A stretch of 64,000 bases of DNA, from positions 100,998,001-101,062,000 of the forward strand of contig OX597818.1 in assembly GCA_951406725.2 (NCBI GenBank), given 5' to 3'. Source of the stretch: Octopus vulgaris. Taxonomy: Eukaryota. The notes below the pieces were generated by a model. The model was not told where the DNA came from, did not search any database, and saw only the letters and a list, made by a program, of their open reading frames with translations. The position numbers and the translations under genes are program-made. Shown piece by piece: positions 1 to 64,000 of this stretch. The number at the start of each line of letters is the position of its first letter. Within the stretch, counting starts at the first letter, position 1.

Positions 1-194
1 CTGGAACAAATTTACAATTAATGTGAGTCTTTTTAATTTTCTCTCACTGCATCGTTTCAACCATGTGCATATTTAGCTGGAGTTTTTGGGTAATTTGTCT
101 CAAGGTACGGGCACTGGAAACATGCTTCCGACAGGCTGTTTTCGCCCTAGCTCCTTTGATATAATTATATAACAATAATAGTAATAAATAAAGT

Positions 195-250
195 GATGAA
201 GATGACGACTATGACGATGATAATAACGATGATGTTGATGATGATGATGT

Positions 251-305
<55 letters not shown>

Positions 306-306
306 A
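195..306. repeat. (GAT)n microsatellite
   Basis: Direct reading; it produces the poly-His/Ile/Met ORFs. Confidence 0.95.
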
Positions 307-807
307 AAAGGCAAAAAAAATGTCTGTCCTAACAGTAGGGCAATAATAGCATTTCCTCCCGATAGAAGTAATAGACGAAAGTGACTCTCGGAGTCTAGCC
401 AACAATCAATCATCGCTCATGTCTTGTAACAAGTATGAGCGAACAACTTTTTGTCGAAATCAGATTTAACACCACGTGATTGATATGTTTGCGGTTGCGC
501 CAAGCATGAAGTTTACAAATGAAATCACTATTCACTGATAAAGGTGAAAATGATGTGTAATATTCTTGGTAATTTACCAGACGCTTTCAGATAATCTGTT
601 AAAAATCTCACCATAAGATTGAAAAGGTGATCGGAGAATGTGAAAACCAATTTTGAAGATTTATCTCGGTAATACTACAGAAATGAATAAATGGCAGAAT
701 AGGTTCATTTAATTTATGGCACGAATGAATACAGATATGTTAAGAGACTGATGAAATCAAAATATAAAAATAAGCTCCAATGTTTTACCTGACTATAAAT
801 AGATACG

Positions 808-886
<79 letters not shown>

Positions 887-960
887 ACATGCATACAAAA
901 TATCTACACACACATATATTTATAAGTACATATATATTTATTTATATATATATATATATA

Positions 961-1456
961 TAAGTAAAAGGGCAGGCAACATGTTGCTCTGCCGCATACC
1001 GAAAGAATTAGAAATAGCAGTCAGAGACTGTTTATTTCCATTTTCTACAAGTGGGGGCTCCATTACGACTATCCCGGTGGTGCGCATGGCAGAATTTTGG
1101 AGGGAAATTTTACGGAATCAATCGTCTACTTAGTTTTAGCCTATGCTCACTTTCCCCCCACAATTTGATGACGCCTGGTCGAAAGTGGAGGCTGGTGGCA
1201 TTTGATAAATCTAACGAAGATGGTGCTGAAGAAAGACATAAGGTAATTTCTCGCCTACGATCTAGAAACATGTTCACCATTAACGGTAAGGCATTGTTTT
1301 CATTTATTTACTCCTCCTATTTTGCGTATGTGTATTGCAGGGTTATGTCGTATATGGAGCCCCCACTTGTAGAAAATGGAAATAAACAGTCTCTGACTGC
1401 TATTTCTTATTCTTTCGGTATGCGGCAGAGCAACCTGTTGCCCGCCCTTTTACTTA
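961..1456 (+). mobile_element. Non-autonomous ~500-bp element with ~110-bp terminal inverted repeats and a central hammerhead motif, inserted in (TA)n
   Basis: 961-1069 (taagtaaaagggcaggcaac...gggggctccattacgac) is the near-exact reverse complement of 1347-1456. TA-rich sequence lies on both sides and there is no coding similarity. Confidence 0.85.
1220..1280 (+). ncRNA. Type I hammerhead ribozyme motif (stem II partly degenerate)
   Basis: ATGGTG-CTGAAGA-[stem II]-GAAA-CATG-TT-CACCAT: 6-bp stem I, CUGANGA core, palindromic stem III, GUU site. Confidence 0.75.
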
Positions 1457-1579
1457 TATACTATATATACTGAACTCCACAGAAGTTCCCGGCGCTAAAG
1501 GTCATATTTACATACCGAAATCTACCGGTAAATATTTGTTGGTTGTCTGAAAAACCATCGAAAAAATTATTTACCCTTT

Positions 1580-1686
<107 letters not shown>

Positions 1687-1740
1687 TATGTATATGTATA
1701 TGTATATAAACATATATGTATACATACATATATGTATATA

Positions 1741-1990
1741 GTCGTAGGAGTAGCTGAGTGGTAAGTAGGTTCAGTCCCACTGTGTGACACTTGGGCACGT
1801 GTCTGTGTTTGTACACGCACCATCACTTTACAATCGATGTTGGTGTGTTTACGTCCCCGTATTTTAGCAAAAGTGTAAGATAGAATAAGTACTAGGCTTA
1901 CAAAGAATAAATCTCGGGGTCGATTAGTTCGAATGAATGCGGTGATCCAGCATCGCCGCAGTAAAATAACTGAAAGGAATAAAATGATAA
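1741..1990 (+). mobile_element. tRNA-derived SINE, family A (internally deleted)
   Basis: Head gtaggagtagctgagtggtaag...ggttcagtcccactg. Tail gatagaataagtactaggcttacaaagaataa is shared with the copy at 52885-53290. Confidence 0.7.
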
Positions 1991-2728
1991 AAGGATCTAG
2001 ATATGCACATGTATATGTACATATTTCGTCCATTCAATTAAGAATCGCCTTAATACGCATTATTACATAAATGCATAAATACATTAACTCGGAATGTTAA
2101 GTAGAGATTCACGGCGCTGGAAACACTCACATACGAACATACCGACTCACATGCAAAAGATATTCTAACGTTCGAATATATAAAAAATGATTTTGTCAAT
2201 TCTGGTAATCATTTTTTCTTTTGTTTTAACGAAAATAGCATTCATATATTTTTAGTATGATCATACCCGAGTGGACCTTCTGCGAATAGAAAGATTTTGA
2301 TATTTGGAATAATCCGATATATTGAATCGTAGGTTATTTTACATCAATACCATTTGATTATCTAAACATATTTTATGGAACATGGTAGTATGTAAGGACA
2401 AGTTGTATATTGAAGTAATTGACTACGAATTCTTAGCTATTGCCTTATGTATTTGGGGTTGTTTTGCAATTGCAAAAGTAATCATGTGGATGAATGCAAT
2501 TATATTAACTTGTGCATAAGTGAATGGATATGAATAGCAGTAATGTTGGATGTATTCTTTTAAGTTTGAAATTGGAATCACACTGAGATCGTATTTGCAT
2601 TCCATAACACAAGGATTGTGGAAGTGGCTTCATTCAAACTAAAGTGTGGTTGTACAAAATAACCCATTCACCCAACACTCACTTACACAAACACACTTAC
2701 GCACACACGCAGACAAGCAAACACGTGC

Positions 2729-2856
<128 letters not shown>

Positions 2857-4025
2857 TGTTAATTTGGTAAATGTCGATGGTCGTCAGCTGATCAGCTGTT
2901 GATTAAGCCATTCAATATTTTCTCTTTTGCTAAAATGTGCTTTAACTATTAATAGGTAACGTAACCACTATTCACACAATAATATATAAATATAATATTG
3001 CATAGTTTTCTTTTGTTAAAGTGATGTCGTCACAGGTTCCATAATAAATGGATGTCCAATTATATTGCAGGAAAAGAAGGAAACATTATCATACATTATG
3101 CACGCCAATATTATTCGAGGAAAAGTGTAAGAAAAACATTTCTTTTCTCGTACACATGTTAGTTATGATAATCTCAGGAGAGATTTTTTATGTTAATGTG
3201 AATTCGGAATGTCACAAAGAGTGAAGATACTCAGATGATGAGTATCCAAGTATAAATACAAAAACGAAGCCTGGGAGATAATTTCATACAGTTCCTCTTC
3301 TTGAATCTCTTGTTACACCTATTTTAGACCCTCTTTACTTTGTAGTATTCTCATTGGCAGCTTTTTGATAGTTTATGAATGCCACTTGTACTTCACTAAG
3401 TGCGTTTTCTACCCTATATATATATATATATATATATGTCCTTTTACCTTTTATTCTTCGATACGTTTCAGGCGTTAGGCTGCGGTCTAGCTGGAGCACC
3501 GCTTGTGCAATCACCATTCCTATCGCCAATCTTAAGTGTTTGACTTTTCATGATGGAAGCAGTTGGACATTTTGCCCTCTTTTGAGATACCTGACTTGAT
3601 ATACGTTAATGTAATATTTTAGATACCAGGAGATTGATTTTTCTCAAAATCTACCATAGTTGGGGGCTGGTATATCTCTCGATTCCGAAGTTTGTTTCGA
3701 GATCCTAGAGTATCTTCACAGACACACAAACACACACACACACACACGCATATACACACATACACACACACATATCTTCAGTTGTCAAGGTGTTTCTCCT
3801 GGATGAAAAAATATCATTGAGATGTAGGCAAAAATACCCCAACCGAGAAAGAAAATACTGCATTGGTGTAGAATGTTTTACATCGATATACCTATTTTAT
3901 TTCCAACACCCTTCTAATAAGTCTACGATGAAAATAGTCTAGGTTGTAGTTCAATTTGCGATAGACAAACAATCATTTTATCAACACATTTATCAATAAT
4001 CATTTACTGAAATCTTTGTTTCGTA

Positions 4026-4130
<105 letters not shown>

Positions 4131-4676
4131 GTTATTATTATTATTATTATTATCATTATTATGCCTTCTTCTTTTCTTCTTCTTCTTCTGATTATCGTTA
4201 TTATTATTATTAATATTATTATTATTATTATTTAGTTTTTTTTTTTGTTCTTTTTAGTCTAAGAGATTCAGCGTCTGATAAATGATTTGTCTGAAGCGTA
4301 TATGTCAATAAATATTAAAATAACTTTTAAATGATTTTGCTGAGATATTTCAAAAAATAACATTTCCATAGATTCTCAATGTTTCCAACAGAAACTTGCT
4401 ATACCGTTGCAGTTATGCATTTCTGAAGAATAAACCATGCGTTATATACACTGAAGGATCGAGAGCGGATAATCGTAAACACAATTTTAAGTAAAGAGAA
4501 ATACATTTTTTATGAAAATAAAAACATACCAATAATTTTAATAGCAACCTAATGTATAATTATTAATTTATCATATGCAAAATTATATTTCTCATTAGCA
4601 AGCTAGGTGAAATGATGACCGGCATTTCGTCCGTCTCTGCTTTCTGAGTTCGAATTCCGCCGTTGCTTTTAATGTG

Positions 4677-4927
4677 CAGGCGTGTGTGTGTTAAGAGGCT
4701 TGCTAGGCGTAGGCCTGGCTCTATGTTAAATGGCATGGTTCCCAACCACATCGTTCAGGGCACCTTCGGCAAGTGTCTTCTACTATAGCCCCGCGTCGCC
4801 CAAAGCCGTGTGAGTGGATTTGGCAGACAGAAATTCAAAGAAGCCCGTCCTATATCACACCATCATCGGTTGTCAATCGATGGTGGTATGACAAACACGG
4901 ACACACAAATACATACATATATAATTA

Positions 4928-4997
<70 letters not shown>

Positions 4998-5250
4998 CAT
5001 ATAGACCTATATATATATATATATATATGATTATATATGTATGTATTTGTGTGTCTGTGTTTGTCCTCCCACCATCGATTGACAACTGATGTTGGTGTAA
5101 TTAGGTTTTGTAACTCGGCAGTTCGCCAAAAAGACCGACAGTGTAAGTTCTAGCCTTAAAAAGAAAAACCCTTGGGTCTATTTGTTCGACGGAATGTTGT
5201 GCTCCAGCATGACCGCAGTCAAATGTCTGAAAGAAGTAAAAGAATGAAAA
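4677..5250 (+). mobile_element. tRNA-derived SINE, family A, with internal microsatellite and inverted duplication
   Basis: caagtgtcttctactatagcc...tgagtggatttggcagacagaaattcaaagaagcccgtc matches 27793-27950; family tail at 5090-5250. Confidence 0.75.
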
Positions 5251-6006
5251 AAATCAGAGAAATATGCGTCACAAACTTTAGTTGATTAGATAACTATATT
5301 TATCATACTTAATGTAAATAAATCTTTGGAATATAATATTATTGCTTTATTCGTCTGGCGATATTATCGCTTATGGATGGAAGAAATTTGCATATGTCTT
5401 CATCATCTACTGTTGGCACGAATATCGTGTACGTCCGATATATATTATGCATTTGATTTCTAATCACGGCATATCTATATTATATTTTATCTTCAGAAGG
5501 GTACTGTAATGCCTTTGAAGTTGTATTTACAGAAAACAGGATATATAAATGTAACATATATCTTTAATATATACACTGTATATACATGATGCATACAACT
5601 TAATTCTTCATCTCTTGTTTCTGTCTTTGGACTGCGAACATGTTGTTTTAACAATTTTATTTCCACGAATTGTACTAAGTGGCATTCATAAACACTTCGA
5701 TGTTCTATACAATCAAAGATAACCAGACACACACAAAAACACACACACAAATGCAAATATAGGCAGAGTATGATACTGCCAGTAGACACTGCAAATTTAC
5801 AATGTTTTTTGTGGTAAGTTGTTCTGTACGTCCCGATGAAACTGTACAAAGCCGAACTATAGGATTCATACATCACCGATTTTAACATAATTTTATGTCT
5901 GGAGGAATTTTTGATTTTGTTCTATGAATGCAAGAAGTTTTTGAAATACTGTTGTGTCTCTATGTATTACAGGTATGTCATATAATATCATATCATATCT
6001 TATATT

Positions 6007-6086
<80 letters not shown>

Positions 6087-9000
6087 CATATACATAGTGC
6101 TTCAACTTTTTATTTTAAATAATTTAAATTTTGAATTTTATTTTTTATATATTTTGTATATTATATTAATTAACTTTATTTCTATGTTTCGGTTTATGTT
6201 TTTCACTGTTTGATTTGCCAAATAGTGGTTTTATCTCTAATTTAATATATATATGTATATATTTAATCCTAAATCTAACTTGTCCCTGTAAGTTTGGATT
6301 TACTCCCTAATATTATTATTATTATATATATACACAAATATACAGGCAAACACCCCCCTTGTGTGTTTGAATTCAATTAATCTACCCAAAATGTTATTAA
6401 TTTATAGAACTTAGTTTTAGAGGTATTTCTAAGACCACAGAAAACTATTGTTTGCAATACCTTCTGTTTGTAATTTGATAAATATGATTTTATTTGCACT
6501 GAATAAAGATAGATATATTTACGTTGTTTTACTTTAAGCTTTTAATCTTCACCTAACTACAAGATATGAACAGTCTGTATATTTTAGATTCTGCAATTAA
6601 TGGCTTTGGTATTCCATGTCATGAATATGATGTATCTAGTGCAAATGTGAAAGTCTTGTATTTCTTCTTAATTAAAAATAGCGTTTTCCTGCAAAATCAA
6701 TAATAAAACATTAATAATTCTAATTTTGATAAATGTTCATTAAAGCTGTGATACTCTCGGTTTAACGTCAACGCTTCATTGCAGGAATTATCACGTCTTA
6801 ATCAATCAAAACACCGGTCAAACACACACATTCTATTTGATGACATCTAGTCTACAATTTCAACTCTATTAAATGTTTTGCCGTTTAGTGTTTTTGAAAT
6901 CATTTTATACTACATTGGTTGATTATGCAGTATTGTTATCGTTCAAGTCGTGTTTGTTAGAAGCATTAGGTCTTACTTGCGATATAGAAATTATTTTTTA
7001 CTTGCAGATAATGCTGTTGTATACGGTTAAGAGTGTTAAGATTTTAACTAAATTTGGTTGCATTTTCTAACAATTCGATCGATTACAACCAGATACAAAT
7101 AATCCGTAACATAACTGAAATTATTAAATTACTTATAATAGGAAACGATTTGAACACTTTAACAATAATATTCTTAAACAATAGGAGACATTCTGTAAGG
7201 ATATCACAAAACTCTTTTGTAAGAAAATTATAAACATTACACAGTAGCGATGACCGATTCACGAGTACAAAATTCACGAAGGGACGTGACATTTCTTATA
7301 CCTAGAGGACTACAAAACATCCTGTACGAGCAGGAAGCTTCAATCTTATAAATAAGAAAGGGCAGGTATTTTAACTGCATCAACCGCTCTAAGGTGGGTA
7401 CGTGTTTCAATTTCTGTGCGAGATACTGTCTTCAATTGCTTTATAAGATTTTTAATCACAGTTACATCTGTAAGTTAAAGTTTCGTAACGCATTCTGTTA
7501 TTAAATTGTTCATTGTTTTACAAGTACTCTATTGAAGAAACATATATGCAGAATGCTTATGAAACGAAAACATATGAACAATTAAAGTAAACATATCTAT
7601 ATTTTTATCTTTTTCATAAATCTCTTAAATACTAATAAAGAAGTATATATTATAAAGACTTAGTTGAATGGTAACTTAGAATGAAACTTAATTTATGCGC
7701 TAAACTGCAGTTCTAAATGTTTTAGCAAACGTCACCGGCGTCAAAATCCAAAGAAAATGATTTAAACACATCTTGTAGTGTGAACCATTTTCCTTCAAAC
7801 CTTTTAATGGCTATTAATATTATTAAGCATTTTTTCTAAAGAAAAATATGTTATTTACATTTAGGTGACCTCTTTCGATTTCGGCCATATTTTTGAAGAA
7901 AATAGAAAAGGAATTGAATTATTAATAAAGCATATTCAATGGATCATATATTTTGTCCTCCCGACTCATATTTTTAATCACAAGATAACTACTAGTCTCT
8001 GAAAATTCTCAAGAATGTCGGCGTCAGAATATTGAACATCACGAAGAAAATAAAAGTGACAAACTTTTCTCAGTTGTGTTATTTAATATCTACACACGTG
8101 CCATATATGCTTGGATTACATTTCTATGCGTTTCCTTTTGCGACTCCTTTTGCGTTATTTTTAGATTCATTGAAGTAGCTTCTTTATTACACGTTAAAAT
8201 GTAGTGTTTTAAACCGATAAAGTCATTTTACACTAGCTATTTGATATTCTCCAGTGGTTTGCATAACGATTGTCACTTTTACGAAATACCAATATTTGAA
8301 CGTGTTTCAATTTTACCCTTAAGGCAAATGTAGATACTCCCAACTTATTTTATTGTTATTATATCATGAATTATGCATGATTAATAACTTAGCATTTCTT
8401 CATGAATAAAGCAAATATTTTTAATCAATTACAAAATAGTTGCAAGTTATTATAGTTTTTTTTCAATTATTATATAATAACAATACAATTTCAATGTAGC
8501 AACGTATAAGAGTATACCGCGTACATATTATATAACAGGGGATGGCAAATATTACAAAACAGAGCAAGGCATGCCAAGGATATTCTGAAAAAATGCCTTT
8601 TGAAATCTGGAAATATATGTTCATAAATTATCTTTACAACTCTCAAAATTGATTGTACTCTATCATCTAGCGGTATTCCTTGCAGCTCATGGACACACAT
8701 GGAAGTGTTCTGAAGTGTTTAAAAAATTATCTATTTGCGAGGAAACTCTGCCGAGTTCTCCTTACTTTGCATTGTTTTTTGAAGATTTTAAATCGTTAAG
8801 ATTATTTATGGACTAACAGTATTTTCCCGAGTTTTCTCGAGAATTGTCATATTCTTTTGATTACCATGGTTTGTTATCACATTCCACCCAGTAACTATTA
8901 CACATACCTATAAGTCCCCTCTAAAAAGTAGCTGCATAAAACTGGATGTATCAATCTGTTTAAAACATACGTTCATAGATATATCTGCTAAACCATCATG

Positions 9001-11964
9001 CACACACAATTTTATGTCTCTTAAGTTTTCATAAACAAGTTTTCACAAAGTTTAGCTGCAGAAAATCATGAAACAGATAACTCGCTACTTTCAATATTCA
9101 AACGCTGGGTGATTATTTACAACAAAACACATTCTGGAATATTCTGGAATGCATTCTACGGATCCAGTATGCAGCAGCATTCTATCCATTTTACCCTTAA
9201 TCTTCCTAGTTATCATCGATAGAATAATATTTACAACTATATTAGATTAGCTCAGCAGATTCCTATGGGTGTTGTTCTCCTATTTGGAGTAGTTGGAATA
9301 GATTTAGGCGCCTTGTTGCTGCTCTACTGAAAGGAGATTATTCAAATGATAAACTAATAGACTGAACATTTATGCAAAACATATGTCATAAAACTGATAT
9401 ACCTAAAAAGCAAGCCATTTGTAGAATCTCCAAAAGCTGTTATCATAGCACAGAAAATATTGAAAATTTAAGCTATATAAAATTCTTTATATACATAGAA
9501 AATCCTCATGAAAAACCTAGATGAGGCGAAATGACTGCCACATAAGCATCACTTTAGCAAGTGGATTCTCACAAGTATTAAATCGATCTGAATTTTAGGA
9601 TAATACAATCTAACATTAATTGCTAGCTAAGCAAACAAGTAGCTACGCAAGGTTTAGAACGTAGGATGCTGGCACGTGGTAAAAATTGAGCAGGATTATG
9701 ATCAACGCTTTTGTCAATGATTGTTCAGAAAGATATACTGATTCTCCTAGAACAATCAACTATGAAATCTATCACTGTACTTCAGAACCGATTGCAAAAG
9801 TTGCATGTTCCTTAAAATAATACAGCAAATTTTCAGATGGGGTGACAACGTACATATATGTACGCAGATAGCATTATAAATGTAGCATAAATTTGGAAAC
9901 TACCGGTAAAATGTAAGCATTGATGGACAAGGAACACATGGTATAAAACACTGAAATTCGTGATGAATAGTTTATATTACATGCATAGAGTTAAATATTA
10001 CAGATATGATAAAAAGAAATAAGTTTCAAATAGAGGAAACGAATACTAAAAAAAAAAAATCCCTCTCAACGATTTTCGCAATATGCCTGAGATCTACCAT
10101 AATATAAACTAAGTGGATACTTGGGGAAATTTTTGTAAGTAATATAATAAAATACTTCCCGAAATATGATTATACCCACCAGCGTATCAATCTGAAGAAG
10201 ATTATGTCTAGAATAAAATGTATGTTGCATGAAACCCACATTCAAATACAGATGTACTGTGCATACACAAGCTCGTTGAAAGATAACAGAGATAAACAAA
10301 ATAAAACTAAAATAGATACTGTGGATTGTGTAGCTATCAGAGGAGTAAAAATTGAAACAAATAGAACAGGAATTACGATTAATTTATGAATGCATGTATA
10401 CATTATTTCACATAATGAGTACATGATCTCTACATAGACCAGATATGTGAGCATTTCAATCACGAGCGGCGCGCATACACACCAACAGGCAACTACAAGC
10501 CTACGTTCGTGTGTGTGTATATGAATATATCTGCAGGAGTGTGATTGCATTTTATGTTAATACATTTTATTACGTGTACTAAGAACTAAAAAACAAATTT
10601 CTAATATTTATTTAAATTTTCTTTTATCATTATTTGTAATCACATCGGTAATATACATAACAGCACGGTTAAATCGACAAAATATGTTTTGAGTATGACA
10701 CTGACATATAATTCACTTTCGTTAGTTTATAATATGAGGTCATAGTTCAAAGAGAAAGTGATCTTGATAAGACAGACAGCAACGATGAAATTACGCGCTT
10801 TTACTTTCCAGCACACTTCATTTCTCTTTATAAATTTTTTTTTTTTTAATTCGGAGTCTATTTTGGAAAATTGTATGCCAGTTGTACCATGTGGAATAAA
10901 AAATATTGTTCCAAATTATCATTACACAATTCTAATGTGGTGAATTTCAGTGAAGTAGAAGCATGAAATGTAGTCGCATATGACGGAATATCTGATTGTA
11001 AATAATAAAATAAAAAGCTAACATTCAGAGTAATCATATAATGTGTAAGGTATCACAAATAAATAAATTTCTCTGTATTACATATCCAAGCGTGTTATGC
11101 ACATTACAATGTAGCATTCAGCTTTGATAATCTATCTTGTGTAATGGCCGTGCATATGCCATCACCAAACTCCGAAATATTGAAGTGAACAATATCGAAG
11201 ATTTGAGACAAATCCACATAGCTTTCCTCAAGAAAAGAATCAGTTTTAGTAAAGCGTAACCATAGTTTCCAGAACGTACAAGTTTGATTGTAGATGCCAT
11301 GATTCGAATTTAAACTGATGACAATAACTCTGTTATACCTGTATTTTTTAAAATGTATGACAACAGACATGGCAATTATTGTTATATGCAGTTCCAATAT
11401 GAAGTCCAATGATACATAGCTGAAAGGGACAGAATCGGTATACATTAATTCCAATGACAAAAATTGATATTTGGAGAGACACAGTCTTTGATTGCAAGTG
11501 AATTTAGGGGCATATGGACATATAATCATTTGAATGAAGCACATCAACATTTACGAACGTCAAGAATACATTTATTTAATACAGCCCACCGAAAATCCTG
11601 ATGGTAAAAATTATAAGTATTTTCATCTTAGACAAAAATTGCATTAGCATTCATATATAATACTGAGTAAGACATTGACTGTGCTCCCACACATCTTATC
11701 GCTCTCGGATTATCGTACGAAATCCTTTCATTGCATTATTCTAAAGTAATGTTTGTAACTACAAGAGATCATTCCCTGTTTAGTTTGGATGAAGTGAGAG
11801 TGTTACATTTAACCCATTTCATCACACGCTTAAATAGCTGTCATGTTGGATTATCTCGCATGTCAATCATTCTTAATAACTCGAAGCCATTATTTCTAAA
11901 TTTTTATCTGGCAAGTAACTATAAATTATTACAAGTATATTCAACTATAGCCATGTAGTTTATC

Positions 11965-12192
<228 letters not shown>

Positions 12193-12279
12193 AAGGGTGG
12201 AAAGGAACACACGAGTTGATATATATGAAAAAACAAGTCAAAAATAGAAAATGCTAAGATGATTTTATAGTGAATCTTT

Positions 12280-12317
12280 CAGTACCGGTTTCGGTCATTT
12301 TGAGACCTTTTCAACTG
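12280..12317 (-). ncRNA. Minimal type I hammerhead ribozyme, U3-A8 core variant
   Basis: Minus strand: CAG-TTGAAAA-GGTC tcaaaat GACC-GAAA-CCGG-TA-CTG. All three stems pair. Same strand as the PLE ORF, about 615 nt downstream. Confidence 0.8.
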
Positions 12318-12634
12318 TAACGATTAAATAATTAAAGTTAGAAAAATTATTTCTGTAGTAGTGTTCAGATATAAGTAGAATTCTGCCTTTTTCTGACTCC
12401 CTTGTTTGCACTTGTGTGTTCGAGGTCGTTTTGAGTTCTTGGTAGGATAGGTGAAGAATAATGAGGCTGATGTGGAGAGGGGGTGGGGAAATCTGGGAAT
12501 GCCTTAATGGTCGTATTTTGAATGGTCAGTGGCTGACAGTAGTCGCAGTTCAATTCAGGAATTGTTTATGGAATTTGCGTAGGCGTTATACTGAAAGACA
12601 TTAGTGACAAGGTTAAGGGGTGGAAGGTGGAGAA

Positions 12635-12805
12635 GTAGAAGAAGAAGAAGATGACGATGTTGATGATGATGATGATGAAGAAGAAGAAGAAGAAGAAGAA
12701 GAAGGGGAAGGAGAAGATGGTGGTGATGATGGTGGTGATGATGATGACGACGATGATGATGATAATGATGATGATGAAGAAGAAGAGGAAGAAGAAGAAG
12801 AAGAA
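12635..12805. repeat. Compound (GAA)n/(GAT)n repeat inside the PLE 3' UTR
   Basis: Direct reading. Confidence 0.9.
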
Positions 12806-12931
12806 AAAAACAGAGAAGGGAGAATATGAATGGGTGTAAGTATAGCTGTGATGGGGCTGATTAGTAATGGATTCTATGGAGTGTAATATTTGTGTGTGTA
12901 TATATTTCTTTTATTCTAAAGTTGAGGTATA

Positions 12932-14101
12932 TTAATTGTTTGTCGTAGACCCATTAAGAAGTGGCTTGTATTTTGTAATAAAGAGATTTTCTTTACTTAT
13001 TCGTTGTCTCGAGGTTGTATCGTCCCTAAATTGGTAGAGGGGGAAAATTCTGAAGTTTGGTGTTTTTTTGTTGGCGCAAGTATCTATGTGTTGGCTAAAA
13101 GCTATTTTTCTGTTTTGGGGAATTTTTATCTGGGATCTGTGCAGGGCCATTCGTTTACGCAAACCAATTTTTGTTTGGCCTATGTACTGCTCTTGACACC
13201 CGGAGCAGGTTAGTGAGTATATTAGGTTCTCCGAAGCACATGTGAAGTTGCTTTTCACTGTAAACCGTTGTCCCTGTTTGAAGGAGAACTCTGATCCCTC
13301 AATTAGATAATCGCATATCCCGCAATTGGGCCTTCCACATTTTTTTACTGTCGGCTTCTGTGTTGAAGAGTGAATTCGGGCTTGTGTAAGGAGACTTTTC
13401 ATGGATCTAGGCTGTCTTTTGCTTTTTATGATCGTGTGTGTTTGGAGGATTGTGTTCATTCTGTGGTCTTTTTTTAGGAGGGGTATGTTGTGGAGGATGG
13501 TGTCGAAGGCTTCGTTATTGAGAGGGTTGTGTGTGGAGATGTATGGTAAGGCTTTTGGTTGTAAGTTTTTCTTTGATTTGGGATGTCTCAGTTCCTTGAT
13601 GTTAAGTTGAAGGGCACGTTGAATGCACTTGTCAATAAGTGAAGGTGGATAGTTCCTGGTGATAAGGGTCTCTTTTAGTTCTTGTAGTCGTGTGTCTCTG
13701 GTGTTTGCGTTAGAGACTATAGTGCATATCCTTTTTGCTAGATTGAAGGGGATATTCATCCTGGTGTGTCTGGGGTGGCATGAATTGAATGGAAGATATT
13801 GCTTAGAGTCTGTAGGCTTATAGTATATGTCTGTTTCTATTATATTATTAGCTTTCTTAATGAGGATATCGAGGAAGGGGAGTTGTTGTTGGCTATATTC
13901 CATCGTGAATTGGATGTTTACGTCCAGTCCGTTTAAAATTTTCTGGAATTCTATGAGTTTTTCTATATTTTTATGCCAAAGGATGAAACAGTAATCTAGA
14001 TATCTCTTCCAGTTGTTTTCTATGTAGATGGAGAAAGGGCTGCCATATCTTTCTAGAACCTTACGATACAGACTGATCTCTAGGTATCCTATGACTAGGT
14101 T

Positions 14102-14107
<6 letters not shown>
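12932..14107 (-). CDS. PLE polyprotein fragment: RT motifs B'/C, thumb, Cys finger, GIY-YIG endonuclease
   Basis: The frame stays open upstream of the listed 323-aa ORF: YANLVIGYLE...WKRYLDYCFILW...IQFTMEYS..LPFLDI..DIYYKPTD..SCHP. It continues with CGRPNCGIC, NLIYSLTCSGCQEQYIGQT, LRKRMALH and ENLFITKYKPLLN. Confidence 0.88.
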
Positions 14108-14149
<42 letters not shown>

Positions 14150-14156
<7 letters not shown>

Positions 14157-14350
14157 TTGACCGCGTGCGTATCGTTGGCGATTTTCTTCCCTTCCTTGCA
14201 AACTTTCCTTTTTATATGGTACCGACGAAGTGCTCCGCTCGAAAAGTTAAAACCGCTTTGTTTCTTTACTTTCCTGAGGGTCCAATAACACTATACTTAT
14301 TCCACGTCCTCGCATTATGTTTTCTCTTTGTTTATGTTTGGATTAACTAT
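14150..14350 (+). repeat. Short interspersed repeat (probable PLE pLTR remnant) with a degenerate hammerhead-like motif at ~14217-14254
   Basis: CCGACGA-A-GTGC tcc GCTC-GAAA-AGTT; related to the 52502-52536 minus-strand motif. Confidence 0.5.
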
Positions 14351-14364
14351 ATATATTTTTTTAT

Positions 14365-14645
14365 ATGCGCCTTTTTCATGTCTAGCCAGGTTCATGGGTT
14401 TCCCGGTTTCTATGGCGTATGTGTTTTCCCCTAGCTGGACGGGACGCTAGTCCATCGCAGCGTTACTCAAGAAACAGGAGGAAAGAGTGAGAGAAAGTTG
14501 GGCCGAAAGAATACAACAGGGGTCGCCACCACCCCCTTCCGGAGCCTCGTCGAGCTTTAGGTGTTTTCGCTCAATAAACACACACAACGCCCGGTCTGGG
14601 AATTGAAACCGCGAGTCCGCTCCCCTAGCAACTGGGCTTTGCGGA
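14365..14645 (-). mobile_element. tRNA-derived SINE, family B
   Basis: Reverse-complement homologue of 24177-24480 (ttgagcgaaaacacctaaagctc; gcgatggactagcgtcccgtccag; atagaaaccgggaaac). Confidence 0.8.
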
Positions 14646-15081
14646 TCCACACACACACACACACACACACTTACACACACACGCACACACACACACACAC
14701 GCACACACACATATATATAAAATATTAGAAAAAACACCTTTTATCAATTCAAAATGAATAATTAAATTACACCATCTAGAAAATTACATATAATAGAAAA
14801 GTTAAAATTAAAATAACAATTAAAAAGTAACGATTAAGTAAATTACAAAAATAATATAATGTATATAATAGGTGTGGAATTTGATTTAGTATTTCAAATT
14901 CTTTTTCCTTGTAAGTTTGGATTATATTCCCTCAAATAATAATTATATATATATATATATATATGCTCACAAGAGATATTTATAATATAAAATTGACATA
15001 GAATTAACTTATTGAAATGAGAATAACTGCAGGTCTGAAAAATATATAAATGTATATGTACGCACACACAGACACTCACAC

Positions 15082-15172
<91 letters not shown>

Positions 15173-18100
15173 TGTGTATGTGAGTTTGTGTGTGGGTGTC
15201 TGTGTGTTCATCTGTGTGTGATCCATCTCTAAATATAGTTTCATGGCTGCTCATTTTGGTTCAATTGAGACAAAATTTCGATTATTGAAACTTAGTAACT
15301 ACTTGAAAATAGGAAGAAATAAGTGCTGAAATGATATATATATATACATATAATTGCATTCCTTTCCATTACGTTTCCGATTTTTTAAATATATTTTATC
15401 AATTTCATTATTGCCCCATCTATAGCCGATGCCATGTATATTCTATCATTGGGATTCTTTTAATTAAATAACCCATATCAACGCATGGATATTTACACAT
15501 ATTGTGAAGCCTAATAATTCGACTCCTCTACACGTAAGTTTTAATGAGACATATGAATGTTCATTATGCAATAACATCCCATTTACAGGTGTAGTTAAAA
15601 AAATAAATGAAAGAACAGAAATTCTGTAACGGTGATCCTTTGCATATTCCACATGTAAAATGTTGATTTCCTGAAAATACCTTTCAGTTTTCAAGACTGA
15701 ACACAAATCATAACATTATAATGACTAACCTTGGTGTATAGATATACTTTCAGTTTACTTTTCTATGGAAAATAGGTTGTGTTTGAACAGCAGGAGGACA
15801 AATGAATATGTTTAAGAGGTGACAATAATAATAAATATTTGCATTGTTGAATCCGCAAGCTGGCAGTCAATATCGGTAAAATAATAATGAAGATATTCAG
15901 CCTAAAACAAGCAAACATAGATTGTCTTCTACGAGTACTGTTGATACAATTCTGACAATTTAGAAAAGTGATGTCTTATTTAACGATCGGTTTATCCAAA
16001 TATTCTATTGGCCATGTCAAGACCGAAGGAAAACAAAGAAATGCCCTTGAATAATAATACAGCATTGAAAGACATCGCTTTTAATGGAATTATGCTTGGC
16101 GTTATGGGTAGAGGATGTGATAAGTCGGTATTATATGGAGACATATAAGAGAGGTGAACGTAGAAATATCTATAAAGGGAAGATGAAAAAGTGAATGGGT
16201 GAGTGAGAGGTTTAGGAAGATTTATGGATGTGGCAGTTTTTGAAAATACGAAATAGACAATAGGAATTGTGTATATAAGTGCGTATAAGCGTGTGTCGGT
16301 TCCTGAGTGCGACAGCTAAACAGGAGGTGGATTGAAGCAAATATAATGACTGATTGAAAACAATGCCAACCTCTAGCAATTGATCCTTACCGACAGACAA
16401 TCAAATTTGATGCAAAGAATACATCTTAGAGTAAACAATAATTTGTTCATAGGTCAGATTACATTCGCGAAAGGTGGTCGAGGTCTATTTGCCTCGTCGT
16501 TAATGAGATAATTTTACACTTGAGACCTACGAAACAAAATCTCACAAAGAAATAAAAAATCGACCTTTTCACGAAAATTTGTTTCAAAATCTATATTGCG
16601 TAAATATCAATCTAACTCCGAATGATTTGTTTTCTACACACACTATGTAACATTGCATAAGTACACGCTGTCAATTACACTCATAGAGACAAATAAATAG
16701 ATAGATAGACAGATAGATAAGTAGGTGGAGAGAGAGAGTGTGTGTGAGTGAGAGAGAGGGCGAGTGGGAGAAAGGGAGTTAGAGATCGTAAGTGGTATGT
16801 ATACAGAAATGCACACATAGATATATGTGTTTCTGTGTTCATATTCCTGAGGGGAAATTATAGAAATATGCTGTGGTACATGAAGAACGTTAAAGTGTAT
16901 TATGAAGAAAAATACGTGTTGCATACACAATTGTTGAAGAGAAGGAAATCTATGAGAATTTCCAAATGTTCTTATTTTATACAAGATGGGAAACACTTGC
17001 GGCAAAAGAGAACAGATTAATTTTGTGCTTAGAAAGAAACTGATGTTTAGGCTGTTTACGGCTATGTTTTTAATAAGGAGGCGTTGTAAAATGCCTACAA
17101 TTTTTACATTTGTAATAAATGAAAGTGCACAATATTTAAATAATATTCTTTGATTGGCTTCATTATATATTCGTTCAACGAAAAAATGTTTCCAGTCATA
17201 ATATGAAGACATCTATTTTCTATTCCCCGTAAAACAGTAACAATAATATCTGAATTCATCGCGCACCGAAAGAATAAAACTTATGCACTGTATAATATAT
17301 ATGTATGGTATATTATTGGTTATTGTTGCAGAAAACCGCTTCTTCAACGTGTAAGAAAGCCTTCGGCAGCTCAGAACTTTTAGATTTAGAATACAAGGGA
17401 TTAAATTCATTATAATTAAGGACAGGAGATTAGACTGCAGAAAGAACAAATCCGTGACGATTACTTTATCCAATACTGGTTATAGAAGGATTATTGCAAT
17501 TAATTTCAAGATGAATCTACAGTTTCTAGTAAAATATGTTAGGGAGACTCCCGTTGACTAACAGATGCATTATAGGCAGAATATTTCGTCTTCAGAAATA
17601 TGGTGAAAGGAATTAATATTTTTTTTCTGAGTGCTTGCTCGATGAATTAATAAAAATTTCAGCCCTGTAATGAGAGGAAAAACTACTTCACAAAGTAAGT
17701 TCTCTGGAGGACTTTCTTGACTAAAGCCAACTGTGGTTACGATCTAAAGGAAGAAACAAACTGAATATAAAACATAAACGATAACAGATGATCGAGAAAA
17801 TTGATTTGATACATCGATGGTGAAATTCGTCCTTGAATATATTTCTACAAGAAGATTGGGAAAGAAGTTAATGACTGCATTTTGCTTTATCAATATTAGT
17901 GAGTTTGTAAGCTAAGTACAGTTATTCATTATTTTGCTTCAACAGAAGATTATCGGAAGAACAAGATGACTTGCTTAACGGCAAAAATGTTCCATTGAGT
18001 ACGACAAAGAAAGCTGAAGCAAAAATAAATATCCATGATACTTTGTTTTACCGCCAAATATGTGTAATACGTACAAACTTACACACATGCACACACACAC

Positions 18101-18978
18101 ATATATTTACAGATGTATATTTATTCATATGTATATATGAGTGTACGTACGTGTGTATGTGATGTGGGCGTGGACAAAATTTCAAATAAATTATCTGAAG
18201 AATTATGGTCGCCTAAGTTTTAAACTACCCGGCTTTTTGAAATTTTTTTATAAAATTCAAAGAAGTTATGGAGCTTCTCAAAGCTGTTCAGATGTTATAC
18301 AAACACATGAATATATGCATATGTGTAAACATGTATATATTTATATTATATATACATAGAGAATGAGTGGAAGCGATGTATAGACAAACCAGAGACACAA
18401 GGCAAATGAGTATACAAGGTGAAAGAATATTACCTTAGTATTCTCTTAGTATACTAGAATATTCCTTAATATTCTCTTAGTGAGATAATAATGATTGAGG
18501 ATATATATTATGAGCCATAGAATATACACAGTTTAATATGTAATTAAACTGCGTATTTTATGAAGTTAATGTGAGTAAAAATGTGCCTGATGGAAGAAGT
18601 GAGAGAGAGCGAAAGAATAACCAAAATAAAAGTAGTCTACATGGATGTTGGGAAAATAAGAAAAGAAAAATTAAAATAAGAAAATACTTCCAATAATATG
18701 AATGGAAAGAGGTAGGAGGGAGTAAATATATATTTTGATAAATGTTGAGAGTAAGTAGCAGATAAAAGTGATGGAATAGACATGGCTACTCTCAGAAAAC
18801 AATTCAGAATACCTCTACCAATATTGACATAATATGAGCTAGTAGTTCCAGATATAGCACTATAGCACGGTTTGAAGTTTCTGCCTACTGACATCAAATC
18901 AAAAGTCAGAGACGTATAACAAAGTGTGTGTATGTATGTATGTATGTATGTATGTATGTATGTATGTATGTATGTATG

Positions 18979-19060
<82 letters not shown>

Positions 19061-19559
19061 TACGCATATGTATACATATATATCATGAATATGATTTCTC
19101 TAAATTTAGCAATGTATCTGCGGTTCATATCATTAAAAAGAATTGATTCTCCTGTTATATTCGTCTCTCTTGTGACAGACTAAACTGCTTTAATTTGATA
19201 CTTTGTATTTTCTTTCTGAAACAGCATCAAAATATATCCGATACTAATTTTAACAAGCAATATGAGTTGTTGGATGTTAGTATATGCCATAGCAAGAAAT
19301 ATAATTACAGATGTTCCTTTCTTTTCTTTTCCTTTTTTTTACCCTGATTTTACGTAGGCGTGCATTTGATCGGCAAAAAGATGTTCCTTTAATTCATACT
19401 GAAATTATGCATATTTAAAAATATTTTAGGTCAGTTATTATTTTTCCTTGTAATTTTATATTTTCAATTTCACGGCTTTATTGCTCCTTCAAAGTAGCAT
19501 AAATTATCTTATAGTTATTAACTCATCTGGTCACATATGATAACAGCATAAGATACAAT

Positions 19560-19762
19560 ACATTGGTCTCAAATTTTGGTATATGACCAGTAATTTCAGG
19601 GAAAGGAGTAAGTCGATCACATCGTTTCCAGCGATCAACTAATACTTATTTCATCGACCCCGAAATTATGAAAATCAATTTGAACTCAGAAATTTGAACA
19701 TATCGGAAGAAGTGCCGCTAAGCATTCGACCAGCGTGCTAAGAATTCTGTATTGCTCGCTAC
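19560..19762 (-). mobile_element. tRNA-derived SINE, family C (diverged)
   Basis: aagtcgatcacatcg...atcgaccccgaaa...tttgaactcagaa...ctaagcatt, shared with 23325-23752. Confidence 0.7.
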
Positions 19763-21204
19763 CTTGATACGGTATTTATTGCCATAAATAAAATATTAAA
19801 CAAATTGAAATTACAACATTTGAATTAATTCTAAACGGCGAATTTAGAATTTAGGGCCTCATTGCCTTGCCTAATTCCCTTTCCTATAGCTTTGCTTATT
19901 TACGTAGTGTGTTGTGATTATATCATAGACCGTATATATTAGAAATCAGTTTGGATAAGTAAATATATAAACACCCTAATGGAAATGTCCTTAACTATAT
20001 CTCTGCCAGGAACGAAACATGTTTGAGAAAACGGATCTTACATTCCCATAGGCGATATAGTCTGGATATACTTTCAACAAAATCTATAGAAACCAGTACA
20101 GGGTAGCTATTTTATTTGATAAAGGCAAAAAAAGAAAAGAAATAAGGCTATCGATGCTATTTAATTGAAAAATAAATTCACATGATTCAAGTGATTCAAT
20201 TATGTGTCATAGTCGCATTCTTGTCACGTAATAACATTCAATTACTCTGATTGATAGGATGGTTAAATCCTGAGCTGAGCTGTCTGACGTTTTCAAGGAA
20301 TGTCAACATAATTTTCAAAATGCTCCCAAGCCACAGCACTTCATTTTAATTACTGTCATTCTTATATTTATACTCAGCAATCAAAGAAAACGCTTGTGCT
20401 GTAAAACACTCGACACAGTGATGACTTTAGAGAGAAATAAAGCCTGAAAATTTAAGCTTTTGGTATACAAGCTTAGTGAATAGCACCAACATCTAGTAAA
20501 CATACTTAAACTAATCATAGATTTGATTACGTCATCAAAGTTTCCTAAACGGAGTGAAAAACCGTAGGTAAAATATGGGCAAGCAATGCTTAAAAAAGGA
20601 GTATACTAGAATTTGCTCGATGAAAGTCACTTTTCTAAACATGAACGGTATTGTAGATGTATACACATAGACAAATGTACGTAAACGAAATATTTTTTAA
20701 GCAGCAAAATAATTGAAACTTAACAACACAGAACATATTTTTTATGTACTGGTTACTATTATAGTTTAGTTCTTACTTATTTCAGTCATTAGATTGCGGC
20801 CATGATGGGGAGCCACGTGGAAGGTTTTCGTCGAAGGAATCAATCATATTATATTTAAATCTTGATACAGTGGATTTATTTCACTAGAATTCTTATATGT
20901 TTACAAAGGCTAGACAGACATCTTCAACTAGCAGGCAATGCTACTCCAGACTGATGACCAGCAAACACTCAGAAACTCGTCTCCTGGTGCAGGCTTAGCT
21001 GGGTGGTGGTGCTTGTCTCCCCTTTGTAAACATAAGAGCACAGGAAATGTGTCAAGGCCGACAAGAAAGCGTTGATGCTTCCTAGAGCTAAATAGTAGTG
21101 GTGTAATTCCCTTCATGGGACTGTCACATTAAGTTGACAGTATACAACTACTCTATCGTACCACTACTGCTTATATCACTCTGAGATATTTAGAAATGTA
21201 ATAT

Positions 21205-21530
21205 TCCTATATTATGATCTTCTTGTCGAAAAGCTAAGTTGCTGGAACCTAAACAAAACAACGCCGTTTGCCAAGCGGGAGGCGTGGTGCTCAAACCCAT
21301 GTACATGTACACAAACAAACACACACAAAAATACGCGCCTATGCCTTGAGATATATATGTGTGTGCTTGTGTGTATGTCTGTGTATATGATGGGATGATT
21401 TCAGTTTCCTTTGTCTAAATCTGCCCACTCACAATCATTTCGGTGGTCTGGTCTATAGTAGAGGACACTCCTTCAAATCTCCAGACAGTGGGATTGAGCC
21501 CGGAACCACGCAGCCTCGCCTCTGCCTATT
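21205..21530 (-). mobile_element. tRNA-derived SINE, family A (diverged)
   Basis: ttcagtttcc...actcacaa...ctatagtagaggacact...cagtgggattgagcccggaacc. Confidence 0.6.
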
Positions 21531-21720
21531 AAATAACTTTCTTATATATAAAAATTAGGTTTCTATTTGAAATGAAAGCAATCTGATTCGGATATGAGAT
21601 TAAGCAAAAGATAAAATGTGTCATATAACTTCAGTCATTACACAGTTTTGAAGTTCAACACAATTTTATGCAATAACCAAACAAGTTTTCCTAGATGCTA
21701 AATAAAATGTAGCAAATCTT

Positions 21721-21827
<107 letters not shown>

Positions 21828-22351
21828 TAGATAGATATATATAACAACGTACAGTATTTACCTGACGAGATGTAATGAAGTAACGCAAAGTTTTCAGAAC
21901 ATCAACATTTGCAGGTAGAGAATTTATTCAAGGAAATGAAAACTAGCAATGGAGCCGAAAGGAAGAAAAATCTATCTTGTGTCTACTGTAAAAAATAAAT
22001 AAGTAAAATTAAGAAATATTCAGAAAATGAAAATTGCTAAGGGCAAAAAAAGAGGAAATGAAATAATTCTACTGAAAAATATTTACTTTGGAAAACTGAA
22101 GGCATGCAATATACTTAGGTTAAAATAATAATGTAAGTTCCAAAATATTTGTTACTTCCCTGGTTAAATCAGATTCAACTTTTAAAACAATGCCTTGATG
22201 ATAGATCTAAACAAATGTTGCATTAAATATCTTACATATTACGATAATTTCTCTGCGATTAACATTGTTCAGTGTATGGAGCAACGGTTAATATCTACCT
22301 TCTTTGGAAATTCTACATATCGTATATTATATTTAAGAATATACATGCAGA

Positions 22352-22414
<63 letters not shown>

Positions 22415-22416
<2 letters not shown>

Positions 22417-22830
22417 AAAGGGCTTAGTAAAATAAATTACTTTGCCACATACTGAACTCATTAGAAATAGTAGCTAAAAAAACTTTTTAAAACTATTTCT
22501 AATACTTAAAGAAAATCTCTCATATAGTGTTTGCTCAATTCAACTCACGAAAGTATGGGGGTAAAGACAATGCCTTGATGATAAATCAAATGCAAAAGTT
22601 ATTTGAGAACGTACGTTTCTAGATTAGTCAACTCGACATTTCTATCATCAGCTCAGAACTCCTTGGTTTGGATTTGAAAACACTGAAAGTGGGAGCATAC
22701 CCTTTCGGCTTCTTATCGCTTCTGAAGATCTGCTCGAAACTAACAGTGCCAGCAAACTCAAAATATGCAAGCTGAATACTTGGTGAAATTGATTAATAAT
22801 TAATTAATTTTACCCTCAATTGTTGAAATT
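22415..22830 (-). mobile_element. Hammerhead-bearing non-coding repeat related to 961-1456, bounded by (TA)n
   Basis: The terminus aaaagggc...tgccacatactgaa...ttagaaatag and the motif acaatgcctt are shared with 961-1456; hammerhead at 22604-22655. Confidence 0.7.
22604..22655 (-). ncRNA. Type I hammerhead ribozyme with canonical core
   Basis: Minus strand: TGAG-CTGATGA-TAGA aat GTCG agt TGAC taa TCTA-GAAA-CGTACG-TT-CTCA. Confidence 0.85.
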
Positions 22831-22911
22831 ATATATATATATATATATATAGCGAGAGAGAGAGAGATAGAGAGATAGAGAGAGAGAGACAGAGAGAGAT
22901 TCATTGGGTGA

Positions 22912-22961
<50 letters not shown>

Positions 22962-23324
22962 CAGAGAGAAAGAGAGAGAGAGAGAGAGCAGGAGAGAGAA
23001 AGTGGGGGGAAGAGAAAGAGATTCATTGAGAGAAGGCGAGGAAACCAAAGCAATCTAAATAGATAGATAGATAGATAGATAGATAGATCGTTCGGTCGGT
23101 CTCTCTTGAAGACGCCAGTTTGTTCGTCTGAGTTTAAGTATAAATGAATGCACCTGCTGCTATCGTCTCAGAGAAAGCATTTTCCTACTTACATTGTTCT
23201 TACAAGATTTACTTTCATATTTTGCAGAAATTTGAAATGCCTTTTATTTTTACGTATCTGCATCTCTCAGTATCTGTAAATTGCTAGTAAGATTTCTGTG
23301 ACAGTAATTGTATTTTCTAATATA

Positions 23325-23752
23325 CTTTTCTACTATATGCACAAGGCCTGACATTTTTGGGAATGGGGCCAGTCGATTAGATCGAAGTCAGTACACGACT
23401 GGTACTTAATTAATCGACCTCGACAGGATGAAAGGCAAAGTCGATCTCGGTGGAATTTGAACTCAGAAGGTAAAGACAGACGAAATAGCGCTAAGCATTC
23501 CGCCCGGCGTGCAAACGTTTCTCATTTCTTTATTGCCCACAAGGGGCTAAACATAGAGGGGAGAAACAAGGACAGACAACGAGATTAAGTCGATTACATC
23601 GATCCCAGTGCGTAATTAGTACTTAAATTATCGACCCCGAAAGGATGAAATGCAATGTCGACCTCGGCGGAATTTGAACTCAGAACGTAAAAGCAGATGA
23701 AATACCTCTAAGCATTTCGCCCGGCGTTTTACCGTTTCTGCCAGCTCGCCGC
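23325..23752 (-). mobile_element. Tandem pair of family C tRNA-derived SINEs with different 3' tails
   Basis: The body atcgacc..gaaaggatgaaa..gtcgacctcggcggaatttgaactcagaa occurs twice. It includes a B-box-like GAGTTCAAATTCC on the minus strand and the head gcggcgagctggcagaa. Confidence 0.8.
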
Positions 23753-24176
23753 TTTTGTGTTTACTAATATTATTATAGCAAGAAATCTATCGTACGTTGC
23801 TTGAAAAGCTAGAAGACACTCCAGGTAACGGGTTATGGGTAAAAATACATTGTTAGTAGTAGACAGTTGTAGGAACGTAAAAGAAATTACAAAGTATAGA
23901 GGTGAAACCTAGTTTTAGTTGTTTATCTCTTCCTCGTGTAAAAAGAATGCAGCGGCATGCTGAGAAACCGCCTTAAAATATTTAGTCGAACAAATCGGAA
24001 ACAATTCTCTTTACGTATTCGATTTATTTCTTTTGTAGGATACGGACAAAAATACACTCACAGACACACAGATACACTCGTACGCGTATATATGACAGTT
24101 TGTTTTCGGCGTTACAAATTCACATGAATATGAAAACGTGCGGGGTCGCTTTTATATTTTGCACCAGATTTATTGT

Positions 24177-24480
24177 GGAGGCGCAATGGCACAGTGGTTA
24201 TGGCAACGGATATAGCGATCAGAGGATGGTGGTTTCGATTCCCAGACCGAGCGTTGTGTGTTATTGAGCGAAAACACCTAAAAGCTCCACGAGGCTCCAG
24301 CAGTGGATGGTGGCGACCCCTGTTATACTACTTCGCCCGAAATTTCTATCACTCTTTCTTCATGTTTCTTGAGTAAAGCTGCGATGGACTGGTGTCCTGT
24401 CCAACCGGGGGAAACACTTACTCCATAGAAACCGGGAAACCGGGCCCGTGCTCCTGGCTTGGCTTGAAAAGGGCGTATAT
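24177..24480 (+). mobile_element. tRNA-derived SINE, family B
   Basis: A box TGGCACAGTGG and B box GGTTTCGATTCC; homologous to 14365-14645. Confidence 0.8.
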
Positions 24481-24754
24481 AAAAAATATTAGATTTATTG
24501 CAATACCAAACAGATTTCCATACGTTTTGCTTAACAATTGTAGTTAATAAAGTTAAAGAAATATTTTGGTAGAGGTCGAATTTACAAGGGAAAATACAGA
24601 AAAAAATATGCTAAACGATGAAATGTTCTTACAAATTCCAACATTCGATTTTCAAAGAAATACAGAGATAGACAACAATTCAAGTTCGAATGCTCGACGA
24701 ATTCCATTATAAAAGTACAATGATATTGTTTTTTTTATTATTAACGAAGGCTCT

Positions 24755-25966
24755 CTCATCTTTTCTCCTTTGCTCCAAAAGAACCAAAATGGATCCAGAC
24801 ATGGGCGCTCAACGCTGAGCCAGATACTATGCCTACGCAGACTTAATGAAGAATCAAAAGCATTTAATCGCGATCTTGCAATGGTGTTTGTAGACTTTTC
24901 TAAAGCGTTCGACTCTGTAGATAGGTACAAGATGTTTGAAATCCTTAAGCTCTATGGGATACCAGACAAAATCATTTCTGCCATCAAGGTCCTCTACACA
25001 GATACGTCTTCAACTATCTTAACCCCTGACGGAGAAACATCATCGTTCTCAATCAAAGCCGTAATACTGCAGGGAGACACATTTCTTTTCATCATTGTCG
25101 TTGACTATGTGCTACGTATGTCAGTTGATACCATCTCTGGCAAGGGCTTTGAAATAAAATTAAGAAGAAGTTCCAGACACCCGGCTGAATACTTGACAGA
25201 CACTGACTTTGCTGGCGACATAGCTCTTATCAGTGATTCTCTCTGCAATGCCCAGTCACTTTTACAATCTCTCGAATAAGCCTCAAATTGTGTAGGTCTT
25301 TACCTCAATGAGGCCAAGACTGAATATATAAACAAGTGCCTGTCCAACAGTGATTGCATCATCCATACTCTCAACAATGCGCTCTTAAATATGTTTTCTG
25401 ATTACAAATATCTTTGGTCATACATATAATCATCTGGAAAAATTGTCTAACTAGAAAGGGTATGACCTGGTCAGCCTGTTATGAAATGCATAAGATCTGG
25501 TCTTCAAATCTAAGTAGAGACTTCAAACTTGAAATCTTCAAAGCCGCAGTCGAATCAATTCTACAATATGGCTCAGAAACCTGGACGTTATCAAAGAAGC
25601 TTGCGAAGTGGTTGGATGGAACCTACTCTAGCCTCCTTATGAGAGCTCAAAATCTCTCGTGGAGGCCTCATCCAACCAAAATGCAAATATATGGGAAACT
25701 ACCACTTGTATCATATCTTGTGAAAGGTAGGAGAGTCCACTTTGCTGCACATTGTTGTAGAGCTGAAAACGAGGCAATTTCTACTCTTCTCCTCTGGAAG
25801 CCATCTACTCGCAATACCAGAGGGCGCACACTCTCCTACCCTGATGTAATCTCCAGGGATACAGGCATCCAGCAACATGACCTCCGTAATGCCATGATGG
25901 ACCGTGAAGTCTGGCGTAGCATGGTAAATTCCATTGTCTCGACCACGGTCGAACAATGATGATGAT
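24755..25966 (+). mobile_element. 5'-truncated, decayed RTE-clade LINE (RT and C-terminus) with (TGA)n tail
   Basis: QNGSRHGRST..QI, FVDFSKAFDSV, ILQGD, TDFAGDIAL, LQYGSETWTL, RVHFAAHC; stops and frameshifts; ends gaacaatgatgatga. Confidence 0.9.
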
Positions 25967-26245
25967 TGTGGGAAAACATTTATTTTTCCCCTCTATGTAT
26001 ATGCACATGTATGTACGTATATATGTATGTATGTATATATGTATGTATGTATGTATATATGTATATACACATATGTGTGCGCGTGTGTGTGTGTGTGAGT
26101 CCCTCCTAGCGTGAGGCGTTTATATATAGTAATACCCTTAATATAAGTATATATTTAGGAGTAATAATTGATGGATCTTTCCCTTATGAGGTTTTTCACG
26201 CTAACCATTTGATATATACTCATAAAGAGTTCATACTAAGTTCCA

Positions 26246-26356
<111 letters not shown>

Positions 26357-26399
26357 GTGTATATTTAGAGTTCAAAGTACTAGATGGTTTATTTCCCTC

Positions 26400-26444
<45 letters not shown>

Positions 26445-26978
26445 TCACGTGCATATATGCATATGTGTGTGTGTGTGTGTCGAAGAAGTTTTGGTGTACC
26501 GGTGCTATATTATTAGAGATTTGCACCTGCCGTAGGTACCATGCATCGTTACTGGAAAGGGAACCATGTTGTTGATAAGAAAACGCCTTGCCTTACAACT
26601 ACACATGCGACTATGTTGAAAATTGAAACATCATATACAACCCAATGCCTACAAATACGGTGTATCTGTCACACGCTTATGGAGGTAGGTGGTGTATTTG
26701 TCTGATTTTACTTTCGCGTAAAAATCATTTCTGAATCTGATAATTTATTGCAATAGAGTTAATGTTAAAAATATCTCTAGTATAAGTAAAAAAAAATATT
26801 TCAAGAGACTGATTAATTTAACTAACAGGACTGACAAAATATCTACTAATTTGACGTAGAGTGCATTCAGATGTAAATGATCATTGTAAAGCAAGATTCT
26901 GAATCAAATGGAGACTCGCTGCACTCTTTGATGTATATTGCGTTCCGCACTGGAATTTTATACTGTAAATGTTTAAGT

Positions 26979-27019
<41 letters not shown>

Positions 27020-27380
27020 TAAAACGGTAAGATAACAAAAGAAAGAAAGAGACCTCAATATTATGTAAATAGAGGAAATTTCTGTTACGTTTTTGGTCCC
27101 CTAAAGAAAACAGAGAGAAAATGCTTTCTTTGTTATGTCCCAAGAAGGTTTTTTACCTCATCATACCTTCTATCATATATTTTTTATATATATTTTATGT
27201 ATAATTTTTATATATTTTTAATATATTTTTTATGTATTTTTATATAATTTTTATGGCGAAAAATGCGAGTGAAGATGTGTACGCTTACATAGCGATGTAT
27301 AAGTACGCAGGCAAGCAGAGTTATAACACAGTAATTTCCCTTTGTATAACGGTATTTTTTCATAGCGTTTTCAAATAGCC

Positions 27381-27443
27381 AGATAACCGAAGAGATGACG
27401 TTGTGGATTCCCACTTCGGCATCTGAAACTCAGAGTCTTATCT
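27381..27443 (+). ncRNA. Hammerhead-like motif (variant core) in a TA-flanked repeat spanning ~27015-27475
   Basis: AGATAA-CCGAAGA-GATG..GTGG attc CCAC..CATC-T-GAAA-CTCAGAG-TC-TTATCT: 6-bp stem I and GUC site, but U4C and one extra base in the core. Confidence 0.65.
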
Positions 27444-27468
27444 TGACTATCGAGTAACGTAACATATT

Positions 27469-27544
<76 letters not shown>

Positions 27545-27792
27545 TCATAAATTGTTATTGTACCCAACTGAATGAAGCCACGTGTACACATCAACATACA
27601 CACGCATATCTTCATGCGTTTACTTACACGCATATATACCTGTGCTTATATGTGTTACATACAGAACATAATCTAAATATATTTAGAGTGTGTTGGATCG
27701 GTCCGCAGTCAGGTTCAACCAATAAACGTGATGTGTTGGTGTGCAATTAGAAATAACCACATTGGGCAAAATCATTTTAGATAGATAAGCAT

Positions 27793-27948
27793 AGGCGCAG
27801 GAGTGGCTGTGTTGTAAGTAACTTGCTTACCAATCACATGGTTCAGTCCCACTGCGTGTTATCTTGGTCAAGTATCTTCTACTATAGCCTCGAGCCGACC
27901 AAATTCTTGTGAGTGGATTTGGTAGACAGAAACTGAAAGAAGCCATTC

Positions 27949-28028
<80 letters not shown>

Positions 28029-28100
28029 ATGTATGTACATACAGTCGTTATGACAGTATGGCCACAGTCAAATGACTGAAACAAATAATAGAGTAAAAGT
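27793..28100 (+). mobile_element. tRNA-derived SINE, family A
   Basis: ggcgcaggagtggctgtg..gcttaccaatcacatggttcagtcccactgcgtg..gtgagtggatttggtagacagaaactgaaagaag. Confidence 0.8.
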
Positions 28101-28639
28101 GTATTTGCTGAGAGAATTGCAAAAAAGCTGATATATTTTAAAACTATATATAACACGACTAACATACATTCAATGTTCACTTGAAAACATGATGAATAAT
28201 TATAACATAGGCAGAAACATTAATCTTCTAATTGAAGTCACATGCACTGTTTATATATATATTTTCCATATTCATTTCACATAGTAATACTCGGGTAGAA
28301 AGATGTACTTCTTGAAATGTAATTTTATAATTTACTACGCAGCATAATGCGTTTTAATATTGTCTTCCATGAACAGAATGTTCGAAAACCCATAAATGTG
28401 TTATTCTGTTGCGTTTGACAAAATAATTTTAAATATCGCAATTCGTTGATTAATTAGTTATTTGCTCGATGTCTGTAAATATATAAAACGTGATATTTCA
28501 GAAATAAATGAAGGTATATAGAGCTGTTGCTAAACATATACAGAATCGGAACTGCTAAAAGGCAATATTCAAAAATATGAATTATTTTTATTGTAGTATT
28601 ATTTCGGGTAATTAATTTAGATACCCAGCATATATCATA

Positions 28640-29007
28640 TCAGTTTTAAATTTTGGCGCAATTCCAGCAGTTTGGTGAAAGTGGTAAGTCGATTACATCG
28701 ATCTCACTGCTCAATTGGACTCTGAAAGTGTGAAAGAGGAAGTTGACCCCAGACTGAATTTGAACTCAGAACAGAATGCTTGACGAAATATCTATTTCTT
28801 TACTACCCACAAGGGTCTAAACACAGAGGATCTAAACAAACATGGACAGATAAACGGATTAAGTCGATTATATCGAACTCAGTGCGTAGCTGGTACTTAT
28901 TTAAACGACCCCGAAATGATGAAGGGCAAAGTCGACCTTGACGGAATTTAAACTCAGAACGTTCAGACAGAGGAAATATCTCTAAGCATTTTGCCAGCTC
29001 GCTACCA
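28640..29007 (-). mobile_element. Tandem pair of family C SINEs (same arrangement as 23325-23752)
   Basis: Two bodies joined by the same tail: tttcttt..cccacaaggg.ctaaaca.agagg..ggacaga..gattaagtcgatta. Confidence 0.75.
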
Positions 29008-30264
29008 TAAATATATTATATCAATTTTATGTTTTATAACATATCAGTGGAACACTCAAATAGAATGGCGTGACGCATGTAGTTGTAAGTAGGTAAATAC
29101 CACAAGTTTCAATCTCACACTTAACTCTAGCTACAACGTACCTACTTGGCTTTCAGAGTAAAAATAAACATCACTGCCCTATTCTCCATTAATGACACAC
29201 AAAATGAAATAACAATGAAATATAAACAATAGATCTTTGAAAAGCCCTCTCGTCGTTAACACAAACGTGAGCTGGGGGATTATCAAGAACATATCACATG
29301 CCATTTATTCAAACACTAAACTAGACAGTGAAAGCTGCCAACCCAAATTACCAGGGTAACGTTTTCTACTGTTTTATTCTTGTTGACAGTAATCGACAAG
29401 TTTGACAGTAACTAACAAGTGATAGCCAATAGAAAAAGGGTAAAGGAATGTTTAATAAACTCAGACAACTAAGCAAATTTGATGATTTGTGCGTATCATA
29501 GAGAAGTAATTCTTCATTGAATAGATTTTCTATTAATCGAACTGAAGTATCCGTTGCGTATTATCGGCATTATATCGATTTAACAAAGGCTATGACAACC
29601 AGAGAATATAAAATAAAGGGTGAAGCGGATTTCAATAGAGGATTCCTAAGGTGGTATTCTAAGAGAAATAGGAATATTATTAGATTGTCATTTCGCCTTA
29701 ACAACATATTAAATAACTTGCAATATTCCGTTTTATTATGCTAGGTTCGGGTTTGTCATCTGCTCAGTACGACCTAGTATTGCCGTCTTTATTGACATCG
29801 ACAAAAGAATTGAAATTCTAGATCAGACGTTTCTATCGACTATACTGTGAACCGTTAGGGATTCAATTAATATTGACACACCCATAATCGAAAGGAAGCC
29901 TAACAAATGCAATGGACTCAGCTTTGTACATTGATAATCGAACTTTCGAAGTTTATCGGTTAATTGATTAAGTGGATTCTTCTGGATATGTGAAGCAGTA
30001 CCATAATCATTATTTCTGTCATTACATGCATTCCAAGCAATACAACGCCAATTTCTCAATTTAGAGATAATTATTATATCAGAAAGCATAAGGAGGATTG
30101 CAATTTAACAATCCGGGTTTTAATTTAGACTTTATTAATGCATAATTAGACCGATTCCGAAAACATTAAATAACTCAATAGAAAATAATTTCTTTCACGT
30201 GGAAATATAAAACGGATGAAGAATACGAAACCTGGTTTCTTCGTGGAAATTTCAGTCTAATAAC

Positions 30265-30430
30265 ACAAACTATATCCACAAATTCTGTGTTCAAATTCCG
30301 CTGAGGTCTACTTTGACTTAAATCCTTAAATCCTTCTGGGGTCAATGAAATAAGCATCAGTAGTGTATAGGGGTTGCTATGATCGACTTTCTCCCTCCTG
30401 AAATTGCTGGTCTTGCGCCAAAATTAGACT
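30265..30430 (+). mobile_element. Family C SINE fragment
   Basis: ttctgtgttcaaattccgctgaggtctactttg..ggggtcaatgaaataag..atcgact. Confidence 0.6.
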
Positions 30431-30781
30431 TCATTTGTCTTCACTAATTAATTACGTTGCTCTGATATAAAAACAAAAACTTACTATCCTAGTAAATGTA
30501 TCATCTGACACAATTTTAATTGTTCTAATCTAATCATATTTAATCAGCAATTAATATTGCATTCAAATTTCGGCACAAGCCAGCAGTTTCGGAGCATGGA
30601 GTAATATAACTCTGTGCTTATTTTATCGCCTCCAAAATAGCGAAAACAGAGTTGACATCGGTTGCATATGAACTCCGGAAACACGGACGAAATGCTACTC
30701 AACATTGTGCTCGCGGAGCTAACGATTCTGCTTAGAGGCAGCCTTATCAACAAGTAATACAAATACAAATACATACATACA

Positions 30782-30813
<32 letters not shown>

Positions 30814-30914
30814 CATACATACATACATACATACATACACACATGCATACATACATACATAAATACATGCATGCATACATAAATACATGCATACATACAT
30901 ACATACATACATAC

Positions 30915-31191
30915 AGAAAAGAAATGTGCAGTATATCGCTGTTTAAAATTTTTACTTGACCCTATATATATATGGTTATAGAATCGTGTAAAGTGTTGTG
31001 TACCGTGCATGTATAAATTTCGTTAGACTTTCTGCAACGGGTTTGTAGAGGGCAGGTGGCGCCAGGGCGACATTTACATGGTTGTGCATTGTGAGGATTA
31101 TTCTCAGGAATGGTGCAGCTAATACTGTCTGAAGAGAGACTAGATATAATGGTAGATTGGTGTATGTTATTAACATTACTATTACTATTAC

Positions 31192-31281
<90 letters not shown>

Positions 31282-31301
31282 TATCATTATTATAATTAAT
31301 A

Positions 31302-31375
<74 letters not shown>

Positions 31376-31684
31376 TCTACCGTTGCTTTTATCTATCCTG
31401 ACTCTAATGGTGGTGGATGCTGGGGTAGTAGTATTCTGGTTAGTGTTAGTAGGATTGACTGGTTTTTCGTTTTGGTCTAGAGTATGGGGTTCGTTATTGA
31501 AGTTATGTATATGTTGGGTGTTCGTGTATTCAGAGTTGATACAGTATAAGGTTATCTCGATTAGCGAATATGATGTCTCGTCCACTGAGAAAATATCCGA
31601 TAAGCAACGGCCAATATCACAACCGAGCGCTAATACTAGGTTCATGCAACATAAATATGAAATCATATCATAACGACATGCCAA
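30915..31684 (-). mobile_element. PLE fragment: thumb end, Asn-repeat linker, Cys motif and GIY-YIG start
   Basis: ISYLCCMN ... CKCRPGATCPLQTRC..NEIYTCTV...IYI, then a frameshift to YIGSSKNFKQRYTAH. Confidence 0.7.
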
Positions 31685-31849
31685 CCATCATAATCGCAAC
31701 AGACCACACATACACAATACTAGAATCCCGAGAGAACCCGGATTAAGACAAATTTAAACCCCACACGCACACATATAACACGAGGTCTAAAGCAAAAAAT
31801 GCTCCCAATAACGGGCCATACCCCCCCCCTAACTTTTAAACGTGTAGAT

Positions 31850-32075
31850 TACACTACCCCTAAGCAACCAAAACGAAGCGGCGGATGCTCTGTGGTATGG
31901 TATGCATCCACCTTCTGTCTAAACGCTAAGAACTTAGCAAAATTCTTTTTTATAATATACCGATTCCAACTTCACTCATCAACAGAAATATTACTCTATC
32001 TTTAATCGCTCAAACTTAAAGCTATCCTACTCCTCCCCGCCCAACTTTGAGTCTATCATAACAGCCTCTAATTGG
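31850..32075 (+). mobile_element. PLE RT-thumb fragment, opposite orientation to 30915-31684
   Basis: VVWYASTFCLNAKNLAKFF and IFNRSNLKLSYSSPPNFESIITASN resemble the PLE WFNPP...IFNR..LKLSYS..PN thumb motif. Confidence 0.6.
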
Positions 32076-32079
32076 AGAA

Positions 32080-32230
32080 AACTTTCTCTCAATTAGCTGC
32101 AAAGATGGGAACTTTCAGTTCCCTGAGTAGAAAAGTGTCACTGCTGAGAAAAAATCCTAACACGAATGATATCACCGAAAACTTTAGGCCAGAAATTCTG
32201 CTAAACGCAGATTTTAAGATTTTGACTTAG
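32080..32230 (+). mobile_element. Small L1/Tx1-like RT fragment
   Basis: LLRKNPNTNDITENFRPEILLNADFKI resembles the LINE RT motif NYRPISLLNxDYKI. Confidence 0.5.
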
Positions 32231-33465
32231 ATCGTAGCAAAGATGTTTGCCCTTGTCATACATGGTCTGAATGTTGATACATGTAATTCATCAAAGAGAG
32301 GGTGGTTAAGGTACCTGGTATTGGGATGGAGTTGGGTTGGGGAAATAGGCAGTAACCTAAACTCACTGAAATTAATTTTAGTAAACTTGAAACTCGTAAG
32401 AAATTTTTGCCATCACAGAGCAGTTACAACGTCGAAAAAATATGCCATATATATTTTCGTCCAAATCCAAACCATTTCTCAGCTCGAATTTAACGTAGCT
32501 TAACTTATTCTTGAATCATGATGGGGTCGACAAAATACAATAGTAGGAGAGTCGGTGCTGATTAATCCGTTCCCCAGAAAAATGTTTGCCCTATGCTTAA
32601 ACAGTGATGGTAATTTCAGTAAAATAATTAATATTCATATTAGTAGAAGGGAAGATACTTGGAAAGCGTTGTAGTAACATTGACATTGGAATGGACATCT
32701 AAGTTTACGTTTATAAGTTATCTTGATTTATCTCTTTTATTTCATTAGATATATACATGAAATCTAGAAGACCTATTCCTCCATACAGTTTAATGAAACG
32801 TAATGTTGTTTATAATGTAAATAACAAAACAAACAGAAGCCATAGTCGGAAGCTAGTCAAATGCACTTTGATTGAAAATCATGTGAATTTTGAAAAAAAT
32901 ATTCTTGAATGGTTACCATGACAGTGACTAGGCGATTAACAATATACAGAATCTTGTTTATGCCTAAGATCTCCCTTGGCAAAACATATTATGCATCTTA
33001 AACTTCATCAAAGACATTTAGAAACCATTAGTGCCCATCAGCGGTGTATGTTTGCGGTTGCTCACATGAATACCAAAAGTGGGATGCAAACGTAATTATC
33101 CGATTAGTGTTGGAAATACGGAAAAAATAGTTTGGGAAAAACACAAACAAAAAACAATATTTGCTCTAAAGTTATTCATTATTCAATTTCCTCTATTTAC
33201 TCAAAAATATTTTATGCCCTGCAGATTCACGTCTGTCTTCAACAGAATAGTTTGAAAGTACATTTAAAAAATCATACCGTGATTAACATGCGTGAGTCTG
33301 TGATATGGATTTGTCAGACATGTTTGTTTTCCTGAACAATGTTTTGCAAGGATTCTAATGAATACTGGTTTAAATATTTATGTATGTAGGGATATATAAT
33401 TGCTAGCGTTTATGTAAAAATGCACGTACGTGTTTATACATATACATATATGAACGTATTATAAT

Positions 33466-33521
<56 letters not shown>

Positions 33522-33524
33522 ATC

Positions 33525-34440
33525 GCTGCTTTCTTCCAACGAATCTATTGCTCTTAGTTTAGTTTTCTCTTGGGGCTGGCCAGATTGGAGCAATCTCAAG
33601 TATAATCAACCGAAATTCCGAGGATAATCTGGTGCTTAACTAAGAAAAGAAGACTTCAAATGACCCGTCCCTGTTTTGTTTGTATCGTCTATCTGGATGT
33701 TTTGTTGTCCCATTTTTATATCACCCAGCTGTCCGGATGTTTTGCGTTCTTGTCCGAGTTTGTAAATATCTTTTCTCACTCGCAGCAGGTACTTCCTTTC
33801 TGTTTTTCCCTTCACTTCATCGTGTTGGATTCTGTCTGGCTCAAGTATCCGCATGCATTTAAAGCTGGACTGAGGTTAAATTGCGTTCACCATTTCGCCA
33901 CTTGGCAACCATGTATCTTCTGTCTTGGCAAGCTTTCATTACCATCTTAGCACAAACTCCATCGTAATATCTTTAGAAAAAATCAACACAGACTGAACTA
34001 GAGTGTTCAGTTATTCCTCAGTGTTTGTGAATAGCTCCAGGTCGTACATGAATAGCAACTGGTTTAGTTTTCCCTTACCTCTTCTCAGATCATACCCCAA
34101 CTTTCTTTTCTGTAGTATTTCACTGAAGAGGATCATTCCCAGCCCGCATATCAGTGGGTCACATGGTTCCCCTGGAAGATTCCTCTCTAAATTTTCTCCT
34201 CTCCTAATACTCGCATCCCTGCTGTCAACTCTGTACTAAAGCATTTCATGCTATTCCATACAAGGCTTCTCGTACTTTCTGCTACTCCATACATTTCCAT
34301 TGTTCTTATTATCTAGGAGTTTGGTATCATATCGTTTGCTTTGCGATAGTCAGCCCATGCCATGCGCAGGTTTGTATGTCTTCCCTTGCAGTTCCTGATA
34401 ATTAGATTATCAATTAAGAGCTGATTCTTCGTTCCATATC
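33525..34440 (-). mobile_element. Highly decayed R4/Dong-like LINE fragment
   Basis: Minus-strand [28 protein letters not shown] and ..IQHDEVK.KTERKYLLRVRK parallel the Dong copies at 35.6-41.6 kb. Confidence 0.7.
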
Positions 34441-35056
34441 ACACGATAGGCTGGTCATTTAACAACTCTCACCCAAACTGTGTAAGCCACTTCTATAACT
34501 TTCTATGTTTGTTACAACTTCGAAACATTTATAGATTTTTACATCTTAAGTACGAAGTGATTTTCCAAAGATAGTTTCATTTATGGTGAATACAATGTGG
34601 TGTTCTACAGACAGATAGCTATATGTTGTTTTAAAACTTTGAATTTTTGTTGATAAATGTCTGTATCTTAGCTATAATAGGTCCTCCCCATAAAATCTAA
34701 ATTTCCAAATATTAACTCATTACCACACTGGAATTTTGGCGAGCTTACCTGCTTCCATTTCGTTCCTCTCCCTCCCTCTCTCTATCTCATCTTCCACTGT
34801 GTTTACAGTGCTGCTGTAAGCATTCACACAATAGGGTAGCCATTTAACAGCTCTCCTCGCAAATGTGTAAGTCTTTTCTATTACTCGCTGTGTTTGATAA
34901 AACCTTGAGATGGTTATAGATTTTTATATCTTAAGTATGATGTGATTTTACGTAGGTAGATTCCTTTTTTGTGAATACGATATAGTATTTTATAGATAGA
35001 CTAGCAGAGATATCCAGCGTTCTTCGGGATTCAAATAGCATAGTTTGTATATGTAT

Positions 35057-35128
<72 letters not shown>

Positions 35129-35599
35129 TATAGTTATGTTCAAACTAGTGATACAGGGAAGGGCAGTATTGACAACAAAACATTTACGGAGTAACTGATG
35201 GGCTAATTCGACTAAGCGACATGTCATGCGTCCGTTTGGAGTATTATAGGCCCTAACTTGTCATAGAAAATTTGGGGTTGGGTGTATGTGATTTTTTAAC
35301 ATATCGCACAGCTGTTGGCGCTGTGTCTAACACGACCCATCGTCTGAAATTTTGACCATACCTTCGGGTTTGTTGTTCTACATCACTCGTAAAGTAAATT
35401 TAGAGTAGCTATGGTTGTTCATTTGTGGATGCTGGGAAGCCATATGTGATAAACTTTCTCTTGAACTTTGAACGTACGCGTAAATTTATGTTCAGCTATC
35501 TCCTTGCATGCACCAATCGACGTCATCTGGAATGTAGAGTTGCTGTCTCTGGTATTGTTCAGCAAATCCTATGACTAGATCGTAGTGCTTTGCAGAAGT

Positions 35600-39990
<4,391 letters not shown>

Positions 39991-40017
39991 ATTATTATTA
40001 TTATTATTATTATTACT

Positions 40018-41632
40018 TTTTTTTTTTCTTCTTTCAAATTTTCTTCCATTTCTTGCCGAGAGTCTTCCCGACTCCTAGGGCAAAGAAACTCATAGTGTAT
40101 ATTGGTAGGCCATTAAACCAAACTCAGTAGTTCGTTCATATTTTTTTTTTTTTGTTAAATTAAAATACATGAGCAGCAACAGTTCTCACATCGACAATGC
40201 TCTTCTCAATACGTGTGATGTACCAGTTAAGACACTCTTTTGCACTTCTTGCAGGGATGGTAAGCCAGGGATCATTCTCATATAATTTTCGGTTCCCTTC
40301 TTGATCATTCCTAGTGCTCCTACGATCACTGGTATTGTAACCGCCTTGAGATGCCACATTTTCTCAATTTCAATGAGTAGGTCTTTATATTTTCTGAGCT
40401 TGTCAAACTCTTTCGCTGAGATATTATGATCACAGAGGATGCTCATGTCGATCAATAAGCAAACTTTATTGTTTTGGTCTTTCACAACAATATCTGGTTT
40501 ATTGGCCTTGATGGTTCGGTCTGTATGTACTGGAAAGTCCCACAGAATGGTTACATTTTCTCCTTCAGTTACAGCCTCAGGGTGGTGATTATACCACTTG
40601 TCGGCAGTTTTGATATTGTAATGCCGACTTATTAGCCAGTGGAGATATTGGCCAACTCTGTCATGTCTTAATTTATACTCCACTGGTGCTAAGACTTTAC
40701 ATCCAGAGATTAGGTGGTCCACTGTTTCAATCATGTCATTGCAGAATCGGCATTTTGGGTCTGCTCCATTTTTCATCACATTGGCCTGGTAGTTCCGGGT
40801 TAATAGGCTTTGGTCTTGAGCAGCCAGGATGAAACCTTCGCTCTCTGCTTTTAGCCCTGAGCTCCGCAGCCACTGATGGGTTTGCTTCTGGTCAACATCA
40901 GCTTGTTTGCTGCGGGTCACATATTTGCCGTGCAGAGGTTTCTCCTCCCACCTATCAGCCAATTGCTCGTGCGCTTTTTTCATTGCCATCATTTTCACCT
41001 TCTTTGCAACAATAGTTGCCGTACTTCCATCGGGTTGTTCAGTTTGGGTATCCTGCACGAGATCAATAGCAAATCTTTTGCTTTCCTTGATGATAGAATG
41101 AAGCTTCTTTCGTCTCTCGTGATTTTCCACGAGCTTTAGCATCCAGTCATTCGATATTTCGAGATATTTGGCCAGTCCAATTGTGGTTGTTTTGTAAGCT
41201 AGTTCAAATTGGATCAGGCCTCGACCTCCTTGGGCTCTGGGAAGGTAAAGGCGATCTACGTCTGCCTTTGGGTGGTGCATCCTATTACAACTCAGCAGCT
41301 TGCGTATTTTTCTATCTATATTCTTTACTACACTCATATTCCAGTTCAACACATTGTAGCTATAAGTAACAACTGGAACTGCTAAGGAATTTATAGCTAA
41401 CACCTTGTTACGTGCATTTAGTTCAGATTTCAGGACTGCACGAACTCTCCTATAACATTCCTTCCTGATTTTCTCTTTCATGCTTGCATGCTGAATACCA
41501 GAGCCTTCATTTATCCCTAAATATTTGTATGTTTGTTCTTGCTCAAGCTCTCTTATGACTGTGTCAACATCTAACACGACTGAATTTGTGGTCTTGACTG
41601 TGTCAACATCTAACACGACTGAATTTGTGGTC

Positions 41633-41633
<1 letters not shown>
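40018..41633 (-). mobile_element. 5'-truncated R4/Dong element, third subfamily
   Basis: Uninterrupted 476-aa frame; (TAA)n at 39961-40016 and from 41636. Confidence 0.93.
40186..41616 (-). CDS. R4/Dong ORF C-terminal half (RT thumb, CCHC, restriction-like endonuclease)
   Basis: YKYLG, HPKADVDRLYLPRAQGGRGL, CRFCNDMIETVDHLISGC, RHD, KPDIVV..LIDM..KLRKYKDL. Confidence 0.88.
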   Translation of the reverse strand: MLDVDTVKTTNSVVLDVDTVIRELEQEQTYKYLGINEGSGIQHASMKEKIRKECYRRVRAVLKSELNARNKVLAINSLAVPVVTYSYNVLNWNMSVVKNIDRKIRKLLSCNRMHHPKADVDRLYLPRAQGGRGLIQFELAYKTTTIGLAKYLEISNDWMLKLVENHERRKKLHSIIKESKRFAIDLVQDTQTEQPDGSTATIVAKKVKMMAMKKAHEQLADRWEEKPLHGKYVTRSKQADVDQKQTHQWLRSSGLKAESEGFILAAQDQSLLTRNYQANVMKNGADPKCRFCNDMIETVDHLISGCKVLAPVEYKLRHDRVGQYLHWLISRHYNIKTADKWYNHHPEAVTEGENVTILWDFPVHTDRTIKANKPDIVVKDQNNKVCLLIDMSILCDHNISAKEFDKLRKYKDLLIEIEKMWHLKAVTIPVIVGALGMIKKGTENYMRMIPGLPSLQEVQKSVLTGTSHVLRRALSM

Positions 41634-41635
<2 letters not shown>

Positions 41636-41710
<75 letters not shown>

Positions 41711-41815
41711 CATCATCATCATTATCATCATCATTATCATCATCATTAACATCATCATCATCATCGTCATCGTCATCGTCATCATCATCATCATTATTAT
41801 TATTATTATTATCAT
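41636..41815. repeat. Compound (TAA)n/(CAT)n microsatellite
   Basis: Direct reading. Confidence 0.95.
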
Positions 41816-43370
41816 TGTATACACACACATACACACAGACACATATATATATATATTTATATAAATGTGTTCCTAAGATGCATAGGTCTCAATTCATTTT
41901 CTCCTGTATAACTTGGTTACCCATTTATGTGTTTTTCACCTTCCCTGGAATCTTCACTTCGGAAATTTTATAGAAATTCTTTTTTAAATGTTTTTATATT
42001 CAGTACATGTCTGAACAATCAAGAGCGGATCTCTCCACTAAGTTGTGCCGTGCTATCGACATACACTGCAATCACATCAAGTTCTTACGACCCTGCAAAG
42101 AATTCGATATCCACCCGATGTGGTTTTTGTGTGGAAATTCCATTGACCTAACATTGAGCCTCAATTTAAATAAGTAATTAATACGAATTTTAATTATATA
42201 TATATATACACACATAAACACACACACATACATGCATCTCCTTCTTCGTATTACACTTATCAAGGAGTTGTAATATAAATTGTCATAAATGTAATTTAAT
42301 CAAGAAACAAAATACAATTACAGGCATATTTAGATTTTTTGTCCCTCATCCTTATTTTGCGGAATACGTTTCGATATTATCGAGAATATTACGTTACCGT
42401 ATTGTATTGATATTTAGTCAATAAAAAAAAAGCAACCATCTATGACACCCTTGACAATAATATTTCATGTTAATTCTCATATCATTGTCAGTATGATATA
42501 ATCGTTGATCTCTTTATGTTCGTATTATGGTTTCCATGTCAATTTATAATATTAGTATAATTTACATTATAAAATTTATTTTGCTATCAATCATTTTCAA
42601 TGTCAAAAAGAGTGTTATAGAAATTTATATCTTATTTAATTTCGTGACTCGAAGGAAGCCTATTAATTCATTCTTAAATCGGCTCCAAATTTAAACCAGG
42701 GGAAATCAAGGATCGATTGAATGATTTGGAACGTCTCTTAATATTTTGTATTCACATGAAAAAACTTTTATACTGTAACTACTAAAACATGACTTATATG
42801 TATCATTCATGTAGGTTATGTGTTGAAACAGCGTCCCTCTAGATTGAAAAGAAATATTAGTTACACTACTATGGCAGTGTTTATTAAATATATCTTATAC
42901 AAAAGAAGTGACATTAACTGCGTTTAGTATAGACAATACTATTAATGTTTCCTGAATATTCAATTGAACAGACAATGTCTGATCTATAATGCGATAATCA
43001 GATATGCAAGCACACTCTTTCTTTTTCTGTTTTTTCAATTGTGATATCCCCATCAACACCATTTATATCACTATATCAAGCAGTGAATGTAAACTAAGTC
43101 TCCCCTGCCAAAATAACACGCAGCTGGTAATGATTTAATCAGTCAATGCGTAAAAGGAAAAAAATGGTAATTTCTAAAATGCTTCGATATGAATACGTAA
43201 AGGGAAGTAACATGACATGTTTACATAAAATAATGTTCTGTGGTATTCCTTTTAAATACAGAGTATAAAATACAGAGTGATGAACAACTAGAATAATATA
43301 AAACGGATTCTTTGTAGCAGAAGTGATATATATATATATATGTATATGTATATGTGTATGTGTGCATGTG

Positions 43371-43427
<57 letters not shown>

Positions 43428-43559
43428 CTGTGTCTGTGTGTATGTATGTATACATGTATGCATTGACTTATCTCATAAATGATGCGTTTTTTTATACTAT
43501 TATGTTCATTTTTACACTTCTTGTATTGAGATGAACATAGTTCTTTCTTCATCTAAAAT

Positions 43560-44195
43560 ATACTCTCCATTTTCTGCTATGCTTTTCCGTCTATCCGGGA
43601 GGTTTGTAATGTCTCTCTTCAAAATTTTATTTGTTCGTGACGAAATTAATCCTCCAGTATGGTTTTGACCTCGTCTACAGAAATCATATTTTTACTGTCA
43701 AAATGAATTTGAATTCGGTGGGATAAATGGTAATCAGCTGGGGCATTGTCCAGTGAATATGGCGGGTAGGTCATCGTTTCCCTTACAGACTCCTCCAGCT
43801 TTTGGAATATCATCTTTGCTGTACGTGACCGAGCATTATCCTGATGGAAGAACAGCTTTCGTCTTGAACGCAAAGATGGTTGTTTTTCTGCTAGCGCTTA
43901 CTTAAGGCGCTGAAGCTACTCACAGTAGATCTCCTTTGTTATCGTTTGGTTTGGGTTTAAATGTTCAAAGTGGGCTAAGCATTTCATATCCCACCAAACA
44001 GATAGCAACACCTTACGTGGATGTAAACCTTCTTTAGCCTGGGGGGGGGGGTGTCTTCTTTCCCTACACACTGTCTTCGGCGCTCGACATTTTTATAGAG
44101 AACCCATTTCTCATCAACAGTCACTATTCGGTCCAATAGAAGTTCATTCGTGAGATGTGGCAGCAAAGAAGAGCACACATTCACTCTCAAATCTC
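43560..44195 (-). mobile_element. Decayed mariner (DD34D) transposase catalytic-domain fragment
   Basis: LLDRIVTVDEKWVLY, FHQDNARS, YPPYSLDNAPADYHL (compare TGDEKW, HDNARPH, YSPDLAPSDY). Confidence 0.88.
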
Positions 44196-44905
44196 TCTTA
44201 TCTACATTCTTTTCTCTTTCCCGTTTAAATAAATCTGTTTCAAGTATGCCCTTGTAAATTGGCAAAACTCGCTCGCTCGGAGTAGCATATATTAGCATTT
44301 AATACAATGACGCGTTGTTGCCTTACGAATCATCACTAAGTGTAAACAACACTGAATTTAACGCGATCATTAATTTTAATACAATGACCTAAATTGAAGG
44401 TACAAAGCAGAAAACTTTTCACTCATACCACGTACGTCCACACGCAATTACCGTTGCAGCGGCACTGTAGAAAAGTTCACTCCCTTTCCTTTCTAGTGAA
44501 TACGCAACCTGAAGTTATTAGACAATTGCATTGAAAACTGGTATTCCACATTCTAGAGATACGAAATTTACTGTTTTACATTCTGCTTCTTAGAAATTTA
44601 AACTTCGACCAAAGATAGCGATTTTTAGAATTGCGTTCCGGAGCCTGAAAAAATAATTTAACAGTTCTTCACACATGATGCTTCTAACTCTAATTCGCAT
44701 CAGATTGTCGATTCTTGGTTCCCAATTTCGAAATCTGCATTGTTCACTGCATCCTAATGTGCAGCGTCTGAGGATTAGGCTAGGGCACAATACGCATTAA
44801 ATACACTATTTTGCATGTTCTCTGCACATGGAACTAATAGCTGCGCATAAATATATATATTGTGTTTATTTCATTATATATATATACGTATATATATATA
44901 TACAT

Positions 44906-44994
<89 letters not shown>

Positions 44995-45029
44995 CATATA
45001 TATATATATTTCTCCCCCACACATACACA

Positions 45030-45556
45030 TATAGATGGAAGGCGTTCAATGGCATAAGGTATGTGCTCAAGGGAAGGTTGGACAGGACCACCCACGCCAA
45101 CCTCATTAACAGTGCAGTTCTACCTGCAATGTTATATGGTAGTGAAACATGGGCTACCATAAAAGACAGAAGAGCAAAGACTAGTAACGGCTCGAAGAGC
45201 CATGGAAAGGTCAATGCTTGGTATCTCGTTGAGAGAGCAAATAAGTAGCGAGATCATCAGAAAGAAGTCCGGCGTGAGAGATGTCATCGCAGAGTATACA
45301 CGCAGCAAGTATAGATGGGCTGGACACGTCGCCCGGCTCACAGATAGTCAGTGGACACACGCACTTGCCGAGTGGTACCCGTGTGAGCGGAAAAGATCAC
45401 CCGGAAGACCTCCACGACGGTGGAATTACGATTTCGGGAGGACGATTGGGATCCCGTGGATGAGAAAGGAGTGGACAGCGTGGAGTGGACAGCGTGCTGT
45501 GACCAGCGCTGTCAAATGGACGCCAGAAGGACTGGTCTCTCAAGGTGAAGGTGAAG

Positions 45557-45560
<4 letters not shown>
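45030..45560 (+). mobile_element. RTE-clade LINE 3' fragment with (GAAGGT)n tail
   Basis: [42 protein letters not shown]; tail aaggtgaaggtgaaggtga. Confidence 0.9.
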
Positions 45561-45595
<35 letters not shown>

Positions 45596-46394
45596 GTTTA
45601 TTCTTTTATTCTTTTTTTTTCAGTTTATTGGCTGCGGTCATGTTGGAGAGCAACTTTAAATTGTATTAGTGAATGTTGAAAACACTTCACTTAGAATGTT
45701 AGCGTGTTTGGTTCTATCGATATCATTTCTAATACATTATACAACCACTCAGGCACTCGCATGTTATTTAAAATGACAGTTTTCATCATTAAATATGTTT
45801 AATTTAATGTCTGCCATGTTTGAGATTTTAAAATTAATTTAATATATTAAAATTTTATTCCCTTATTTTAGCGAATCGTTTTCCTTTCCTTTTAAAATTT
45901 CCCAAACTGAAAGGACAATTTCTGTGCATTACGCATTATGTGCAGGCGCCATTAATTGATCCATTTTTATCCAAATATATTATTTTATATATATTATGCT
46001 CATAAATCTGAAGGATTCGTCAGATGTTGGAAAGAAATTCGTTTGGATATTTCACTTCAGGTGGCTTTCCCATCTATCCGCAATATCAATTAATCTATTA
46101 TTTCTCTGTGTAATATTGTGGCTTGACTTGTCGATGACCTGATAACAATTAGCGAACGATAATATTAATTACGTATTGCGAAAGGCTAACAATTTCAGTG
46201 GGGGTGTTAATTGGATAGTGTCGACCTCAGTGCAAATCTGGTACTTAATTTAGGGGTCCAGAGAATATGAAAAGCAAAGTCGACCTCGGTGGTAATCGAA
46301 CTTTGCCAGGTTGAATTGTAGTGTCAACTTATTACCTTCTCACAAATTGCTGGTTTTATTCCAAAACTTTAAATCAATATTAATTGTCGATTAT

Positions 46395-46605
46395 AGCGGG
46401 TAGCTGGAAGAATTTTTAGAACGCGGAGCATAATGCTTAGCGGTATATCGTCTTTCTGTATGTTCTGAGTTCTAATTTCGCCGAGGTCGTCTTTGCTTTT
46501 CATTATTTCAGGGTGGATATAATAATTACCTATGGAGCACTGGGATTTATGTAATCGGCTAAGTCCCCACCCCGAAATCACTGTACTTAGGCCAAAATTT
46601 CAATC
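46395..46605 (+). mobile_element. Family C SINE (second copy at ~61525-61735)
   Basis: aatgcttagcggtatatcgtc..ttctgagttctaatttcgccgaggtcgtctttgc. Confidence 0.7.
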
Positions 46606-47509
46606 AAATTTTAATTCACAATACCAGCTAGCTCTTGCGTAATATTGTCATGTCCAGATATATATATGTATATATTACCTGTTCTATATATTTTCTGGAA
46701 TGCACTTCCATTTTGAATGAAATAATTTTGCTGAAATAAAAACAAAATGAGGTGTATTATTCGACGGGATTTTGGTGATGTGAATTTTGAAATAAGATAT
46801 GTGAATGGTTTTGATGTTTGTACATGATAAATAGATACACGTTTCCATGTCTTTCTGCTCGTTTCGTTGTTCTTTGCGATGTATACTGAATAAGATACTG
46901 GCTTCGAAATACAAGTAGAACAGAAACAGGAAGAAAGGGGTGAGAGAAAGTTGTGGTGAAAGAATATATAAAACTTGCCTGTAGTATCTCGACTCTTATA
47001 TATTAACAAGAAAGTATCAAAAACGAAAGTGTTATTGTATAGGAAATATCACTGGAATTGATCAAACTTTGACATTAATTTTTAAATTCTACCATTTCCA
47101 TATTCATAGAAAGAAATGGTTTATTCGGAAATTACAGAAGTTTTAAACGCATAAAGAAAATATCTTTAAGCACAGGAAGAATTAATCATGTAAATTAGCA
47201 ACGCCATAAGAATAACAGGTATACGTGTATAACCATGGAAACAGAACTACACAAAATATACACCAGCTTGCATACATCTATTTAAGTCAAAGAGAGTTCC
47301 GAAAAATTTACTGAGGTGTGTGTGTGTGAAGAAGGATCAATACACTCGCGCAACAATATATAAAGCGTTGGTTTCTCACCAATGGTGACGTACCTAAATT
47401 TGCTTCCTCACTCGGTAACATAAGCGGTCACTTGCCATTCACTACATTCACATATGGAATTGTTGATGCAATTAAAAGCTTGATTTGTATATAAGTACAA
47501 ATGATGTAT

Positions 47510-48040
47510 ATTAAGCAACAACTAGCCCCAAAACATATTCCAATTATACAGAAAAGAGAGGATTAAACCAATTAACTGTCCACAGTCTGTCTGCTCTTTG
47601 TGAAAGGCTTCTCCGAAAAAATACAAAAGATATGCGGCCCATATGACATCAGAACAGTATTCAAGAGTAATACAACACTTTGGAAATATCTCCTTCGCGT
47701 AAAACCACCAATAGAAGACAATATGATCAAACTCTGCATGTACTCCATCCCTTGCAGCTGTGGTAGCTTATACAAAAGCCCCCTCAAAATAAGAGTAAAG
47801 GAATATCCCAAATCTGCTTCATGAGGAGATATTGATAAATCGGGTATAGTTGATCACATATGGAAAAAGGAGACCACCTCCCCATGTGGCATGAAGTTAC
47901 TATAATAGAAAGGGAACACTACTAGAAAATACGCAAGCTAAAAGAAGCAGCACCTATGCTAGGACACAACAACTTCCTAGGCAGACCGTGTACAAATATG
48001 AATAGCATATGGGAACCGGTATTAAGGAAAGATAGGAAAA
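47510..48040 (+). mobile_element. Decayed PLE (Penelope/Poseidon-like) GIY-YIG fragment
   Basis: FVKGFSEKIQKIC..DIRTVFKSNTTL..L.RVKP...MYSIPCSCGSLY..PLKIRVKE. Confidence 0.8.
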
Positions 48041-50339
48041 TATAAGAAAAACAACACAGACACACACACGCACCACACACACATACTGAGAACTTGCATT
48101 AATGTAATGATGTCGTGATCACATACAATTTCAGACGAAATCATACTCTCACACTTAATGGATGCAGAATTACATAAGTTTGGCTTTGAAATCTGTCTAG
48201 AAGTTTTCTACTAACCACTTTTCTGTAATGCATGGCACTTTTCGACAGCTTGTTTTAAACTATTAATTGCAGCACCTGGGGCCATGCAATTAATTATTAA
48301 TAATGCCTACTGTTGTGTTTCCTATGAAGAAATATCGATTTTAGTGTGAAGGGTTAAATTGCCTACCCGCTAGTTAATACTGCAGTATTGAGATAAATAT
48401 TCTTACATTTGGGGACTTTAAGCAATATATCAAGATTTTAAAATAGTAAAGATTCTTGTGTGTATTAGCATATTTTAGAGGCTTGGGAATCTTACAGAGG
48501 TATTTATTTCGAATGCTTCACTTCCTATGTAAAGCTCGTAAATGAAAATTCAATCTAACGTGAATGATGTATATTAATCCATTTAATGCATGCTGGTGAT
48601 ATATTTCTGAGTGAGAAAATGAACGTAAAAGTAGCTATCTGGAACCAGACATGCTTACACTTATATAGTTCTTGAATCCATTTCAAGAGTTTCTTGTGGA
48701 TCACATGACCTACTGAAATATTCTGAGTGTACCTAGTCGTCGATTGTGACTATGGCAACCATAAATCTTGAAATTTGTTTTCCGAAAACATGATCAAATA
48801 AGATAAAATGGAACCAAAAAGAAGATTATGTATATATGTATGTATGTATGTATATATGTATGTATGTATCTATGTACGTATGTATCTATCTAACTATCCA
48901 TCCATCTATCTCTCTGTCTACGTACATATGCATGCATAGACATATGTATACATACATACACGCACAGACACAGGCACAATTACACATACACACACAAACA
49001 TAATATACCCACACCTATATATATATATATGTGTGTGTGTGAGAGTGCGTGTGAGTCTGTACCAATCTCCCCACCCAGAAGCCGGAAGCCGAATTTACGC
49101 TAATAAGTATATTTATCCACTGATCCACTGCTGGATGCGTATTCTTGACTTTCTACCTCCTACATATGTTAACATTACAACTATTGTTTAATTACGAGCA
49201 CACCAAATTAGGTAACTGACCAGAAGTACCATACCTTGTTTATCTCTGCACTTCATAATTATGTGAATATCTGTATGTATATATATATATATATCAATGA
49301 TCATCGTCTCAATATTTTGAGATTTTGCTTTTTTCTCTCTATGTATACCTCTCACTCTATATGTTTCCATGTATGTACGTTTTATACCCATTGTCAGGAT
49401 TGCCATTCTGCAACTAAATGCCAGAGAAAATGTAATTATGGATCACGGGAAACGTTGAAATGAGAAATTCCTCTTTTCTAGACAAAGACCATTGCTGTTG
49501 AGTTACGAGATAAATATCTATATTAAGCTTAACATACATCAATTCTCCTTTTAAAAGAAGCAACTATTGATTTGGGTTTGCTTTTGTCTATACTACAAAT
49601 TATTTGTAGAAATCCAGAATTCTCCATTCTCAAATTCCCAGGCGTTTACACTGAGAGTCTAATTGATTTTTACTTCTGACTCCTTCACATAAGAATCAGA
49701 GTCAGAATCTGAAACTGTTGGAATTTACTTGAAAATATATCTTGAGAAACTTCAGTGCAGCTCAGCATGTAGTCATCTTAAACTGATACGATTCAGTTAA
49801 GACATTTCTTAGTGGAAAATGCAGGGCAACATCTTAAAGGTAACCCGACAACCCAGTGCCATTAGGTTAAGTGTCGGCACAATATGTGGTATTGATATTT
49901 ATTTTTTCGGAGGCAATAATTTGAAGCAGAAATTAGTAATTGTTTCGCTTCATATCAATATGAAATTTATGTGATATGAAAAGTGTTTGTGAAATCATTA
50001 ACGGGTTGTTTAATCATTACTGTTTGGACTCATTCTATATAGGAGGTGAGATAATACTCATCTAATTCTAAACTTTGCATTAAGTAAAGGTAAAATGTAT
50101 GTATTCTTTACGATATATCTATTTTAGTGGCGGAAAATTCTAATGGGAAAGACATAGCTAGTAATTACCATATCAAACATAAATTAGCTTAGATTATGGG
50201 ACTATCAATTCTCGTATTAGTTTGGAAAAACATATGTTTATAAAGAACCATGTATTCCTTATTCTAGGGAAAATGGTTGCGAGTAATAATCTGTACGTGA
50301 CAGAGTGAAAGACAGTTGCTTTGTTTTTATGGGGATTTT

Positions 50340-51005
50340 CGAGCCAGGAATCTATACGCGATATTTTTAGACTTAACCAAGGCCATTGACACCATTAATC
50401 GTGGGGGAATAGTTGAAGATCATGGGAAAGTTCGGCTGCCCTAAAAAATTCATGATTATAGAGTGTCAGTTTCACCACTGCATACTCGTTCGAGTATTGC
50501 ACAGTAGAGATTCTTCTGACGAATTCCCAGTCAGTAACGGAGTCAAGCATAGCTGTGTAGTCGCACCTACCCTGTTCAGCCTGACTGTTTCAGCTATGCT
50601 GTCGAATGATTTGTGCTAGGGCGACGAAACCATCGTCAAGATCACGATCTGGACTAATGACAGACCCTTCAAACTGCGGAGAATACATGCCAAGTCTAAG
50701 GTGGAATAAGACTCAGTGTACGGTTTCCTGTACAAAGACAACTGCGCACTCAACGCTGTCATAGAGGTACAGAGCATGAAGTGATTTTCCATTGCCTGCA
50801 ACAACCTTCACCTCATAATCAGTACTCAAAACGAAGAGGTCATGCAACTACCTTCCCCGCAGCAGCTTTATTTGGAACCTACTCTCACTGTCGAAGGGGA
50901 GATGCTAAAGGTTATTGATGCGTACACGTACCTCGCTATCATGTTCTCCAGATCAGGTAAACATTGACGAAGAACTCTACACATAGCCAAGCGAAGCTCA
51001 GCTTT
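50340..51005 (+). mobile_element. Decayed RTE/BovB-like RT fragment
   Basis: FLDLTKAIDTIN, KFGCPKKF, FPVSNGVKHSCVVAPTLFS, FLYKDNCAL. Confidence 0.8.
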
Positions 51006-51782
51006 AGTGTGCGTGTGTGTGTAGGGGATCATGAACTAGAGGGGGAGGAGAGACATATAAACCTCTGACAAACACCCTCGTAACTTAGACACGATAAGAT
51101 GGCTGGAGTTCGACGGTTAAATATATCAAACGTGTAAAGGAAGTATACTTGAAGGCTGATCTTCGCAGAGTTTCTTTTCCCGTAACAACGATGCCGTTCC
51201 TACATTTCACTAATAACATTATGATCATTATCAAATTCCTACGGCCTTCAGAATCTTTCCTTCTTTCAAGTAGAACATTTTCATAATCATAAATAATAGA
51301 TATTCAACAAAGCTTATCTTATTAATTATATTAACGAGTCCCGTTATATAAGCAAATAAGAAAATAATACAGGGCATTAAATACAATATAATGTTCCATA
51401 GTGGTTCATGAAACATTTACCCGGTGGCAGTCATTTTTAAACAATTTGTATATACCAATAGTCAGAAGATGGCGACACGACGAAGTATATAAATTCAGTC
51501 ACATTACAGCCGGACAGTTAAATATAATTACGTTCATCAACTTATCGATATATTGTAGAAATTATTAATGTCAATTAATATATATCTTAAGCAAACATAA
51601 CCTCATGATTTTTATTCAGACATTCCTAATTCCAATTTAATCGGATAAACACACGAATACATATATAACTGTAAGGTGTATGCATATGTGTGTGCATGAG
51701 TGACCATCCATACACATCAGAATACTGGAAATGTAACATCGTTATAATCCCCATACACATACGGACGCACACTCACATCTCC

Positions 51783-51828
<46 letters not shown>

Positions 51829-52185
51829 ATATATATATATAAACCTACTTGGATACAGATGTGTGGCGTTCAAACAAATAATAGTATAAATAATACATTT
51901 ATTTATATATGCATGTATATAGATATATATGTACATACATACATATAGATATGCTTATATGGGTAAAGGACGTCATAAAACGTAAACAACAAGAAATACG
52001 AAAATAAAGTTTAGAAAACAAGACAAGTAACATAAAAAAAGACCTTTCATCAGTTGTCGGCTGTCCTTCTACTCCTTATTTCGATCACTGAACAACAATA
52101 TAAGACTTTGAAAACAGTTACACCTGCGAGCCAAAATATAATTTGGAATTTGCGGAAGCTCATATATATATGTATCTATATATGC

Positions 52186-52246
<61 letters not shown>

Positions 52247-52272
52247 ATGTGTGTATATACATGTGAATGTAT

Positions 52273-52329
<57 letters not shown>

Positions 52330-52332
52330 TAC

Positions 52333-52419
<87 letters not shown>

Positions 52420-52501
52420 TATAAATATATTTATCTGTCTGTCTCTCTCTCTCTCTCTGTATGTTATATTAATTAGACGCTCTGTGAAGGGAGAGAGTAA
52501 A

Positions 52502-52536
52502 TGTTAATGTTTCGAGCATAACTCTTCGTCGGAACA
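52502..52536 (-). ncRNA. Degenerate minimal hammerhead-like motif
   Basis: Minus strand: TGTT-CCGACGA-A-GAGT tat GCTC-GAAA-CA-TT-AACA. Confidence 0.5.
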
Positions 52537-52884
52537 AGAAAGTCCAGAGACAAAGAACGAAAATAACGAAAAATCGCCAACAATCCCCGTGGTTACATTC
52601 TGTGTATGTGTATGAGAGTGTGTGCGTGTATGGGGTGGGGGGTTGTGTGCGCGTGTGTATGTATGTGGCGGTGGTGGGGTTGAAATACATAGATAAATTG
52701 ACAGATAAATAGATAGATAACTAGACAAATATTTGGAAGGCCTAGCTTTAGAGATGATGTAGAACAAAAAGAACATTTGGGTATATTATGAAATATTTCG
52801 TTTGTATACAATACTCAACTTCGATATACTATCGAAAAACCACGAAGCTGCAATATTCTTCTTGACACATTCTCTAGTATAGGC

Positions 52885-53069
52885 GTTTACTCTTTTACTT
52901 TTCAGTCTTTTCACTGTGGCCATGCTAGAGCACAACGTTTAGTCGAGCAAATCGACTTCAGGACTTATTCTTTGTAAGCCTAGTACTTATTCTATGGGTC
53001 ATTTTGCCGAAACGCTAAGTTACGAGGAGGTAAGTGATGTTGGGGGGACTAAAACAGACACACAAACAT

Positions 53070-53129
<60 letters not shown>

Positions 53130-53290
53130 GCATATATACGACGGAATTTTTTCAGTTTCTGTCTACTAAATCCACTCACAAGGGTTTGGTCGGCTCGAGG
53201 CTATAGTACAAGGTGCTACGCAGTTGGAATGAACCCGGAACTTTGTGGTTGGTAAGCAAGCTACTTACCACACAGCCACTCCTACGCCTT
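52885..53290 (-). mobile_element. tRNA-derived SINE, family A
   Basis: Reverse complement of the ggcgtaggagtggctgtgtggtaagtagcttgcttaccaaccac head and of the family tail. Confidence 0.85.
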
Positions 53291-54159
53291 TTTAGTGATA
53301 AAAACAACTCATAAGTGCATCAGTAGTAGAAGGAAATTCTGTAGCAGCGCTGGTAGAATTGCTTAGACGTAATTTCATACATCCATTTCAAATGCCCATG
53401 AGACAAATTTAGTTTTAACAAACACATATAATAAACAAACAAAACATGTGTACGTTGAAAACATATTTGTCGTAGATACATTAATAACTAGTCATATGAC
53501 CTGGATATGAACCTAGTCGCGAATGGGATGAAGTGCAGTGCATCCTACCAGTACTTGTATTATCAATAATTACTATGGGAATATAACTCATATTTACACG
53601 TTGCCTGAGAATCATTTAGGGATGATTCACTGACAACATGTTTTGCGAAATACTTCTAAATGTGTTGTAGAATAGTGTAAATGGGATTGTATGTGTATGA
53701 CGTAACCAAAACTTAACAATTTGCCCTCAGTAATGTCTTAATTCTCTATTGATTTTCTTCATTTTTTTTCGTAGAGTTAACACTATCATCTGTCTACTTT
53801 AGTATTGGTGAATGAGCCTGTATCTAAAAAAATAATTATAAAACTCCACAACCAAAAATTGGATAAATGCGTAATATCTGAAACTGATAAAATTAGCTAG
53901 ATAATTAGTAAATTACATCGAATATAAGAGAACAGATGTCATGCAGTTCTTGCAGTACGGTGGGTGTGCAGTGTAGAACCTCCTCGCTGCATCCACCTTT
54001 TGTTTGTGATTTCCTACTCTGGTCGGATATCACCGTTCCAATTCTTAGACAAGTCTCCAACGCGTGGTTCTGTTTGAGTAGTCACAGATTTACGTGCATT
54101 CAAAGTACTGTTTTTGTATGCACAATGACGTAATTTATATCAACATTAACGCTAGATGG

Positions 54160-54620
54160 TGCTCTAAGAAGCTTCTTCGTCATCCATAGGGTTAGGGATT
54201 CTGTCCAACTGCATGGCACCATGCATGTACGTTCTAAGATAGTCTCAAACCGACCAAAATCTCGTAAGTGGATTTGGTAGACGTAGAATGTAAGAGACCT
54301 GTCATTTATATGTAAATACACATACACACACACATGTGTGTGTATGTGCGAGCGTGTACGAGTGTGTGTGTGTGTGCAAGTGTGTACGAGTGTCTGTGTT
54401 TTTGTGCCTGTGTCTGTCCTCTCAACCGCTTTACAACCGGTACTGGTGTGTTTACATCCACGTAAGTTAACAGTTCAGAAAAAAATTCACCGATAGAATA
54501 TGTAGAAGGATTTTTAAAACAATAAGCACTATAATCGAAACATTTCGCTAAAAATAGTAGTAGGTTGTGCCCCAGTATGGCCGCACTTAAATAACTGGAT
54601 AAAGTAAAAGATAAAAGCTT
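54160..54620 (+). mobile_element. tRNA-derived SINE, family A (diverged)
   Basis: ccgaccaaaatctcgtaagtggatttggtagacg..ggtgtgtttacatcc..ccccagtatggccgca. Confidence 0.65.
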
Positions 54621-56129
54621 AGAAATAAGGATCTAAAATATCGCCAATCGTGTATGCTTATCTTCTAGTGTTATTATCTATAATTATATATCAAGCAATA
54701 TACGCACATTTCTAAATTATATATATAACAGTAAGTATAAAAGACTGATCACGAGTTATATTTCACCGCATGGTTTTTTTTAGACCAAAATTAATGGTAT
54801 TACATAAACTCAATGTCGCTATATTTTTTCTAGTCATTTATGTCAATATATTATATTATTCCTCTAATTCGCCTACTCTGCATTCCACAAAACTGAGTGT
54901 GCAAATAAATGAATAATTTAATGCATCTACCATTATTTTTAATGATGAATAATTCTGGAAACTCTCACATGATCAAACCTTCATTTTAGGAATGTTAAAT
55001 AGACGTTTCATTACTCCTTCTACCCTGGAATCGACACCGATTACTTAACGTTAATTTAGAGAATACATGCACAATGGAGAAATACTCTGACCACTGTTTG
55101 TAGCAGTGGTTTATATTTCTGTAATTAGAGATAATGACCTTAATCGCTCGTATAATATCACTAAATGAAATCAATTTTGATCACGCACAAATTCAAAATG
55201 AATGGCCTGTATATATTTAAACAGCGGCTACATATTTATAGTTATACTAGCTTGTTATAGTCAATATCATCCAAGCTTATTCTTAAGACACTCAACAATA
55301 GTACTTGCATTAATGCATTTACTCAAGTGGAGTGAAGAGTTAAATGAAAACGTTAAATATATTCCAGGCATGTGATGCAGAAAACAACAATGAACTAACT
55401 TTTTGTAATGTGTTTATGTAGCCGTGATTATTATTGGAGGGGTTTCGTTGTTACATTAAAACAATATATAATATTTTATATCAATACGGTACTATATGAA
55501 TATCTATACGGAAAATTTTAGAAAATAAAAAAAAATCTTTAATGAATTATTTCAATTGTATATATTCATGAACATGAATTTATTTAATTTTTTTAAATAA
55601 GATAAATCTGTTTTGTTTTCGTGAATGCAAAGAAACAAGCGAGCGTTGTTTTTTCCTTTATGAGAAAATATCCACAAGTTCAAAAACTGTTTACGCAGTG
55701 TTCTCTTCGTTTGTAAACTGTAGGACGTACCTCAATTTTTTCCCGATTTCACTTAGAAAAACATTCTACGAGAATTTTAAACAAAAAATATTTTTCATTT
55801 GTATAAGCGTCAATCATTTGGGACAGAAAATCATTATCTTAAATTGATATAGTCATTAATATATTTATACATCATTCAGAGAATGTGAGAATAATCTCAT
55901 TGCCATTCCCCAAAATTGAGAGGCAGTAGTTTCCTCTTTGCCAGTATCAGCTGCTTCAAGATTCAGGGTATATATCATTTTCAACCGGTCTCTTTTTTTT
56001 ATATCTTTAGACTCTCGATAATTCTGGGTGGATTTAAATCGCATGACAGACAAATAATCACACACACACACATATGTATATGCCTATATAGAATATAGGT
56101 ATATATATATATATATATATCTATATATG

Positions 56130-56647
56130 TCACGCTGGTGAGACCCATATTGGAGTATGGGATTGAAGCCTCTCTCCTTATCTCCTCAAAGACATACAGC
56201 ACCTCGAAAGAGTCCAGAGGCTGGCTACCCGCATGGTTCATGGTCTCAAAAATTTGTTCTACGAAGAAAGGCTGAGGACTTTCGACCTTTATTCTCTTGA
56301 AAAACGCCGCCGCCGTGGTGATCTCATTCTCGCCCACAACATCATAAGCGGGAAGTGTAACCTCTCGAAAGAGCTGTTCTTCACTCCTGCTCCGGAGCGT
56401 CGGCTGCGGGGTCATTCCGAAAAGCTCTACCTGCGACGATTTCATCTCAATCGAAGGAGAGGAGCTTTCTCCGTCCGGGTTGCGGATCCGTGGAACAAGC
56501 TGCCAGACGAGATGGTGAAGATGCCGACGACCGCTTTGTTCAAAGCCTCCCTGGACCTCAAGTGGCCTGAACTCTTTACATGAACACCACCCTGTACTTA
56601 ACTCCATGTCCCCCTACATGGCCTTGCTATTTTCTTTTGAGCCAAAT

Positions 56648-56681
<34 letters not shown>
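56130..56681 (+). mobile_element. CR1-clade LINE 3' fragment with (CTAA)n tail
   Basis: TLVRPILEY..LERVQR.ATRMV..YEERL..LEKRRRRGDLI..LRGH..FSVRVADPWNKLP; tail (ctaa)n at 56648-56681. Confidence 0.92.
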
Positions 56682-56682
<1 letters not shown>

Positions 56683-57143
56683 AATATATATATTTACCTA
56701 GTGGTCAGCATTTCTAAACTCATAGTTATTTCGATCTTGAAAGGATGGACTTGGTGCAAACTTAACTGTATCTATTATTATTATTATTATTATTAATATT
56801 AATAGTAATTTTATTAACTTTTATAACTTTAGAATTTTATGAACTGAACCATGGTTTTAATTTTAATTATTATTTTTCATCTCCCTATGTGTTAGTTTTT
56901 TTTAAAAAAACTTTTAGCCAAATATGTATAATATCGGTACTTATTAATATTAATATATACACTGATATATATTTTGTTTTATTTTGTTCTGCTTACCTTC
57001 CTTCATTGTACCAATGAGTATTATATTATATAAGTGTAGCATTATGATGTATAAGTTTTTATATTTTATATTTTTATATTTTTATATTTATATGTATATG
57101 ATTATATAATATTTTTCACAATTATAACAAATTTAATTTAATT

Positions 57144-57251
57144 CTCTGAAGAGGCCGTGGGGCATCCTTGTTAATGCCTCATTTATACCTGCCTTTATGG
57201 CTTATAGGTTAAATGAGGTATGACTGCCCTCACTGCCGAAACAGCTGTCAG
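57144..57251 (+). ncRNA. Type I hammerhead ribozyme with a long (~85 nt) stem II
   Basis: CT-CTGAAGA-GGC..GCC-GAAA-CAGCTG-TC-AG. Stem II pairs gtggggca/tgccctcac, atgcctcattta/taaatgaggtat, acct/aggt and gcc/ggc. Confidence 0.8.
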
Positions 57252-57439
57252 TTTTGATTTAATTGCATATTATACTTGAAATTTTTTACTTATATCTCTT
57301 TATCTTTTTACTATTACTGTATATCTCATTTTGTATAATGCCTTTACTCATATGTAATGGTGTATTAAAGTATTGATTGGGTATCATCGGATAGTTGATG
57401 TTTTATTGATTTAAGTATGTTTCTCCATTCTCTAATTTT

Positions 57440-57494
57440 GTATTATATATATATGTATATATATATATATGTATGTATATATATATATATATAT

Positions 57495-57526
<32 letters not shown>

Positions 57527-57683
57527 GTATGCATATATATATATATTTATATATGTATGTATATATATATAAATATATATATGTATGTATGCATGAATAT
57601 ATATATATATGTATATATATATATAAATATATATATATGTATGTATGCATGTATATATATATATATATATATATGAATGTGTG

Positions 57684-57731
<48 letters not shown>

Positions 57732-58020
57732 GTATGTATACGTGTATGTGTTTGCAGATGTATATACGTTAATGAATATTAATGTACCCAGAAAGACATG
57801 CAGACGGATAGTTATATAGGTAATATGAACAAACACACATACACACAAACACACAAATACAGACACATGAATATGCATAATACGTACATAAAACCGTACA
57901 CACACACATACATACATTCATACATATATACATACGCACGCACACATACATGCATTCAGAAACATACATGCATGCATACATACATACTTACATACGTACT
58001 TGTGTATGTGCACGTACACA
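57440..58020. repeat. Long compound (TA)/(TATG)/(CA) microsatellite field
   Basis: Direct reading. Confidence 0.9.
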
Positions 58021-58172
58021 GTCCCAAAGACATTCGCACAAACAAACAAAAATAACGTTACTCGGATATCAGACAATGTCAAACGACTACTGAACGGAAA
58101 TTTTAGAAAATTAAATAAGTAAATGAGTGTTTAAATAATAAGGCACTAAAGGGAAACGACTCTCCCTGAGTC

Positions 58173-58259
<87 letters not shown>

Positions 58260-58314
58260 TTTTATTGGCTAAACTGGCAAGATGACTATTCCGAACACTA
58301 TATACAACTATAAT

Positions 58315-58630
58315 CCGGATGTCACCTGATGTTTGTGACAGAACAGAGGATCTCCTCGGCAGGATCAATGACTGCAACAACAGTTGTGACCTGACAGGAT
58401 GTATGATGGGTAGCATGGATGTGGTATCCCTATACCCATTGATCGACGTAGATTTTGCGGTGGAGAAGTGCGTGGAGATGATCAACGGGAGCCAGGTGGA
58501 GTTCCGTAATGTCAACACAGAGGAACTGGGCCTCCTACTTAGACTGACATGTAACAATGGATACCTTGATAAACATAATCTTAGTAGTTTCTGCCCCAGT
58601 AGATGTTTAAGAGGTAGACCACCCACAATT
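58315..58630 (+). mobile_element. PLE reverse-transcriptase fragment (motif A region)
   Basis: GSMDVVSLYPLID resembles the PLE SxDVxSLYPxI motif. Confidence 0.7.
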
Positions 58631-59172
58631 ATTATTGCCACCATTACCACTATCATTATTACCACTACTACTATTATTACTATTACCACCACAACTATCA
58701 CAACTACCATTATTACTACTTCAACTGTTACCACCACCACTACTACTACCACTATTATTGTTATTACCGTTATTCCTACCATTGCCATTATTGCTACTTC
58801 ATTCTGATTATCGCTTGTGAATATTTTTATTGTTCCTGTTTCTGGTGTATGTGTTGTTCATATTAGTGTTGGGTTTTATGCCTGTCTGTTGGTCCCTGTC
58901 ATTCCCTCTGTTGTAGTTGTTATTTTTGTTCCTATGAGTATTGTTATATGTTTCAAGTCTACTGACTCCCTGTCCAAGGATTCTGTTGCATTCAACTTTA
59001 TTTTCCATCGTATATAGACTGATAGAGAAATTGATATTAATGTTTCGCATGGGTATGAAGATAGTGCTAAACAGTCGTTAGAACAGAATTAATTTATGCT
59101 TTACATTAAGGGAGTATATAGCGAGCAATAAGTTAATGAATGCTAAAGAACATGAGTTAGCTCATTGCCTAT

Positions 59173-59337
59173 ATTAGCTTACAGCTGTTCCTGCTATAGG
59201 AACCATTGCACTCAGAAATGAGTGAATGTGCGAAATTTTACAACTTCCTTTAATGTCTTCGAGAAATCTATTAGCAGTTGCACAAGCACCAGCTTTGAGT
59301 GCAATGGTTCTTACGCAAGAAATAGCTGTAAGCTAAT
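59173..59337. repeat. ~42-bp inverted repeat (59173-59214 / 59296-59337)
   Basis: attagcttacagctgtt..gaaccattgcactca versus tgagtgcaatggttc..aatagctgtaagctaat. Confidence 0.8.
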
Positions 59338-59449
59338 GAAGGTGATTATGTATCTCCTGTTGTTCCGTCATTCAGCAGTTTATGTATGCATGTATGTATA
59401 TGTGCGGGAATGAATGTATGTACCTATGTACACACACATATATATATAA

Positions 59450-59508
<59 letters not shown>

Positions 59509-59799
59509 GAAAATACATATATGTACTCACGCATGCATATATATATGCATGTATATAAGTACACATATATGTGTGTGTGTGTGTACAGATACCCGTTGAT
59601 GCACACGCACCCGCATACGGATACACCACACACACATACGTAAGTATACACACATTTATTTCAGTTCGAAATTAATGAAATACTTTTTGGCGCAATCTGA
59701 ATGAAATCGAGTTAAGAAAGTGTAATTATGCTAGATGAGATATTAATTTTCTTTTGTGTAGTAGCTCCTGTTATATACATTTGCTTTCTTCAGCAACTG

Positions 59800-59909
<110 letters not shown>

Positions 59910-60055
59910 TAATAATAATAATAATAATAATAATATTAATAATAATAATAAGGATAATAATCCTCTATACTATAGGAACGAGGACTGAAATTTCAGGTGG
60001 AGAAATAGTGCCAGTACTTTAGCGGTACTTATTTTATCAACCCCATAATGATGAA

Positions 60056-60155
60056 NNNNNNNNNNNNNNNNNNNNNNNNNNNNNNNNNNNNNNNNNNNNN
60101 NNNNNNNNNNNNNNNNNNNNNNNNNNNNNNNNNNNNNNNNNNNNNNNNNNNNNNN
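60056..60155. other. Assembly gap (100 N)
   Basis: Run of N. Confidence 1.
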
Positions 60156-63100
60156 ACACACACATATAGATGGAAGGCGTTCAATGGCATAAGGTATGTG
60201 CTCAAGGGAAGGTTGGGCAGGACCACCCACGCCAACCTCATTAACAGTGCAGTTCTGCCTGCAATGTTATATGGTAGTGAAACATGGGCTACCACAAAGA
60301 CAGAAGAGCAAAGACTGGTAACGGCTCAAAGAGCCACGGAAAGGTTAATGCTTGGTATCTCGTTGAGAGAGCAAATAAGTAGCGAGATCATCAGAAAGAA
60401 GTCCGGCGTGAGAGATGTCATCGCAGAGTATACACGCAACAAGTATAGATGGGCTGGACACGTCGCTCGGCTCACCGATAATCAGTGGACGCACGCACTT
60501 GCCGAGTGGTACCCGTGTTAGCGGAAAAGATCACCCGGAAGACCTTTACGACGGTGGAATTACGATTTCAGGAGGACGATTGGGATCACTTGGATGAGAA
60601 AGGCGCGATACAGAGAGGAGTGAACAGCGTGCTGTGACCAACAGTGTCAAATGGACGCAAGACGGACTGGTCTCTCAAGGTGAAGGTGAAGGTGATATAT
60701 ATATATATATATATTCGTTTATTCTTGTATTCTTTTTTTTCAGTTTATTGGCTGCGGTCATGTTGGAGAGCAACTTTAAATTGTATTAGTGAATGTTGAA
60801 AACACTTCATTTAGAATGTTAGCGTGTTTGGTTCTATCGATATTATTTCTAATACATTGAACAACCACTCAGGCACTCGCATGTTATTTAAAATGACAGT
60901 GTTCATCATTAAATATGTTTAATCTAATGTCTGCCATGTTTGAGATTTTAAAATTAATTTAATATATTAAAATTTAATTCCCTTATTTTAGCGAATCGTT
61001 TTCCTTTCCTTTTAAAATTTCCCAAACTGAAAGGACAATTTCTCTGCATTACGCATTATGTGCAGGCGCCATTAATTGATCCATTTTTATCCAAATATAT
61101 TATTTTATTTATATTATGCTCATAAATCTGAAGGATTCGTCAGATGTAGGAAAGAAATTCGTTTGGATATTTCACTTCAGGTGGCTTTCCCATCTAGCCG
61201 CAATATGAATTAATCTATTATTTCTCTGTGTAATATTGTGGCTTGACTTGTCGATGACCTGATAACAATTAGCGAACGATAATATTAATTACGTGTTGCG
61301 AAAGGCTAACAATTTCAGTGGGGGTGTTAATTGGATAGTGTCGACCTCAGTGCAAATCTGGTACTTATTTTAGGGGTCCAGAGAATATGAAAAGCAAAGT
61401 CGACCTCGGCGGTAATCGAACTTTGCCAGGTTGAATTGTAGTGTCGACGTAATCAACTTATTCCCTTCTCACAAATTGCTGGTTTTATTCCAAAACTTTA
61501 AATCTATATTAATTGTCGATTATAGCGGGTAGCTGGAAGAATTTTTAGAACGCGGAGCATAATGCTTAGCGGTATATCGTCTTTCTGTATGTTCTGAGTT
61601 CTAATTTCGCCGAGGTCGTCTTTGCTTTTCATTATTTCAGGGTGGATATAATAATTACCTATGGAGCACTGGGATTTATGTAATCGGCTAAGTCCCCACC
61701 CCGAAATCACTGTACTTAGGCCAAAATTTCAATCAAATTTTAATTCACAATACCAGCTAGCTCTTGCGTAATATTGTTATGTCCAGATATATATATGTAT
61801 ATATTACCTGTTCTATATATTTTCTGGAATGCACTTCCATTTTGAAGGAAATAATTTTGCTGAAATAAAAACAAAATGAGGTGTATTATTCGACGGGATT
61901 TTGGTGATGTGAATTTTGAAATAAGATATGTGAATGGTTTTGATGTTTGTACATGATAAATAGATAAACGTTCCCATGTCTTTCTGCTCGTTTCGTTGTT
62001 CTTTGCGATGTATACTGAATAAGATACTGGCTTCGAAATACAAGTAGAACAGAAACAGGAAGAAAGGGTGAGAGAAAGTTGTGGTGAAAGAATATATAAA
62101 AATTGCCTGTAGTATCTCGACTCTTATATATTAACAAGAAAGTATCAAAAACGAAAGTGTTATTGTATAGGAAATATCACTCGAATTGATCAAACTTTGA
62201 CATTAATTTTTAAATTCTACCATTTCCATATTCATAGAAAGAAATGGTTTATTCGGAAATTACAGAAGTTTTAAACGCATGAAGAAAATATCTTTAAGCA
62301 CAGGAAGAATTAATCATGTAAATTAGCAACGCCATAAAAATAACAGGTATACGTGTATAACCATGGAAAGAGAACTACACAAAATATACACCAGCTTGCA
62401 TACATCTATTTAAGTCAAAGAAAGTTCCGAAAAATTTACTGAGGTGTGTGTGTGTGAAGAAGGATCAATACACTCGCGCAACAATATATAAAGCATTGAT
62501 TTCTCACCAATGGTGACGTACCTAAATTTGCTTCCTCACTCGGTAACATAAGCGGTCACTTGCCATTCACTACATTCACATATGGAATTGTTGATGCAAT
62601 TAAAAGCTTGATTTGTATATAAGTACAAATGATGTCTATTAAGCAACAACTAGCCCCAAAACATATTCCAATTATACAGAAAAGAGAGGATTAAACCAAT
62701 TAACTGTCCACAGTCTGTCTGCTCTTTGTGAAAGGCTTCTCCGAAAAAATACAAAAGATATGCGGCCCATATGACATCAGAACAGTATTCAAGAGTAATA
62801 CAACACTTTGGAAATATCTCCTTCGCGTAAAACCACCAATAGAAGACAATATGATCAAACTCTGCGTGTACTCCATCCCTTGCAGCTGTGGTAGCTTATA
62901 CAAAAGCCCCCTCAAAATAAGAGTAAAGGAATATCCCAAATCTGCTTCATGAGGAGATATTGATAAATCGGGTATAGTTGATCACATATGGAAAAAGGAG
63001 ACCACCTCCCCATGTGGCATGAAAATACTATAATAGAAAGGGAACACTACTAGAAAATACGCAAGCTAAAAGAAGCAGCACCTATGCTAGGACACAACAA

Positions 63101-63961
63101 CTTCCTAGGCAGACCGTGTACAAATATGAATAGCATATGGGAACCGGTATTAAGGAAAGATAGGAAAATATAAGAAAAACAACAACACAGACACACACAC
63201 GCACCACACACACATACTGAGAACTTGCATTAATGTAATGATGTCGTGATCACATACAATTTCAGACGAAATCATACTCTCACACTTAATGGATGCAGAA
63301 TTACATAAGTTTGGCTTTGAAATCTGTCTAGAAGTTTTCTACTAACCACTTTTCTGTAATGCATGGCACTTTTCGACAGCTTGTTTTAAACTATTAATTG
63401 CAGCACCTGGGGACATGCAATTAATTATTAATAATGCCTACTGCTGTGTTTCCTATGAAGAGATATCGATTTTAGTGTGAAGGGTTAAATTGCCTACCCG
63501 CTAGTTAATACTGCAGTATTGAGATAAATATTCTTACATTTGGGGACTTTAAGCAATATATCAAGATTTTAAAATAGTAAAGATTCTTGTGTGTATTAGC
63601 ATATTTTAGAGGCTTGGGAATCTTACAGAGGTATTCATTTCGAATGCTTCAATTCCTATGTAAAGCTCGTAAATGAAAACTCAATCTAACGTGAATGATG
63701 TATATTAATCCATTTAATGCATGCTGGTGATATATTTCTGAGTGAGAAAATGAACATAAAAGTAGCTATCTGGAACCAGACATGCTTACACTTATATAGG
63801 TCTTGAATCCATTTCAAGAGTTTCTTGTGGATCACATGAACTACTGAAATATTCTGAGTGTACCTAGTCGTCGATTGTGACTATGGCAACCATAAACCTT
63901 GAAATTTGTTTTCCGAAAACATGATCAAATAAAATAAAATGGAACCAAAAAGAAGATTATG

Positions 63962-63992
<31 letters not shown>

Positions 63993-64000
63993 ATATGTAT
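60156..64000 (+). repeat. Direct duplicate of ~45019-48860 (RTE, SINE, PLE fragment and unique DNA)
   Basis: Collinear near-identical sequence to the window end; ORF pairs 46369/61504, 46684/61813 and 47600/62728. Confidence 0.97.

Follow-up and report, generated by a model that had tools for sequence, protein, structure and literature searches.

An abundant non-coding repeat with a predicted hammerhead motif, and a copy of it in Octopus vulgaris with MITE-like inverted arms

The locus and its neighbors

The window, meaning the whole 64,000-nucleotide stretch of Octopus vulgaris DNA (contig OX597818.1) that was analyzed, consists of AT-rich, animal-type DNA with many microsatellites and retroelement fragments. 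Near its start, a short element at positions 961–1456 lies inside TA tracts, with TA-rich sequence on both sides. The left insertion site is a (TA)n tract at 942–960, which has no strand of its own; a target-site duplication would be indistinguishable within such repeats. The left end of the element (961–1069) matches the reverse complement of its right end (1347–1456) in 106 of 110 columns (E=8e-47), and the near-perfect inverted arms of ~110 bp in TA-rich flanks that an earlier, sequence-only reading of this DNA had described are therefore real. The three mismatches between them are at 974/1443, 982/1435 and 1009/1408, and a single-nucleotide bulge lies at 1063/1353. Folding of 950–1470 yields a z score of −21.9 (100 shuffles). 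An assembly artefact as the source of the arms was ruled out because they differ at three sites plus the bulge, and because the states at these sites match variants of the wider family.

The right arm (1347–1456, + strand) is the 3′ region of the element. It ends in CCCTTTTA followed by TA, which constitutes a first 3′ end. Beyond it, on the right side only, is an extension or “tail” (1457–1585, + strand) with a second 3′ end, where a similar CCCTTTTA motif precedes (TA)n. CCCT ahead of TA tracts is not enriched across the window (5/136 vs. a 1.9% background), and homology between the tail and the arm is unproven (371/1000 shuffles). An open reading frame (ORF) for reverse transcriptase (RT) and GIY-YIG endonuclease is absent from 961–1585, which rules out an autonomous Penelope-like element (PLE) at this position.

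PLE-like sequence does occur elsewhere in the window. A truncated element at 12195–14290 (− strand) contains an RT/GIY-YIG ORF (12932–14290) that scores 0.96 in the Atlas comparison to HTH_animal/GIY-YIG/RVT_1 clusters, together with a Cys linker resembling that of Neptune, a 3′ UTR, its own 3′ hammerhead motif (12314, − strand), and a CCCT end that joins (TA)n. This is a candidate for the kind of helper that the 961–1456 element might use. Its hammerhead motif has a U3 and A8 core and a palindromic stem III, U3–A8 being a compensatory form known in the literature. The 3′ end of this element, the one ORF-bearing PLE end compared, shows no DNA homology to the 961–1456 element (424/1000 shuffles). 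Further fragments, at 30962–31687 (− strand) and 58286–58807 (+ strand), resemble PLE endonuclease and RT by eye; Pfam returned no match for any of the three PLE-like ORF fragments in the window. Decayed RT fragments of non-LTR retrotransposons are located at 24713–25959, 35649–41634, 45163–45669 and 56167–56583.

A predicted hammerhead and a homologous element

Between the arms, at 1220–1280 (+ strand), is a type I hammerhead motif with a palindromic stem III. Stem I (1220–1225/1275–1280) is Watson-Crick paired at 6/6 positions, and the core boxes CUGAAGA (1226–1232) and GAAA (1265–1268) are accompanied by the palindrome ACAUGU (1268–1273) and a GUU site. Position H17 is U1274, and cleavage is therefore predicted after 1274. 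Core, stems and H17 all agree with the sequence-only reading, which had placed a hammerhead with this same cleavage site between the arms. Stem II (1233–1264) is made up of 3 + 4 pairs around an internal loop, and the core is of the PLE type, with palindromic 15.2–16.2 and loop 3. The base of helix II departs from that type. According to PMC4209133, a G10.1–C11.1 pair is highly conserved among PLE hammerheads; it is absent here, where A1233·A1264 occupies the position.

A strict descriptor, for which stem I had to reach 3 bp and stem III had to be palindromic in addition to the presence of stem II and the core, matched three sites in the window (1226+, 12314− and 22651−), as compared to 0.05 per window in 40 block shuffles. 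With a 6-bp stem I, one match was retained in the window and none occurred in the shuffles. These figures are somewhat flattering because the descriptor was devised after the motif was seen. The search with hammerhead models that the sequence-only reading had proposed gave a negative result: Rfam reported no hammerhead at gathering score in the whole window, nor at up to E=10 in 900–1520, where nine weak matches were unrelated. Two pattern scans of metagenomes produced 0 and 0 matches, and 35 loci from a viral scan, none of them related by BLASTN at E≤0.01, were taken as chance.

Several further motifs were observed. Just downstream of the hammerhead, AAGGCATTGT (1291–1301, + strand) is common to this element and the homologue described below; in this element it is predicted to pair with GAAAC and the cut site (1265–1274) and could block the ribozyme. 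A possible decayed antisense hammerhead is located at 1130–1165 (− strand), where variants in a deep contig from one sequencing run (X2, see below) complete the first core box further and the GAAA side is still broken. At 20945–20995 (+ strand), the series CTGATGA...GAAAC...GTC, whose stem I contains a bulge, likewise resembles a decayed hammerhead.

The ribozyme domain would be closed by a stem of its own. A diverged, G·U-rich strand at 1070–1105 (+ strand) is the predicted partner of 1311–1346 in the plus-strand RNA, with 23 Watson-Crick pairs, six G·U, one A·C and four other oppositions. The duplex is calculated at −36.2 kcal/mol for the plus strand vs. −16.8 for the minus strand. Fold z scores show a similar strand difference, both for 1058–1360 (−5.0 vs. 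−1.0) and for 1070–1346, which excludes the 12-bp stem at the base of the arms (−2.2 vs. +0.9). As a DNA alignment, the two strands are not significantly alike (468/1000 shuffles), and on the same count it is unproven that 1070–1190 derives from an old inversion of the 3′ part that carried a ribozyme. The 6:1 asymmetry of G·U over A·C (5:1 with the majority A1333) is likewise not significant.

A homologous, non-coding element is found at 22415–22831 (− strand). Complete from TA to TA and about 415 bp long, it is inserted between two TA tracts and stops where the right arm of the 961–1456 element stops. Collinearity with that element spans 22415–22720, and the last 250 bp of the insert correspond to 1207–1452, with a local alignment score of 73 as compared to a shuffle mean of 24 and maximum of 39 (n=500). 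An intact hammerhead motif (22651) is located at the corresponding place, with U-A at the base of stem II; stems I, II and III differ in sequence from those at 1220–1280, and all of them pair. This makes the homologue the best evidence that the motif is kept by selection in the group. Terminal inverted repeats beyond chance were not detected in the homologue (270/1000 shuffles), and homology between its 5′ part and that of the 961–1456 element is unproven (575/1000 shuffles). In that 5′ part, at about 22720–22745 of the plus strand, a CTGAAGA...GAAAC remnant hints that ribozyme motifs exist on either strand, although the homology tests for this part were not significant. The segment that follows the ribozyme in the homologue recurs briefly at 22184–22219 (− strand), with 84% identity along 37 bp.

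Family boundaries and the origin of the left arm

Relatives of the element were sought in the contigs of 24 listed sequencing runs, all of samples other than the window's own. Part of 961–1456 was present in 20 of these (nine studies, four organism labels), the best share being 0.44 of its sequence words. Four runs (X1, X2, X4 and X12) were placed on 1030–1583 at 80% likeness, yielding 454, 277, 10 and 259 pieces, respectively; X4 may be an RNA run, and the other three are DNA-like. The records listed covered 40 of the 87 rows for variants and 12 of the 17 for indels, together with 24 of the 161 loose ends and 32 of the 1,020 pieces. Contigs drop rare variants, and their summed depth was not taken as copy number.

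Coverage ends abruptly within the left arm. At 1063, depth was 1363 in X1, 2032 in X2 and 617 in X12, whereas at 1057 it was 107 in X1 (a single contig) and 0 in the other two; X4 has no coverage ahead of 1068. Position 1057 is covered by 1/454, 0/277, 0/10 and 0/259 pieces in X1, X2, X4 and X12 (1/1,000 overall). Judging from the k=31 assembly, if both arms were part of every copy, interior contigs would carry ~30 bases of arm and cover 1057. Joints and pieces begin at 1058 instead, and 1058–1069 is the only portion of the left arm common to the family.

At the other end, many relatives continue past 1456 to about 1578–1585; two contigs from X4 stop at 1457–1460. Diverged contigs link the right arm to the tail in X1 (1429–1578), X12 (1394–1491) and X2 (1361–1487 and 1378–1476), which marks the tail as the family's own. 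Since contigs of these three runs, which represent three organisms, bridge into 1457–1578, the element frequently extends beyond its right arm. The proposal that two ~110-bp arms recur as fixed ends thus fails on both sides: 1057 is nearly uncovered, and the family runs past the right arm to ~1580. It is quite improbable that the two-armed rod at 961–1456 (or 961–1585) is nevertheless a family with fixed ends that was amplified in the window's species. The runs may represent other species or individuals, given the best share of 0.44, and the X1 contig that reaches 1057 (depth 107) spans 1030–1063 with two indels, so that a second two-armed copy may exist. However, that lone contig has the right-arm A at 1063 and may be a right arm misplaced on the left, in addition to which the coverage of 1057 and the continuation beyond 1456 both speak against such a family.

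Head-to-tail joints were observed in three of the four runs. In X2 and X12, position 1580 is joined to 1058 across 26 letters, and in X4, 1557 is joined to 1082 across ~172 letters (from record coordinates). Two ribozymes on one piece were not seen among the pieces listed (32/1,020). Strand-change joints occur elsewhere, at 1152/1532 and 1163/1452, in one contig each and with ambiguous orientation. The unit length is thus ~550 bp (1058–1580 plus the 26-nt linker), and the existence of an abundant, non-coding family with a unit of about 1058–1585 is shown by these contigs. The sequence-only reading had allowed for a one-off inverted PLE-type insertion in place of a family; the arms are indeed not family ends, but the core belongs to a real and abundant family.

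The strongest alternative, although itself unlikely, is that this unit is simply the 5′-truncated 3′ end (pLTR or 3′ UTR) of an autonomous PLE whose full copies carry the ORF upstream. The arm would then be an ordinary inverted truncated copy, with no separate non-autonomous family. According to PMC8969392 and PMC4209133, PLE copies are as a rule truncated at the 5′ end, and the majority of PLE hammerheads in genomes are not part of a full element. PLE ORF fragments are present in the window, and the sequence upstream of 1058 in most copies is not visible among the loose ends listed (24/161). Against this, two independent joints return the 3′ end to the start of the unit within 26 and ~172 letters, and the homologue, at about 415 bp, runs complete from one TA tract to the other. 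In addition, no GIY-YIG C-terminus is evident in 1070–1350 in any of six frames, and the element's 151-aa stop-to-stop frame has no Pfam match.

The contigs also bear on the ribozyme. No variants occur in the core (1226–1232 and 1265–1274) among the rows listed (40/87). The A1233·A1264 mismatch looks family-wide rather than a decay of this copy, since A1233T does not appear among those same rows and an X1 contig with a compensatory change in distal stem II also has A. At the position of U1244, C accounts for 78–100% of depth in all four runs; this copy therefore traded one Watson-Crick pair for a wobble. The suggestion that stem II is partly decayed in this copy accordingly applies to U1244, but not to the mismatch at its base. 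Covariation of the stems, also raised in the sequence-only reading, was seen once in distal stem II (the X1 contig) but not in stem I: changes in its 5′ strand at 1222 and 1224 make up 72–91% of depth in three runs, and partner changes at 1276 or 1278 are absent from the variant rows listed. Either stem I is broken, or these contigs belong to a sister family, or the partner changes are in rows other than the 40 of 87. In its full context, stem I pairs with P=0.11, and the ribozyme fold costs only 0.9 kcal/mol. Cleavage by the predicted ribozyme is doubtful because stem II starts with an A·A opposition and because stem I shows no covariation among the rows listed. Of note is that PMC4209133 describes weak cleavage of PLE hammerheads, as dimers, and that insertion by a PLE in vitro was independent of hammerhead cleavage (PMC11167929). 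At a locus common to X2 and X12, a loose end behind 1229 continues from the first core box into a much shorter stem II and then CCCTTTT and a TA end; the repeat thus also exists in a version with a shorter hammerhead.

The bulge at 1063 identifies where the left arm was acquired. The extra A of the right arm is carried by 107/1363 of the depth at 1063 in X1, 0/2032 in X2 and 0/617 in X12. Since most contigs lack it, as does this left arm, 1058–1069 (+ strand) is the family's own 5′ stem strand and a short partner of 1347–1359, and the bulge is the native state. The copied part is therefore 961–1057 (− strand), with a junction inside the six bases 1058–1063, that is, within a 6-nt microhomology and at the likely template-switch site. 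Because the family begins at 1058, extends past the right arm and joins head-to-tail, 961–1057 is a recent inverted copy of 1360–1456 (three mismatches in 97 bp) that lies outside the usual unit and is attached to the 12-bp stem native to the family. At 1408 (98–100% of depth) and 1443 (93–100%), the left arm has the family's majority base, and the right arm has it at 1435, as suggested by an X2 loose end (24 of 161 listed). A minority C at 1393/1024 is common to both arms, T being found at 60–86% in three DNA-like runs. These states fit a single template that was copied twice and then acquired three independent mutations.

The reading that we prefer, with a probability of about 0.55, is that an abundant hammerhead repeat was likely inserted into TA repeats by a Penelope-like RT and endonuclease, and that the long left arm likely arose by fold-back copying in this copy. 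A PLE protein would nick (TA)n and reverse-transcribe the element RNA from either 3′ end (about 1460 or about 1585). On reaching 1058–1063, the new cDNA end would fold back on its own copy of 1354–1359, or switch template there, so that 1360–1456 would be copied a second time to yield the 97-bp inverted arm, leaving 1457–1585 as a one-sided tail. The ribozyme would cleave transcripts of tandem units, although its activity would probably be weak and require a dimer, and the copy at 1220–1280 may be inactive. We infer the fold-back or template switch at the native stem from the one copy at this locus. The retro step is taken from PLE precedent because fold-back at the DNA level would leave an identical junction.

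That identical junction, together with the near-perfect terminal arms and the TA on both sides of 961–1456, could also be accommodated by a DNA transposon (MITE), or by replication template switching or conversion that made the arms, with the hammerhead as a passenger. This is the least probable of the alternatives. The family does not terminate in these arms, a homologue without terminal inverted repeats has retained the hammerhead while its stem sequences changed, and the native stem is predicted on the plus RNA strand only. Most likely, the long arms are a copy-level inversion of the kind known from PLEs.

Comparison with known systems

PLE hammerheads, inverted pLTRs, tails and retrozymes have all been published. 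The novelty is modest and consists of an apparently undescribed family whose stem II is atypical and whose tail is long, together with a junction hinting at how inversion was primed. No description of the hammerhead family was found in the literature; it may already be catalogued in Repbase or Dfam, which lie outside the literature searched, and the supplements to PMC8557442 and PMC4209133 (PLE consensus sequences and hammerhead families) could include it. The formation of PLE inverted structures is named as an open question in PMC8557442, and a junction on a native RNA stem with 6-nt microhomology suggests an answer. A broader view is speculative and, on balance, unlikely. It posits a superfamily of about 400–550-nt non-coding hammerhead RNAs, above the known size of animal retrozymes and non-canonical at the base of stem II, that ride on PLE machinery; their own closing stem would prime fold-back synthesis, which would explain PLE inverted repeats and make a self-amplifying MITE look-alike.

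Palindromic stem III and non-autonomous PLE derivatives are described in several sources (PMC8557442, PMC11167929, bioRxiv 10.64898/2026.07.22.740005, PMC7229834, PMC4209133, PMC6765202 and PMC8969392). The closest resemblance is to the EN+ PLEs (Penelope/Poseidon, Neptune and Hydra) and their pLTRs, which share with the element a type I hammerhead near the 3′ end, a short palindromic stem III, an inverted truncated 5′ copy, an extension at one end only, head-to-tail order and a TA-rich target. Inverted 5′-truncated copies, one-sided tails and microsatellite targets are given as PLE traits in PMC8557442, and the inverted copy (961–1057) and the extension (1457–1585, on the right only) are both found here. 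PMC11167929 defines the PLE tail by two RT start sites. In contrast to EN+ PLEs, the element has no RT/GIY-YIG ORF, its tail is ~125 bp rather than the published 30–40 bp, it lacks G10.1–C11.1 and has a stem II with a 3 + 4 bp helix and internal loop, and it shows no homology to the one ORF-bearing PLE end compared.

Metazoan non-LTR retrozymes, as presented by Cervera and de la Pena (2020) and in the preprint of Li et al. (2026), are also non-coding and contain a type I hammerhead. Their RNA is self-paired, their units occur both joined head-to-tail and as dispersed monomers, and mobilization by PLEs has been proposed for them. According to PMC7229834, an axolotl retrozyme tolerates U·U as the basal opposition of helix II. 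However, the same source gives retrozyme monomers of about 170–400 nt, as compared to ~550 bp here, and the present element carries a PLE-type inverted copy and tail. Filing it as a retrozyme was thus not adopted, in view of its size and the lack of tandem ribozymes among the pieces listed. Of the sequence-only description of a non-coding, ribozyme-bearing, TA-associated, retrozyme-like PLE derivative, all but the retrozyme assignment stands.

Non-autonomous Chlamys PLEs such as MRC1 are also PLE derivatives, and MRC1 was misfiled under another class of TE on account of its terminal repeats, as recounted in PMC8557442. Unlike the present element, they are green algal, most lack canonical hammerheads, and their 3′ ends generally match autonomous families. 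Finally, this one copy shares with MITEs its short length, lack of coding sequence, long terminal inverted repeats and TA flanks, and annotation based on TIRs would misfile such copies as DNA MITEs. It is not filed as a MITE, given that the family does not end in these arms and possesses a motif at the RNA level; the sequence-only reading likewise regarded the element as a MITE in appearance only. By analogy, it would act like the terminal repeat of a PLE, mobile in the absence of the ORF.
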